From Asterias rubens (taxonomy: Eukaryota): a stretch of 64,000 nucleotides of DNA. The notes under the pieces are model-generated. The model did not search any database. It saw only the letters and a list, made by a program, of their open reading frames with translations, and was not told where the DNA came from. The DNA lies in NCBI RefSeq assembly GCF_902459465.1, contig NC_047062.1:22816001-22880000 (forward strand), given 5' to 3'. This document shows positions 1-64,000 of the stretch, piece after piece; positions within the stretch are counted from its first letter, which is position 1, and every line of letters starts with the position of its first letter. A program made the translations under genes and the position numbers.

Positions 1-377
1 TTCCAGTTTTCTGTTGCATCAAAATGTTTAAAAAGAGAGGAAATTAGCTGACCAACTGAGAAGTTGCATGCTTGAATATAAATAGTTGAACACAAAGAGG
101 CTCTGTTACGAAGCTAATGAACCAATGTTGTACCTTCCTCTTAATTCCAATTATCTTCTACAGAAACATAATACATGTATAATAGACAATCTTTTCCTGC
201 AATGAATGAACACAAACAAAGAAAATTTATCCAAAAAGTCCATAACTCAAATAGTAGAAAAGGAATTAGTACCATTTGTTGTTGAAGGAAAGGCTTGGCC
301 AAGTTCTAGGGTTATCTCCTCACTACAGTTTCATCACTGAACAATAGTCCTTAAAAATGGGCAGGGTTTTTGCTCAC

Positions 378-388
378 ATCCTAGCCAT
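378..388 (-). CDS. Possible first coding exon of an unidentified gene running off the left edge
   Basis: The minus strand reads aaaaATGGCTAGGAT|gtgagc (ATG at 388, donor at 377), with a GC-richer leader at about 390-470. An acceptor ttttgatgcaacag| at 13-11 would continue in frame (MARIKLE...). Too short to identify. Confidence 0.25.
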
Positions 389-494
389 TTTTTTCTCGAG
401 GGGCGGCGTTGAGGTGGAGGTTAATGTCGTGACTGAAGATAGTTTGTTGACAAGCGATATCTTTATAAATTGTGGTTTTTTTGTTAATGCAGCT

Positions 495-650
495 GTGCGA
501 AATTGTAGACTTGCGAAACTGTAGAAGTGCGATATTGTAGATGTGCGTTTTTGTAGATGTGCGATTTTGTAGATGTACGATTTTGGAGATGTGCGATTTT
601 AGCGATGTGCGATTTTAGAGATGTGCGAAATCGTAGACTTGCGACTGCAG
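495..650. repeat. Degenerate 16-bp tandem repeat (tgtagatgtgcgattt)n, about 10 copies
   Basis: Read directly from the sequence: recurring gtagatgtgcgatttt / gtagacttgcgaaa units. Confidence 0.85.
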
Positions 651-2305
651 AAATATGGAGTGCAGATAACGCGTTTTTTTGTTTCAGTAGACTAGCAGAA
701 TTGTAATTTTGGAGCTCAGATCATGGTGAAGAATTAACAGCGATAATTTATGCCGTCTGCTTTTCGTAGCGGCGCGAGTTATGCCAGATGGTATTTTGAA
801 AACACCCGACAAGATGTTCCATTGAATTTAACAGGAAAAACGAGTTCAAAACAGTACGCATTGAATTTCATTGGTTTGTTTTCGGCGACAATAATGTGGT
901 AGCAGTGTGTGCTGCTTGAGAGAAGATTCTGAGAAGATATGGAAGAGTTATCACACAGCGAGCACTATCTGTACCCAATTCCTCAACGGGGCATTTTTTA
1001 AATACTATTTCCTGTACATGTATAAACTGTACACAGAAACAGTATTAGCGAGTGAATGCTGAATAGATATCCTATCAGTTTCTACCATACAGATTTCTCC
1101 AGGAAAACGATCTCCGGCTACGTCACAAAGCCGTAGAAGTCATTGTGGGTTTTGAGGGACTAGAGGAACAAAACAACAGACTTGTCTGTATACTTGTACA
1201 GGATGAATCCAGTTTTTGACCAGGAGAGTGGAGTTTGGTGAAATTGTAGCAAACGGCTTTGCGTTCATCAATAAAGTTGTCGCTATACACATAAACCAGA
1301 TAAAGAGTTGGTGTGAATAACAAATAGGCCTATGTTAATGAGAAAGAGCATCTTTTGGATGCCTTTACTATAAAAAAAAAAACAGTTCCAGATTTCTTAG
1401 CAAATCTCATAAGAGGAACGTGTGTACAACGTAGGATGACAAACAAAAAACTGTAGCGATTTTGTTGGCTATTTGAAGTCGTGCATTTGACCTGATTGTC
1501 ATCAGGTGCTGTTGATTGCAGGGCTGCTACTCTGTTGAGTAAAAAGGTATCACATACATAGGTACATTTTGTCCCTTTGTAGTATTATAACAGCTATACA
1601 AACAGCTATGTAAACTACAACCTGACCAATTTGTGTTTAGAAGGCCAAACGGAAGTGCGGCTATTGTAGATATCAGGCTCTTTTCAAAATGAGCCTGATG
1701 GATGTTCGCTTTGAATCGTGAAAGGTGAAACACAAATTGGTCGTATGTATAAAAGCGGACTGGGTACGCAAGAAACTTGGATTAATACGTGTCTTGCCAA
1801 TCCCGGCAATTCGTGCATGCAGAGAGGATCAATGCGTGGTGCATCTCGATGCTGTAGCGGACTGCAAAGAAAAACAACTAGAAGAGTTTTTGTGAGAAGG
1901 TTGCTCTGTAGATCTTCACTCAAATGGTTGAAGCTTGCGAGGATTGCGACTTAGAAGAGGTTGAATCGCTATGGCTGCACTGAAAGAAAACATTTTACGT
2001 TAATCTCCAGCAATTCAGTTCCAATAAATAGCAACGTTTTACATAGCATGATGAGGGTTTGAAAGACGCCATAAAAAGAATCAGTAGTGCACACCATCTT
2101 TTCAAGATGGTGATAGATTGGTCTGGTCTTTTTTTTTGGCGTCTGGGATTGGGAGAGGCGAAAAGGAGGCATATCGTGCAGACCGTAGAGAGCAAGTGTT
2201 TTTGCGAAGCCATCACACTCTGTATGGCCTCAAATGCTCGATGCATGCGGAATAAACACTTGCAGGCATTTGCTTTTTTCAAGCCTGAGCAGCGGAGACT
2301 TAAGT

Positions 2306-2899
2306 TCATGTGGTGCGAATTGCGTATAAATACCTTCTGCGAATTGGCGATCTACTGCGATAAGGTGCCGATTCGTAGCGGCTGCTTCCATATGCATCTC
2401 CGCTATAGCGTGATCTAGGCTCATCGCGATACCCAGCACTTCCACTTCCACCACGGCTGGAGTAGTCGCTATAACTGCTGTAGGATCCTGGGGGGCCTCT
2501 GCTTCCTCTTGGGGCGCCTGGCCCATCTCCTCTACCTCCGCGTGATGGTCGCATCGCGCTGCCGCCTCTTGATGAACCACCGCGAAAGCCACCACCACTA
2601 CCACCACGCCTCCCACCTCGGTCTCCTCCTCGCATGCCCCCTCCTCCTCCATCCTGACGGCCTTTTCCTTTGGACGGTTCCACCCTGATATGCGAGCCGA
2701 GGAAGTTGTGGCCATCCAAATCCCTCATGGCCTGTTCAGCATCTGAAGTGTTGAAGTATTCGATGAAAGCGAAACCTGGTGGGTTTCTAGCGAGCCAAAC
2801 GTCGCGAAGACTTCCAAATTTTCCAAATTCGCGGTCGATATCCTGTTTTGTAGTGCTGAGATTCAAACCCCCAACGTACAGTCTGCCCTCCATCAACAT
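2306..2899 (-). CDS. SRSF3: SR splicing factor of the SRSF3/SRSF7 (RBP1) family: RRM, RGG/Gly-rich linker and short RS tail, no zinc knuckle
   Basis: The RRM has the family motif DVWLARNPPGFAFIEY. ATG at 2899 follows an acceptor (cattttacttgcag| at 2914), so the ORF-track extension to 3100 is intronic. A 5'UTR exon donor lies at 3542 (aaacg|gtgaga). Unspliced stop at 2306 gives 197 aa. A donor at 2334 (AG|gtattt) can instead join acceptors at 1979 (stop at 1916) or 1861. SRSF3 versus SRSF7 orthology is not resolved. Confidence 0.85.
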   Translation of the reverse strand: MLMEGRLYVGGLNLSTTKQDIDREFGKFGSLRDVWLARNPPGFAFIEYFNTSDAEQAMRDLDGHNFLGSHIRVEPSKGKGRQDGGGGGMRGGDRGGRRGGSGGGFRGGSSRGGSAMRPSRGGRGDGPGAPRGSRGPPGSYSSYSDYSSRGGSGSAGYRDEPRSRYSGDAYGSSRYESAPYRSRSPIRRRYLYAIRTT

Positions 2900-3542
2900 C
2901 TTGACTTGTTTCTCTGCAAGTAAAATGACAACAACACAAGAGCATTTAAACACGTTTATTCCATAATTAACAAGCTGGCACATTTCTCCTTTGAACTTTA
3001 TCAGTGCCAAGGTCGTATGTACGATCTTTTTTATGTCCTCAAAAAGTTTTGAATCACTTGTACATTTACGACCCATACAATTGTTATCACGCGAGGGCAT
3101 TGTTACTCAAGAAACACTGTGTGACTTTTGGGATGAACAACAAAGCCTTCCAATAAACTAAAGGCAAAGCAAGGGCAACACAAATCAGCAAGAAAAACTG
3201 GAAAGATACATTGTTTTGGGGAAGAATATTGTCATAAAAACGTGTTTCCATTCGAAAAGCTATTTCACCTCCTGGAGAGATATAGGCGTAGGTCCAAGGC
3301 CAAAAGAAGTGGAGGGATTCTAGTGTATTTTGTGCTATTATGGGGCCAATCTTTGGGGCGATTGTGTATTTCGAGTGCGTGTGTGCCGCTCGCAGCGCTG
3401 CATCCCAAAAGAAACTATTGAAAATGTGTTCATATCAATTAAAACAACAAATATTCTCTTCCAGAAATTTGCTATAACATGTGTTCCTTGTATTATGTAA
3501 ATAACAAGCTTCTCACACAATATTAAAGAACCTTATCTCACC

Positions 3543-4095
3543 GTTTAAATGTCTTTAATTCTGGAAAGTACACACACGAATAAGTCAGTTGTTTGGATGC
3601 CGTCGTACAAAGGTCAACGTGAACCCGCGGAAAAGTATTGAAATGCCCTGCGTTCCATTACAATCAGGGTACCATCGAATATGCAAACCATGCAAACCAA
3701 AGATCGTATAGCGCCGCTACACGATCTTTGATGCAAACTACTCACTTCATACTATAATCCATCCTGCAAAGGATGGAGGGGGTGGGGGAGAAAAGCAGTG
3801 CGTGTCTAGCAATTTAAAAAAGGAATGTCAAAACAATGCTAAAACACTATTATAAAGACAAACTGGTTAAAAATTGATCGTTCTAAACGAATTTTTATTC
3901 AAGGTTGTGGTAAAGTCATTGGTGAAAATACCAACTGCAAGATTCTCAACCTCCCAGTGTTGCATGGTTTTATTCAAGTTGTGCACCGCCCTCTAGAGTT
4001 TTGAAACTGACCGAGGATTTATTGTATGAAAAGTGATTAGTTAGATTTTAGATATTGAACTTTGGATAAAACAGTGATTTTGCTTATTTTCAATA
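3543..4095. promoter_or_regulatory. Bidirectional promoter region between SRSF3-like (-) and UBXN1 (+)
   Basis: The SR gene 5'UTR exon ends at 3542 and the UBXN1 ATG is at 4096. The genes are divergent and about 550 bp apart. The TSS positions are inferred. Confidence 0.6.
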
Positions 4096-7000
4096 ATGCC
4101 GACAGACGTAGAAACATTAATGGAGATGGGTTTCCCTCAAAATAGAGCGTAAGTTGTTGAGATTGTGCGGGGTTCGAATCAGTGTAGAGTTCCACTCAAT
4201 GATAATGAAAATCAATAAGTTGAACTTTATCATTTTCCTTTGATTAATTTGAATGAATTTGATTTTGAAGTTCAGATCGGATTAGTTTATGTAGATTAGA
4301 GTTCACGCAATTAAAACTTTGGCAAAAAAACTTTCAAAGGCCAGGGAGGCCGGGTAGATGGAGCAAGATTTCCCCGCAACAGTCTGCAGTTCTTATATAA
4401 ATAAGAATTCAAACGAAGTTTGTTTTTAATCAATCAAGAGAAATTGTTTTAGTTCAAAAAACGTTAAGAATTTTCCAAACTAACTCACTGGCTTATATTT
4501 ATAAATACGATTTTAAAATGGTTCATGCCATATAATTTAAAGCCATTGGACCCTTTCGGTAAACAGTGTTGTCCAACCCACACTTTGTGTACCACAACTT
4601 CTATATCAAATAACAAACCTGTGAAAATTTAGGCTCAATCGGTCATCGGAGTCGGGAGAAAACAACGGGAAAACCCACCCTTGTTTCCGCGCGTTTATGA
4701 CGTGTTTAAAATAAATCTGTAATTTCGTTAACGAGAATTTATATTGTTTTGCTGTTTTCTCAAAAAGTAAAGCATTTCATGGAATAATATTTCAAGAGAA
4801 GTCTTTCACCATTTTTTTCTGAACCGAAAGGGTCCAATGGCTTTAAAAGGCCATCGTATAAAAGGTTTATCACAACCCCTTCTTTCCATCCCACGGTGCC
4901 TTTCGGCAATTCAGCAAAATCAGTGAATCAGTCAGGCGCGCTTTTCTGATAAACGTTATAATATGCACGATGCCACCAACCAAGTTTGAGTTTGTCATTT
5001 GAATTGTTGTTACTCAGTCATGTCAATCATTCACTTTTTGTTACCTATTTTGATTGCACACAAGCCAAAATTTAAATAAGCTGAATTGGTAAACGTGCAC
5101 AAATAATGTATCCTTTGTTGTGCACGTAAGACACAAGTAACAAAGTCATTGCTATGACGTCGGAGCCAAATTTCATTCAAAACCATGTGGATATAACATT
5201 GACTAATCAAACAAAAAGAGAGTTAAGACAAGCACTGAATAAGCTGTGGGTAAAACTGTTGATTGTCAAGAAGGGATATTATTCTGAAGGGCAATATCCA
5301 CACAATTCTGCAATAAGACCAAATTATAAATACAATAATTTCATTATTTTGTTATCCTCAGGGAACGAGCTCTGGCTGTCACCCAATACAAATCGGTGCA
5401 AGTTGCAATGGATTGGTAAGTAGGTAGAATTGGTGTTGTTCTGAGAGAACAATTGTCTCAAACAGTCAAAGTGATTATTTTCTTATGGTCAGAAAGTAAT
5501 CCTCATTGACTGTTTGTTAAGAAACCTCTACTACCCAATGTCTTACCTGTTTGTATGAAGAGCTACTGCAAAAAGTGCAAACTAAGTCACTGAACACCAA
5601 TGGTAATTACTCAAAGTAATTGTTAGTATAAAAACTTACTCGGTAACGAGCAGTGGGGAGCTGTTGATTGTATAACACATTGTGAGAAACAGCTCCCTCT
5701 GAAGTCACGTAGTTTTTGAGAAAGGGGTAATTTCTCAATCAAATATTAAAATACTTCATGCCTGAAGCTATTTTTTAGACAACTCAAAGCACACAAATTT
5801 CTGAAACAATGGTGTTTTTTCTTTCATTATTCTCTTGCAACTTTGATGACTAATTGAGTCCAAATTGTCACAGTTTTTTTGTCTGCATATGTTGGGATAC
5901 ACCAAGTGAGAATACTGGTCTTTGACAATTACCAACGCCTTTAAAGAGCAATGATCTGTTGAAAGGGCTTTAGTTTTATTGTGTACTTCACCCAAACTTG
6001 ACAGGCTGTTTGCTCACAGCGATGACCCAGACATAGATGAACCATTCCAGGCACCAGAGGGAAACAAGCTTGGAGGAAATGAGACTGATCAAGGTAAGGA
6101 AAGGGATGAAGATCTAGGCCTGATACTTCATGTAGGCAAGTGCCCCCTGGTCATTGCATTGGTGCCCTTGAAATGCCCCAGTAGAAATTTACAATTGCCT
6201 CACAGGGTGCCCGTATACCAAGAAGAAAATGCCTTGGTGCCCTTGCCCTTTTAAAAACAGAGCACACAGACCTGAAGATCTTATGACAGGAAAGTAATTC
6301 TCGTGGAAACAAATACAGATTTATAAGAGTAGGCAGGCAATGTGTAATGAAGTGTGATTCTTTAAAACTGAAAGCTAAGGGGAAGGGATGAATCATATGA
6401 TTAAGGACAAATGCACCCCCTATAAACCAACAACATCAAAGAGAAAAAGGGAAAGGTTACCTGTGCAAAAAGGAAAACCAATATTAAAAAGAATTGATTT
6501 TTATTATTAAAGAGAATGTTTTTTATTAATTGATAAAATTGAATAATGAATTTTGTTCAAAGGAAATATTTTTTTTTCCAAAATGTCAAACATCATCTCA
6601 TTTTGCTCTGTTCTCAAACCAAACACAACATCAACAACAACAAAGAGAGATGGGAATAGTTATCTGTGCATAAAAGGGGAAACAATAATAAAGAAAAACA
6701 GGATGTTTTAGTTTTCTTTTCATTGATATTGAATATTGAATGTTGTTCCAAGGAAACATTTACTCCCATTATTATATCAAACAGCTTCCCATCCTTTTTG
6801 CTCTGCGTTCAAGTCAAAACAACAACAACAACAACAACAAAGTGAGGGGAAAGGTTACCAGGTGCAAAAAAGGAAAACAATATTGAGTTTGTTAAAAGGA
6901 AATATTTATTCCCAAATATGAAACAGCATCTTATCTTATTCAAAGCAAAAACTGTGTAGACTTTTATGATGGCAGGACATTCTTCCCAATATTTAAATCC

Positions 7001-10000
7001 AGGCACTGAAGGCAGTGAGCAACAAACAGGCGAAGGTGGGGACACACAAGAAGAACAAGGAACACCAGCGCAGGCCAAGTCACTCAAGTGTGATGAGTAA
7101 GTGAATAAAAACGACAGCATGTAAAGCCTCATTAGTTCAAGAAAGCAAATGTGGAGTGAATTTTGCTATGCAAACAATCTTGTTTGTGCCGTTTTCCCAA
7201 TTGTGCTACCCCCAACCCCCACCCCCCCCCCAAAACAGTATTATAAAATATTTACAAAATAAAGACTCTTATCTAGTAAAAAACAATAGGTACAGATGTG
7301 TGTTGGCACTTCAGAAATAACAGTGAACATTTGCACACTTTTGAAGTTTTAAGTGTCCCCCCACTACAATTCTCTTGTCTCAGCTGAACCTTCTCCACAG
7401 ACAAACAGTAAAAATGTATCGGTTTTATTTGAGATGCTTATTAATTAAATAATGTGAAAAGGAATTCTTTTTTTTTAAAACAAAAGTAGTTTTATAATAA
7501 AAGTTACACTTTGTACAATTTTTGCAGGTGTGGGAAAAAGTTAAGAACACCAGAGGATGTACAAGTAAGTTGCTTTTAAAAAGTAGTTTGAGTGTTTTTG
7601 TATTAGTTCACCCAGTTGTTAGCCTTTTCACTTCAAGTTTCTTTTAAGGGATGTTTTCAGACATTGGGGTGACGTGGTTGAGTGGATAAGAGCACTGAGC
7701 TCATCTCAAGCTCTGGTGTTTCTATTCATCAGAGTGTGAGGGTCCTAGTCCTGACACTTGTGTCCCTGGGCAAGACACTTTACTATAATTACTTCTCTTC
7801 TCTTAAAAATGTCAAATGCAAGTGAACAGATTCTAACAGACTTCTATTTCCCCTCAAATATATTTAGAAACTTAGTTTTTGATGTCTTTCATTCCTTCTT
7901 TCACTTAACGTCCAGATGTTGACACTTTTGAATCCCCAATTTTTTGATTGAAGTAATGTTTACATCGTTAGCTCTCATGTTGAGCAATTCCACCCAAATT
8001 GTCCGGTTTTCTTTAATTAGGTTCATGCGGCAAGAACGGGTCATGAGAATTTCTCTGAATCCCTGGAGGAGATAAAGCCACTGACTGCTGAAGAGAAAAA
8101 GGAGCAGGTCTTGAAGTACGTACACATATAATGGCGGAAAACAATTTCATAAAGCATGGCTCAGCACCCAAAGCTGCTAAGCAAAGGACAGATTCACTTA
8201 GCAGATATTGGTTAGCTCGGTCAATGATGTTTCTGTGTCCCTTCTTAGTAGATCAACATAAGTCAGGCGACTTCGACCTCTTTGGGCTCGAACTTGCTTA
8301 GGCTCCCAGAGGACAAGCTTGCTGGCTGGAAGCTCAGGGTGGCGATAGCAGTGCCCTGCAAAATTCACTCTTCTAGGATTTACCTTGTATAAATCTGCTG
8401 CCTCCTAGCATCCCAAAAAGTCTTCTCTATACTTTTAGTTTAAGTTTGTGCTCACACACCGATACAAATTTTCACCCTTGCCCCATCATAAGGCATTTTA
8501 CTCGGAATTCTCAGTATTACTTTACTCAGTATGCATTATCCAAACGTAGGGAATGTTTTCAGACTATTCATTTTGGTTTTACCCATATACACCGATGTGT
8601 CTTAGCACTGTATACTCGGTTCTCTCCTGAGTTATGTGTAAAAATCACTGGCATATTACTCTGTTGGTATTTCATTATGTCCCAGATTGCAAGAACGGAT
8701 GAAACAGCGTCAGCTGGAGAAACAGCAGGAGGCAAAACGTGAGGCCATCGAGAAGGAGAAGATGAGAAGAAAACAGGGTAAAGACATGACAGAGGCAAAA
8801 CACAAGTAAGTCTTAGATGTACAGATTGCTCAAAAGCCGTGTTCCTATAGACCAATCCGACGCACAGCGGGCGCGCAAGTATTGAGCATCTCGCGCCATT
8901 TGCTGCAGTGTCTTCAATGCCTAGATTGTGCACAGAAAGACACCGCAGTTGGTTATTTTTCAGTAGAGGGCGCTACCAATTTTGTTTCGTGGGATTGGTC
9001 TATTGGACTTTTTCTTCCGCTGCCATTCTTTAAGCTTGAAGAAAGAAGCTTGAAGCACCTTGTAAGCCCTTTTAAGGTGCTACATAATTGGGTCTTAAAA
9101 TTCATCTCTCCAATAACCTATCTTTCTGAAAGTTTGTGTATTCTCAGCGCCTTTAGTACCTTGTTTGGTACATACATGAGCTGTATTAAGACTTTGATAC
9201 TATTATACAAAAAAAGAAGAAGATCTTAACAGTTTATTCCAAATACTAACAGAAAATTACTTGGGCTTCCATTGCTATGAAATTAACCAAGAGTATACAA
9301 CGCAAATACTTATGATTTGTTTGCATTAACAAGGATGGAAATGGACGAGGTCAAGAGACTAGCCGAGTTGAAGAGGCAAGAAAAGCTAGATGAAAAGAAA
9401 GCAAGGTAAATTACCCAAAGACGCAACAGTAACCATTAACTAGGTAAAGTCTTCGGAAGCAGTGATTATTTTTGATCTTGGTGAATCATTGTAATATATG
9501 TTCTTGAAGAAACACTTTTTCCATGGTTTTATTTTTACTTCTGAACCTCTTAACCCTTCTCATTTACTACATACCTTGACAACGGACAAAGATGAGCAGA
9601 GTATAAGTCTATTCAAAAGGTTAAAACAAGGAAGGTAGTAGTATCTCTTAAGACCAACTTAATAAATTTATTAGCTTTCATAGCAACTACTTCATCAGTT
9701 GCAAAAAAAACAAGACCACAACAGCTCTTTTCAGAGCCAACACTCCTCCTGAAAGAGATTTACACATGGTTGTACCCAAACGTTTACTAGAAAACCATGC
9801 AAGGCCTCAAAGATGACTAAGGCACAGAAACAAATTGGTCTGCAGTAGCTAGCAGCATGTAATTTATAGAGATAATTCCTACTATTTAAATTCCTCCCAA
9901 TAACGTACATTTTCTTGTTTCATCGGTCAGGCAGAGAGTGAAGGAAGAGATCGAGAGAGACAAGTTGGACAGAGCAGCGAGGTATGCCAAGATGTCAGGT

Positions 10001-11377
10001 CAAGGAGCAAGTGCTGAAACCTCCCCGACTAAGCCCGTTGCAGAGCCTGCAGAACCCCCCACTGCAGCTGCTTCTAAGAAAGTTTACGACTCCACCAGGC
10101 TTCAAGTATGACTCGGCATAGTTTTGTTCTTTCCCAAGTATTTAAACTTTGTTTTTTTAACAATGCAGTTGTGTTTACCCCCATCTCTTTTCTATACCAA
10201 GCCCTTGATGTATGCAAAGATGAGAAAAAATGCTATTTTTAATAGGAAAATGGCTTTATAACAATAAAGCTACCGGTATATATAAATGTGTTATTTTTAG
10301 GTGGTGTTTGCAGTAGGCCCTTGTGTAATTCTTTTTTTGAGTAGTGTTGGTTCTAAAAAGAACCAATGGTTGATCTTTGAGTTTTCAACCACCGGTTCTT
10401 TTCAACATTACTCAAGCAACACTACTCAAAAGAGATTCACACACGGTGCTACCGCAAACCTCACCTAATTGCGATCCCACCATGCAAAGTTTCAAATCCA
10501 ACTAATGTGTTATTGGCAAACTAGAACAATATATTACAAAATTTCACGATATATTTTTATTTTGTGAATTTAAGATTCGGCTACCCAACGGAACAGCCAT
10601 CACCCACTCATTTGGAGCGATGGAACAGCTAGCCTCAGTGAGGCTGTACGTGCAGCTCAACCGAACTGACGGTAACACCACTCCATTCACACTCATGACA
10701 ACATTCCCTAAGAAAGTCTACAATGATGAAGACATGGAGAAACCCCTCAAAGAATTAGGTGAGTAATAACCACTTATTCAAAATATCATTGAAATGAATG
10801 TATCTTTCTAAGTAATCAGAAACACTGATGTGTTAGCACTGTATACTTCCCCCCCCCCCCCCCCCCCGAGTCCTGTGAAAAAAAATCACAGGCATATTAC
10901 GTGGGTGGGATTCGAACCCACGACCCTTACAATTCTAGAGCAGTGTCTTCCCGAGTAGACGACTGAGATTGCCCGGTAGCTAGAGGCAGTTCGAATCCTA
11001 TGTTTTGGCAGCGGGTACCGCAACGATATTACCCTTACACCGATGTGTGTTAGCATTGTATTTTACTCGGTACTTTCCTGTGTCCTGTCAAACAAAAACT
11101 GGAAAGTGGAGCATGTGGACTCTGATAAGAGTGGTGTATCTGTCCTTATGCCTATTTGTCGAAAAATTTCAATATTTCTGTACTGGTGTACTTGAGAATT
11201 TAATAAATGAAATTTTAGCTTTGTTTGGTTGTATAGTATTCAATCTTTCCAAACCAAGAGAAGGATTGAAGTACACACTGTGGCTCAAATTGAATTAACT
11301 CACACCATTTTTGTACTTGTTCGTTTGCAGGTCTGGTGCCTTCTGCTGTTCTAATGGTGACCAAACCCGTATCGTGA
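4096..11377 (+). CDS. UBXN1: UBX domain-containing protein 1 (UBA, C2H2 finger, coiled coil, UBX), 339 aa
   Basis: Exons 4096-4148, 5362-5415, 6005-6093, 7003-7096, 7528-7564, 8021-8115, 8686-8805, 9334-9405, 9931-10105, 10575-10758, 11331-11377. All are GT-AG and phase-consistent. Motifs: UBA MPTDVETLMEMGFPQNRAERALAVTQYKSVQVAMDWLFAHSDDPD; UBX IRLPNG...[28 protein letters not shown]. Confidence 0.95.
4541..4842. mobile_element. TTAA-flanked MITE family B (Kolobok/piggyBac-like)
   Basis: Perfect 20-bp TIR AGCCATTGGACCCTTTCGGT with TTAA on both sides. Further copies at about 35992-36371 and 42772-43135. Confidence 0.85.
5583..5943 (-). mobile_element. TTAA-flanked MITE family A, diverged copy
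   Basis: Reverse complement of the 28342-28704 element (ggtaattactcaaa...ggtctttgacaattacc). Confidence 0.75.
6115..6274. mobile_element. About 160-bp MITE family E (CAGGCC...GGCCTG termini)
   Basis: Core ggtcattgccttggtgcccttgaaatgctccagtagaaatttacaatt. Copies at 22434-22605, 29062-29236, 33786-33964 and 57489-57664. This copy is flanked by aagatc/aagatc. Confidence 0.85.
6420..6940. repeat. Old tandem triplication with a period of about 200 bp in UBXN1 intron 3, including a (CAA)n tract
   Basis: aacaacaaag..gggaaaggttacc.gtgcaaaaaggaaaacaatatt recurs near 6432, 6637 and 6834. Confidence 0.7.
7665..7790 (+). mobile_element. tRNA-derived CORE-type SINE
   Basis: A-box-like gtggttgagtgg head and gtgtccctgggcaagacactt core. 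Related reverse copies at about 25940-26165, 32600-32830 and 57985-58105. Confidence 0.7.
8198..8362 (-). mobile_element. RTE/RTEX LINE ORF2 C-terminal fragment
   Basis: Translates as FAGHCYRHPELPASKLVLWEPKQVRAQRGRSRLTYVDLLRRDT. This matches the GHCxRH...W.P...GR...YvD.L.rD pattern of RTE-clade C-termini. Confidence 0.8.
8854..9003. mobile_element. MITE with ATAGACC...GGTCTAT termini
   Basis: TIR atagaccaatcc/ggattggtctat. A related element lies at about 55641-55820 (atagacctttatcatg/catgataaaggtctat). Confidence 0.7.
10300..10505. mobile_element. Palindromic derivative of the Penelope-type repeat family F
   Basis: Inverted arms (ttgagtagtgttgg / caacactactcaa). The tail accgcaaacc...ccaccatgcaaagtttcaaatcc is shared with the copies at 12073 and 28159. 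Confidence 0.65.
10824..11060 (-). mobile_element. tRNA-like interspersed repeat family C (SINE-like)
   Basis: The minus strand has a tRNA-like head with B box ggttcgaatccc. Copies at about 8575-8660 (partial), 18145-18298, 24535-24900, 29875-30075 and 54655-54850. Confidence 0.8.
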
Positions 11378-12072
11378 TGATCACCACCCTACCAACTCTT
11401 CTTTGGTCCTACCCCTCTCTTCCAATCACCATAGCATCTTAAGGCAGGCTTATAGTTTTCCAGTACTGTATTAAAAAAGTTAGGGTTGTATATTACATCC
11501 CAACAAATCTGCACAGGCAGGGAAACTCAAACAGATGCAGAATGGAAATTTACAAAAAGCATATAATAATGTAGGCATATAAAAATAAAACATATAAGTA
11601 CAAAAAAATGTACATGTGTATGCAGAAACTTTTCCATAATCTAATTGAACACTCCTCGTAAATATCCAACTCCACAACCACATGTTAAGATGTCAGCACA
11701 CATTTAATCAGAGCAGCCGATCTTTGCAGGGAAATCAAGCTGGAACTGTTTTTAAAACAAATTAAACTCAAAAACTGCCTGTATGGTAATTGCATTTATA
11801 ATGCAAGATTGAGCATATAATGCTTTGACATAAGACCATTTTGTGGATACGTATAATAACGTTCTTTGATGTTCTTTGGCAAGTTTTAAACAAAATGCAG
11901 ACAGTTATATAATACAAATCATGAAACCAACTCCATGCCAAGTAAACATTTCTCATCTTTTTCAAACTTTGACTTTATGTATGAGAATCTGTAAAGTGGA
12001 AATTTCAAAATTCTAGGTAAATTTCCTTTAAAACTTTTGAAACTTTTTCAAGAAAGCTCCCTCCTAAAATAA

Positions 12073-12255
12073 TTGTATCTATGTCAACAAGCTTTCGCTA
12101 GAAGACGATCAGAGCTTACTGATCGAAACGTGGAGTTGAAACCAACGGTTCTTTTCAGAACCACCCCAACTTATTTAGAGACAGTCATTACATGGTGTTT
12201 CTGCAAACCTTTCTGTATCGTATTTCTACCATGCAAAGTTTCAAATCCTACTTAA
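12073..12255 (+). mobile_element. Penelope-like element pLTR fragment (family F) with a hammerhead-like core
   Basis: CTAGAAGA-C-GATCAG-loop-CTGATC-GAAACGT. Highly similar to 28159-28341. Confidence 0.6.
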
Positions 12256-13501
12256 TTGTTAACAAGTTCTTTGAAGTGTATGTTAGGTCTGTGCATACAA
12301 AAAGAAATAAATTACTATGGAAGACACTGAATGATTTAAACTGTATGTTTTAATATAGACATTTTCATTATGTACAATTATTTACATCTTACTGTTATTC
12401 CGTCAATGGATGTGTTCAGACTTTCCATTAGCAATTGGACAATAAGTGAGTGCACTGTTTGGTTTTTGGTATTGATACATTTAACAAAACCAAATAGTGT
12501 CAAAGTATTGTGCCCACCATATCTCGAAATGGCCTGTTGAATGATCAATAATAAAAAGGTTTAGTGCCAACTTCACACATCAATTTGTGTTATTTGTGTT
12601 ATAAATCCATCATTTAATATTATGAAACTGGTAGTGGGTTACAAGATATTAACACCTGTGCAATATTTTATTGAGTTGCTTGGGCAGGAAATATTGCTAA
12701 CAACAAAATTCTGCTAAGCAAAAATACGCAGGAATCCATTTGGTAATAATACATGAGGCATGGTATTTTGGCTGGTAACCTTCATCTGGTGAGCAGTTTG
12801 TTTTTTGTTTAGCTTAGCAGCTATATGAAATAGGGCCCAGTGCTTTATGAATGCCAGACTGCAGAAAGCAAAACAACTGACCATTGCCCATGGTGTACAG
12901 CCAATACACTAAATCAACCACTGAACACTGCTTTTCTAAGTGGAACTGTAACTTCAGCAAACAAAATAACCAGTTCATTGTTTTCACCACACAAATCCAC
13001 ATTGCATGTATTCAACCGAGGAAAGACACTGAACAATCATAAACGTCATGTGTTTTTGCTGCATAACTACACTTGTACATCCTTGCATTGGCATATTAGT
13101 AGCATAATTCACAATGACAATTTCAGTTGTACACTAGTTGACTTACATGTACTTGTCTATTAATCAACAACTTGGTACAGTTTTTAATTGGCTGCATATT
13201 GTGCCACATCAAGTTGTAAACCATTACATGGTACTATGTGAAGGAATACCATGTAGGTCTCATACTTCAACACCTAGCTCTACATACCTTTGGGAAAAAA
13301 TACTGAGCGCTTTCAGACGTCCATCGGTAGTAGATGAAGCTCTAAATAAGAACTGTGTATTTTTTTAACCATACCTCCAGTTAAATGGCTTTTTTTGAAG
13401 TCCGCATCTGAGAAGGGGGGTGTAGCTGACACTAGGGCCCAAGCTCCAAGTGCTATTAGGCTCTTGCTGAACAATTGATGGTACCTGCTGATTGGAGGGT
13501 A

Positions 13502-16500
13502 TCAGCTGTGGTACATGCATTGGATGCACTTTGTTAATGTGGTCATGTATCGGTCCAGTGTAGCATGCAGACGGGTATGCCTGTTGCACAAACAAAATAA
13601 ATCACAAATCGTGAAATGGACATGAAATGATGTGAATGAGTTTTAATTGTTACGCATCTTGGGATAAAATTTACTTTTGCCATTGGGTTCTCCCTGAGCA
13701 GGCTATAGTGTTCCCCTGCCCCCCCCCCAAAAAAAAACATGCCCCAAATTATCCAACAGCTATTTCTGTAGTGACCTGCCTTTGCAAAGTTCTAATATAA
13801 ATTTACATTTCCCTCATAGAAGTGCCATAATACCAGGGGAAATTTTTCAGCCATGGATCAGTGAAAATTGGTTACGTTTTAAAATGTTGGACACTGGCAC
13901 TACCGGTACTCAAACAGTCTTTGGGTAGATGCATAATGAAATCGTACAAGCATCTATATTTATTTATAAGGTGTAAAACGAGAAATCTCCAACAAGCCTA
14001 ACTTGCCATCAGGGGCAAAGTAACTAACATATTGTAACACTCCATAGCTTGGTTGGAATAAAATTGCTCATTTGCTTGATATTTAACCCTTTAGAGGCCA
14101 TCGCAGCCACAAGTGGCTTGTACCCAAAATTCCAAAGCGGCCGCAAGATTTGACCTACTTTTATTCACATAAAGAGGTCAAAGTAAAGATCATGTCCAGA
14201 TATGAAATTTTCCAACATAGTATGTTTCATAGGGTCCAAATTTCTAAGCACAAAACCAAATATTCTGTTTCATCATATTCCTAATGACCTTTTTACAGAC
14301 AAAATTTGATGAAAGACATTAACAATATTAGTAATGTCTCAACGTTTTGTGATGATAATATAGAAATGAATTGTCTCTAAAAGATTAACTCTGGGCGACA
14401 ACAATTCAACTGAAGCCCCAATAATACAAACCTTGCCATTCCCTCCAGTTGATAGCTGTTGGCGGTGTAACTTTTCAGGAACATGCTCATGTCCGTTGTA
14501 GTCCACTGTGCTGCCTTCGTGGGATCAATAATCTACCAATGCAAAAACAAGCCAATATTGTGTTTACTTTAAACTGGTACACATTGGAGGAGACTGCATG
14601 GCCTCAGGAAGACCGCACTGGACAGGGACGCGTGGAAGGAGTTCACTTCTCGGATCATCACGGGACGGCTGACGCCCTAATGGACCAAAGACGAAGAACA
14701 CATCGGAGGGGGCTCCAGGGTCGAGTTCAGTTTTGTGATGCCTTCATTTTCCATTAGATAGTGTCGTTTATGAAAATTACAGGACTTGTTCTAAGATAAT
14801 TGTTCAATGATTTGGAGTTGAACAAAGAATGTTTTTACTAGAGTGCGACTTGAACCAAGAGCTTCTGCATTAGAGGGCCAGGTCTACCAACTGAGATATT
14901 TAGCCCTATGTTGGCGGTCTCCCAACTTTTTCAATATCTTTCTTCATGAGTGCCAGTCAGATGGCACACAACTGCCACGGATGTAAGCCAGGGAACGCAC
15001 CCAAGTTTCTTATACAACCTGGGAAGCGGCAGCCAGGGGATCATCTTATGGGGGAGGCGAAGTATATAAAATATAATCACACCTTCTCTACGACATCATT
15101 GAAGAAGTCTCTCAGTTCCCTGGAATGAATCATGCCACTGGCAATGTTGACGATAGGCCGCGAAAGGTTCTATACAACAAGGGAGAAACACAAGTTAAAG
15201 GTTTGTTCAAACTTTAAGGCTTGTGGTTTATTAGTTTATAAACTTTAACGCAGTTACACAAAAATGAAGTTATAATGCGCTGGATTGGGGGGGGGGGAAG
15301 AGACCTTGTACACAAAATTAACATATATTTTAAAACCTCCAAATGCTTACCTTGAAATTTGATTCAATGTCGGCAAAAGCTTTCTCTGTTATCTTCCCTT
15401 TAAGGGAACTACAAATCAACCTGTAATGAATGTCAGACACATTTAAACAGTCTACTTAATTTTTATTATTAGTAAAAAAATAAATGCATTTATGCAGATG
15501 CAATGTAAAACCACAGCATTACAAAAAGTACACATTCTAGCTAGCAATACCTACTATAACTGCATTTTTAAAAGTTTAATCATTTTAATTTAACAAATTT
15601 TCCTTGGAACGAATTCCTTTAATCTTTCACAAAAGAAATTGGTTATAGTTTATGTTATAGTTTATGTTTTCAGCAACTGTTTTCTTAGCAAAAAAAAACA
15701 ATTCTGTGTAATCATGTTCAACCTGCATTGTTATTTGAAAACAGCAATATCCGATATGTTTTTGACCTACCCTTTGTGTTGATCACTTGCATCTTTATCA
15801 CTGATGAGAACCTTGAGTTCTCTAAGCTCTTGCAGAAACTCTCGGTCGAAATCCGCATCCAAGTCTTCCTTTCTGGAATCTGAACAGTTTGAGGTAAGGA
15901 ATCGCACAGGTTAAAAGATATTACAATGCTTTGGAAGTTCTTATTTATAACTAGTATATTATTATTATATTATTGTTCATGGTTTATTAAAATACTGCAA
16001 TACAGCAACTACAAGCTGAAATGTACAGTTACGAACAAAAAAGTAGAAAATATAAAAGGAGCAACAGCAATTTATTACAGAAAAAAAGAAAATATCAAAA
16101 AGTAAAAAAAGTAAAAAAAACCATAAAAACACACACAACAAAGAGCTTTGCCACAAGTTAACAGCATTGAAGTAGGCACAAATAGCATCATTTAGTAATC
16201 CAATATTGCTAATGACATTATTGAGACTAACATACAGCTACATTGTAATTAACAGTTGACAGACTAAAGAACACATTTAATAAACAAATAAGCAATTTAC
16301 ATTAAAACCATTAATTACTATACAAAATATTAGTTATATTATAACTGCCATGGGGAATCAACCAAATGTTCACACAATGCGAACAAAAAACAGAATAGTC
16401 GAACGATTGAACCTAAGTTCGGTACGGCACTATAATGGTCCGGTACAGTACAGTACCTTTCGAAACATAGTATACTATTATATACAAACCCTTGCATGAC

Positions 16501-19500
16501 AACATTAACCCACCTCCACACAATGCTACCAATTTAGGAGTCAATGGGAGACCTTTGGGACACTTGGTGGCAGCAGACTTACCAGGTAAAATCCATTGCT
16601 CTCGGTCATGTGCGCACGATCAGAACTACGTAAACAATGGAAATTCACCCGGTAAGTTTGCTGCCACCTAGTGTCCAAAAGTCTCCCATTGCTTTGTGTA
16701 CATTTTAACTCCCAAAATCGCGGGCAGAATAGGTGCGTGCAAGTGCGCTGCTAGGTGTGAAATGTGCCAATATGAATATTTAGAAAATTATAATTAGCAA
16801 ACAATGGCAAAAGTATTGGTTATAAAATATTTGAGGATTTCATCTAGATGACATAAAACGTCAACAAAGTACGAGTGCAAACAAATATTAAAAACAACTT
16901 ATTACTTACGTGTTTATTTTTTGCTATGACAAAGAGTGAAAATGTATCCTTCTTGAATGACCCAAGTACACATACCGTTTGATCCTGCAGTCCATCTAAC
17001 GATCATCTCATCCGCACAAAATGAAAAGTCGGAGAAGGTCAGGTACTGCAGGCGCTTCTTCCCCGTTTCAAAACGGTTGTTGGCAAAGAAAACAATAGCT
17101 GCATACTTCCTGCAGAGGGAAAGTAGGGCTTGATGAAAGTTTTTTTTTGTAAACACAAAAATATTTGGCAAGCTCCTGATGAGAGTGGAATTATACCTAG
17201 AATTAGAATTAGAATTTTATTGTCCACATCATAAATATACAGCAATTTAGTTTCCATTGGCACATAAGAATAAACCAATTATTAGTTAAAAACAATGATT
17301 ACAAGGTCATACAGATTAAAAAGACAGAAATATACACACTCAAATAAAACATTCACCTAAATATGAGCAAATTTATAAAGCAGTCCAGTTAATAAGAAAA
17401 CCTGCTGTGAACAAACCTGCAAGTAAATACCCCTATTTCCTTACAGCTGATGTGTTAAATAACTGAATGGAGTTGGGGACAAAGGATTGGCTGTATCGAG
17501 TAAGGTTTGTACGAGGAACACAAAGTCTAAGACTGGATCTATTAAAAACAATGTGATTAAAAAGGGGGGTTTGTTGGATCTGATAAAATCATATGTACCT
17601 TAGATATTGCATGTTCAAAAAGGATGTTGTCATATGTTGGCAAGGTGAGGCCTATAAAGCACTACAGAGAAGGCAGTTTGTCTGGATGTTCTTCACCTGC
17701 CAGAAAAACTTCAAAATAAGGTCAAAGGAAAGACACATGTTCCTTTGGCCTCAGCGAGGGCGCTATTTGACCTTGTGACGGATAAGCAAGGGGGTTTATT
17801 GTAAAAAAAAAAACATACTTGGCGAGTTCCTCTGAGAGTAGGAAGTTTGTCTGGATGTTCTTCACCATCGGTCCCTCCATGTCCTCCACTGCTTTGAACA
17901 CTCTCTTGAAGTTATCATACTGCAGAAATGAAAAGAATTAACAGAGTACGTACAAAAATAAGGTCACGAAAGAAAATAAACCCTCGCAAAGGAAACTCTT
18001 ATATTTCTCTTGTTGCCTTCTGACTGACCCTCCGAACAAAGATTTTAACAAAATAAGGACACCAACATAGGGCTACATAGCACAGTTGGAATGTTAATCA
18101 TCATGAGAACAAATTGAATGAGAACTCAATTTCAATTATTTCATTTATGTTCATTCTGGTTTTACCCATTACACACATGTGTGTTAGCATTGTATACTCA
18201 GTACTTTCCCCGAGTTCTGTGAAAAAAATCACAGGGAATTACTCAGGTGGGATTCGTACCCACGACCTTTGCAATTCTAGAGCAGTGTCACAACATCTAT
18301 TTAAACTTGGGAAAGTAGTGAGTCTACAGTGAATATGGGTAAAACCAGAATGAATAGAAACTGAATGAGTGTTTAATTTCACCTGTCTTCTGCAGCTTTT
18401 GAGGGACACTTTGGTCTTCTCGCCAATTTCATCCAAATCTTTGCGGTGTTTACTCGACAATTTCTTCCCAAGAATCTCACGAGCCACCAGAGAATCAAGC
18501 TCGTAATATCTGCATAAAAATAATTTTAAAAATCAGTCTGTTTAAAAATGATCTACCATGTAACTGTCATCTCGCAATGGTTTCCATGGAAACATTTTTT
18601 TCACCACTAAAGAAATCCTGGGCACAACCCTGCTAGTAGTAGCCCAACATAATAAATTTAGTCAAATCTAAGTGTGATATAATAATAATAAAAGCCTTTG
18701 GGAAAGACTCTGTTAGGGCTGCTAACTATTTTTTGCATCTAATAGGAATAAATAGGGAGTGTGGAAAAACACTTAACAGGTAACATAAAATTACTTTTCA
18801 ATTAGCATCTTCTGTATGTCTGGCGAGATTTGAAACAGAGGTTGATGGGACAAGGTGATCGGGTTACGGAGGTGTTTTTCTATCCCCATGAACATGCGGT
18901 AGTTATCCGTCGTGTCACTCTTCAGAAGATCGTACTTCAAACCAGCCATCTTCGGTGATAACTTCTGGTAGCGGATTGAGGAAGCATCATGCGCTGCGTA
19001 GAGAGAATTAAATGAGATTTTGTGTACATGATTAGTTGGGATAATTATTGACAATGTGTGCACTTTTGGTTAAACTGCCCTGTCTAGTATAGAAATATGC
19101 CTGCAGGTGTTCGCATGCATCATTTTTTGTATAAGTTTAGTAAATGAGTTACCTAAAACATTACACTAGTTACAGTAATTGTAACGCTCAGGCGAGGGAA
19201 GACCCGAGCTTTGACCCTCGCCAGAGCGTTAGGGAAGACCCGAGCTTTGACCCTCGCCAGGCAGAGCGTTACAATTATTGTAACTGCTCATATGTCAGAA
19301 TGCAAAGGTGACCCAAGAATCAGGATGGAGCTTAATAGTTATCTACCTAGGTAAGTCCTAGTCTAGTTACAATTAGTAACCCTCTGATTGACAAGGGTCG
19401 TAACACCTGAGCGGTGTTCGACCCTCGCCGGAGTGTTAAAATTATTGTAACCAAAACCAAACTAGTGTTAAGTATTACCAAAACCAAACTAATCCTAGAC

Positions 19501-19954
19501 CTAGTTTAAACATGCTAAATCCAACTAATTAATTCAATATGCATCAAAATATAAACATATCAATCATTTACAATCATTACTTACATAAACAATGAAAACA
19601 GTTAGGGCTTAGGCCTACACGTACAACAATACAATAATGCACTTGCTTTGCAGAAACTTGAGATAATGTTTTTCTTGACTTCAGAAGGCAAATCATTGTG
19701 CAATCGAAAAACTCGATTCTCTGGGTTGAACAAGGCTTCAATTCCACAAAATAACCAATGCTAATTTTAAATTAAATAGGTTACATTTACCAAAAATGCA
19801 AACCATTCATTTACACACATTACAAATTATGTGTTGTTACGAGAAATATTGAGATAAACTCACACGAATATCCCTCCAGCCAGAGTTCGTAAACCTCAAC
19901 ATCGACGAAGGTTGTATTCCCAACAAAAATGTTCACTGATATTAATTCAGCCAT
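13502..19954 (-). CDS. FIBP: Acidic FGF intracellular binding protein, 365 aa
   Basis: Exons 19954-19864, 18993-18795, 18509-18383, 17919-17819, 17109-16976, 15879-15771, 15420-15351, 15169-15083, 14532-14432, 13580-13502. All are phase-consistent. Motifs [31 protein letters not shown] and [27 protein letters not shown] match FIBP. Confidence 0.96.
14576..14680 (+). mobile_element. RTE-clade LINE 3' fragment
   Basis: Translates as ...[25 protein letters not shown], with the DRxxW C-terminal motif. Confidence 0.55.
14780..15060 (-). mobile_element. tRNA-derived SINE family D
   Basis: gacttgaacc...ctaccaactgag...agccctatgttggcggtctccc. Partial copies at about 17990-18100 and 21300-21480. Confidence 0.65.
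16542..16691. mobile_element. Palindromic MITE (caatgggagac...gtctcccattg)
   Basis: Imperfect inverted arms of about 60 bp, readable directly. Confidence 0.85.
19160..19460. repeat. Two hairpin-type elements in FIBP intron 1, the first containing an internal duplication of about 36 bp
   Basis: gggaagacccgagctttgaccctcgccag occurs twice inside gtaacgctc...gagcgttac arms. A related diverged unit follows. Confidence 0.65.
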
Positions 19955-22059
19955 CTTTTAATAGTGCCACTGTTGAGAATAAGGTAAGACACGTACAGAA
20001 TTCTGAGCTCGAAACCACCTCCCGAAGTTCGGCAGACGACCCAAACGAGGGAACCCCTACAAAATGGCCGCCACACAGCAGAATGATGTCATAAATAAGT
20101 GACGTCATCGACCGCAAGGTCGGGATTCCCTCCATGTGTTTGATTTTTGTTTTACTCGCGAAAGGAAAAGGAAATTGCTTTCCTAAATAATTAATCAATT
20201 AAAATATAATTCAGTTAAAAAAATTTGCAACTATGCTTCCTATTTCCCCTCGAGAATTAATTGTCATGTGCAAAAAAACGGCATAAAAACTTTATTTCTT
20301 ATGATTTTACCCAATCAGACCATATTTTTTCCTATTACTCAACCCATACCCAAACCCCAACCCTTGGCCTAACCATAACCCTCTTTAATTGCAATAAGAA
20401 ATCATGAAAAGTGTTTTGCATATTAGTCTTTTATTATTAAAATTAACTAAAAGTCATTGGTAAAATATCAAGCACAAAACGAATTTCAACATGCTCTTCA
20501 ATTTGCTCTTCCACAAACCAATGACAACTAACGACAACAAAATAACACACAGACAACGAATGAATGTTCTCTTCAGTATTTTTATTTGAAAAAGTACAGA
20601 AAATGAAGAAACACAAGACAGTTTGAAATAATAACATAATGGCGGGGAAAAAACGATGCATCTTTAATAGAAGTGAGTTTGTTTCATCATGTCAGGCAAA
20701 GCAAATAAGTTGTTTTGGTCTTCATCAAAAAAAGTTTAAATTAACCTACGTTTGAAGTGGTGGCTGTGGCTGTTGATCACCTGATGTGATTCAAAATCAA
20801 GTAGTAAATACCTTTAACAGAAAAACTGTCGTCACGCTCAAATTACAACTAAAACCATGAAAGAGCAAGTTTTGTAACATTCCCTTAGAGAAAGACTCTA
20901 CTGCCGCTAGGGTCGAATTGTCGGGGCATTATCTGTTTTTTGCATAATACCATAGGTCCTTTTGGTTGGTAAGGAGTTTGCTACAGCATGTTCTATTTTC
21001 ACATTCCCTGAATGTTGTAAAATTAAAACCCTACTGAGCAAAGGTTTGTGGAACTGAACTAATACAAAAGCAAAATATTACCTAATGAATAAAAATAACC
21101 ACAAGCACGTTTAATGTTATACTTATGGTATTTTAATGCATTTCATACTCAACATGGGTTCTTTAAAACTTCATGAACGTTATACCATTAAAGACAAAAA
21201 AACCTAGTCCATATTCATGACTACACTACATTTTGAACAATCTCCAGCAAATACTGTTTTTTTTCTTATTATTAACTTAAGAGTCATCATCTAACAATGG
21301 TGTTCTCATCATGATACCAGTTGAGTGAGTTTCAAATAAATTCTGGAATGAACAAAAGAAAAATTTACTAGATCGGGATTTGAACCTGCTACATCCAGAT
21401 TAACGTGCTGGCACTCTTACCAAAGATACCTTCGTTTGGGTGCCATTCAGAAGCTATTCAACCTGTAACTGCCATACAGGTAAAACATATTACTTCTTAA
21501 ATATATTTTACAAGCTGAATTTGCTAATGATTTTAAGTCTCACTGGCCGACCGAATAACATAAACAATACATTCTCATAACAAATGCAAACAAATGAACC
21601 AGTGTACTTGTTTGTTTATACAAATTGACCCAAGTTAATAGACTGTGCCAGTCTCGCACGTATTCAATTAATTGGACTAAACCCGGTTCATACTTCATGC
21701 CAATACGAAGCAATTATTAATTAATGACCAATGTTTAACCAATGTTTGTATGAGAGAGATTGGCTTTTGCCGGCTTGGTGTTGATATCCCTTTGTGGGAG
21801 TTTGCCGAGTTCCCTTGATGGGAAGATTATCTTAACACAAACAAGGGACCATGGTCCAAAAGCAATTTGATTACATGCGAGACTTGCACAGTCAAATCCT
21901 TAATAGGTCATCAAGAAGTGTAACAGTCTAACAGTGCAGCAGAAAAAAAGCAATCATCCAGTTGGTTGATCTACTCTGCTGTAGCATGGGACTATGGTTT
22001 CACAAGTTAAGCCAGTATCTTCACAGACATCATAATGATAAGGTGAGGTGAGGCTTATG

Positions 22060-25000
22060 TTAACGTGGGTAGTAACCCTGGTTGAAGTTTCCCCAGGCTT
22101 GTTGGTACTGCTGGTACTGCTGTAAAGAGAGAGGTCAAAGATGATAAAAGACTGCCCATATACCAAACTGCTCTTTGATTGACACAATTGGTTTCAAAAT
22201 TTGGCCAGCGCCCGATTTTATGGAGATGCTTCAACACAAAAAAGAAGCTCAGCACAAGAGCTATGATTACCAGTGGAAATACCATCTCACATGTACCATC
22301 TCCGACCAAAATCATTTCTGCCAGTCTAAAATTTATCAAGCAATATTTTTTGCTTTTAAAGCAGCTCTATGAAAAAGACAACAAAGGTGGAGGGGAGACA
22401 GTGTGGCCATGAACGGCACGACACATTGTACAGTAGGCCTGACACTTTACGGAGGCATTGGAGTTGATTGCCTCAATGCCACCTGGTCATTGCCTTGGTG
22501 CCCTTGAAATGCTCCAGTAGAAATTTACAAGTTTCTCGTAAGGTGCCCTTTACCAAGGAGAAAATGCATTGGTGCCCTTGCCCTTTCAAAAACCATACAG
22601 GCCTGGCACTGTATTGTGACGGGATACTTCCAAACAAATTTACCTGATTGTAGTTGTTATTGGGAGGTGCATTGTAACCGCCTGGTCCCGGAGGGGGCCC
22701 ATAACTAGGAGGAGGACCCTGTGGGCCGTACGGGGCCCCCTGGTTGTAGTTGCCCCAGGCGGCAGCATTCTGGCCCGCTTGTTGCGGAGACTGTGAGTAG
22801 TCCGCTGGTCCGTTGTAGGGCTGGGCTGGTGGCATCTGTCCCTGGGGTGGCGTTGAAGTGACCGCGGGGGTCTTGGCTGGTGTCGTCGACGGCGTTGCAG
22901 CAGCTGCAGTGGTTGTGGTCTCTTTCTTGGCCTTCTTCTCCGGTTGGGTCGGAGTGCTGCAACGAAAAACAAAGAATTACAGTAAGCATATTGAACAAAG
23001 GACAAAACACAAACTAAGTTATCATGCCATTTGAACTGATTTTTCCCCCCGAATCATTACCACAGCCCTCTCTGAAAACAAAAACTTATTTTTCTTAAAA
23101 TAAAATGATAACTTGTTTAGAATACCCGTGTACAGAGTTCAAGTCAGACCCTCTCTTCCATGCTGGAAATGCATTGCTCTTGTGAACTGGTCTGGCTGGT
23201 CTCTCTACAGCAGAAGTAGCATGAGCGCCGGGCGACTGGGACTTTGAATTACCACTGGTTTCACTGAAAAACATGGAATTTTCAGCAGCATACAATTTTT
23301 GCTTTTGTTGCGTTCGATTTTCCAATTTTTTTTACCATGAGCATCTTTATACCATGTATTATGTGCAAATGTGCGACCATATATTTTTTCAACGTTACCA
23401 ATATTGGCCACACCTTTCAAAAGGTTTGGTTGCTTTTAGTACGACACAAACGTCCACAGATTTATATTAAACTTACATGGTTTAAAGATAATGATGGTAG
23501 AAAATTTTCCCTAAATTATTTCTTGCTTAGGTGCGGTAGTTTTTGAGAAATGAGTAAAACAATTTCACTAAAATAATTTTCGTCTCAGTGAGATGAAAAC
23601 TATTTTAGCATATACAACGGTTTTACGCAACTCTCCCAAAAACATTTCTCGCTGTGATTTTTGTTTTGTTTTTTTCTCAAAAACTTGACGACTTTATGAA
23701 GATAAATTTTATTACATGCATCTTCATTAACACTGAGTGAGGGATTCATGTCATGGGCAAAATCTTGAAAATTAATGAGGATTTTAGTAAAATTCACAAG
23801 CGGAATGGTGGGAAGGGTAGTTTCCCTACTTACGTTGCCTCCGCAGTTCTCTTTTTGCTTGCAGCTTGTAGGATCTCCAGCTGTCCCTTCAGTAACTCCT
23901 GGTGTTCCTCATACGCAGTTTGTAATCTGGGGTAGGAATCAAAGAGAAAATCAATCCATTCTTCAATGATCATTTTTCCCAACTTCAGTGCCCAATGTCA
24001 TGGCTCTGCTTACCATAAGCACAGAACTGCGCTTGCCGAAGTAGGGAATTCTGTACTTACGTCAAGCATGTTTCACGTTTAGCTGGGAACTACGTGCGCG
24101 AGTGTTCTCCATGTTACCGAGCATTCTTCGCTTACATGGCTAGCGCAGAAATTTGGTGCTTGCGCGTAAGCCATTGTCAGTGCAGACCTTGGTGGTAAGC
24201 AGAGCCATGTTCTTTGAATGGCGCAACCTTTAATCTAGTAACAGATGATTCTATCACAGATGTTAAATTAGACGTGCAAATGGATAAAAACTCACTTAGA
24301 CACATCAGTTCCGAAGTCCATCAGGTATGTGAGTCGCCGCTGGGAGAACTTCATCTTGTTGTCCACACTGGTGCTGGACTGTTCTCCCTTCTGGAAGAGA
24401 TCCAGGATGATGGGCTCATTGTTGGGAATCTGCTGGATCTCCAGGTCCAGTAGCTGCAGGTACACTCTGGATTTATCCTACAGGTTATCAACAACAAAAT
24501 AATGCAAATTCAACATCTATTAAGCAGTTGCTGTACCCACTGCTACAACATGTAATTCGAACTGCCTCAAGCTACCGGGCAATCTCCTGGTCTAGTTGGT
24601 AAGACACTGATCTAGAATTGCAAAGGTCGATGGTTTGAATCCCAGCGGGTAGTATGCCTGTGAGTTTGTTTTTCACAAATCTCTGGAAAGTACTGAGTAT
24701 ATAGTCAGGGTTCTCCCCACGTACAAGCTAGCGTATCGGACCCCACGCCGTAGGGGGCTTCGCGCTTCGCGCTCGCATGCTGGGATTGTGAACATCCAAA
24801 ATTAAAAGCCCCACAGTTTTGAAAAATCCTGGGGAGAACCCTGATAGTGCTAACACACATCGGTGTAAATGGGTAAAACCAAAATGAATATTCTTACAGT
24901 AGAGGTTGATTTGATTTCTTAATGAGAATAGTGACAATGATGTTGATTGATAAAAGTGAAGCTCAGTGATTCTCATGGCGCTCCAACTTTATTGACCCTG

Positions 25001-28000
25001 GGCACAGCTTCATAGAGCTGCTTAAGCACTAAAAGTAGCACAACATATAATGCGTATCTCTGATAACCAAATGGTGTACTGACCTTTGCCTCTTCAAGAA
25101 CTTCATACAGCACCTTCCTGGCACTCATCACATCATTGAGAACCTGCATGCAACAAAAGAAAGATGAATAACGTACAATTTTCCATTCATATTGCACTTT
25201 GTTATTACTAGTACTTTGTTGTCTCTGTTAGCGCTTCATAATTTTATACATAACTGAGGTTCTCTTTACTGGCACTGGACATAAAAGTGCCCCATACTAT
25301 AAATACAGGAAAACTGGTATGCCCCTTCACGCACAAAGTTTAAGCCCTCATGTTTACTGGTATAAACATTACACCAAGTTGGAGGGTTACAGTCCGGTTC
25401 ATTTTTCCTGCGAACGCTTCATACAAAGCAAATTTTCTTGTGTCATCAAAATTCGTTTGACATTTGCATTTGCATGAAGTATGAACCAGGCTTAATTTCA
25501 CAGATACACCCGCACTGACCTTTGCGTAATATCTGGACAGCTTGGAGCTCAAGAAGAATTTGATCTGTTGCTGATTGTGCGCCGTGATGCGATTCTTCAA
25601 GATGTCCACCACCCCCTCTTTGTTGTTGACCCGGCGTTCCAGGCTCACTCGTTCCAGGGTCACCATGATGAGTTCCGGCAAGTTCTCCTCCAGCTTCTTG
25701 AGGACCTCCTTGGCTATGTTCATGTTCCCTATCAAACAAAATAATAATAATAACAATAATACTAGGTTCTCATATAGCGTTTATCAAACCCCTGGGGTGT
25801 ATCAAAGCGCTTATTATTTTGTCTTGTTTGTTGTTAAATAATTTTAAGCGTTTTTGTCTGTACTGTATGAATCATGGCCAGTTTTAATTTCCCCAGTGTG
25901 GGATAATAAAGTTCTTATCTTATCTTATCTTATCTTATATGGAGCTACGTTTTGAAGTATGAGGCCTACTCTTCAAAGCACCATGTAATGGTTTTACAAG
26001 GTGCTGTGGCGCAATACGCAGCCAATCAAACCAGGATTACCGGGGAGAACCCCCTTCTCTTTAAGTTAAGCTCACTTATTTCTTTTAAGCTTGTTACAAA
26101 ACACATGGGACCAATGGCTGAACATCTCATCCGAAGGACGAAGCATCATGGTTAAGAGCGAGCAACAGTATTCAACCTTCAATTACCACTTTAAGCGTTT
26201 TAGTAAATTGCTGAATTAACAGATACTTTTTAACAGAAATACATCTTAGGGGATCAGGTTGGCTCAGTGTTTTTTTCTTTCCCTGCCTTCCATGAATCCC
26301 ACCTCAGAAGAGAACCTTGCATATGGATTGGGTTTTCAGTCCCGAGCTGGACCCAATTTCATGGCTCTGCTTTATCATATTACCAAAGAATCAACACTTA
26401 CAGAAGCAGGGATTTCCACGCTTACGCCACACATATTTCACAAGTTAGCAGGGAATTTTTGCTTGTGCTTGTGCATACTAAGTTTTTATGCCAAAAATTA
26501 TTTTCAGCAATTACCAATAGTGTCCAGTACTTTAACAGATAACCAGATTCATTGAATGAGGCTTCACAAGAAAGACCATACCTTGTTTTTCCTCGAATGC
26601 TGCCCAGCGAAGGTGAATACTTGGTTTTCTGGGAAGATGGATGTTGCAGGCTCGTCTGTAGACTGAGCTCACACCCTCAATGCTGTGCGGCTCAAGGTAC
26701 TTGGCGTACTGCGATGTTAAAAAATAATAATAATAATGGATTCTTATATAGCACACATATCCTTCATTCAGTGATGCTCAAGGCACTTTATCATAGTATT
26801 TTCCAGCAAAGAACATAGTATTTTCCTGCATGGACATATTTGCTCCGTATTTTTGGACGTCTTACAAAACGTGACAAACTTTTGAAATGAAATTTCCACT
26901 TGTTAGTTTTAAGTATACATTTATATATGATTTAAAAATAACAATCAAACGATTAGGAGACCGAGGGTAGGGTCAAGGCAAACGAGAGACCAGTGGGACT
27001 CATGGATCCTACCTTCATCCAGAACTCCTCATAGAGAGCACAGGCCACTAGGCAGCGCTCATACAGGATCAAAACTCTCTCGTGGGTGCCGTTGGTCGTC
27101 TCAAAGTCCAGATACTCCCGCCAGTTCTTCAGCTGGGACTTCTCAAGGGGCTTGGCGTGGAAGTAAGGTCTTCTTATCTGCAAATACACATCAAATAAAT
27201 GTAAACTTAATACATTTAGTCTAGTAGCAATGCCAATAAACAAGCCAGTTACAAAGGGAAGACAGAGGTTGAGCTATGTCGGTGTCCTGAGGAGAGATGC
27301 TGGGGCAGAGACCACAACAAAGTTGGCTGCCTGCATAAAGGACAGGGAAGATTTGAGTCAACACCGGGGATCCCGCCTACGGGCGACACGATGATGAATT
27401 ATTTGCATGGTCACAAGTTGACGCTCAAACTTGATGCACGTGACTGAAGACTTTGGGACAAATTTGGGCAAAGCAAGGTACCATTGTGCCATACACATTC
27501 ACCAAAAATTGTGTAAGAGTCATCGTAATTATGCAAAAGCTTGCTTGTTTAGAACTCAAAATAAATGATGTCAAACTTCGAGGTCGTGTGCCGGCAGTAT
27601 GCCACGTAATACGCAGAGCACCTTCGGGCGGTACGAGTGCTAAAGGGTTAAGCCCAGTTCATACTTCCTGCGAATGCGATACGAATGTTAACGTCACAAA
27701 TTCGCAACAAATAATTCGCAGCACTTCAACTCTGCTCAACTCACTTGGGAATACCGCTGCGAAAGGAGGGTTGTGACGTCAAATCCACGTCAAATTTGCT
27801 TCGCATTCGCAGGGAGTATGAACCGGGCTTTAAGCAGCTCTTGAAATTTGGCCAAGGTTAAACTCACCCCTTCCTCATAAGCCCATCTTTTACTGACTTC
27901 CTGCTCTGTCAGGCGATAGATGGTCAGACGTGATTCGATTACTTTCTTTCGGATAGCTTCATTCTCTTCGTCGACTTGCTGTTAACAAAAGAAAAAATGA

Positions 28001-31000
28001 CAACAAAAAGTTCACAAATATTATTTTACATCACTAAGAAATTTAATTCCAGTAAAAATCACAACTTACTCAATGTATCTACGCAACTTTCCAAACATGA
28101 AAACAAGTATAGGAGTATAGTAAAGTTTGCGGTAACACCATGTAATGATAATCTCTAAATGAGTTGGGATGGTTCAGCTTTCTCCAGAAGACGATCAGAA
28201 CATACTGATCGAAACGTCAAGTTGAAACCATTGGTTCTTCTCAGAACCACCTCAACTCATTCAGAGATATTCATACTATGGTGTTACCGCAAACCTTACT
28301 ATATCGTAGTTCCACCATACAAACTTTCAAATCCTACTTAAAGACACTGGACACTACCGGTAATTGTCAAAGACCAGTCTTCTTACTTGATGCATAAAAT
28401 AACAAACCTTAAATTGGGCTCAATTGGTCATTGAAGTTGCGAGACAATAATGAAAGAAAAAACACCCTTGTCACATGTATTTGTGTGCTTTCAGATGCTT
28501 GATTTCGAGACCTCAAAATCTAATTCTGAGGTCTCAAAATCAGATATTTTGTGGAAAATTACTTCTTTCTTGAAAACTACGTTACTTCAGAGGGAGCTGT
28601 TTCTCACAATGTTTTATCTTATCAACACTTCTCCATTACTCATTACCAAGTAAGATTTTATGCTTATAATTATTTTGAGTAATTACCAATAGTGTCCAGT
28701 GCCTTTAAGTATAAGAGTGTTTGGTGTTGGAGTTGTTTGGCAACAACTTTGGAAATCTTTCTGAAACTTACAGCGGAGACCTTTACCTTGGAGCTAGCAC
28801 CTGGTTTGACGGACATAAGAGGATCCATCCCTGGAACTCCAACGTCCACCCCAGGTGGGGCTTCCTCATCCCCTGGGGGCCCTACATCACCGTCGTCCCC
28901 AAAGCTTTCTGTCCCAGGCTCGGCTACTCCCAATTCGTCAACCACCTCCATGCGAAGCTTGATGAACTCATCCACAGAGAGGATGTCTTTGGGATGGCGA
29001 CCCTTGTTATTAACGTGCTCTTTAAATCTAGAAACAGGAAAGTAGACTCACTTTAGAATTCAAGGCCTGATACTTCAAGGAGGCAACCAAGGCGTTTGCT
29101 TCTATGCCTCCTGGTCATTACCTTGGTGCCCTTGAAATGCTCCAGTAGAAATTTACAATTTCCTCATAAGGTGCCCTTTACAAATGAAAAAATGCCTTGT
29201 GCCCTTGCCCTTTCCAAAATGAAGCGTACAGGCCTGGAACTCCTTCCGAGCACAACAGTGAAACATTTCGGAGAGACATTTCTAGTAATTTATATCTCCT
29301 GGCCCAATTCTTTGTTCATGTAAAGACTCAGCTTCCTTTAGTCACAGCAGCACCTGTTAGGCGGCCAGGTTGGTGTAGTGGCCTCTTGCCTTGCCTTCCG
29401 CCTCTAGGACCCCAGTTCAATCAAACTTAAGAAAATGTTTAAGTTTAGTTATATCCTGCAAATAAATGATATTGTTGGTGCTGTGGTTATTGTTGTTGCT
29501 TATGTTTTGTTTTGATTAAGAGCCTTACTTTTCAAAATGGTGACTGTAAAGCTGAGTGGGGATCGTCAGGAGTTGGTCGTAGATCTTGGTCACTTTATAC
29601 CACTCCTTCCTGTCCTTCTCAAAGCTGATGTACATATCCCACAACTTGTCTGAGCGGAAATCGGTACCAGCAGCAGCGATGGCCCTGGCGTACACTCTGA
29701 AGAGGTAGAAATACGCAGGGGATAAGGTTAGGCCAAGTTTTCCTAAAAAATAAATAGTGTATGTAAATATTGCATCTAAAATGCAGAGTTAGTGCCCGAG
29801 GGAGATGTGGATTGCTATCCCAAAGTACTAAGGTAGCATAAATTAACATTGCTTTTTGACATCTATTTAAATTGCTGCAGTACCCACTGCTAAAACGTGG
29901 TCTTAGCAATCTCGGTGGTCTAGTTTGAATGCCACTGCTCTAGAATTGCAAAGGCCGTGGGTTTGAATCCCGCCCAAGTAATATGCCTTGGATTATTTTT
30001 TACAGAACTTGGGAAAGTACCGAGTATACAGTGCTAACACAGATTGGTGCATATGGGTAAAAACCAAAATGAACATTCTAGTTCACAAACACCTACACCC
30101 TTACGTGGTTTTGCATTGTGGGCAAAACTATGACTTGAAAATGTGGTACCGAAAAGTTCAGGATAAATAATTTGATAAAAAAACTTACTCTCTCAGTCTG
30201 TCGGTGATACTGTCCTTGGGAGCCGTCTGAGCGATAAACTGGATGTACTGCAACCACAGATCCACACTAAGAGGGATTGCCTTCATGCCCGACTCAAACA
30301 CCTTATCCAAGGAAAAAAATGCAACAAGAGCCAACACTTTTAGAACCAGTCGTCAGGATTTTCACTTCCACTTGGTAACCCCAAACAATGCTAAGATTAT
30401 AATTCAAAACTAACCATTTTCAAAACCCACCCCTCCCCTAAATACAATTTCTCCATTCAGCCAAAAATCTTTTTCTTTAATGGTACTTCGATTGTGGTGA
30501 TCCAATTTTAGGCTCACATCAAAGAAATTGGGCAGAGTTGTCAAGACTGAAAGCGTGAGAATGGAGAAACAATTAACACACTAACAAATCAAATACCCAA
30601 GTGGAAGTGAAAGAAACAAAAACAGGTAAAAAAAAGAAAAAAAAATGTATAATCGCATATCTTTATCCCTTCCCACAATATATTAAAACATCATTCATCA
30701 ATTGAACCATACATCATAATAATAACTGGGAGGAAACAAAACATAGTAATTTTTTGAAACTGTGTTATAATATATAACATAACTTGTTCTAGGCCTGATT
30801 AGTTTAAGTATATAAACCTTCAGAACACAAACTCCACATCCTTGATGTCATCATCGGACGCTTTGGCCAAGATCCGGAGATTATTCCTCTGGGGTTGCGA
30901 TTATGAACCAACCGACCCAGATCACTTTCCAAGTACCCTGTTGTTGAGTGTCCGAGAGTGTTGTGTGTGTCTGTGTGCTAAGACTCACTGCTAAAAGTTC

Positions 31001-34000
31001 CCAATAACAAAACCGCATATCAAATCAAACGCAATTGTGTCATTTGAAGGGGGCTATGATTTCCTCCCAGACAAAAAATAAACTTGCGAACTTGATCAAA
31101 CTTATTCCGCCCCTTCTGCTTTTTTGTTTTCACAAAATTTCAAAAGCTTCCATCACCAGCAAACCAATGGTGATTCTGAGTGTGTAATGATTTTCTCTTT
31201 TAATAGCAAAGTATAGTGTTTTGCTCAATAAGACTTCATCTGTTTGCACTTAGTGTGTTTTGTTTTTATATCCCCTAGCTTTCACAAAACTTCATCATTT
31301 CAATTTTGATTCTGAACATGCAACGACAGAGCTGCATTCAAAGCACTTGAACATGTTGTTCTTAACAAATAAAGCATTAAAAAAAACAGATTTGTGATAC
31401 CACCATAAAGACAGGTTAAACGAAATTCCAGAAAATTAGATGAACAAATTTTGAAAAAGATTTTTTCTTTAAAAGCAGCAGTTGAAAGATGTTACCTTTA
31501 TTGTATAACATATAGACTCTCTAATAAAAAAGACTACATCATTATTTATATTAATGCAAAATAAATGGATAGGAAATTAAAGTGAACGGAGCTTAGATAC
31601 TCAGATTAATCACCCAAATTTACTACTATTATCATTAATATTTGTTTAGTTGTTCCAGCAAACATGAGACTTCTTGACCTGTTGTTGGGAAAAATCTACT
31701 CTACTTGTTAGTTCAGGTAAACTACAACAAGCTGTACGCAGGAGCTGGTGTTCACGATCGATGATGTCGGTTGGTTTCCACTAACTAAATCCTGTGGAGA
31801 AATTAGTGTTAGGGCACCTATCTGTTAAAACTAACACATTTAATAATACCAACACATTACTATTATTTATTTTGCAAGTCCCCGAATATCGTTGAAGGTA
31901 TTCTGAGCACACACAATATCAAGAAATGACATTTACTAATTAAAACCTTTGAGTTACATAATATTAATGTGTATTAAAATGTGTTTGAAGTCATAAATGA
32001 ACGTATAAATCTACAGAAAACAATAAGCCATTACATTAACATTATGTTATTTAAACTTTTGTAATCATTCTACTATATCCCAAGTAATTAATTTTTTGTC
32101 AACTCTGATTCTTTTTTATTTTTATATTTTTTTATTCCATACTTGTTTTAATGTGATGTTTTTGTTTTATTGTTTTTATTTAGGGTGACGGTTGTTCAGT
32201 GACAAAGAATCTGTATACTGTAAATCAATGTCTGAAGGTGTCGTCAAAATTTTCAGTAACAGAGAAAGTTTGTTTATGTGAAATTTAATGATGGTTGGTT
32301 CACATCGTGAGCACTATGGTGTTGTTATGCGATAGCCCTATTAACATTAGTTGCCAATACGCTAGACCCCCTGCGCATCTTGGGGCTTCGCAAAAGTCTT
32401 TCTTGTAAGATAATTGTATTGTGTTATTGTAGGCGCCTTGAGCACTCTATCGGTGGATATGTGCGCGTTATAAGTTTTGCTCTTATGGTAATCATTTTTG
32501 TCGCAAGGTGCTTTAAACTTAATCCAAGTTATCTGCAAATGAGAAAATATCATGAATTAACAATTCAAAATTATTGACTATACAAGGGGGATAAGCTCGG
32601 TGTCTTTACCCACAGCAATCATTCTAAACCCAACGTTATGTTTCTGTTAGACCAAGGACCACAGTAGTTAATCGTTATTCTTGACATGGGATCAGGCATA
32701 CTCCCATAACGATAATAATCGGTTTCTGTATAGCGCTTTATACACCCGGCTTGGGATTCGAACCCCCACTCTGCAGAACAGAAACACCAGAGTTTGAATT
32801 CGGTACTCTTAACCACTCGGCCACGACACTTCCACAAATCAGAGGCCAACTTTTTTTTATCCCGAGATGTCAAAACAATTACTCAGGGAGAAAGGGTCAA
32901 TCTGGTTTTCGAAATGGGTTTTGTGAACTACACTCATGAAAGAGCTTGAACTGAAATGGGAACAAGTGATCTTGCTGAAATAAATTAATTTTTATCTGAG
33001 GTATCGACATCAAAGTATTGTCGTTTTGACATACAACTTCAATGAGGTTGAGGTTGGGGCCTAATTTTGATAATTACGAAAAATGCAATATCAAAATTAC
33101 ATATAAATTATTACCAAATATATTATAAACAGATTTAAATAGCTTTCTCATCAAATTTGATACGCTCAAGTGGCTGCTTTTAGGTTAGTCATTACATCAA
33201 ATCTGAAAAATCAAGTAAATGTTTGGTTGCAGCAACATCAAAACCATTGCTACTATGGTGCTGTATTTACATACATATGCAATGCATGTATTTCAAACAC
33301 TTTGTCATAAGTAACATTGCGAAGCATTTTGCATGAGCGAGTTCATTGCAGTGACACAACAAATTCTCTGCAAATTGTTTTTTAATCTAACTGGAAAGCT
33401 TTTGGTGAAAAACTTTTAAATTGTGGGGTTGGAGAGTTGGGTTGTAACCGAACTATCTTGAGATCTTGAACCTACCTCTTGTGCCTTCTCGATGTCATTG
33501 GCCTTCCTTCGTTCCATATCTGCGTACTTCTTCCAGTATCCATAGCAATACGGATAACGAGCGAGGAAAGCATCAAAGGCCTTCCTCACTGATGGCATAT
33601 GAACCTAAAGTGACAGAAGAGACAAATAGTCTGCATGTTACTCAATGCTTTAAGGCAGAGTTGTAACCAAGTCATTTTTCCTGAGGTCAAGTCAAGTCAC
33701 AAGTCATCTTTGCTCAAGTTAAGTCAAAGAGAGGCAAAGAGAGAGGTCATAAAAAGTAGAACTCTTTGAACATCCTTTCAAATCTCAGGCCCGATACTTC
33801 ACGAAGGCAACAAAGGCGATTGCCTCCATGCCCCCTTGGTCATTGCCTTGGTGCCCTTGTAGACATGATCCAGTAGAAATTTACAATTTCCTTGTAGGGT
33901 GCCCTTTCCCAAGAAGAAGATGCCTTGGTGCCCTTGCCCTTTCAAAAAGCAGCATACAGACCTGACCCTAGGTACAAGGATTCAGCAACTATTTTCCCTC

Positions 34001-37000
34001 TTACCTGTTGCTCCACATACTGCAGCAGATAAGTCCATCCAGTGAAGTCCGTGGGTTTGTCCTTGACTGCCTTCCAGTATTTTTCAAGCTCTGGTGGCGG
34101 AGCTTTCTCCGCATCAGCCTTTGCCTTCTCTATTATAGAAAATAGAAAAAATCAAAGCAATACATGTAAGAATTTTCATCAAATGTGTTGAAAAACTCTG
34201 TTAAACTTCTGCAAGGAATTTAAATCTCACATCTTCTACTCGAGTTGGATTTGAACCCCTGCCATTCTAGAGCATTCATGTATTACCACTAGACCACTGA
34301 GCAAGAGACCAGGGGTGGATTTCACAAAAAATTAGGACTAGTCTTATCTCGAGTTAGGAAGAGTTACTCGTCCTAACTAGACCGATCCAGTAGGCTCCGC
34401 CCACGGCGCACGTGTGAGCAAGAACACGTGGGGCTTTCCAATGCCTTTCTGCACAACTCTGCCGCGCACGCCAAGATACGCGCACGCATGTCGGACCTTA
34501 GTGTCAGACCTGCGTTGCATTGTGATTGGTCAATACGCAATGGGGCGGAGCTTAATGGATCGGTCTCTTGGGACTAGCTGTACGTTTTTTTTAAATCTCT
34601 TAGGACTATCTCTTTGTGTAATTGACCCCAGGGCCAAATTTCATGGTTCTGCTTACCGTAAGCAAGTAACAGGCGTTTATGCCAGCTGGGAATTCCAGAG
34701 CTGCTTACCGTTAGCAAATAATCAGTATTTATGGAGGCAGGGAATTCCGTGCTTACATCAATTGTATTTCACAGGTTATCAATGAGTTTTGCTTGTGTGT
34801 GTAACTCCAGGCCTGCGGTGGTAAGCGAGCCATGAGATTGGGCCCAGTTTGAATCTTGTGAACTAGACGTCAAGATATGATGTTAGACTAAAGACTAAAA
34901 GGGATTTACTGACCTTCTTTTGTCATTTTCTCACTTTTCTTGACTGGCTCTGCTGCCGGTTTGGTAGCATCCACCACTGGCTTGACTTCCACTACTTTCT
35001 TGACTTCAGTAGCTTCCTTAGTGGAAGTAGCATCTGCCTTTTTTGTCTTCAACTGTGTCTTAGCATCAGTCGCCTTCTCTTTTGGTTTAACAGGATCTTT
35101 TTGTGTGGTTCCGGCATCTTCTGCTGGCTGGGCCGCCTCCTCGGCGGGTTTCTGATCAGCCTTTGGCTGCTCTGTCTCGGGTTCCTCCATCTTATCCTCT
35201 GTTGATTCTTGCGGCTTGGTGGCTTCTTGCTCCATGGGTTCGTCTTCTTGCTGTTTCTGATCCTCAGTAATTGTATCGTCAGAGTCCTCTGCGTCTTTTA
35301 TTTCCATCACTTCATCTTCTTTGACCTCCTCTAAGACAATGGCATCATCTTCTTTCTCCTCCGCATCCCCATCTTCTGCTCCCACAATGGCTTCACCTCC
35401 AGGACCAGCCGATATTGCCTCCTCCAGACGTTGGACGAGAGCAGCTTTGACTCCCTTTGAGTCCAGACCCCGAACCGTCAGTTCTGAGCGGAGTTCCGCT
35501 ACTTTCATCTTAGAGGGTGTGATACCATCACTAACATCTGTAATGAGAAGCCGTTAAAAAAATGAGAGGACAGATTTCAATAAACCAAGATGTTGAAAAG
35601 AATTTTTTTGTGGATAACTGTCCGTGTCCTGCAAACACTTTTTCAATATCTCATTTGAGTGAATTCGACACGGGAAAGTTACTGTATCCTGCCACCACTT
35701 TATGCATGACGAATAAAGACAACGCAATGTAAACCAAAAGCAATAATACACCTTAAAGGCAGTGGGCACTATTGATAATTGTCAGACTAGCCTTCACAGT
35801 TGGTGTGTCTCAACATATGCATTAAATAATAAACCTGTGAAAATTTGAGCTCAATCGGTCATCGAACTTGTGAGATAATAATGAAAGAAAAAAACACCCT
35901 TGTCACACGAAGTTGTGTGTGTTTAGATGGTTGATTTCGAGACCTCAAGTTCTAAATCCGAGGTCTCAAAATTAAATTCATGGAAAATTAAAACCATTAC
36001 ACTTTCGAAACAGAACAAAAAAATAAAAGTTCAAAAATTTACAAATAACTTGGAGGGTTTAAAGAAGGTAATGGTAACAGACTTCTCTTGAAATATTATT
36101 CCATGAAATGCTTTACTTTTTGAGAAAACATTAAAACAAATGATCAATTCTCGAGAATTACGGATTTATTTTAAACATGAGTCATGACACGGCGAAATGT
36201 GCGGAAACAAGGGTGTGTTTTCCCGTTATTTTCTCCCGACTCTGATGACAGATTGAGCCTAAATTTATCACAGGTTTGTTATTTTACATATATTATAAGT
36301 TGCGATAAACGAAGTGTAGGCCTTTGGTCTTGGACAATACTGATACTGTTTACCGAAAGTGTCCAATGGCTTTAAATAGGCGAATTCATTGTTGTTTTTC
36401 CTTACTAATACTAAATATAAAAAAAGGAAACAACTTTTAGTGTAAAACTACTCGGCTGATGCCACAAAAAATCTAACATTGATCATAATTTTGATGAATG
36501 AGTAGGCCTAAATTAAATAAATAAAAAAATTCAATTAAATTTAATTGCCAAGACAAGTGAAGAGAAGTACCCAATACAATACAATACAAAACAGTTTCAT
36601 AAGGTTTATCGCGAAAAAGCAAAATATCAAGAGAGGGCGCTGTTGACCCCACACAAAGGTATAGGCGTTGCATGCACGAGTCGTAGAAACTGCATAGAAA
36701 CCGCCCCATATTCCTTCCCACAATGCATTGCGTTTCTGAATCGCGATAAACCTTATTAATGAATGACAAATTATAAACAAAACCATCTAGCCATTTCCCA
36801 TAAGGTTTATCGCGATTCAGAAACGCACTGCATTGTGGGAAGGAATATGGGGCGGTTACTATGCAGTTTGTACGACTCGCGCACGCAACGCCTATACCTT
36901 TGTGTGCGTTCAACAGCGCCCTCTCTTGTTATTTTGCGGATAACTTTCCGTATGGCGCCACCACTTTTTCACTCATTTTTACAAAAAGGGATATATCAAT

Positions 37001-37417
37001 CAGGTAAATAAGTTCCTATATTATTTTATATCGAATGAAAAAGTGGTGGCGCCATACGGAAACTTTTCCTATTTTGCTATTCGCAATAAACCTTATTGAG
37101 ATTTGAGACTCAAGTCAAAATTTGCTTGAGACCGAGCTGACTAGGACCGAGTAGACCCATATGCACAGCATAAACGATGGTGACTTCATTTCATGCACCA
37201 ACTCGACTCGCATGCATTGAAATGCACGACTAACAAAAAGTGAAAAACATCAACATTAAACAATTGCATTGAGCATTTCCAACAAAATCAAAAGAAGATC
37301 GTATGTACCTTTCTCATCTGTAGGAATACTTGGGTCGTAGTCACTACTGATAACAGGTGTTTCGGTTTGCGATGGCTCTGTTGCACCATTTTCTGATATT
37401 TCTTCAGGGCTTTCCAT
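22060..37417 (-). CDS. PRPF39: Pre-mRNA processing factor 39 (U1 snRNP HAT-repeat protein) with N-terminal SAP domain, 942 aa
   Basis: Exons 37417-37309, 35537-34914, 34129-34005, 33604-33476, 30301-30189, 29696-29529, 29027-28787, 27978-27868, 27177-27013, 26708-26582, 25728-25520, 25143-25084, 24477-24296, 23926-23834, 22956-22644, 22119-22060. All are phase-consistent. Motifs: [94 protein letters not shown]. Confidence 0.96.
23126..23263 (-). CDS. PRPF39: Candidate in-frame cassette exon of PRPF39 (46 codons)
   Basis: Acceptor catgtttttcag|, donor cacgg|gtattc, phase 2 to 2, open in the PRPF39 frame ([14 protein letters not shown]...SDLNSVHG). Confidence 0.55.
24706..24843. mobile_element. 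hAT-type MITE nested in a family C SINE
   Basis: TIR CAGGGTTCTCCCCA/TGGGGAGAACCCTG, flanked by atagt/atagt. The host SINE resumes after it. Confidence 0.85.
27257..27394 (+). mobile_element. RTE/RTEX LINE 3' end fragment
   Basis: Translates as [33 protein letters not shown]...RLRATR*, followed by a tgatga tail. Same clade as 8198-8362. Confidence 0.75.
27651..27829. mobile_element. PIF/Harbinger-like MITE
   Basis: TIR AGCCC(A/G)GTTCATACT(T/C)CCTGCGAATGCGA, flanked by TTA. Partial copies near 21680, 25445-25495 and 48742-48880. Confidence 0.8.
28125..28341 (+). mobile_element. Penelope-like pLTR repeat (family F) with inverted arms and a hammerhead-like core
   Basis: Arms gtttgcggtaacacca (28125) / tggtgttaccgcaaac (to 28294) surround CCAGAAGA-C-GATCAG-aacata-CTGATC-GAAACGTC. 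Confidence 0.65.
28342..28704 (+). mobile_element. TTAA-flanked MITE family A, full length (Kolobok-like)
   Basis: ttaa|AGACACTGGACACT...AGTGTCCAGTGCCT|ttaa. Partial copies at 35757-35990, about 47402-47635, 54172-54331 and 26505-26535. Confidence 0.85.
34310..34850. mobile_element. Nested MITE cluster in PRPF39 intron 2
   Basis: An aggggtggatttcaca...taggactagtc element (another copy at 49740-49865) is interrupted by a gaccgatcc...ggatcggtc MITE (about 34380-34565). It is followed by a gggccaaatttcatg...catgagattgggccc MITE (family G; also about 24000-24210, 26345-26500, 45240-45425, 48640-48690, 56495-56785). Confidence 0.75.
36600..37095. mobile_element. Two inverted copies of a TA-flanked MITE, the second carrying a nested GG...CC MITE
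   Basis: taaggtttatcgcg...cgcgataaacctta at 36600-36755 and 36801-37095. Insert 36938-37069 is flanked by tattttgc/tattttgc. Confidence 0.9.
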
Positions 37418-38253
37418 TTTTCAGCGTGGCGTCGTGGACGTATGCCGTATAATTGCAACAGCGCCCCCAACCTGTCGTTTGTACACGTCGTATGGTGATG
37501 AGGGCCTAGGGAGCCTTGTGATAGACTTGATTCAAGCCTCGTTTTCGTGCGAGAAGTCCCTAATCCCTATCCGAAGTCAAAATGTAGCTATTGGGGTCCC
37601 GAGAATGGCCAGTCAAAGGTTGGGGGGGGGGGGGGGGGGTCGCTGTTGCTCAAGTAAACTAGCTAATACTCTTGGAATTCGTTATTAAACGATTAGACCA
37701 TTCTTTAGCAGTATCAAAATCTGTTAAGCAACTGCTAGGCAGCTCTGTCAAATTGCCCAAAATGGAGGGTATTAGGGCCGCCTGTTGCATTTCTAAATAA
37801 CAATAGCTATTGTTGATGGGAGATGTTGCATAATCAAGTAATGAGCTAATTTTACTTCTGGAAATCGTTACCAAAGGCACAGTAAAACACTATTATTTTC
37901 AGTAAACGTTAAAATACCATTATTTTGCAATAAACGTTTCTGCTTAGCAGCTTTGTGATCACTGTGAAGAAAGATAGGTTGGGGGCGCTGTTGCTATCGA
38001 AACGGCGACTTCGGCTACAGCTACGGCTAGATTGCGCGCGTCTGCCTATTCTTCAACACTGGTAGACGCGCTGATCTAGACGCGCGGACCGGTCATGCTA
38101 CATACTACCTCCGTGTGGTGGTGAAGACAGGGTCACGAGGTGGCGGGGCGTTTAAATTCACGGTGCTTTTTTGAAGTTGAATGGTGGTGAATTCCATGGT
38201 TGAATGTTGTTTTAGTAAAAAGGTCTATCCCGAAAGTTGATGGCAGGGAAGAA
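37418..38253. promoter_or_regulatory. Bidirectional promoter region between PRPF39 (-) and SLX4IP-like (+)
   Basis: The divergent ATGs at 37417 and 38254 are 836 bp apart. The region has CpG-rich patches, a GC box (gtggcggggcg) and inverted gcaacagcgcccccaacct motifs. Confidence 0.65.
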
Positions 38254-41200
38254 ATGAACAAGCACGGCAGAGAAACCCATCATTATCTGAAGGTAAACAT
38301 GACAAAAAATACTGCTTGGCGACACTATACTAGACAGTCTATATAGTAATACTTAATAATACAATAGTATATAAAAAATACTAGATACATTAGGAGCTAG
38401 TCTAGTGGAGCAATTGTTGTTGATCTGTGTTGCACTTGGGGGGGGGGGGGGGGCAGGTTTGGTCTGCCCATCAATTAACTTTTCATGACACTTGTCATCC
38501 AGTGAGATGGTCAACTTTTTACTACTGATGATTGATATCAAATCATTATACCTCCATGGTGATATGTTTACTGATTGTTATATTATTGTTAATTGTTGTC
38601 TGATGCCCTCACTCAATCAAACCGTACCAGTTAACTTATGTTATGATAATAAGTTCATTATTTTCGCTGTTGATGATTGAAATATGCAAAATTTGCTTTT
38701 TGTCGGCTGGTTGTATATTGTGTATTTTTAATATTCCCCAAGAAATGCTCTGAAAGTGAAACACAGCATCGTTGTGATAACGTCCCTCCTCCCGCCTGAC
38801 GGAGGGTTTACGTTACCGCAACTATCGTGACACAGCCCTGCATCATTCACCACATTCATGTGACAGTCACATGATATGCCAGGGATGATGCCCCTTTCAT
38901 TCTAGTTGCGATAGTCATAACCCTCCATTCATCCACCCGGTCTGAGGAGGGAGGATGGAGGGAGGGTTGTTACGATCATAACAACTACTTATGTGGAATT
39001 TATAAATGGTCGGACATTAAACTAGTCTGTACTAAAAATAATTATGAGCAGTAGTTGGAGCATTGTGTAGCATTGTCATGCCCCACTACCATCGGCAAAC
39101 TCTTGGTATATCTTTTGACTGTGTTTGGTCATGGTAAAGTGAAGTGTTGGGTTTCCTGCTCAGGAGGGAAAATTTGTGTCACGACCATCACAAACTCCCC
39201 CCCCCCCCCCCCGGCCCCCATCCCCCTGTTTTGTAATGAATTTTATTCTTTTATAAACAAATAAGTCTTCTTAACTTACTCACACATTCCCCAGAAAGGA
39301 AAGATGCTAATTTCTCTAGATTTGTGCATCTTGAACCAAGGAGGAACTGAAAACTGGTACCAAGACAGACATAGACAGGTATTGAAATTTGAAACTTTAC
39401 AACTTTTTGTAGTTTGGGTTTGGCCTCGGGGCTTGTTGCATTAAATGTTAACTGGACCAGAATTGTTTTTGTTAAGACCAGCAACCAAACCATTTGTCTT
39501 TACACTTCACTACACAACTCAATCAGCCTTTGTGAGGTATGGCAGATGCAATAGGAGTGCGCTGTTTAGTTCAGGTGTATACACACAAATGTACCCAAAC
39601 CTAATTGTTGTAGCATTGTGTCCGCCATATCTCAAAAAGGCTTATGAAACTGAAAGGTATTTCAGATAAAGAGGCCTACACACAGTGAGGTTTTTGAAAA
39701 ACATATTTGTTTACTGGCCTTAAACTAAAACTGCTGGCCTCAGGCATGGTGTCCAGTGTACAATTTAAGCCCTGCTGGTAATTGTTTTCTTTTGGTGTTG
39801 GTTATTTACCAAAAGTCTTTGCCCATATTATATTATTGAGGGCCTTTGAACCATTGATTGTCAAAATTAAATGTAATTTATTCTCTTGGGAACCAAGGAA
39901 ACAATTGCCTTACTAGAAGACTGTGTATCGGAGAGGATCAGTGAGTTCTACATCAAGAAGAGAGCGAGAAGGTTCCACAGACAGCGAGAGAAGAAAGAAG
40001 TCAAGCCCAAACAAGAACAACCAAAGATGCTACAAGGTGATGTTAAACATTGTTTTGTTATGGCTACAAGAAAGCTAATTGAATGGATGATGTCTGCTAT
40101 TAGACCACCACTTGCACAGACTGCAATCCCATACATCCCATGATCCCAATGTACACAAACAATTGGAGAGTGTCTTACTGATGTCAAAGTTTTTCTTTGA
40201 GACAGGCATGTATAAAACACACTAGACTCATTGCTCAGCATTGCATGATGACCAGCGTTGCTGAGGTTAAAACAATGGAAGCAGGCAAACGCATCATGCA
40301 ACTCGCAACTCTTAGCCAATGATAGGTCTTCCTTTTACCTCATTGTATGAGAGTGCTGTTTGAGATTGTGACATCTCATGCAAGGGCTCTATACTAAGGT
40401 GGTTGTAGTTAAGGTTTTGCATATTCACCATGGTGCTGGACCATGGCTGGACTAAGTTGGAACATAAAGTAAGTTACAGCTGACAGGAAGTGTCTATAGG
40501 TATGACCTAAGGATCGGGTAACTTGCTTTCCTTTGGGGAGGGAATATCCAAACTTAATGATAAATATTTGATTGTATGTACTTGCTCTGTTTGGTTATTG
40601 CAGGTAGCACAGTTAAGATTGGATACAAGTTCACCAAGAGAACGGTCACTCAGAGATGCCTCTTAACAAGTGTGTATAACATTTATACCCATTACTCTTA
40701 GCTCTAACTATTTAATCTACAAGTCAGTAGTAGCAGCATACTGACTTTTTAGACTCTCTTATGCCCCGTTTCACACTCTGTCTCTTATCCCTATGGACTA
40801 CATATGGACTACCCCATGGTACTCCGTTGTCATTTTATACTGTCCCAGCCTAGGCGGTTCCAAGGGGTTCTGACTGCACGTTTCAAGAATGCCCATGGGT
40901 TTTTACCGCTTACCACTGCTCCAGAGCAGGGGTGGCTATTCTCCGGGGTATGCCAAATTGCCTAGGGAAGATCAGACCCCAAGAGGGGAAAACCCACTCA
41001 GTGAGGTTAGCACTGAATTCCTAATCCACATGCATGGCTGTTAGTCTAAGGTGGGATTAGAGCCGGGGTTCACAGAGGTTGAGAGAAACCACTGGGCCAA
41101 CCTGATTATGGGTTTTTTTTTATGCCAGAAACCTATTGCTCTGTTTATTCTAAAACACCCTATCAAAACGTCTATGGTGTCTGAAAGTTACTTTTTAACT

Positions 41201-44200
41201 CTTTTTTTTTGCAGATTCCAACTTTGCGACCATAACTCTATTCCCAGAGACACTTCATGTGTACGTGTGCGAGTACCAACCATCCACAGTGCTTAAGACC
41301 ACCGCTCAGCTGATGTACACAATCAAGGAGGACACCATGGAACCAGTGGGGACCAGTAACTATTTCCAGCGGGGCACCAGTCCAGAAATAAAGAAAGTCG
41401 GTACTGTGTCGGCAGTCAAGAAGAGAGATAAACTGAAGATGCTGTAAGTGTTGATTATTGTAGCTCTAACCACCTCTAATAGTACTTAAAGCATGTGTCA
41501 CATTTAGAGCTCAAAATTAATGCTGGATTGCAGGCCCGAGGCCAGTGATTTGAACATCGAGCCAATAAACTTACGACCGTACAAGTCTGGCAGTCTTGAA
41601 GTATTACCCTAAAGACAAATAATTATAAAAAAGACAGCTCAAATGTGAAACTGTGTAGAAAAAGTGTTCTTCTCATTTTGATTCCGGTCTTGTATCAAAT
41701 TTTTCTGGTTCAGTATCAGTTTTGAGCTACAAGCCTTATAATTGTGGATTTCCCCCCAAAAAGTGAGCCCTGACATTGGTATTTGACCAAACATATGCAT
41801 GAAGGACAAACCTGTGAAAGATAAAGCTCAATCGGTCATTGGAGTCACAAGAAAAAATTGAAGAATAAAACCTTACAAGTTTCTACTGATTTTGAACATT
41901 GAGTTTTAATAGTAACGCACAGATGCACCCTCTACCAATATGCATTTAGCTTATTGCAGATTTTCTCACCATGTGTTGTTGTTTCCCTTTCTCTTTTAAG
42001 TGTTAGGAGACGGATTAGGAAAATGCTAACAGAGTCTTGCTCCATGGAAAGTGGCTACGATACAATCACGAACAACCCAACGACCTCCGCCGACACCAAT
42101 ATGGTCTGCGCACCTTGCCACACTACAGGTGGTGGATATGCCCCGGAAGAAGTCGATGATCCTAGAAGCAATAGTCATGTTTTTCAGACCAAAACTGAGC
42201 GAGCACTGCTGAGAGGTCTCAAACAGGCTGCAACTTCCACTAAATTTCACATGCAAGGGATGTGTCATCATAGGGAAGGACTCATAGGTAATGATGTGCA
42301 AAAACCGTCCAAAAAGAGGAAAGTGGTTCTCGGTGGGGAGTCGCACCCTAATGAGATGGAAACCATAGCAGCTGTTCAAACAAACACAAACAAAGACTCA
42401 CCCGACATAGGAGGCAGGGAGCCTTTTAAAGAGAAGATAATTGGACCAGCAAATACGGAAAGTGACATGTTGTCAGGTCGATGGTCCTCTTCCGAGATAA
42501 AAGAGAAGACTTGCGAAGCAAAGTCCAAAGAGTCGGAGCGGAGTTCGTTTCACGACGACGATGGGGATGTTGAGATGATGGATCTTGAGGAGGTTGTTGA
42601 CCTTTGTGGGGAGGATGGCGAGGAGGACGTAGCTGGAGGAGATATCAGTTGCCTCAAAGATGGCAAACCAGATGTCGAGTGAGTAAAACTTTCTTTCGAC
42701 CTCGGCCTTGTGTTAAACTATTTGATTTGGCCATATCTTGAATAAACTGGTCCCTTGTTTTGATCCTTTAAAGCCATTGGACCCTTTCGGTACAGAAAAA
42801 AAATAAAAAAATCACAGATTTACAAATAACTTACAGGGTTTACAGAAGGTAGTGGTGAAATACTTCTCTCGAAATATTATTACATGAAATGCTTTACTTT
42901 TTGAGAAAACAGTAAAACAATATCAATTCTCGTTAACGAGAATTACGGATTTATTTTAAACACATGTCATGACACGGCAAAACGCGCGGATACAAGGGTG
43001 GGATTTCCAAGTTATTTTCTCCCGACTCCGATGACCGATTAAGCCCAAATTTTCACAGGTTTGTTATTTGATATAGAAGTTGTGATACACGAGGTGGGCT
43101 TGGACAATACTGTTTACCGAAAGGGTCCAATGGCTTTGAGGATAAAGACAAGCTTTGCTCAACTAAATAAATAATTTCATTGTTAGTTTGGCAAATTAAC
43201 AGCCTACATTGGTTCACACTGTATTTGGTGTATGTAATTGTTTGGAATCACTGAATGTTCTGGCTGAAGGGACTTTGTGTGAGACAATATTACCCTACCA
43301 TCTTTTAGAGGTAAAACGGTGATGGAACAATTGTGAGCTTTAGTAACAGCTGACCAACTCTGTGCTGTTGATATTGTTTCAGATGTATGAAGAGGCTTGA
43401 TGCATTGCAACTGAAGCGCCTAGTGAGAAGGAACAAGAGGTTTCTGAGGGAGATTTTTGTTGGCAAGGTGAGATGAGATCTACTTTTAATTAAACTACAA
43501 CTCAAACACCATAGAATCCGACTTCCGAACCCACACTCTGATATTAGTTTGATGTGGTGCTTTTGTCAAGATTCATAAAAAACTGTAACAGGCTTTGTAC
43601 TTCTTGTATGAGCTTGGCAATTCTGCCTGCAAATTGAAAAGTTTGTATTGACCATTTGCACAAGGCTCAGCACACGTACATGCGCCTATCCTGTCAGCCG
43701 TTTTGGAAAGCAAAATGTACATAAAAGAAATTGACTCCTAAAAGGGTGGAATTGGTAGACGATGTGTTCCGCGTTATGCAAGGTTTCCATTAGACTATTT
43801 CAAGTGGCATGAAGGCAATAAGCCAGGGAGGGGATGTCGCCTCTTTGAGGACACATTGAAGTTCCTTTTACCGCGCCAAGAACAACATTTAAGGCCTGAC
43901 AATATTTTCATAAAAAAATGACACTGACAGGATAAAAAAAATATCTCCGCCCCACTAAACTGACTCCCATAAGCTTTAAAATCTCACTTTGTTTCTTTGT
44001 TTCTTTCTTCTTCCCAGAGACCCTGCAAACGGCATTTGGATTATAAGCAAGGTGGATACGCAAGAGGTATTTTGTAAACATTTATAACTATAGTTGATTA
44101 AGACTTTACCTAGGTGGATGTTTGTAGGTTCTTAGTTCTAAAAAGAACCGTCCTGCTTATTAACTACTACCTGGACTAATGTCTACTACTTTATTTGTTG

Positions 44201-45173
44201 TTGTTGATTTTCAATTTTTTTTTAAATACTAGTGCTCAAAGTTGTATTATATTTTTCTTTGATGCAGCGAATTTAGCGTATGAGGCTTGGTACGGACCAT
44301 TCACCGAAGACCAAGTTGACTGTATTATGACAGAGTTGATGAAGGTGTACTGTGCAAAGCATAACAGAGTAAGTCTCGTATCCAATCTTCCCCCCTTTCT
44401 TTTTCTATATCCATGTGTGTGTTTTTTATGTGAGGCTTTTAGTTACCATGCCTGAGATGTTGCAGATGGCATCCTCCACGCCCCCTCCCCACCCCCCAAA
44501 AAAACCTCCATACTCTAAAACACTTTTTCTCTCTTGTACAGAAGACACTACTCTCCCCCCCTCCACCACCCCCACCCTGAAAATCCTCTGACGAACATCT
44601 GAGATTCCCAGAACACAGTGAAGAGACAATGGGTGGGAGGGGGTGGGGCTTACACCATGCCACACATTGAGCACCAAACTTGCCTTTTAACTTAGTCTTT
44701 CTATTAACCTCTTCTAAGGCAAGGAGACCTTACGAGTAAATAATAATAAATAAACTACAGCATTTATAAGGTGCACTTTACTGAAAAGGAGAAACATTCA
44801 AAGGCGCCGGTCAAGTTTTGTCAAGATGTTGGAAAGCAAGCAAGAATAAGTGTGTTTTGAGTTTCTGCTGGAAGAGAGTGATGTTGTGTATTTGTCTGAG
44901 GTAATCCGGAAGTGAGTTCCAGAGTCTTGGTGCTATGTTGGAGTAATTGACATTGTAGGGTTTTTCGTCACAAGTTCATCATGAAATTTAGCGCTGGTTT
45001 CTTTTGCCTTTGTTCCAACACAGTTCCTTGAATACCTCAGCAAAGTCTTGCTCCCGGAAGCTCTGACAAAGATCTGCATGGACGTCTTGCACCTCTCACA
45101 GGAGGCTGCCCAGTTAATCATGGAGGACATATCGCTGTGTAGTGATGCAACGTTGCTAGGCAACAGATACTGA
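38254..45173 (+). CDS. SLX4IP: SLX4-interacting protein-like, with a C-terminal MUM1/PWWP3-like helical domain, 539 aa
   Basis: Exons 38254-38292, 39295-39378, 39898-40036, 40604-40669, 41215-41443, 42001-42678, 43383-43467, 44018-44066, 44268-44368, 45024-45173. All are phase-consistent. The N-terminus KGKMLISLDLCILNQGGTENWYQDRHRQETIALLEDCVSERISEFY...KRTVTQRCL...TLFPETLHVYVC parallels human SLX4IP as I recall it ([42 protein letters not shown]...KRGIRLRCI...VFPDRFVVCV). Confidence 0.75.
38765..38990. mobile_element. Palindromic MITE in SLX4IP-like intron 1
   Basis: Imperfect inverted arms (gttgtgataacgtccctcctcc / ggagggagggttgttacgatcataac). Confidence 0.55.
44750..44940 (-). mobile_element. 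L2 LINE 3' remnant
   Basis: The minus strand encodes APRLWNSL and ends in an (ATT)-rich tail with a gcacct tataa motif. Confidence 0.55.
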
Positions 45174-45516
45174 TGCAGTCCCACAAGATCCAGTCAAGTA
45201 CAGTGCACACAATTGCAGTTTTAATCATTAACTGTAACCAGGGCCCAATTTCATAATGCACGTAAGCACCAAAACTTACTAACCCCGGGAAAATGTGCTT
45301 AAAGGAAACAGGTAACCAGCCAAAAAACTTAAATTGAGATTACATTGTTGCCACTGGGTCCCAACTCATTGTTTGATTAGCAAGGCAAATTGGCTAAGCA
45401 GTATTTTCTGCTAAACAGGGCCCATAACACATATGCTGCAACCCTATCTGCCATTTTTGTTTAACAAAATCCACGGGGTGTTTTAGACCGCGGAACAATT
45501 GTGCAGGTCACAATTT

Positions 45517-45604
45517 GACAACTTTAGACTACCTTTAACAGCTTAACATTGATCCGGATGACAACTTTAGACTACCTTTAACAGCTTAACGTTGATCCGG
45601 ATGA
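45517..45604. repeat. 43-bp tandem duplication
   Basis: gacaactttagactacctttaacagcttaac(a/g)ttgatccggat occurs twice. Confidence 0.9.
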
Positions 45605-46944
45605 CGTGTACATGTACAAGCATGTCCGCCGAATGCATTGATTTGTGTGTAGGGTCTAAACTTCCCGATTGCAACTGTTTTTAAAGTTGCTTCGTTATGT
45701 GCCGTTTTTAAGGAGCCACACTTTCAAAAACTCTTGTTCTACTGTTTGTTGGTCTTTCTTGCAGGCTGCTTATAAATTATGCAGGAAACCTCGACTTTTT
45801 ACATATTGTACTTGATTTTGCCTTTAAGAATGTGTTGTTAAGAACACACCATTTGAACTTGCCAATCATTCAGAATTGTTGAAAGTCTGTTTTTATTTAA
45901 AGCCGTGTACATGTAGTGACAATGTGTACATGTATTTTTCTGCCAATAATACATTGTGTAATTGCCGTTTTGGATCGCTTTAGAGCTCAACAAAAAAAAC
46001 TTTCTCACTGGAGGGTCATGTGACATCTTGTGAAATGCACTGAAAACATTGTAAAATGTAAATTTTTTTGTTAAGTTTGAAAATGTTACCGTTGAAGGCT
46101 GTACGTTTTTGTAAAGTTTGTTATTAAGGAAGGACCTTTTGCTCCGATGTTTGTTTTTCTATCAAAACTACATCGTTGATGAACAATGAACAGGGTGTTA
46201 CATTCTGTTTATTGGGTAGAGACGCTGCTTTAAAAACAAATTAGTAAAATCTGTATAAAGACGATGATTCTATATCAAATTGTATTTATTGATAAATTAT
46301 TTAACCAGCTATATTTACATTAAACAAACATTATATCACTTATTATTGACTTATCTTGAGTGTTTTTATACCACTTTTTACATGGATGAGAACTGTGAAT
46401 TCATAACAAAAAATAATAATAATAGTGGCTTCTTATATAGCACTCAAATCCATCACCAAGCAACGTTCAATTCACTCCAACATTATTTTCAGATCCAATC
46501 CACCAAGCTTTGTTTGTTGGATTGCCTTCAAGTGCAGAGCTGCTTTTGAAATATAACAAACTAAACAAATTATAAATAGTACTCACGTTATAGGTTTTAC
46601 AATCTGCATCGATACAAAATTGGAATCAAGACAATATTTACGAAAAAAAGATTTCTTCCTTGATTCTTTATCATTGGAATGTTTTTATTGAAAAATGGCT
46701 GCCCAATTTGATTCACAGTGGAGTACTGTGGCTCTATTTATGTTATTTGTTTTAGTATTGTTTTTGTGGATATGCAATTGAACTGCAGATAAAATGCAAA
46801 GAGCGAAGACAAAAAAAGTTCCATCATCTGAACGAATCATTGCATCATATAGGAATGGGTTGGAAGCATAGGTTTAGAAGTCACATAAATAAGAAGCCAT
46901 GTATGTCCATTGTCCGAAGGTTTGTAGAATCCTCCACAACGTAC

Positions 46945-49900
46945 TCAGTTCTTCCACTTGAAAGTCTGTGAAAAGTGAACACAAAACAGAAACAAAAAAT
47001 AAGTTTGAAAGTTGTGTACTCTGATGATTATTGTCGGGGAGCTTAGCCTCCATGACCTAGTAAAGTTTGTTTTTGGTTTTCACTAAAGAATTATGATAAA
47101 CAGGCTCAATGCAAAACATGAGGAACATAAGTACAAGGGCTGACATACATGTGCTGTAGGCTTTAATAACTTTTTGAGGTATGGCGGACATGATACGCGC
47201 GCGTCACACGCCGCGACTGATGCCACGCTCACCATGTTGGTGGTCATTAGGTTTACGTGTAAACGCCGGTCGCCTATAATGCGCACTTCGCTGAATAACA
47301 TACGTTCTATTTATATGGTCAATACACACAAATTTACCACAACTTTACAGCGTTGTAGCATTGTGTCCGCCATATCTCAAAAAGGCTTATAGGTTATTGC
47401 AAGGCACTGGACACCTTTTGGTAATTGTCAAAGACCAATAATCCCACTTGGTGTATCCCAACATTGCGTTACAGTTGCAAGAGAATGATGAAATAAAAAA
47501 CACCCTTGTTGCACAAATTTGTGTGCTTTCAGATGCCTTAAAAAAGAAAAAGAGTTAAGTCTTTTGATATTTGTGTGAGAAATTACCTTGGTCTTTATAA
47601 AAAACTATATAACTTCAGAGGGTGCCATTTCTCACAATTTTTCTGAAGGCAAACAATAGCAAATCAGACTAAGACTATCAAGCATGTATAATAACATGGA
47701 CTTGTAAATGAAACTACTCCCATGGTCAGACTGTTCAGCCTGGATATACTCACAGAGTTCCTCATGATGTCCTCGACACGTCTTGCCTCCGGCGTTCCGC
47801 CAGGCACTTTGCTTTGGTACTTGAGAAGTCGCTGACGATCTCTGACCTGGATGAGGGCATCGACCACGATGCTGTGACGCTCCAGCTTCATGGCAAGGGC
47901 GATGCGAGACTCGGTGTCCTCGATCAGTTTCAGGTATCTGTCTATCGCCTGAAAACAACATTTTGGATAAACAGGGGCAAGAGTGAAATATATTTGTGGT
48001 TAGGGCCCAATTTCATAATTATAAAGCTTTCACAAGTTTCTTTAATTATAATAATATCATGTATTGATTTATATTGCACCCATTCCATGGAATGAACACA
48101 AGCGCATAACTACACAAAGATTAAAAAGCTTACTACCGGTAAAAGCACGGAAAAACCACAATCCCCCAAACAAAATTAAAACACAAGACCCTTGCAGGAC
48201 TACCCAAACAGTAAAAACGCATTAACATAAAGACAGTTGATACAACAGTAAAAACGCATCAATAAAGACAGTAGGTACAAAAATGTTCTTAGGAGAGGAA
48301 CAATAAAAAAACACATTTATATCACATCCATAAAATAAAACCACATAATTAGACAACGATTACAAATTAACAACTGGTAAAAGCAAGGAATAACCACAAC
48401 CCCCCCCCCCAAAAAAAATGAAAACACAATACCCTTATAGGTATTCAAGAATTGAAGACAGTAAATACAACAGTAAAAATACATTGACATAAAGACAGTA
48501 GATGCAAATAGGAGAGGAACAATAAAAGCACATTTAGTAAAAAGCTTGTTTAAAAAGATAAGTCTTCAGAACAGCTAAGCAAAAACTCAGTGGGGCACTA
48601 TTCACATCAGTGTAACCCGTTTCAGTTAAGCAATAATTTTCTGTGCTTAGCAAGTTTTTGTGCTTACAGACTTCATGAAATTGGGCCCTGGAAAAAACTG
48701 CTCAAGGAAAGTAACATTGCTTACATTGAGTGAGTCAGAGTTAAGCCTGGTTTATACTTCCTGCAAATGCAAATCAACTTTTGACGTCATATGGCTGTTT
48801 TTGCTACAAATGTCTAGCAGGAGTTGAGCACATTTCAACTGCAAATCTGTGATGTCAAAATTTAAATTGCATTTGCACTCGCAAACCACACTCTCGCTCA
48901 AAGATACTTACATCATGCGGGGCACTCTGCTGTACAAGAATTTCAACAACTTGCTCAAATTTGACGGCGCATTTCATTGTGGCCTTCCCCCTCCAGTTCT
49001 GATCGCCAAAAAAGGAAAACAGTTTTCACTTTAATTATTTTATATCGGGATAAACTACAGGCATTAAATTGTATACAAATTATTGTTCACAAGAGCAAAT
49101 AGTTTTACATTTAGCAAACAAGTCCCATGGTTGGAAGTGCACCTAAAACAACCCAGAGCACTTGGTATACCCCTGTGTTTCTGGTTCACAAAGCAAGCAA
49201 CCTTCCTCACAGGCTTGGGAGCTGTACAGTTTAGATGTCCTGAAAACATTGCTCTGTGATTTTCCCTTTTGTTTCTCAAAACATAAAGACTAATGATGCT
49301 AAAACTTCTACAGGTAGATTTTATTACAAACATCTTCATTCACAGTGAGTAGGGATTCATGTCATGGCCAAAAACTCGATCTACAAAAGTTATCAAAACC
49401 CTTCAATTTAAATGAACAAATGTTTTCTTACCTTTGAGGTTAACAATGTGTCCAAATCCTGCCACCGTCGTAGCATTATTCTTGAAAGCATTGCTGTAAA
49501 CAAATACTGCTTCTCTGTCAGTTTGTGGTGCTGTCGAATCCCTAGGGGACTGCTCACACTGACCTTTGACACCAATGGCAATTATTCACAAAGTTAATGA
49601 TACATACGACATCTCTGTCATAATTTCATTGCATAAAGTATAACATCTATTTTTTGTAATATGTGCACTGGATTTGGAAAAACATTCTCAACGAGGTTGA
49701 TATTGTGTATGAAAAAATCACTTAAGTAATACGGCAGCTCAGAGGTCGATTTTACGAAGTGTTAGGACTAGTCCTAAGTTAGAACTAGTCCGAGGAGATA
49801 TTAAGGCTAGTCCTTAAGGCTAGTCAGGACGAGTAGTCTTAACACTTTGTGAAATCCACCCAGGGCTGTATACTCGCCACAATTTTAAAAGGACTGTTAT

Positions 49901-62724: not shown

Positions 62725-62979
62725 ACGTTGGCACGACATTGGCAAGCGTCAACTCGGTCGCTGTTGGCATACCGTTGTTGTATCGACGTTGGCAAAGGGT
62801 GACAAAGTTTCATATCGGTAACAAAACGTCGGTCCGATGTTTGAAGTGTGTCGGCAAAACCCGTTGTCTTAATAGAAGTTTCATAAGGATTCAGACAAAA
62901 TATTCCTATCAGTCGTCGCCTGACGTCCGCGGATATTCGGATATTAAAGAATATCCGGTTACTTGGTTGTGATTACAGA

Positions 62980-64000
62980 CAGTGTTGTAGGTCTCGAGAC
63001 CAGTTCTGCCGGTCTCGTGTCTCGGTCTCGGTCTCGCCACCCTGTGGTCTCGGTCTTGGTCTCGGTCTCGGACCCTTCTGGTCTCGAATATTTAGCTGGT
63101 CTCGCTTCGAGACCGCCTTTTCTTACCATTAATGCAACACAGGAAATAATTTGTTAAAAGTTTTTCATCGGGTCCGTTGAAATCATGTTGGGGTGCGAGC
63201 TATACACAGGACGTGTTCTTTCCTAACGATTAGTATGTCACTGGAAACTCTACGAACCGTAATGGGAGAGATTGGGAACATCGTGTATTAACCAATAACT
63301 CATACCCAGTGCAACCTTATTAGGGTTCGATCAAATTGAGACCGAGTTTTCAGTGCTGTATACAATGTACTACACGTTAGGAAAGAACACGCTCTGTGTA
63401 TTACGCACTATGTACATGTACATGTACACGTAAAATCACAAACATTGGATTACGGGAATCGCCGCTTGAAAAAAATTGCGTTTCTGAAAATAATAAACAA
63501 AACAATACTTTTAGATCACATTTTCTTCAAATACAACAAGATCCCTGAGCCAGTGAACGGAGAAAAAAATCGCGGCCGATGTATGATGGAAACCAGACCA
63601 ATGTTATGCATGTGTTTTAGAAGCCGCCCGCGTGCCTTCGGTATTTTTTATTTTAATTTGTTTTCGCCCATCAATTTCGTGAGCTCGAAATTCTGTAATC
63701 CCGGTCTTTTTTTTCCCCGATCCTCGCTCATTTTTTGTAGCTTACAAATCCGTAATCCAAGTTATTAAAAAAAAATGGCCTAAACACAATTCCAGCATCC
63801 TCTGCACCGGTGGAAAGAGTTTTCAGTAGGGGTGGCACTATCATGCGCCCGCATCGTGCTAGACTGTCAGCAGAAATGTTGGGCATGCTGATGTTTTTAA
63901 AGTGCAATGAAAAAGTTCTTTAAATTATGCTACAGATAATCAAGGCATTTTTTTTCTTTTTAAGATGTACATTTTTCAACTGACATAATGTACATTTATA
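62980..64000 (+). mobile_element. Internally deleted hAT transposon
   Basis: 5' end CAGTGTTG with GGTCTCG subterminal repeats (62980-63118). hAT dimerization-domain remnant IPASSAPVERVFSRGGTIMRPHRARLSAEMLGMLMFLKCN* at 63789-63923. The 3' TIR probably lies beyond the window. Confidence 0.85.

Follow-up and report, generated by a model that had tools for sequence, protein, structure and literature searches.

The window, a stretch of 64,000 nucleotides of the Asterias rubens genome (NC_047062.1, positions 22,816,001 to 22,880,000), carries on its minus strand a PRPF39 gene. We modeled it with 16 exons, giving a coding sequence of 2829 nt and a protein of 942 amino acids (Table 1). Exon 1 encodes an acidic segment rich in Ser, Thr and Pro, and the 5′ UTR extends to at least 37439, as a contig piece at 37439-37309 was joined to 35537 in all four transcript runs described below. 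Exons 5–16 (22060-30301) encode the remaining HAT-NTD, the inter-domain linker, the HAT-CTD and a Pro/Gln/Tyr-rich tail; their junctions come from chaining by frame and splice consensus, backed by Pfam matches and an alignment with insect proteins rather than by reads. Scanning the PRPF39 introns for tRNA and Rfam elements found none. Inverted repeats are present in intron 1.

Table 1. Features of the PRPF39 gene (positions in the window; aa, residues of the modeled protein)
Feature	Position	Strand	Description
Coding exon 1	37417-37309	-	aa 1-36 plus 1 base; start ATG, GT donor
Intron 1	37308-35538	-	1771 nt, phase 1, repeat-rich; spliced with GT..AG in four runs
Coding exon 2	35537-34914	-	624 nt, phase 1-1 symmetric; SAP and disordered linker, aa 37-244
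SAP core	35523-35413	-	37 residues, aa 42-78; Pfam PF02037
Linker part of exon 2	35412-34914	-	acidic first half, Lys/Ala/Pro/Thr-rich second half
Intron 2	34913-34130	-	784 nt, phase 1, repeat-rich; spliced with GT..AG in four runs
Exon 3	34129-34005	-	linker end and HAT-NTD start; PF23240 34.1 bits; junctions in contigs
Exon 4	33604-33476	-	HAT-NTD; PF23240 57.1 bits; contigs join exon 3 to exon 4
Exon 5	30301-30189	-	frame and splice-consensus chaining
Exon 6	29696-29529	-	frame and splice-consensus chaining
Exon 7	29027-28787	-	frame and splice-consensus chaining
Exon 8	27978-27868	-	frame and splice-consensus chaining
Exon 9	27177-27013	-	chaining; 104.8 bits to murine Prpf39 6G70
Exon 10	26708-26582	-	frame and splice-consensus chaining
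Exon 11	25728-25520	-	frame and splice-consensus chaining
Exon 12	25143-25084	-	frame and splice-consensus chaining
Exon 13	24477-24296	-	frame and splice-consensus chaining
Exon 14	23926-23834	-	frame and splice-consensus chaining
Exon 15	22956-22644	-	frame and splice-consensus chaining
Exon 16	22119-22060	-	stop TAA; frame and splice-consensus chaining

An earlier note on this DNA had named the gene PRPF39, an identity borne out by the Pfam PRP39 HAT families, a match to murine Prpf39 and colinearity with insect PRPF39s. A genome scan with PF23240 (cut-off 27.7) gave four exon matches, the best at 71.5 bits, and two exons of the gene matched PF23241, the HAT-CTD family, at 99.9 and 52.7 bits (cut-off 33). 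Exon 9 is about 80% identical to murine Prpf39 (6G70), whereas other HAT proteins (SART3, CSTF3, CRNKL1 and SYF1) reached at most 31.7 bits, and residues 257-940 of the model form one colinear alignment with insect PRPF39s. Since every strong PF23240 or PF23241 match falls in this gene, PRPF39 is, by these profiles, single-copy in the assembly. Weak PRP39-HAT matches on three other contigs (C5, C9 and C16) were considered as a possible SAP-less paralogue and rejected, as they are SART3-like.

Mammalian PRPF39, a HAT-repeat auxiliary factor of the U1 snRNP, is homodimeric, binds U1C and assists U1 at weak 5′ splice sites; homodimerization via the HAT-CTD and binding to U1C and the U1 snRNP were described for the mouse and human proteins, and the targeting of mammalian PRPF39 is still discussed in terms of its HAT domains, which bind GC-rich RNA (PMC6582350, PMC9808567). 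The sea-star protein is orthologous to mouse PRPF39 across the HAT region, having both PRP39 HAT Pfam families, and shares with the mammalian protein a disordered N-terminus ahead of the HAT-NTD and a low-complexity C-terminal tail. The mouse N-terminal region, however, consists of 73 disordered residues with no domain, whereas that of the sea star spans about 258 residues and includes a predicted folded SAP domain. Yeast Prp39 and Prp42 are HAT-repeat proteins of this family too (PDB 5ZWN chain U, 26.6 bits) but are stable U1 components that form a heterodimer, and no SAP has been described for them.

The earlier note had placed the SAP domain and a long charged linker in an exon at 34914-35537, phase-matched to exon 1 and to the first HAT exon. 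We found an exon at that same site on the minus strand, bounded by an AG acceptor (intron ending cattacag, exon beginning ATGTTAGT) and a GT donor (exon ending AAAGAAG, intron beginning gtcagt). The phase match holds as well: the codon GAT is split between exons 1 and 2, and GAG between exons 2 and 3, in both cases with one base before the intron and two after it. Transcript contigs came from four runs of four studies, three on one species and one on a second species. In each run, one contig contained the junctions 37309 to 35537, 34914 to 34129 and exon 3 to exon 4, the second of these being the junction for which the earlier note had called; all the skipped segments were GT..AG ended on the minus strand, and one contig, at 3113 nt, has room for the whole 2829-nt coding sequence. 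Because these contigs join exon 1, the SAP exon and the first two HAT exons, the SAP exon belongs to the PRPF39 mRNA of two species, where it sits after exon 1 and before the first HAT exon. The overall architecture of SAP, linker and HAT repeats is virtually certain. It would be spurious if the assembly were wrong here, if a contig were chimeric or if the exon belonged to a distinct SAP gene nested upstream of PRPF39, a possibility that we raised only since two exon-based protein searches gave no SAP-PRPF39 and for which we found no support. Against it, all four runs, each independent and from its own study, showed the identical spliced structure in two species, with canonical sites and the frame kept, the SAP is under purifying selection (see below), and neither a separate gene nor another start codon is necessary; we consider its probability negligible.

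The SAP motif itself scored well above the Pfam cut-off, as the earlier note had anticipated: PF02037 matched exon 2 at 47.0 bits (E 1.8e-12, cut-off 23.9) over profile positions 3-36 of 37, and a separate HMM, made from 128 SAP sequences, gave 74 bits. The best solved SAP was that of human hnRNPUL1 (1ZRJ; 35.4 bits), followed by SARNP/Hcc-1 (2DO1; 30.3 bits), and exon 2 aligned to both without gaps. AlphaFold2 in single-sequence mode placed helices at exon residues 9-21 and 26-42, separated by the loop RGLD (22-25), which is the helix-loop-helix layout expected of a SAP, in a model whose pLDDT is only about 67–69. Between the second species and the window, the SAP core differs by three synonymous and no nonsynonymous changes, and this codon comparison shows it to be under purifying selection.

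The remainder of exon 2 behaves differently. Its linker of 166 residues, close to the roughly 170 E/D/K-rich residues first noted after the SAP, is part of a tether of about 180 residues ahead of the HAT-NTD. The tether is acidic at residues 79-160, where its net charge is -28, and residues 161-258 abound in Lys (22%), Ala, Pro and Thr; the same AlphaFold2 prediction shows the linker as coil with no secondary structure. Here the second species differs from the window by eight nonsynonymous and three synonymous changes and a 27-nt in-frame indel; as judged from these differences, the tether is free to change, yet the frame is kept.

The closest relative of this SAP lies in the same genome. The lead came from a short SAP match (P0017/L004), which proved to be the exon of hnRNP U in the sea star itself; the hnRNP U homologue lies on contig C1 at about 7.205-7.215 Mb. 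Its SAP is identical to that of PRPF39 at 31 of 37 positions, the lead-in ITPSK included, and is the nearest among 154 SAP proteins, the next having 28 of 37 and the others reaching a plateau of 26 or fewer. The two are sisters with a support of 0.87 in a tree of 37 residues. Both exons encode a SAP followed by 166-176 residues that run from acidic to Lys-rich, and both end in AAAGAAG before the GT, in phase 1. A common AAAGAAG end is unsurprising for a Lys/Glu-rich sequence. The PRPF39 exon differs from that of hnRNP U in being internal, with an acceptor and no start codon of its own. Beyond composition, the two linkers showed no homology (z 1.4-1.6; 75-97 of 1000 shuffles reached the observed score), and we therefore claim similarity at the level of the SAP only. 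Membership of the PRPF39 gene in the hnRNP U family was considered and rejected, as the gene is without the SPRY, P-loop NTPase and RGG parts; exons for SPRY, the GLPGAGKTTW P-loop and RGG are confined to the other gene, on C1 near 7.2 Mb (L015/L016).

These likenesses suggest that the SAP exon may have arisen by an ancient duplication of the hnRNP U exon, an origin whose chances we judge to be evenly balanced. In such an event, a copy of the 5′ coding exon of hnRNP U, with its SAP and acidic stretch, would have landed in intron 1 of PRPF39, which is of phase 1, on the branch that led to sea stars. The two SAP copies have reached saturation at synonymous sites (pS 0.89), so the event is old, and these sites give it no date.

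We then asked how widely the SAP is found in PRPF39. PRPF39 and Prp39 proteins described earlier had been noted to be without SAP, in agreement with the paper on PRPF39 structure and evolution, which never names SAP, and with the proteins that we scanned. Mouse PRPF39 has none. Among 120 hexapod PRPF39 clusters, obtained in a full-length protein search with a hexapod-like ORF (L043) that listed hexapods only, not one contained PF02037 or matched the SAP HMM at E<=10. These hexapod proteins (for example of Tribolium, Nasonia and Schistocerca) resemble the sea-star protein in the HAT region (37-41% identity) and in a long low-complexity N-terminus, with a median of 409 residues before the first HAT motif, but differ in being without the SAP in 120 of 120. 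No SAP was found in 41 metagenome PRPF39 loci, several of them intron-poor and fungus- or protist-like, among them a full ORF without introns (L043) and one locus whose first exon is complete (L047). Seven invertebrate-like metagenome loci show no SAP in the 2.2-3.1 kb that precede their first HAT exon; their true first exons fall off the contigs, and they were not taken as cases of absence.

Searches that started from the exons themselves said little about the distribution. A phmmer search with the SAP exon against 1.84 billion representatives gave 217 matches but no high-scoring carrier of the exon, and is uninformative in this respect; the top matches were protist multi-SAP proteins, ten longer ones of which were Acinus-like, BRCT-containing and similar in a Pfam scan, none being PRP39. 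One long protist carrier protein (P0007) has a near-consensus SAP at residues 694-735; a search confined to this region let just 7 candidates through the word filter and led no further. A protein search with the SAP exon, in a length window of 114-362 residues that leaves full-length orthologues outside, returned just two short SAP proteins, and the short SAP matches that resemble exon 2 (P0072, P0018 and P0017) lie on contigs of 0.7-2.7 kb with no HAT exons. In the ESM Atlas, the HAT-exon and SAP-exon queries brought up generic HAT/TPR and SAP clusters, none of them with a visible fusion. We found no paper that mentions a SAP-PRPF39 fusion; automatic sea-star gene models very likely include it already.

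Since mouse, the 120 hexapod clusters and the fungus- and protist-like PRPF39s are without SAP, the comparison favors a lineage-specific gain over a loss confined to vertebrates, a gain in the sea-star lineage being parsimony from distant outgroups only. The choice between gain and vertebrate loss posed in the earlier note leans towards gain in this survey of mouse, hexapods and fungus- or protist-like loci. Alternatively, the fusion could be ancestral to much of Metazoa or Bilateria and have been lost independently in vertebrates and hexapods. That the copy is old, given the saturated synonymous sites, would fit such a history, and the long hexapod N-terminal extensions could be remnants; in addition, an internal SAP exon that resembles the sea star's in its VKEDEV linker motif and runs on into a Lys-rich stretch lies on a contig from a marine metagenome (L001/L002), possibly an orthologue in another marine animal. 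However, at least two independent losses would be required by the absences listed above, and in the tree the PRPF39 SAP sits beside the hnRNP U SAP of the same animal instead of standing alone. We regard an ancestral fusion as unlikely but credible.

What might the SAP do? By analogy with hnRNP U/SAF-A, hnRNPUL1, SARNP and PIAS, it would act as a small nucleic-acid-binding helix-loop-helix, typically for double-stranded DNA. If the protein dimerizes as in mouse, the homodimer would bear two flexible anchors, which could concentrate PRPF39, and with it the U1 snRNP, on chromatin near nascent transcripts, and this placement could serve the choice of 5′ splice sites during transcription. That a U1 snRNP auxiliary factor is tethered to chromatin or nucleic acid, as the earlier note proposed, is plausible by analogy; the specific chromatin-tether mechanism we put at slightly short of an even chance.

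Some SAP domains, on the other hand, serve protein or RNA contacts rather than DNA. The PRPF39 SAP might likewise make contact with RNA or with proteins, such as factors of mRNP packaging or export or members of the hnRNP U network, as has been proposed for SAPs of the SARNP/Tho1 type, and would then link the U1 auxiliary function to mRNP assembly rather than to chromatin. SARNP/Hcc-1 is indeed the second-closest solved SAP, and on a factor whose mammalian HAT domains already bind GC-rich RNA a further contact with RNA or protein can be imagined. The nearest relatives of the PRPF39 SAP, however, are SAPs of the hnRNP U family, a DNA- or scaffold-attachment module, and we consider such a role improbable. 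It is about equally doubtful that the exon is a regulated cassette, whose skipping would yield a conventional SAP-less PRPF39 and hence isoforms that differ in localization. The phase 1-1 symmetry would allow this, as skipping preserves the frame (G+AG = GAG), and contigs miss rare isoforms; yet the single PRPF39 contig of each of the four runs contains exon 2, and a 37309 to 34129 joint is not among the joints listed.

Weighed as a whole, the combination of this architecture, an hnRNP U origin and a chromatin tether is the best explanation, and one that we hold to be somewhat probable. A more far-reaching version, which we think unlikely as it stands, is that an ancient exon shuffle from hnRNP U in the echinoderm lineage converted a U1 auxiliary factor into one anchored to chromatin, with two SAP arms on each homodimer; in these animals the choice of weak 5′ splice sites would then depend partly on the factor's position on the DNA and not on RNA motifs alone, and skipping of the symmetric exon might switch between tethered and free forms.

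SAP-PRPF39 is a new domain architecture of a known protein, composed of two well-known parts in one lineage. It is a candidate for exon shuffling between two RNA-processing genes, with the likely donor, hnRNP U, and the recipient both in the same genome. A conserved, selected SAP on a flexible tether may offer a natural experiment on the coupling of U1 recruitment to chromatin, and since exon 2 is symmetric and its removal leaves the frame intact, a comparison of tethered with untethered PRPF39 would be possible.

The second exon of PRPF39, which the earlier note had read as a SAP motif followed by a long acidic and Lys-rich stretch, encodes in frame a 42-residue SAP-bearing start and then 166 aa of low-complexity sequence. 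The Pfam SAP profile PF02037 matched exon residues 8–41 with 47.0 bits (E 1.8e-12; curated cut-off 23.9), and the exon scored 74 bits on an independent SAP HMM, built from 128 SAP sequences, on which positive controls scored 65–77 bits. Single-sequence AlphaFold2 predicted helices at exon residues 9–21 and 26–42 and no secondary structure thereafter; pLDDT was about 67–69 over the SAP and about 50 outside it. In the numbering of our 942-aa PRPF39 model, the first half of the linker (aa 79–160) is 42% Asp plus Glu with a net charge of -28; in the second half (aa 161–258) Lys makes up 22% of residues, and Ala, Pro and Thr are abundant. Both elements of that reading were therefore borne out.

We then addressed splicing. 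Exon 1 leaves one base, and the resulting GAT codon is completed by the first two bases of the SAP exon. Logan contigs of four RNA runs, from three studies of one sea-star species and one study of another, were compared with window positions 33000–37600. In each of the four runs, one contig carried three joints, 37309 to 35537, 34914 to 34129 and that between exons 3 and 4, and all the skipped parts had CT..AC ends on the plus strand, that is, GT..AG on the PRPF39 strand. Thus, the 34914 to 34129 junction, which the note had singled out as the check, is present in 4/4 runs, and the claimed phase match of the SAP exon to its neighbours holds. Exons 3 and 4 matched PF23240, the PRP39 N-terminal HAT family, with 34.1 and 57.1 bits. 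The remaining HAT-like open frames were chained by frame and splice consensus into a 16-exon, 942-aa model with a Pro/Gln/Tyr-rich tail, in which the junctions of exons 5–16 are predicted ones; its CDS of 2829 nt is compatible with the contig of one run, which is 3113 nt long. Insect PRPF39s aligned to aa 257–940 of the model as a single colinear block, and exon 9 matched murine Prpf39 (PDB 6G70) with 104.8 bits. The spliced contigs, the PF23240 exons and the colinear insect alignment support the proposed architecture, PRPF39 with an N-terminal SAP and linker, and the SAP exon is part of PRPF39. All strong matches to PF23240 and PF23241, the C-terminal HAT family, in the assembly lay within this gene, which is single-copy there; the candidate paralogues on three other contigs, C5, C9 and C16, gave weaker matches and are SART3-like. 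Identical scores on C9 and C16 suggest that the locus was duplicated recently or that a haplotype was left uncollapsed.

Features of the PRPF39 gene (window coordinates) and of related loci in the same assembly (G000)
Feature	Coordinates	Strand	Remarks
Exon 1	37417-37309	minus	ATG at 37417; GT donor follows
Exon 2 (SAP plus linker)	35537-34914	minus	AG acceptor and GT donor at ends
Exon 3	34129-34005	minus	HAT
Exon 4	33604-33476	minus	HAT
Inverted repeat, intron 1	36619-36937		138-nt arms, 94% complementary, 43 nt between
Inverted repeat, intron 1	36938-37069		37-nt arms, 92% complementary
hnRNP U/SAF-A homologue	G000:C1 about 7,205,000-7,215,300	minus	loci L014, L015, L016
SART3-like HAT repeats	G000:C5:22,568,061-22,570,302		PF23240/PF23241 cut-offs passed exon by exon
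SART3-like HAT repeats	G000:C9:253,977-256,189		as above
SART3-like HAT repeats	G000:C16:12,651,220-12,651,363		as above

Summed contig depth was huge in all four RNA runs at 35618–36387 in intron 1 (up to about 1.9 million at 35772–35925), 34232–34693 in intron 2 and 33770–34077 in intron 3; these stretches are transcribed interspersed repeats of very high abundance. Neither ARAGORN nor Rfam called the tRNA-like string near 34230–34300. The two inverted repeats of intron 1, onto which RNA-run contigs also map, look MITE-like or foldback-like. In three runs the last 28 nt of exon 4 and about 475 nt of the adjoining intron 4 were covered by a separate, uninterrupted contig (33000–33503). It could stem from pre-mRNA or a transcript that retains the intron, from carried-over DNA, or from a 3′ end within the intron, the last of which would give a truncated product of SAP plus 1.5 HATs. 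Upstream, about 17 consecutive C on the PRPF39 strand (about 37621–37640) lie roughly 200 nt beyond the 5′-most transcript contig end (37439), in the promoter region shared with the neighbouring SLX4IP gene.

The note had also held that described PRPF39s are without SAP. Our literature search found no paper that connects a SAP domain with PRPF39 or Prp39; mouse PRPF39 has 73 disordered N-terminal residues (PRPF39 structure and evolution paper), and the word "SAP" appears nowhere in that paper. Protein searches with exon 2 alone found only other SAP proteins and no PRPF39 fusion, the word-indexed search taking in only proteins 0.55–1.75 times the query length. Scanning metagenome contigs with exon 4 yielded 41 PRPF39 loci, none of which carried a SAP by our own HMM, even at E<=10. 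The metagenome loci L043, an intron-free 755-aa open frame, and L047, with a complete first exon, have acidic, Met-started N-termini of about 180 aa without SAP, and five intron-poor fungus- or protist-like loci have short N-termini and no SAP; seven invertebrate-like loci without SAP in 2.2–3.1 kb upstream were not counted as absences because their first exons lie off the contigs. With L043 as a full-length query we obtained 1679 matches, the best 120 of which were all hexapod PRPF39s (450–1220 aa) with long N-terminal extensions (median 409 aa); PF02037 was in the precomputed Pfam lists of none of these 120, and our HMM matched none. PRPF39 of two sea-star species thus has the SAP, and PRPF39 of mouse, of hexapods and of the fungus- or protist-like loci lacks it, in agreement with the note. 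As to its question of gain or vertebrate loss, parsimony, with mouse, hexapods and these loci as the outgroups compared, favours a gain along the line of descent to sea stars rather than a loss in vertebrates only.

A marine metagenome contig (L001, ENA ERZ27293330, 562–879 and 1055–1519; L002, a TARA contig) bears an internal SAP exon that has no start codon of its own and whose linker contains VKEDEV, as does that of sea-star PRPF39; a Lys/Glu-rich exon with KKVVEKKKATPKK follows, and the contig carries no HAT exon. This may be the PRPF39 SAP exon of another marine animal.

In exon 2, the contig of the second sea-star species shows 16 substitutions relative to the window and is longer by 27 letters, which leave the frame intact. 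All three changes in the SAP core were synonymous, and codon changes in the linker comprised 3 synonymous and 8 nonsynonymous. The numbers are small; the pattern is one of a constrained SAP domain on a fast-evolving, frame-preserving tether, with the exon under selection.

Where might the exon have come from? The best single-SAP match of an exhaustive search (P0017) lay on a metagenome contig, L004, essentially identical to L014 of the sea-star genome (G000:C1, about 7.21 Mb); that ENA metagenome assembly therefore contains DNA from the sea star itself or from a very closely related species. The locus is the sea-star hnRNP U/SAF-A homologue, whose first coding exon encodes a SAP with about 176 aa of acidic/Lys-rich sequence behind it; next come an Arg/Asp-rich exon, SPRY exons, an exon with a GLPGAGKTTW P-loop and an RGG/Gly-Tyr-rich tail. 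One of its introns (L016, about 2,890–3,560) holds at least six tandem copies of a roughly 79-nt unit, recognised in a six-frame listing as a repeated open frame, KGWLPQERHGQAWNRTKAM…. The two SAPs are identical at 31/37 residues, including the ITPSK lead-in; of the 154 SAP proteins that we collected, the runners-up reached 28/37 and those behind them <=26/37. They are sisters (support 0.87) in a 61-sequence tree on 37 residues, and the closest solved SAP is that of human hnRNPUL1 (PDB 1ZRJ). Both exons have a 5′ SAP and then 166–176 aa running from acidic to Lys-rich, are of similar size (624 nt and, from the ATG, 649 nt), and end in phase 1 with AAAGAAG before GT, although this 7-nt match is cheap in Lys/Glu-rich sequence and counts little for shared origin. 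The linkers showed no similarity beyond composition (z 1.4–1.6). Synonymous sites between the SAPs are saturated (pS 0.89) with dN 0.15, so that a duplication, if real, would be old and both copies kept by selection. An origin by exon shuffling from hnRNP U is about an even bet on these comparisons, with the homologue a plausible donor within the same genome.

We conclude that SAP-PRPF39 is a known protein in a new domain architecture. The variant is real and expressed, and its conservation extends to at least two species. DNA binding is known for the SAP domains of hnRNP U/SAF-A, PIAS and related proteins. In mammals, PRPF39 forms a homodimer, binds U1C, has a preference for GC-rich RNA and promotes the use of weak 5′ splice sites (PMC6582350, PMC9808567). 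By analogy, tethering of PRPF39 to chromatin or nucleic acid through the SAP, in line with the functional reading of the note, is plausible. Rival readings are that the SAP serves RNA or protein contacts, or that its exon is a regulated cassette, as would suit its symmetric 1-1 phase, since skipping keeps the PRPF39 frame. Under SAP-mediated tethering, the domain would fix the PRPF39 dimer, and U1 snRNP with it, close to transcription on chromatin or some other nucleic-acid scaffold, and the disordered, acidic-then-basic tether of about 180 aa would give this anchor reach.

What the first reader, a model, noticed from the sequence alone, without database searches (positions are those of the whole stretch)
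38254..45173. SLX4IP N-terminal domain fused to a MUM1/EXPAND1-like C-terminal domain
Seen: exons 7-10 (43383-45173) continue the SLX4IP-like frame without a stop. They encode RFLREIFVGKRPCKRHLDY...FTEDQVDCIMTELMKVY...FLEYLSKVLLPEALTKICMDVLHLSQEAAQ. From memory, this parallels the human PWWP3A/MUM1 C-terminus (HLRAILKSRKPSRWL...EDEGQLDLVVKYLQGVY...[28 protein letters not shown]). No PWWP domain is present here, and human SLX4IP ends in a poorly conserved tail. Inference: this is a Rosetta-stone fusion linking two DNA-damage modules, SLX4/XPF-associated SLX4IP and 53BP1-associated EXPAND1. Vertebrates may have lost it or split it.
Basis: partly seen in the sequence, partly recalled or inferred. 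Interest (0 to 1): 0.8.

Follow-up and report, generated by a model that had tools for sequence, protein, structure and literature searches.

The report
Sea-star SLX4IP with RTC4-like C-terminal domain
This is the sea-star version of the DNA-repair protein SLX4IP, and, as in corals and sea cucumbers but not in humans, it ends in a well-conserved helical domain related to yeast RTC4 and, more distantly, to the end of PWWP3A/MUM1.

Summary
Ten + strand exons (38254-45173), all GT-AG and phase-consistent, splice into a 539-aa protein. It is letter-identical to RefSeq XP_033629982.1, "uncharacterized protein LOC117292151", of Asterias rubens.

- **N-terminus (aa ~5-190):** a genuine SLX4IP domain. 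Pfam PF15744 scores 54.9 bits (cut-off 27). The human SLX4IP chain 9qed_C matches at E 3e-11 and is the top Foldseek hit.
- **Linker (aa ~191-410):** predicted disordered.
- **Exons 7-10 (aa ~411-526):** a confident all-helical domain. Its only specific relatives are the RTC4-like domain (PF14474; Foldseek TM 0.58-0.62) and, more weakly, the PWWP3A/B C-terminus (PF20886; TM 0.50-0.52). The A. rubens domain is below Pfam's cut-off for RTC4-like and gives no match to PWP3A-B_C.

This is not a lineage-specific fusion. The same N+C layout occurs in four sea stars, a sea cucumber and stony corals. In corals, uninterrupted mRNA-like contigs carry both ends, and coral genomic contigs share the exon 9/10 boundary. 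The C-domain profile finds nothing in human SLX4IP. The likeliest history is an ancestral two-module SLX4IP whose C-domain is missing in humans. No paper found describes this. What the C-domain does is unknown.

The parts
38254..38292 (+). Exon 1: start codon and first 13 aa (MNKHGRETHHYLK).
   Evidence: ATG and a GT donor. The peptide is conserved in Patiria and Acanthaster. Matches XP_033629982.1.
39295..39378 (+). Exon 2: first part of the SLX4IP N-domain (aa 14-41), including W34-Y35, which align with human W32/F33.
   Evidence: AG/GT sites, phase 0. HMMER alignment to human SLX4IP 9qed_C. This exon is skipped in A. amurensis isoform X2.
39898..40036 (+). Exon 3: long helix of the beta-grasp N-domain (aa 42-87).
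   Evidence: Helix 37-67 in the full-length model.
40604..40669 (+). Exon 4: beta-strand region (aa 88-109). K99-R100 align with human K91/R92, and QRCLL aligns with human residues 96-100, the strand that adds to the XPF sheet.
   Evidence: Residue roles in human are from PMC12804970 and PMC6821277.
41215..41443 (+). Exon 5: rest of the SLX4IP N-domain (aa 110-185).
   Evidence: PF15744 hit covers aa 20-206, 54.9 bits against a cut-off of 27. PDB sequence hit at E 3.3e-11.
42001..42678 (+). Exon 6: end of the N-domain and then a ~220-aa disordered linker (aa 186-411). It contains a basic KKRK motif (42311-42322) and an acid-flanked VVDL motif (42593-42604).
   Evidence: pLDDT is about 30 over aa 190-407. 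Only 24-26% identity to other sea-star genera, against 61-69% in the two domains. Motif positions. Reading the motifs as an NLS and a SUMO-interacting motif is inference.
42770..43137 (.). Small inverted-repeat element (MITE-like) inside intron 6. It is not part of the protein.
   Evidence: Perfect 23-nt terminal inverted repeats at 42770-42792 and 43115-43137. Related copies at window 4541-4811 and 35988-36284.
43383..43467 (+). Exon 7: start of the C-terminal helical domain (aa 412-440).
   Evidence: AG/GT sites, joins exon 6 in frame. pLDDT rises to 75-86 from aa ~410.
44018..44066 (+). Exon 8: aa 441-456, with the invariant CxxH (C443, H446; 44024-44035).
   Evidence: Invariant in the 10-sequence full-length alignment. 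Positions.
44268..44368 (+). Exon 9: aa 457-490, with a second CxxH (C485, H488). Coral genomic contigs have an exon with the same limits.
   Evidence: Coral genomic exons match P0008 aa 454/457-490.
45024..45173 (+). Exon 10: aa 491-539 plus the TGA stop. It holds the family signature SKVLLPE (45039-45059), the stretch that matches the Pfam RTC4-like and PWP3A-B_C models.
   Evidence: PF14474 hit at aa 490-525. S496-E502 invariant. The exon alone hits PF14474 at E 9e-4.

Best explanation
Window 38254-45173 (+) is a single gene, the Asterias rubens orthologue of SLX4IP (LOC117292151). It has a two-module layout that predates the cnidarian-bilaterian split.

- **Module 1 (aa ~5-190):** the beta-grasp SLX4IP domain. 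In human this domain clamps onto the helicase-like domain of the XPF nuclease.
- **Linker (aa ~191-410):** fast-evolving and disordered. It carries a basic KKRK stretch and an acidic VVDL motif just before the second module.
- **Module 2 (aa ~411-526, exons 7-10):** a compact all-helical domain of the RTC4-like / PWWP3A-C superfamily. It is at least as conserved as the N-domain.

Proposed mechanism:
1. The N-domain binds XPF-ERCC1. This is shown for human and inferred here.
2. The C-domain acts as a second binding surface that ties XPF-ERCC1 to a partner or chromatin site still unknown. This step is inference.

Human SLX4IP lacks module 2 and has only a disordered tail.
For: **Gene model.** Canonical splice sites and phases. 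The spliced protein is identical to RefSeq XP_033629982.1.

**Same N+C layout in other species.**
- A. amurensis X1 and X2, Patiria miniata and Acanthaster planci.
- Holothuria leucospilota KAJ8030745.1, named 'Protein SLX4IP'. A local HMM finds the N-domain at E 2e-24 (aa 43-211) and the C-domain at aa 1048-1165.
- Corals, including Oculina patagonica and Pocillopora meandrina. Their N-termini match the sea-star N-domain by hhalign at 96.4% probability, E 1e-9.

**One mRNA in corals.** More than 15 contigs of 2.1-3.5 kb hold uninterrupted 664-708-codon ORFs with both domains (L001, L007). Coral genomic contigs split the C-domain into exons. The exon 9/10 boundary is shared with the sea star.

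**N-domain is SLX4IP.**
- PF15744 scores 54.9 bits against a cut-off of 27.
- Human SLX4IP 9qed_C matches at E 3.3e-11 over residues 8-177.
- 9qed_C is the top Foldseek hit, probability 1.0, TM by target 0.65, followed by MAJIN, as the solved structure's authors also report.
- Human K91/R92 and W32/F33 are conserved.

**C-domain.**
- AF2 model has pLDDT 81 and pTM 0.78.
- Pfam RTC4 is hit by 8 of 9 members (best E 2e-5) and PWP3A-B_C by 6 of 9 (best 0.006). All other families are hit by 2 or fewer.
- In Swiss-Prot AlphaFold models, the only hits with probability above 0.15 are RTC4, Drosophila CG4951 and PWWP3A/3B.
- Identity between sea star and coral is 41% in the C-domain against 25-28% in the N-domain.

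**Absent in human.** The C-domain profile finds nothing at E <= 10 in PDB sequences, which include full-length 408-aa human SLX4IP. The C-terminal half of human SLX4IP is disordered (PMC12804970).
Against: - I saw no transcript evidence for A. rubens itself. The exon 6-7 junction rests on the RefSeq model, on conservation and on coral mRNAs.
- The A. rubens C-domain is below Pfam's curated cut-off for RTC4 (17.2-18.7 bits against 23.7). Only one fragment, P0006, reaches it.
- TM scores of 0.5-0.6 for a small helical domain are modest. The model rests on a 9-sequence alignment.
- Absence in vertebrates was tested for human only.
- Binding to XPF and any role of the C-domain are untested.
- L16/V17 and V115/V116 of human SLX4IP are only half conserved (S/L and H/V).
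Confidence: 0.8

Rival explanations
1. One reading: a Rosetta-stone fusion. The C-terminal module is specifically the MUM1/EXPAND1 (PWWP3A) C-terminus joined to SLX4IP, implying a direct functional link between the SLX4/XPF and 53BP1/EXPAND1 pathways. In vertebrates the two halves would be split into SLX4IP and PWWP3A.
For: PF20886 is hit by 6 of 9 family members (best E 0.006). PWWP3A/3B C-termini appear among the few specific Foldseek hits at TM 0.50-0.52, probability 0.75-0.98.
Against: - RTC4-like scores higher in both sequence and structure.
- A. rubens itself gives no PF20886 hit at E <= 1.
- Identity to PWWP3A/B in the structural alignments is 17-21%. Identity to the nearest uncharacterised clusters is 26-36%.
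- Proteins named as PWWP-domain proteins with this fold at their C-end form separate AlphaFold clusters.
- The N+C layout is present in corals, so the join is not recent.
Confidence: 0.08
2. Two genes wrongly merged. SLX4IP would end at the TGA just past the exon 6 donor (42680-42682). Exons 7-10 would be a separate small gene starting at the ATG at 43387.
For: There is an in-frame stop one codon after the exon 6 donor, an in-frame ATG in exon 7, and AATAAA signals in intron 6 at 42741, 42802 and 43166. The sea cucumber Apostichopus model P0012 (373 aa) lacks the N-domain.
Against: - Exon 7 is preceded by a good acceptor and joins exon 6 in frame.
- The junction is kept in five echinoderm gene models from separate annotations.
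- Coral mRNA-like contigs carry both domains in one uninterrupted ORF.
- The stop is part of the donor consensus GTGAGT.
- No + strand gene lies just downstream.
Confidence: 0.04
3. The C-terminal domain is a lineage-restricted helical bundle with no true kinship to RTC4 or PWWP3A. The matches would reflect a generic helical arrangement plus one short shared motif.
For: - Pfam scores are below the curated cut-offs, apart from one fragment.
- Foldseek E-values in Swiss-Prot are 0.08-2 and TM is 0.5-0.6.
- No solved structure matches: best VIA Z is 4.6, and Foldseek PDB probability is at most 0.13.
Against: - The same two families come top independently in sequence and in structure.
- They align over the whole domain (query residues 18-125), always at the C-end of the hit.
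- All other Swiss-Prot hits drop to probability 0.12 or less.
- Per-sequence Pfam E-values of 2e-5 to 2e-3 are significant for a one-protein search.
- AlphaFold clusters form a graded series from cnidarian-like proteins (E 1e-7) to RTC4 (E 1e-2).
Confidence: 0.08

Closest known systems
Human SLX4IP (C20orf94; Pfam PF15744 UPF0492; PDB 9QED/9QEE chain C)
   Same: The N-terminal beta-grasp domain. E 3.3e-11 over human residues 8-177, and it is the top Foldseek hit. Human K91/R92 and W32/F33 are conserved. A disordered region follows the domain in both.
   Different: The human protein (408 aa) has only a disordered C-terminal half, and the C-domain profile does not match it. The sea-star protein ends in a conserved ~115-aa helical domain. 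L16/V17 and V115/V116 of human are only half conserved.
RTC4-like domain (Pfam PF14474; yeast Rtc4, 'restriction of telomere capping 4')
   Same: Best sequence-family match for exons 9-10 (model positions 73-117 of 121) and best structural match (TM by query 0.58-0.62, probability 1.0). The domain sits toward the C-terminal part of the protein in both (hit residues ~182-344 of 374-407).
   Different: A. rubens scores 17-19 bits against a cut-off of 23.7. Identity is 14-22%. The fungal domain is longer (about 130-150 aligned columns). Rtc4 has no SLX4IP domain. The function of Rtc4 is itself unclear (PMC6162548).
PWWP3A/MUM1/EXPAND1 and PWWP3B C-terminal domain (Pfam PF20886)
   Same: Same fold class and same C-terminal position. 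TM is 0.50-0.52. PF20886 is hit weakly by 6 of 9 relatives.
   Different: The match is weaker than to RTC4. There is no PWWP domain here. A. rubens gives no PF20886 hit at E <= 1. The sea-star domain is not an orthologue.
MAJIN N-terminal domain (MAJIN-TERB2 meiotic telomere complex)
   Same: Second-best solved-structure match to the N-domain (probability 0.96-0.99, TM by target 0.47-0.54). This is the same relation already reported for human SLX4IP (PMC12804970).
   Different: Structural resemblance only, at 12-15% identity. It has no bearing on the C-domain.

Membership tests
SLX4IP (PF15744 / UPF0492) | Match to the family model above Pfam's gathering score | tested here: met
   P0008 (identical to the window's protein) scores 54.9 bits, E 1e-14, against a cut-off of 27, over aa 20-206. 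Relatives score 38.6-68.6 bits.
SLX4IP (PF15744 / UPF0492) | Sequence and fold match to the solved human SLX4IP N-domain (beta-grasp, beta2-alpha-beta3) | tested here: met
   The sea-star N-term profile hits 9qed_C at E 3.3e-11. In Foldseek with the full-length model, 9qed_C ranks first with probability 1.0 and TM by target 0.65. The N-domain pLDDT is only 45-73.
SLX4IP (PF15744 / UPF0492) | Residues whose mutation abolishes XPF/SLX4 binding in human (L16/V17, W32/F33, K91/R92, V115/V116) | tested here: inconclusive
   W34/Y35 and K99/R100 are conserved. L16/V17 become S20/L21 and V115/V116 become H/V. Residue roles are from PMC6821277 and PMC12804970.
SLX4IP (PF15744 / UPF0492) | Physical binding to XPF-ERCC1 | not testable with these tools
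   Needs a pull-down or a complex prediction with sea-star XPF.
RTC4-like domain (PF14474) | Match to the family model above Pfam's gathering score (23.7 bits) | tested here: not met
   A. rubens scores 17.2-18.7 bits, E 0.002-0.006. Patiria scores 23.3, and the holothurian fragment P0006 scores 23.8, just over the cut-off. 8 of 9 members hit at E <= 1, best 2e-5.
RTC4-like domain (PF14474) | Shared fold with RTC4 proteins | tested here: met
   RTC4 from seven yeast species takes most of the top Swiss-Prot AlphaFold ranks (1-7, 9, 12, 15), with TM by query 0.48-0.62 (0.58-0.62 for ranks 1-4) and probability 0.87-1.0. Many fungal RTC4 clusters appear in afdb_clusters at TM 0.60-0.68. Both sides are predicted models.
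PWWP3A/B C-terminal domain (PF20886) | Match to the family model above Pfam's gathering score (27 bits) | tested here: not met
   A. rubens has no hit at E <= 1. The best relative scores 15.5 bits, E 0.017 as a whole protein and 0.006 as the domain alone.
PWWP3A/B C-terminal domain (PF20886) | Shared fold with the PWWP3A/3B C-terminus | tested here: inconclusive
   Mouse, human, rat and cow PWWP3A/3B give TM by query 0.50-0.52, probability 0.75-0.98 and rmsd 5-7 A.
PWWP3A/MUM1 protein family | Presence of a PWWP domain | tested here: not met
   No PWWP family hit in P0008 at E <= 1.

The most novel reading that the evidence does not exclude
The RTC4-like / PWWP3A-C fold is a dedicated targeting module of chromosome-end and break-repair proteins, and the ancestral SLX4IP used it to direct XPF-ERCC1. 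If so, three poorly understood proteins would act through one shared partner or chromatin feature, possibly within XPF/Rad1-dependent pathways: yeast Rtc4 (telomere capping), mammalian PWWP3A/B (53BP1-linked) and fly CG4951 (female fertility). In that case humans would have moved this function from SLX4IP to another subunit.
Probability: 0.15. Interest if true: 0.75.

Novelty: new variant of a known kind. Interest (0 to 1): 0.5.

Why it matters
- **SLX4IP has been treated as a vertebrate protein.** It is described as having one small folded domain and a featureless tail. PMC6821277 says it is 'conserved ... from Xenopus to humans'. PMC6863466 found no domains in it.
- **The protein is older and had a second module.** This finding shows that it goes back at least to the cnidarian-bilaterian ancestor. 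In invertebrates its best-conserved part is a second folded domain that humans lack.
- **It gives the domain a first physical context.** The same domain type ends yeast Rtc4, mammalian PWWP3A/B and fly CG4951, and none of these has a known molecular activity for it. Here it sits on one chain with an XPF-binding module, which suggests concrete interaction experiments.
- **It is also an annotation gain.** 'Uncharacterized protein LOC117292151' and its sea-star and coral relatives can be named SLX4IP.

Tried and rejected
- **Pfam on single exons.** Too short. Only exon 10 gave a weak RTC4 hit, and the SLX4IP model was not detected until I had a full-length protein id.
- **phmmer of exon 10 against 1.84 billion representatives.** This gave the full-length sea-star proteins. 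It also gave three repetitive ORFs (P0003-P0005), which I set aside as low-complexity or tandem-repeat matches.
- **Three word-index homologue searches.** They were flooded by linker words or too narrow. No vertebrate, hemichordate, amphioxus, mollusc or arthropod sequences were recovered, so the time of loss could not be mapped.
- **ESM Atlas by features and by shape.** Nothing above chance.
- **PDB searches with the C-domain.** Profile, Foldseek and VIA-align wide (best Z 4.6) found no solved relative.
- **Metagenome contigs holding exon 6 or part of the exon 2-5 region.** These are A. rubens genomic DNA at 99.2-99.8% identity, not transcripts, so they say nothing about splicing.
- **Zinc site.** I considered one from the two CxxH motifs. 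It is not asserted, because sea cucumbers lack the second His and I could not inspect the model's geometry.
- **Huen et al. 2010 on EXPAND1 domain mapping.** The paper is not held.
- **Literature searches linking SLX4IP with RTC4, PWWP3A or the Pfam ids.** They found nothing.
Full report
**What is in the sequence.** The window is eukaryotic, at about 40% GC. On the + strand between 38254 and 45173, ten exons can be joined with GT-AG introns and consistent phases. They give a 1620-nt CDS of 539 codons plus TGA. The exons are:

| Exon | Coordinates |
|---|---|
| 1 | 38254-38292 |
| 2 | 39295-39378 |
| 3 | 39898-40036 |
| 4 | 40604-40669 |
| 5 | 41215-41443 |
| 6 | 42001-42678 |
| 7 | 43383-43467 |
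| 8 | 44018-44066 |
| 9 | 44268-44368 |
| 10 | 45024-45173 |

The spliced protein is letter-identical to P0008, NCBI XP_033629982.1 'uncharacterized protein LOC117292151 [Asterias rubens]'. The window is therefore Asterias rubens, and the model is the RefSeq one.

**One gene or two?** If the exon 6 donor is ignored, the frame stops one codon later (42680-42682). Exon 7 has an in-frame ATG at 43387, and intron 6 holds AATAAA signals. I found no A. rubens transcripts. The metagenome contigs that carry exon 6 or part of the exon 2-5 region are sea-star genomic DNA at 99.2-99.8% identity.

The case for a single gene rests on the following:
- **Other echinoderm models keep the junction.** The same in-frame join is present in A. 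amurensis (X1 543 aa, X2 515 aa), Patiria miniata (539 aa), Acanthaster planci (545 aa) and Holothuria leucospilota (1165 aa, named 'Protein SLX4IP').
- **Coral mRNA-like contigs carry both ends.** More than 15 contigs of 2.1-3.5 kb hold uninterrupted 664-708-codon ORFs with both domains. L001 has an ORF at 38-2041 with an in-frame stop upstream, and L007 has one at 88-2211.
- **Coral genomic DNA has introns in the same region.** Contigs L008-L011 split the C-terminal domain into exons, so the uninterrupted contigs are spliced mRNAs.
- **An intron position is shared.** The coral exon that matches P0008 aa 454/457-490, and the next one starting at aa 490, have the same limits as sea-star exons 9 and 10.
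- **The 'stop' is part of the donor consensus.** It lies within GTGAGT.
- **No + strand gene follows closely downstream**.

I put the two-gene reading at about 4%.

**The N-terminal module is SLX4IP.**
- Pfam PF15744 (UPF0492, the SLX4IP family) scores 54.9 bits against a cut-off of 27, over aa 20-206.
- A profile of the three sea-star N-termini hits one PDB sequence only: human SLX4IP (9qed_C/9qee, 408 aa), at E 3.3e-11 over residues 8-177.
- The full-length AF2 model's best solved-structure match is the same chain (probability 1.0, TM by target 0.65). MAJIN follows, which is the relation the authors of that structure report (PMC12804970).
[quoted passage not shown] R92 forms a salt bridge with XPF, and residues 96-100 add a strand to the XPF sheet (PMC12804970).
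- In the sea star, K99/R100 align with human K91/R92, W34/Y35 with W32/F33, and QRCLL with residues 96-100. L16/V17 and V115/V116 are only half conserved.
- XPF binding by the sea-star protein is therefore a reasonable inference, not a result.

**The linker.**
- aa ~191-410 (most of exon 6) is predicted disordered, with pLDDT about 30.
- It evolves fast. Identity between sea-star genera is 24-26%, against 61-69% in the two domains.
- It contains KKRK (42311-42322).
- Just before the C-domain it contains an acid-flanked VVDL (42593-42604). This recurs as IVDL, MVDL, VVDL and VIDC in other echinoderms.
- Reading these motifs as a nuclear-localisation signal and a SUMO-interacting motif is my inference. 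Panier et al. noted putative SIMs in human SLX4IP (PMC6863466).

**The C-terminal module.** Nine sequences from sea stars, sea cucumbers and corals align over about 115 residues at a mean column identity of 56%. An invariant Y.SKVLLPE.L core lies in exon 10.
- **Fold.** AF2 gives a confident all-helical domain, pLDDT 81.3 and pTM 0.78. The same region stands out in the full-length model, with pLDDT 68-88 over aa 410-526.
- **Conservation.** It is at least as conserved as the N-domain. Sea star against coral is 41% in the C-domain and 25-28% in the N-domain.
- **Pfam on the domain alone.** RTC4-like (PF14474) is hit by 8 of 9 members, best E 2e-5. PWP3A-B_C (PF20886) is hit by 6 of 9, best E 0.006. 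No other family is hit by more than 2.
- **Pfam cut-offs.** A. rubens is below the RTC4 cut-off (17.2-18.7 bits against 23.7) and gives no PF20886 hit at E <= 1. Only the fragment P0006 just reaches the RTC4 cut-off.
- **Foldseek, Swiss-Prot AlphaFold models.** Hits with probability above 0.15 are:

| Hit | TM by query | Probability |
|---|---|---|
| RTC4 from several yeasts (best four hits) | 0.58-0.62 | 1.0 |
| Drosophila CG4951 C-terminus | 0.56 | 0.99 |
| PWWP3A/3B of mouse, human, rat and cow | 0.50-0.52 | 0.75-0.98 |

  Everything else falls to probability 0.12 or less.
- **Foldseek, AlphaFold clusters.** The nearest clusters are uncharacterised proteins with the domain at their C-end (26-36% identity, E 1e-7 to 4e-4). 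Fungal RTC4 comes next, then proteins named as PWWP-domain proteins.
- **Solved structures.** None resembles it.
- **Possible metal site.** Two CxxH motifs (C443/H446, C485/H488) might bind a metal. Sea cucumbers lack the second His, and I could not inspect the geometry, so this stays a note.

However, the closest described family is the RTC4-like domain, and A. rubens fails the PF20886 membership test.

The term 'fusion' also misleads:
- The N+C layout is shared by echinoderms and corals, including one intron position.
- Proteins named as PWWP-domain proteins that carry this fold at their C-end form separate AlphaFold clusters.
- The C-domain profile finds nothing in PDB sequences at E <= 10. 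Those sequences include full-length human SLX4IP, whose C-terminal half is disordered.

The simplest history is an ancestral two-module SLX4IP whose C-domain is absent in humans. I could test human only. The word-index searches did not return other chordates.

**How it probably works.**
- Shown in human and inferred here: the N-domain clamps XPF-ERCC1.
- Inferred: the C-domain, tethered by a flexible linker, provides a second binding surface that brings XPF-ERCC1 to a partner or chromatin site.
- The known contexts of the domain's relatives make a chromosome-maintenance role plausible, but none of them defines an activity:
  - Rtc4 has been linked genetically to telomere maintenance, and its function is unclear (PMC6162548).
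  - PWWP3A is recruited to breaks by the 53BP1 BRCT domains (PMC9162042).
  - Germline knock-down of CG4951 causes female sterility, and 'no identifiable domains' are reported for it (PMC10864285).

**Novelty.** The gene model is public but unnamed. None of my literature searches found SLX4IP linked with RTC4, PWWP3A or the two Pfam ids. The SLX4IP papers I read describe conservation 'from Xenopus to humans' and no domains beyond the N-terminus. I class this as a new variant of a known kind, with moderate interest.

Noticed in passing
window 42770-43137 (intron 6); also 4541-4811 (-) and 35988-36284: A 368-bp element with perfect 23-nt terminal inverted repeats (AAAGCCATTGGACCCTTTCGGTA / its complement) sits in intron 6. 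Copies at 85-89% identity lie elsewhere in the window. It looks like a MITE family.
   Followed up: partly
window 42676-42684: The exon 6 donor GTGAGT puts a TGA in frame one codon after the splice point. A transcript that retains intron 6 would encode a protein ending ...PDVE, without the C-domain. That mimics the human layout.
   Followed up: no
P0001 (A. amurensis isoform X2) against window exon 2, 39295-39378: The annotated isoform X2 skips exon 2, which encodes part of the beta-grasp core, including the conserved W34. Such a product would probably not fold like SLX4IP.
   Followed up: no
Swiss-Prot A1A708 (Drosophila CG4951), residues 322-445: The C-terminus of fly CG4951 matches the sea-star C-domain model (TM 0.56, probability 0.99). 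The one functional paper found reports female sterility on germline knock-down and 'no identifiable protein domains'. That protein may therefore carry an unrecognised RTC4-like domain.
   Followed up: partly
P0005 (402 aa; source not looked up): A tandemly repeated ORF has five units, each containing LLPGTLLCVCMDVLTWSQ. This resembles the exon 10 peptide LLPEALTKICMDVLHLSQ (E 7e-4 in the representative search). It could be chance or a repeat derived from such an exon.
   Followed up: no
window 61525-62296: A tandem array with a period of about 148 bp, roughly 5 copies at 92-95% identity. It creates several overlapping artefactual ORFs on the + strand.
   Followed up: partly
window 53584-54049 (-): Two overlapping ORFs (89 and 123 aa) look like the C-terminal part of a LINE-type reverse-transcriptase ORF (motif LHWLPV...). 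This is judged by eye only.
   Followed up: no
window 38441-38456 and 39198-39212: A G run of about 16 nt and a C run of about 15 nt lie in intron 1, roughly 750 bp apart.
   Followed up: no
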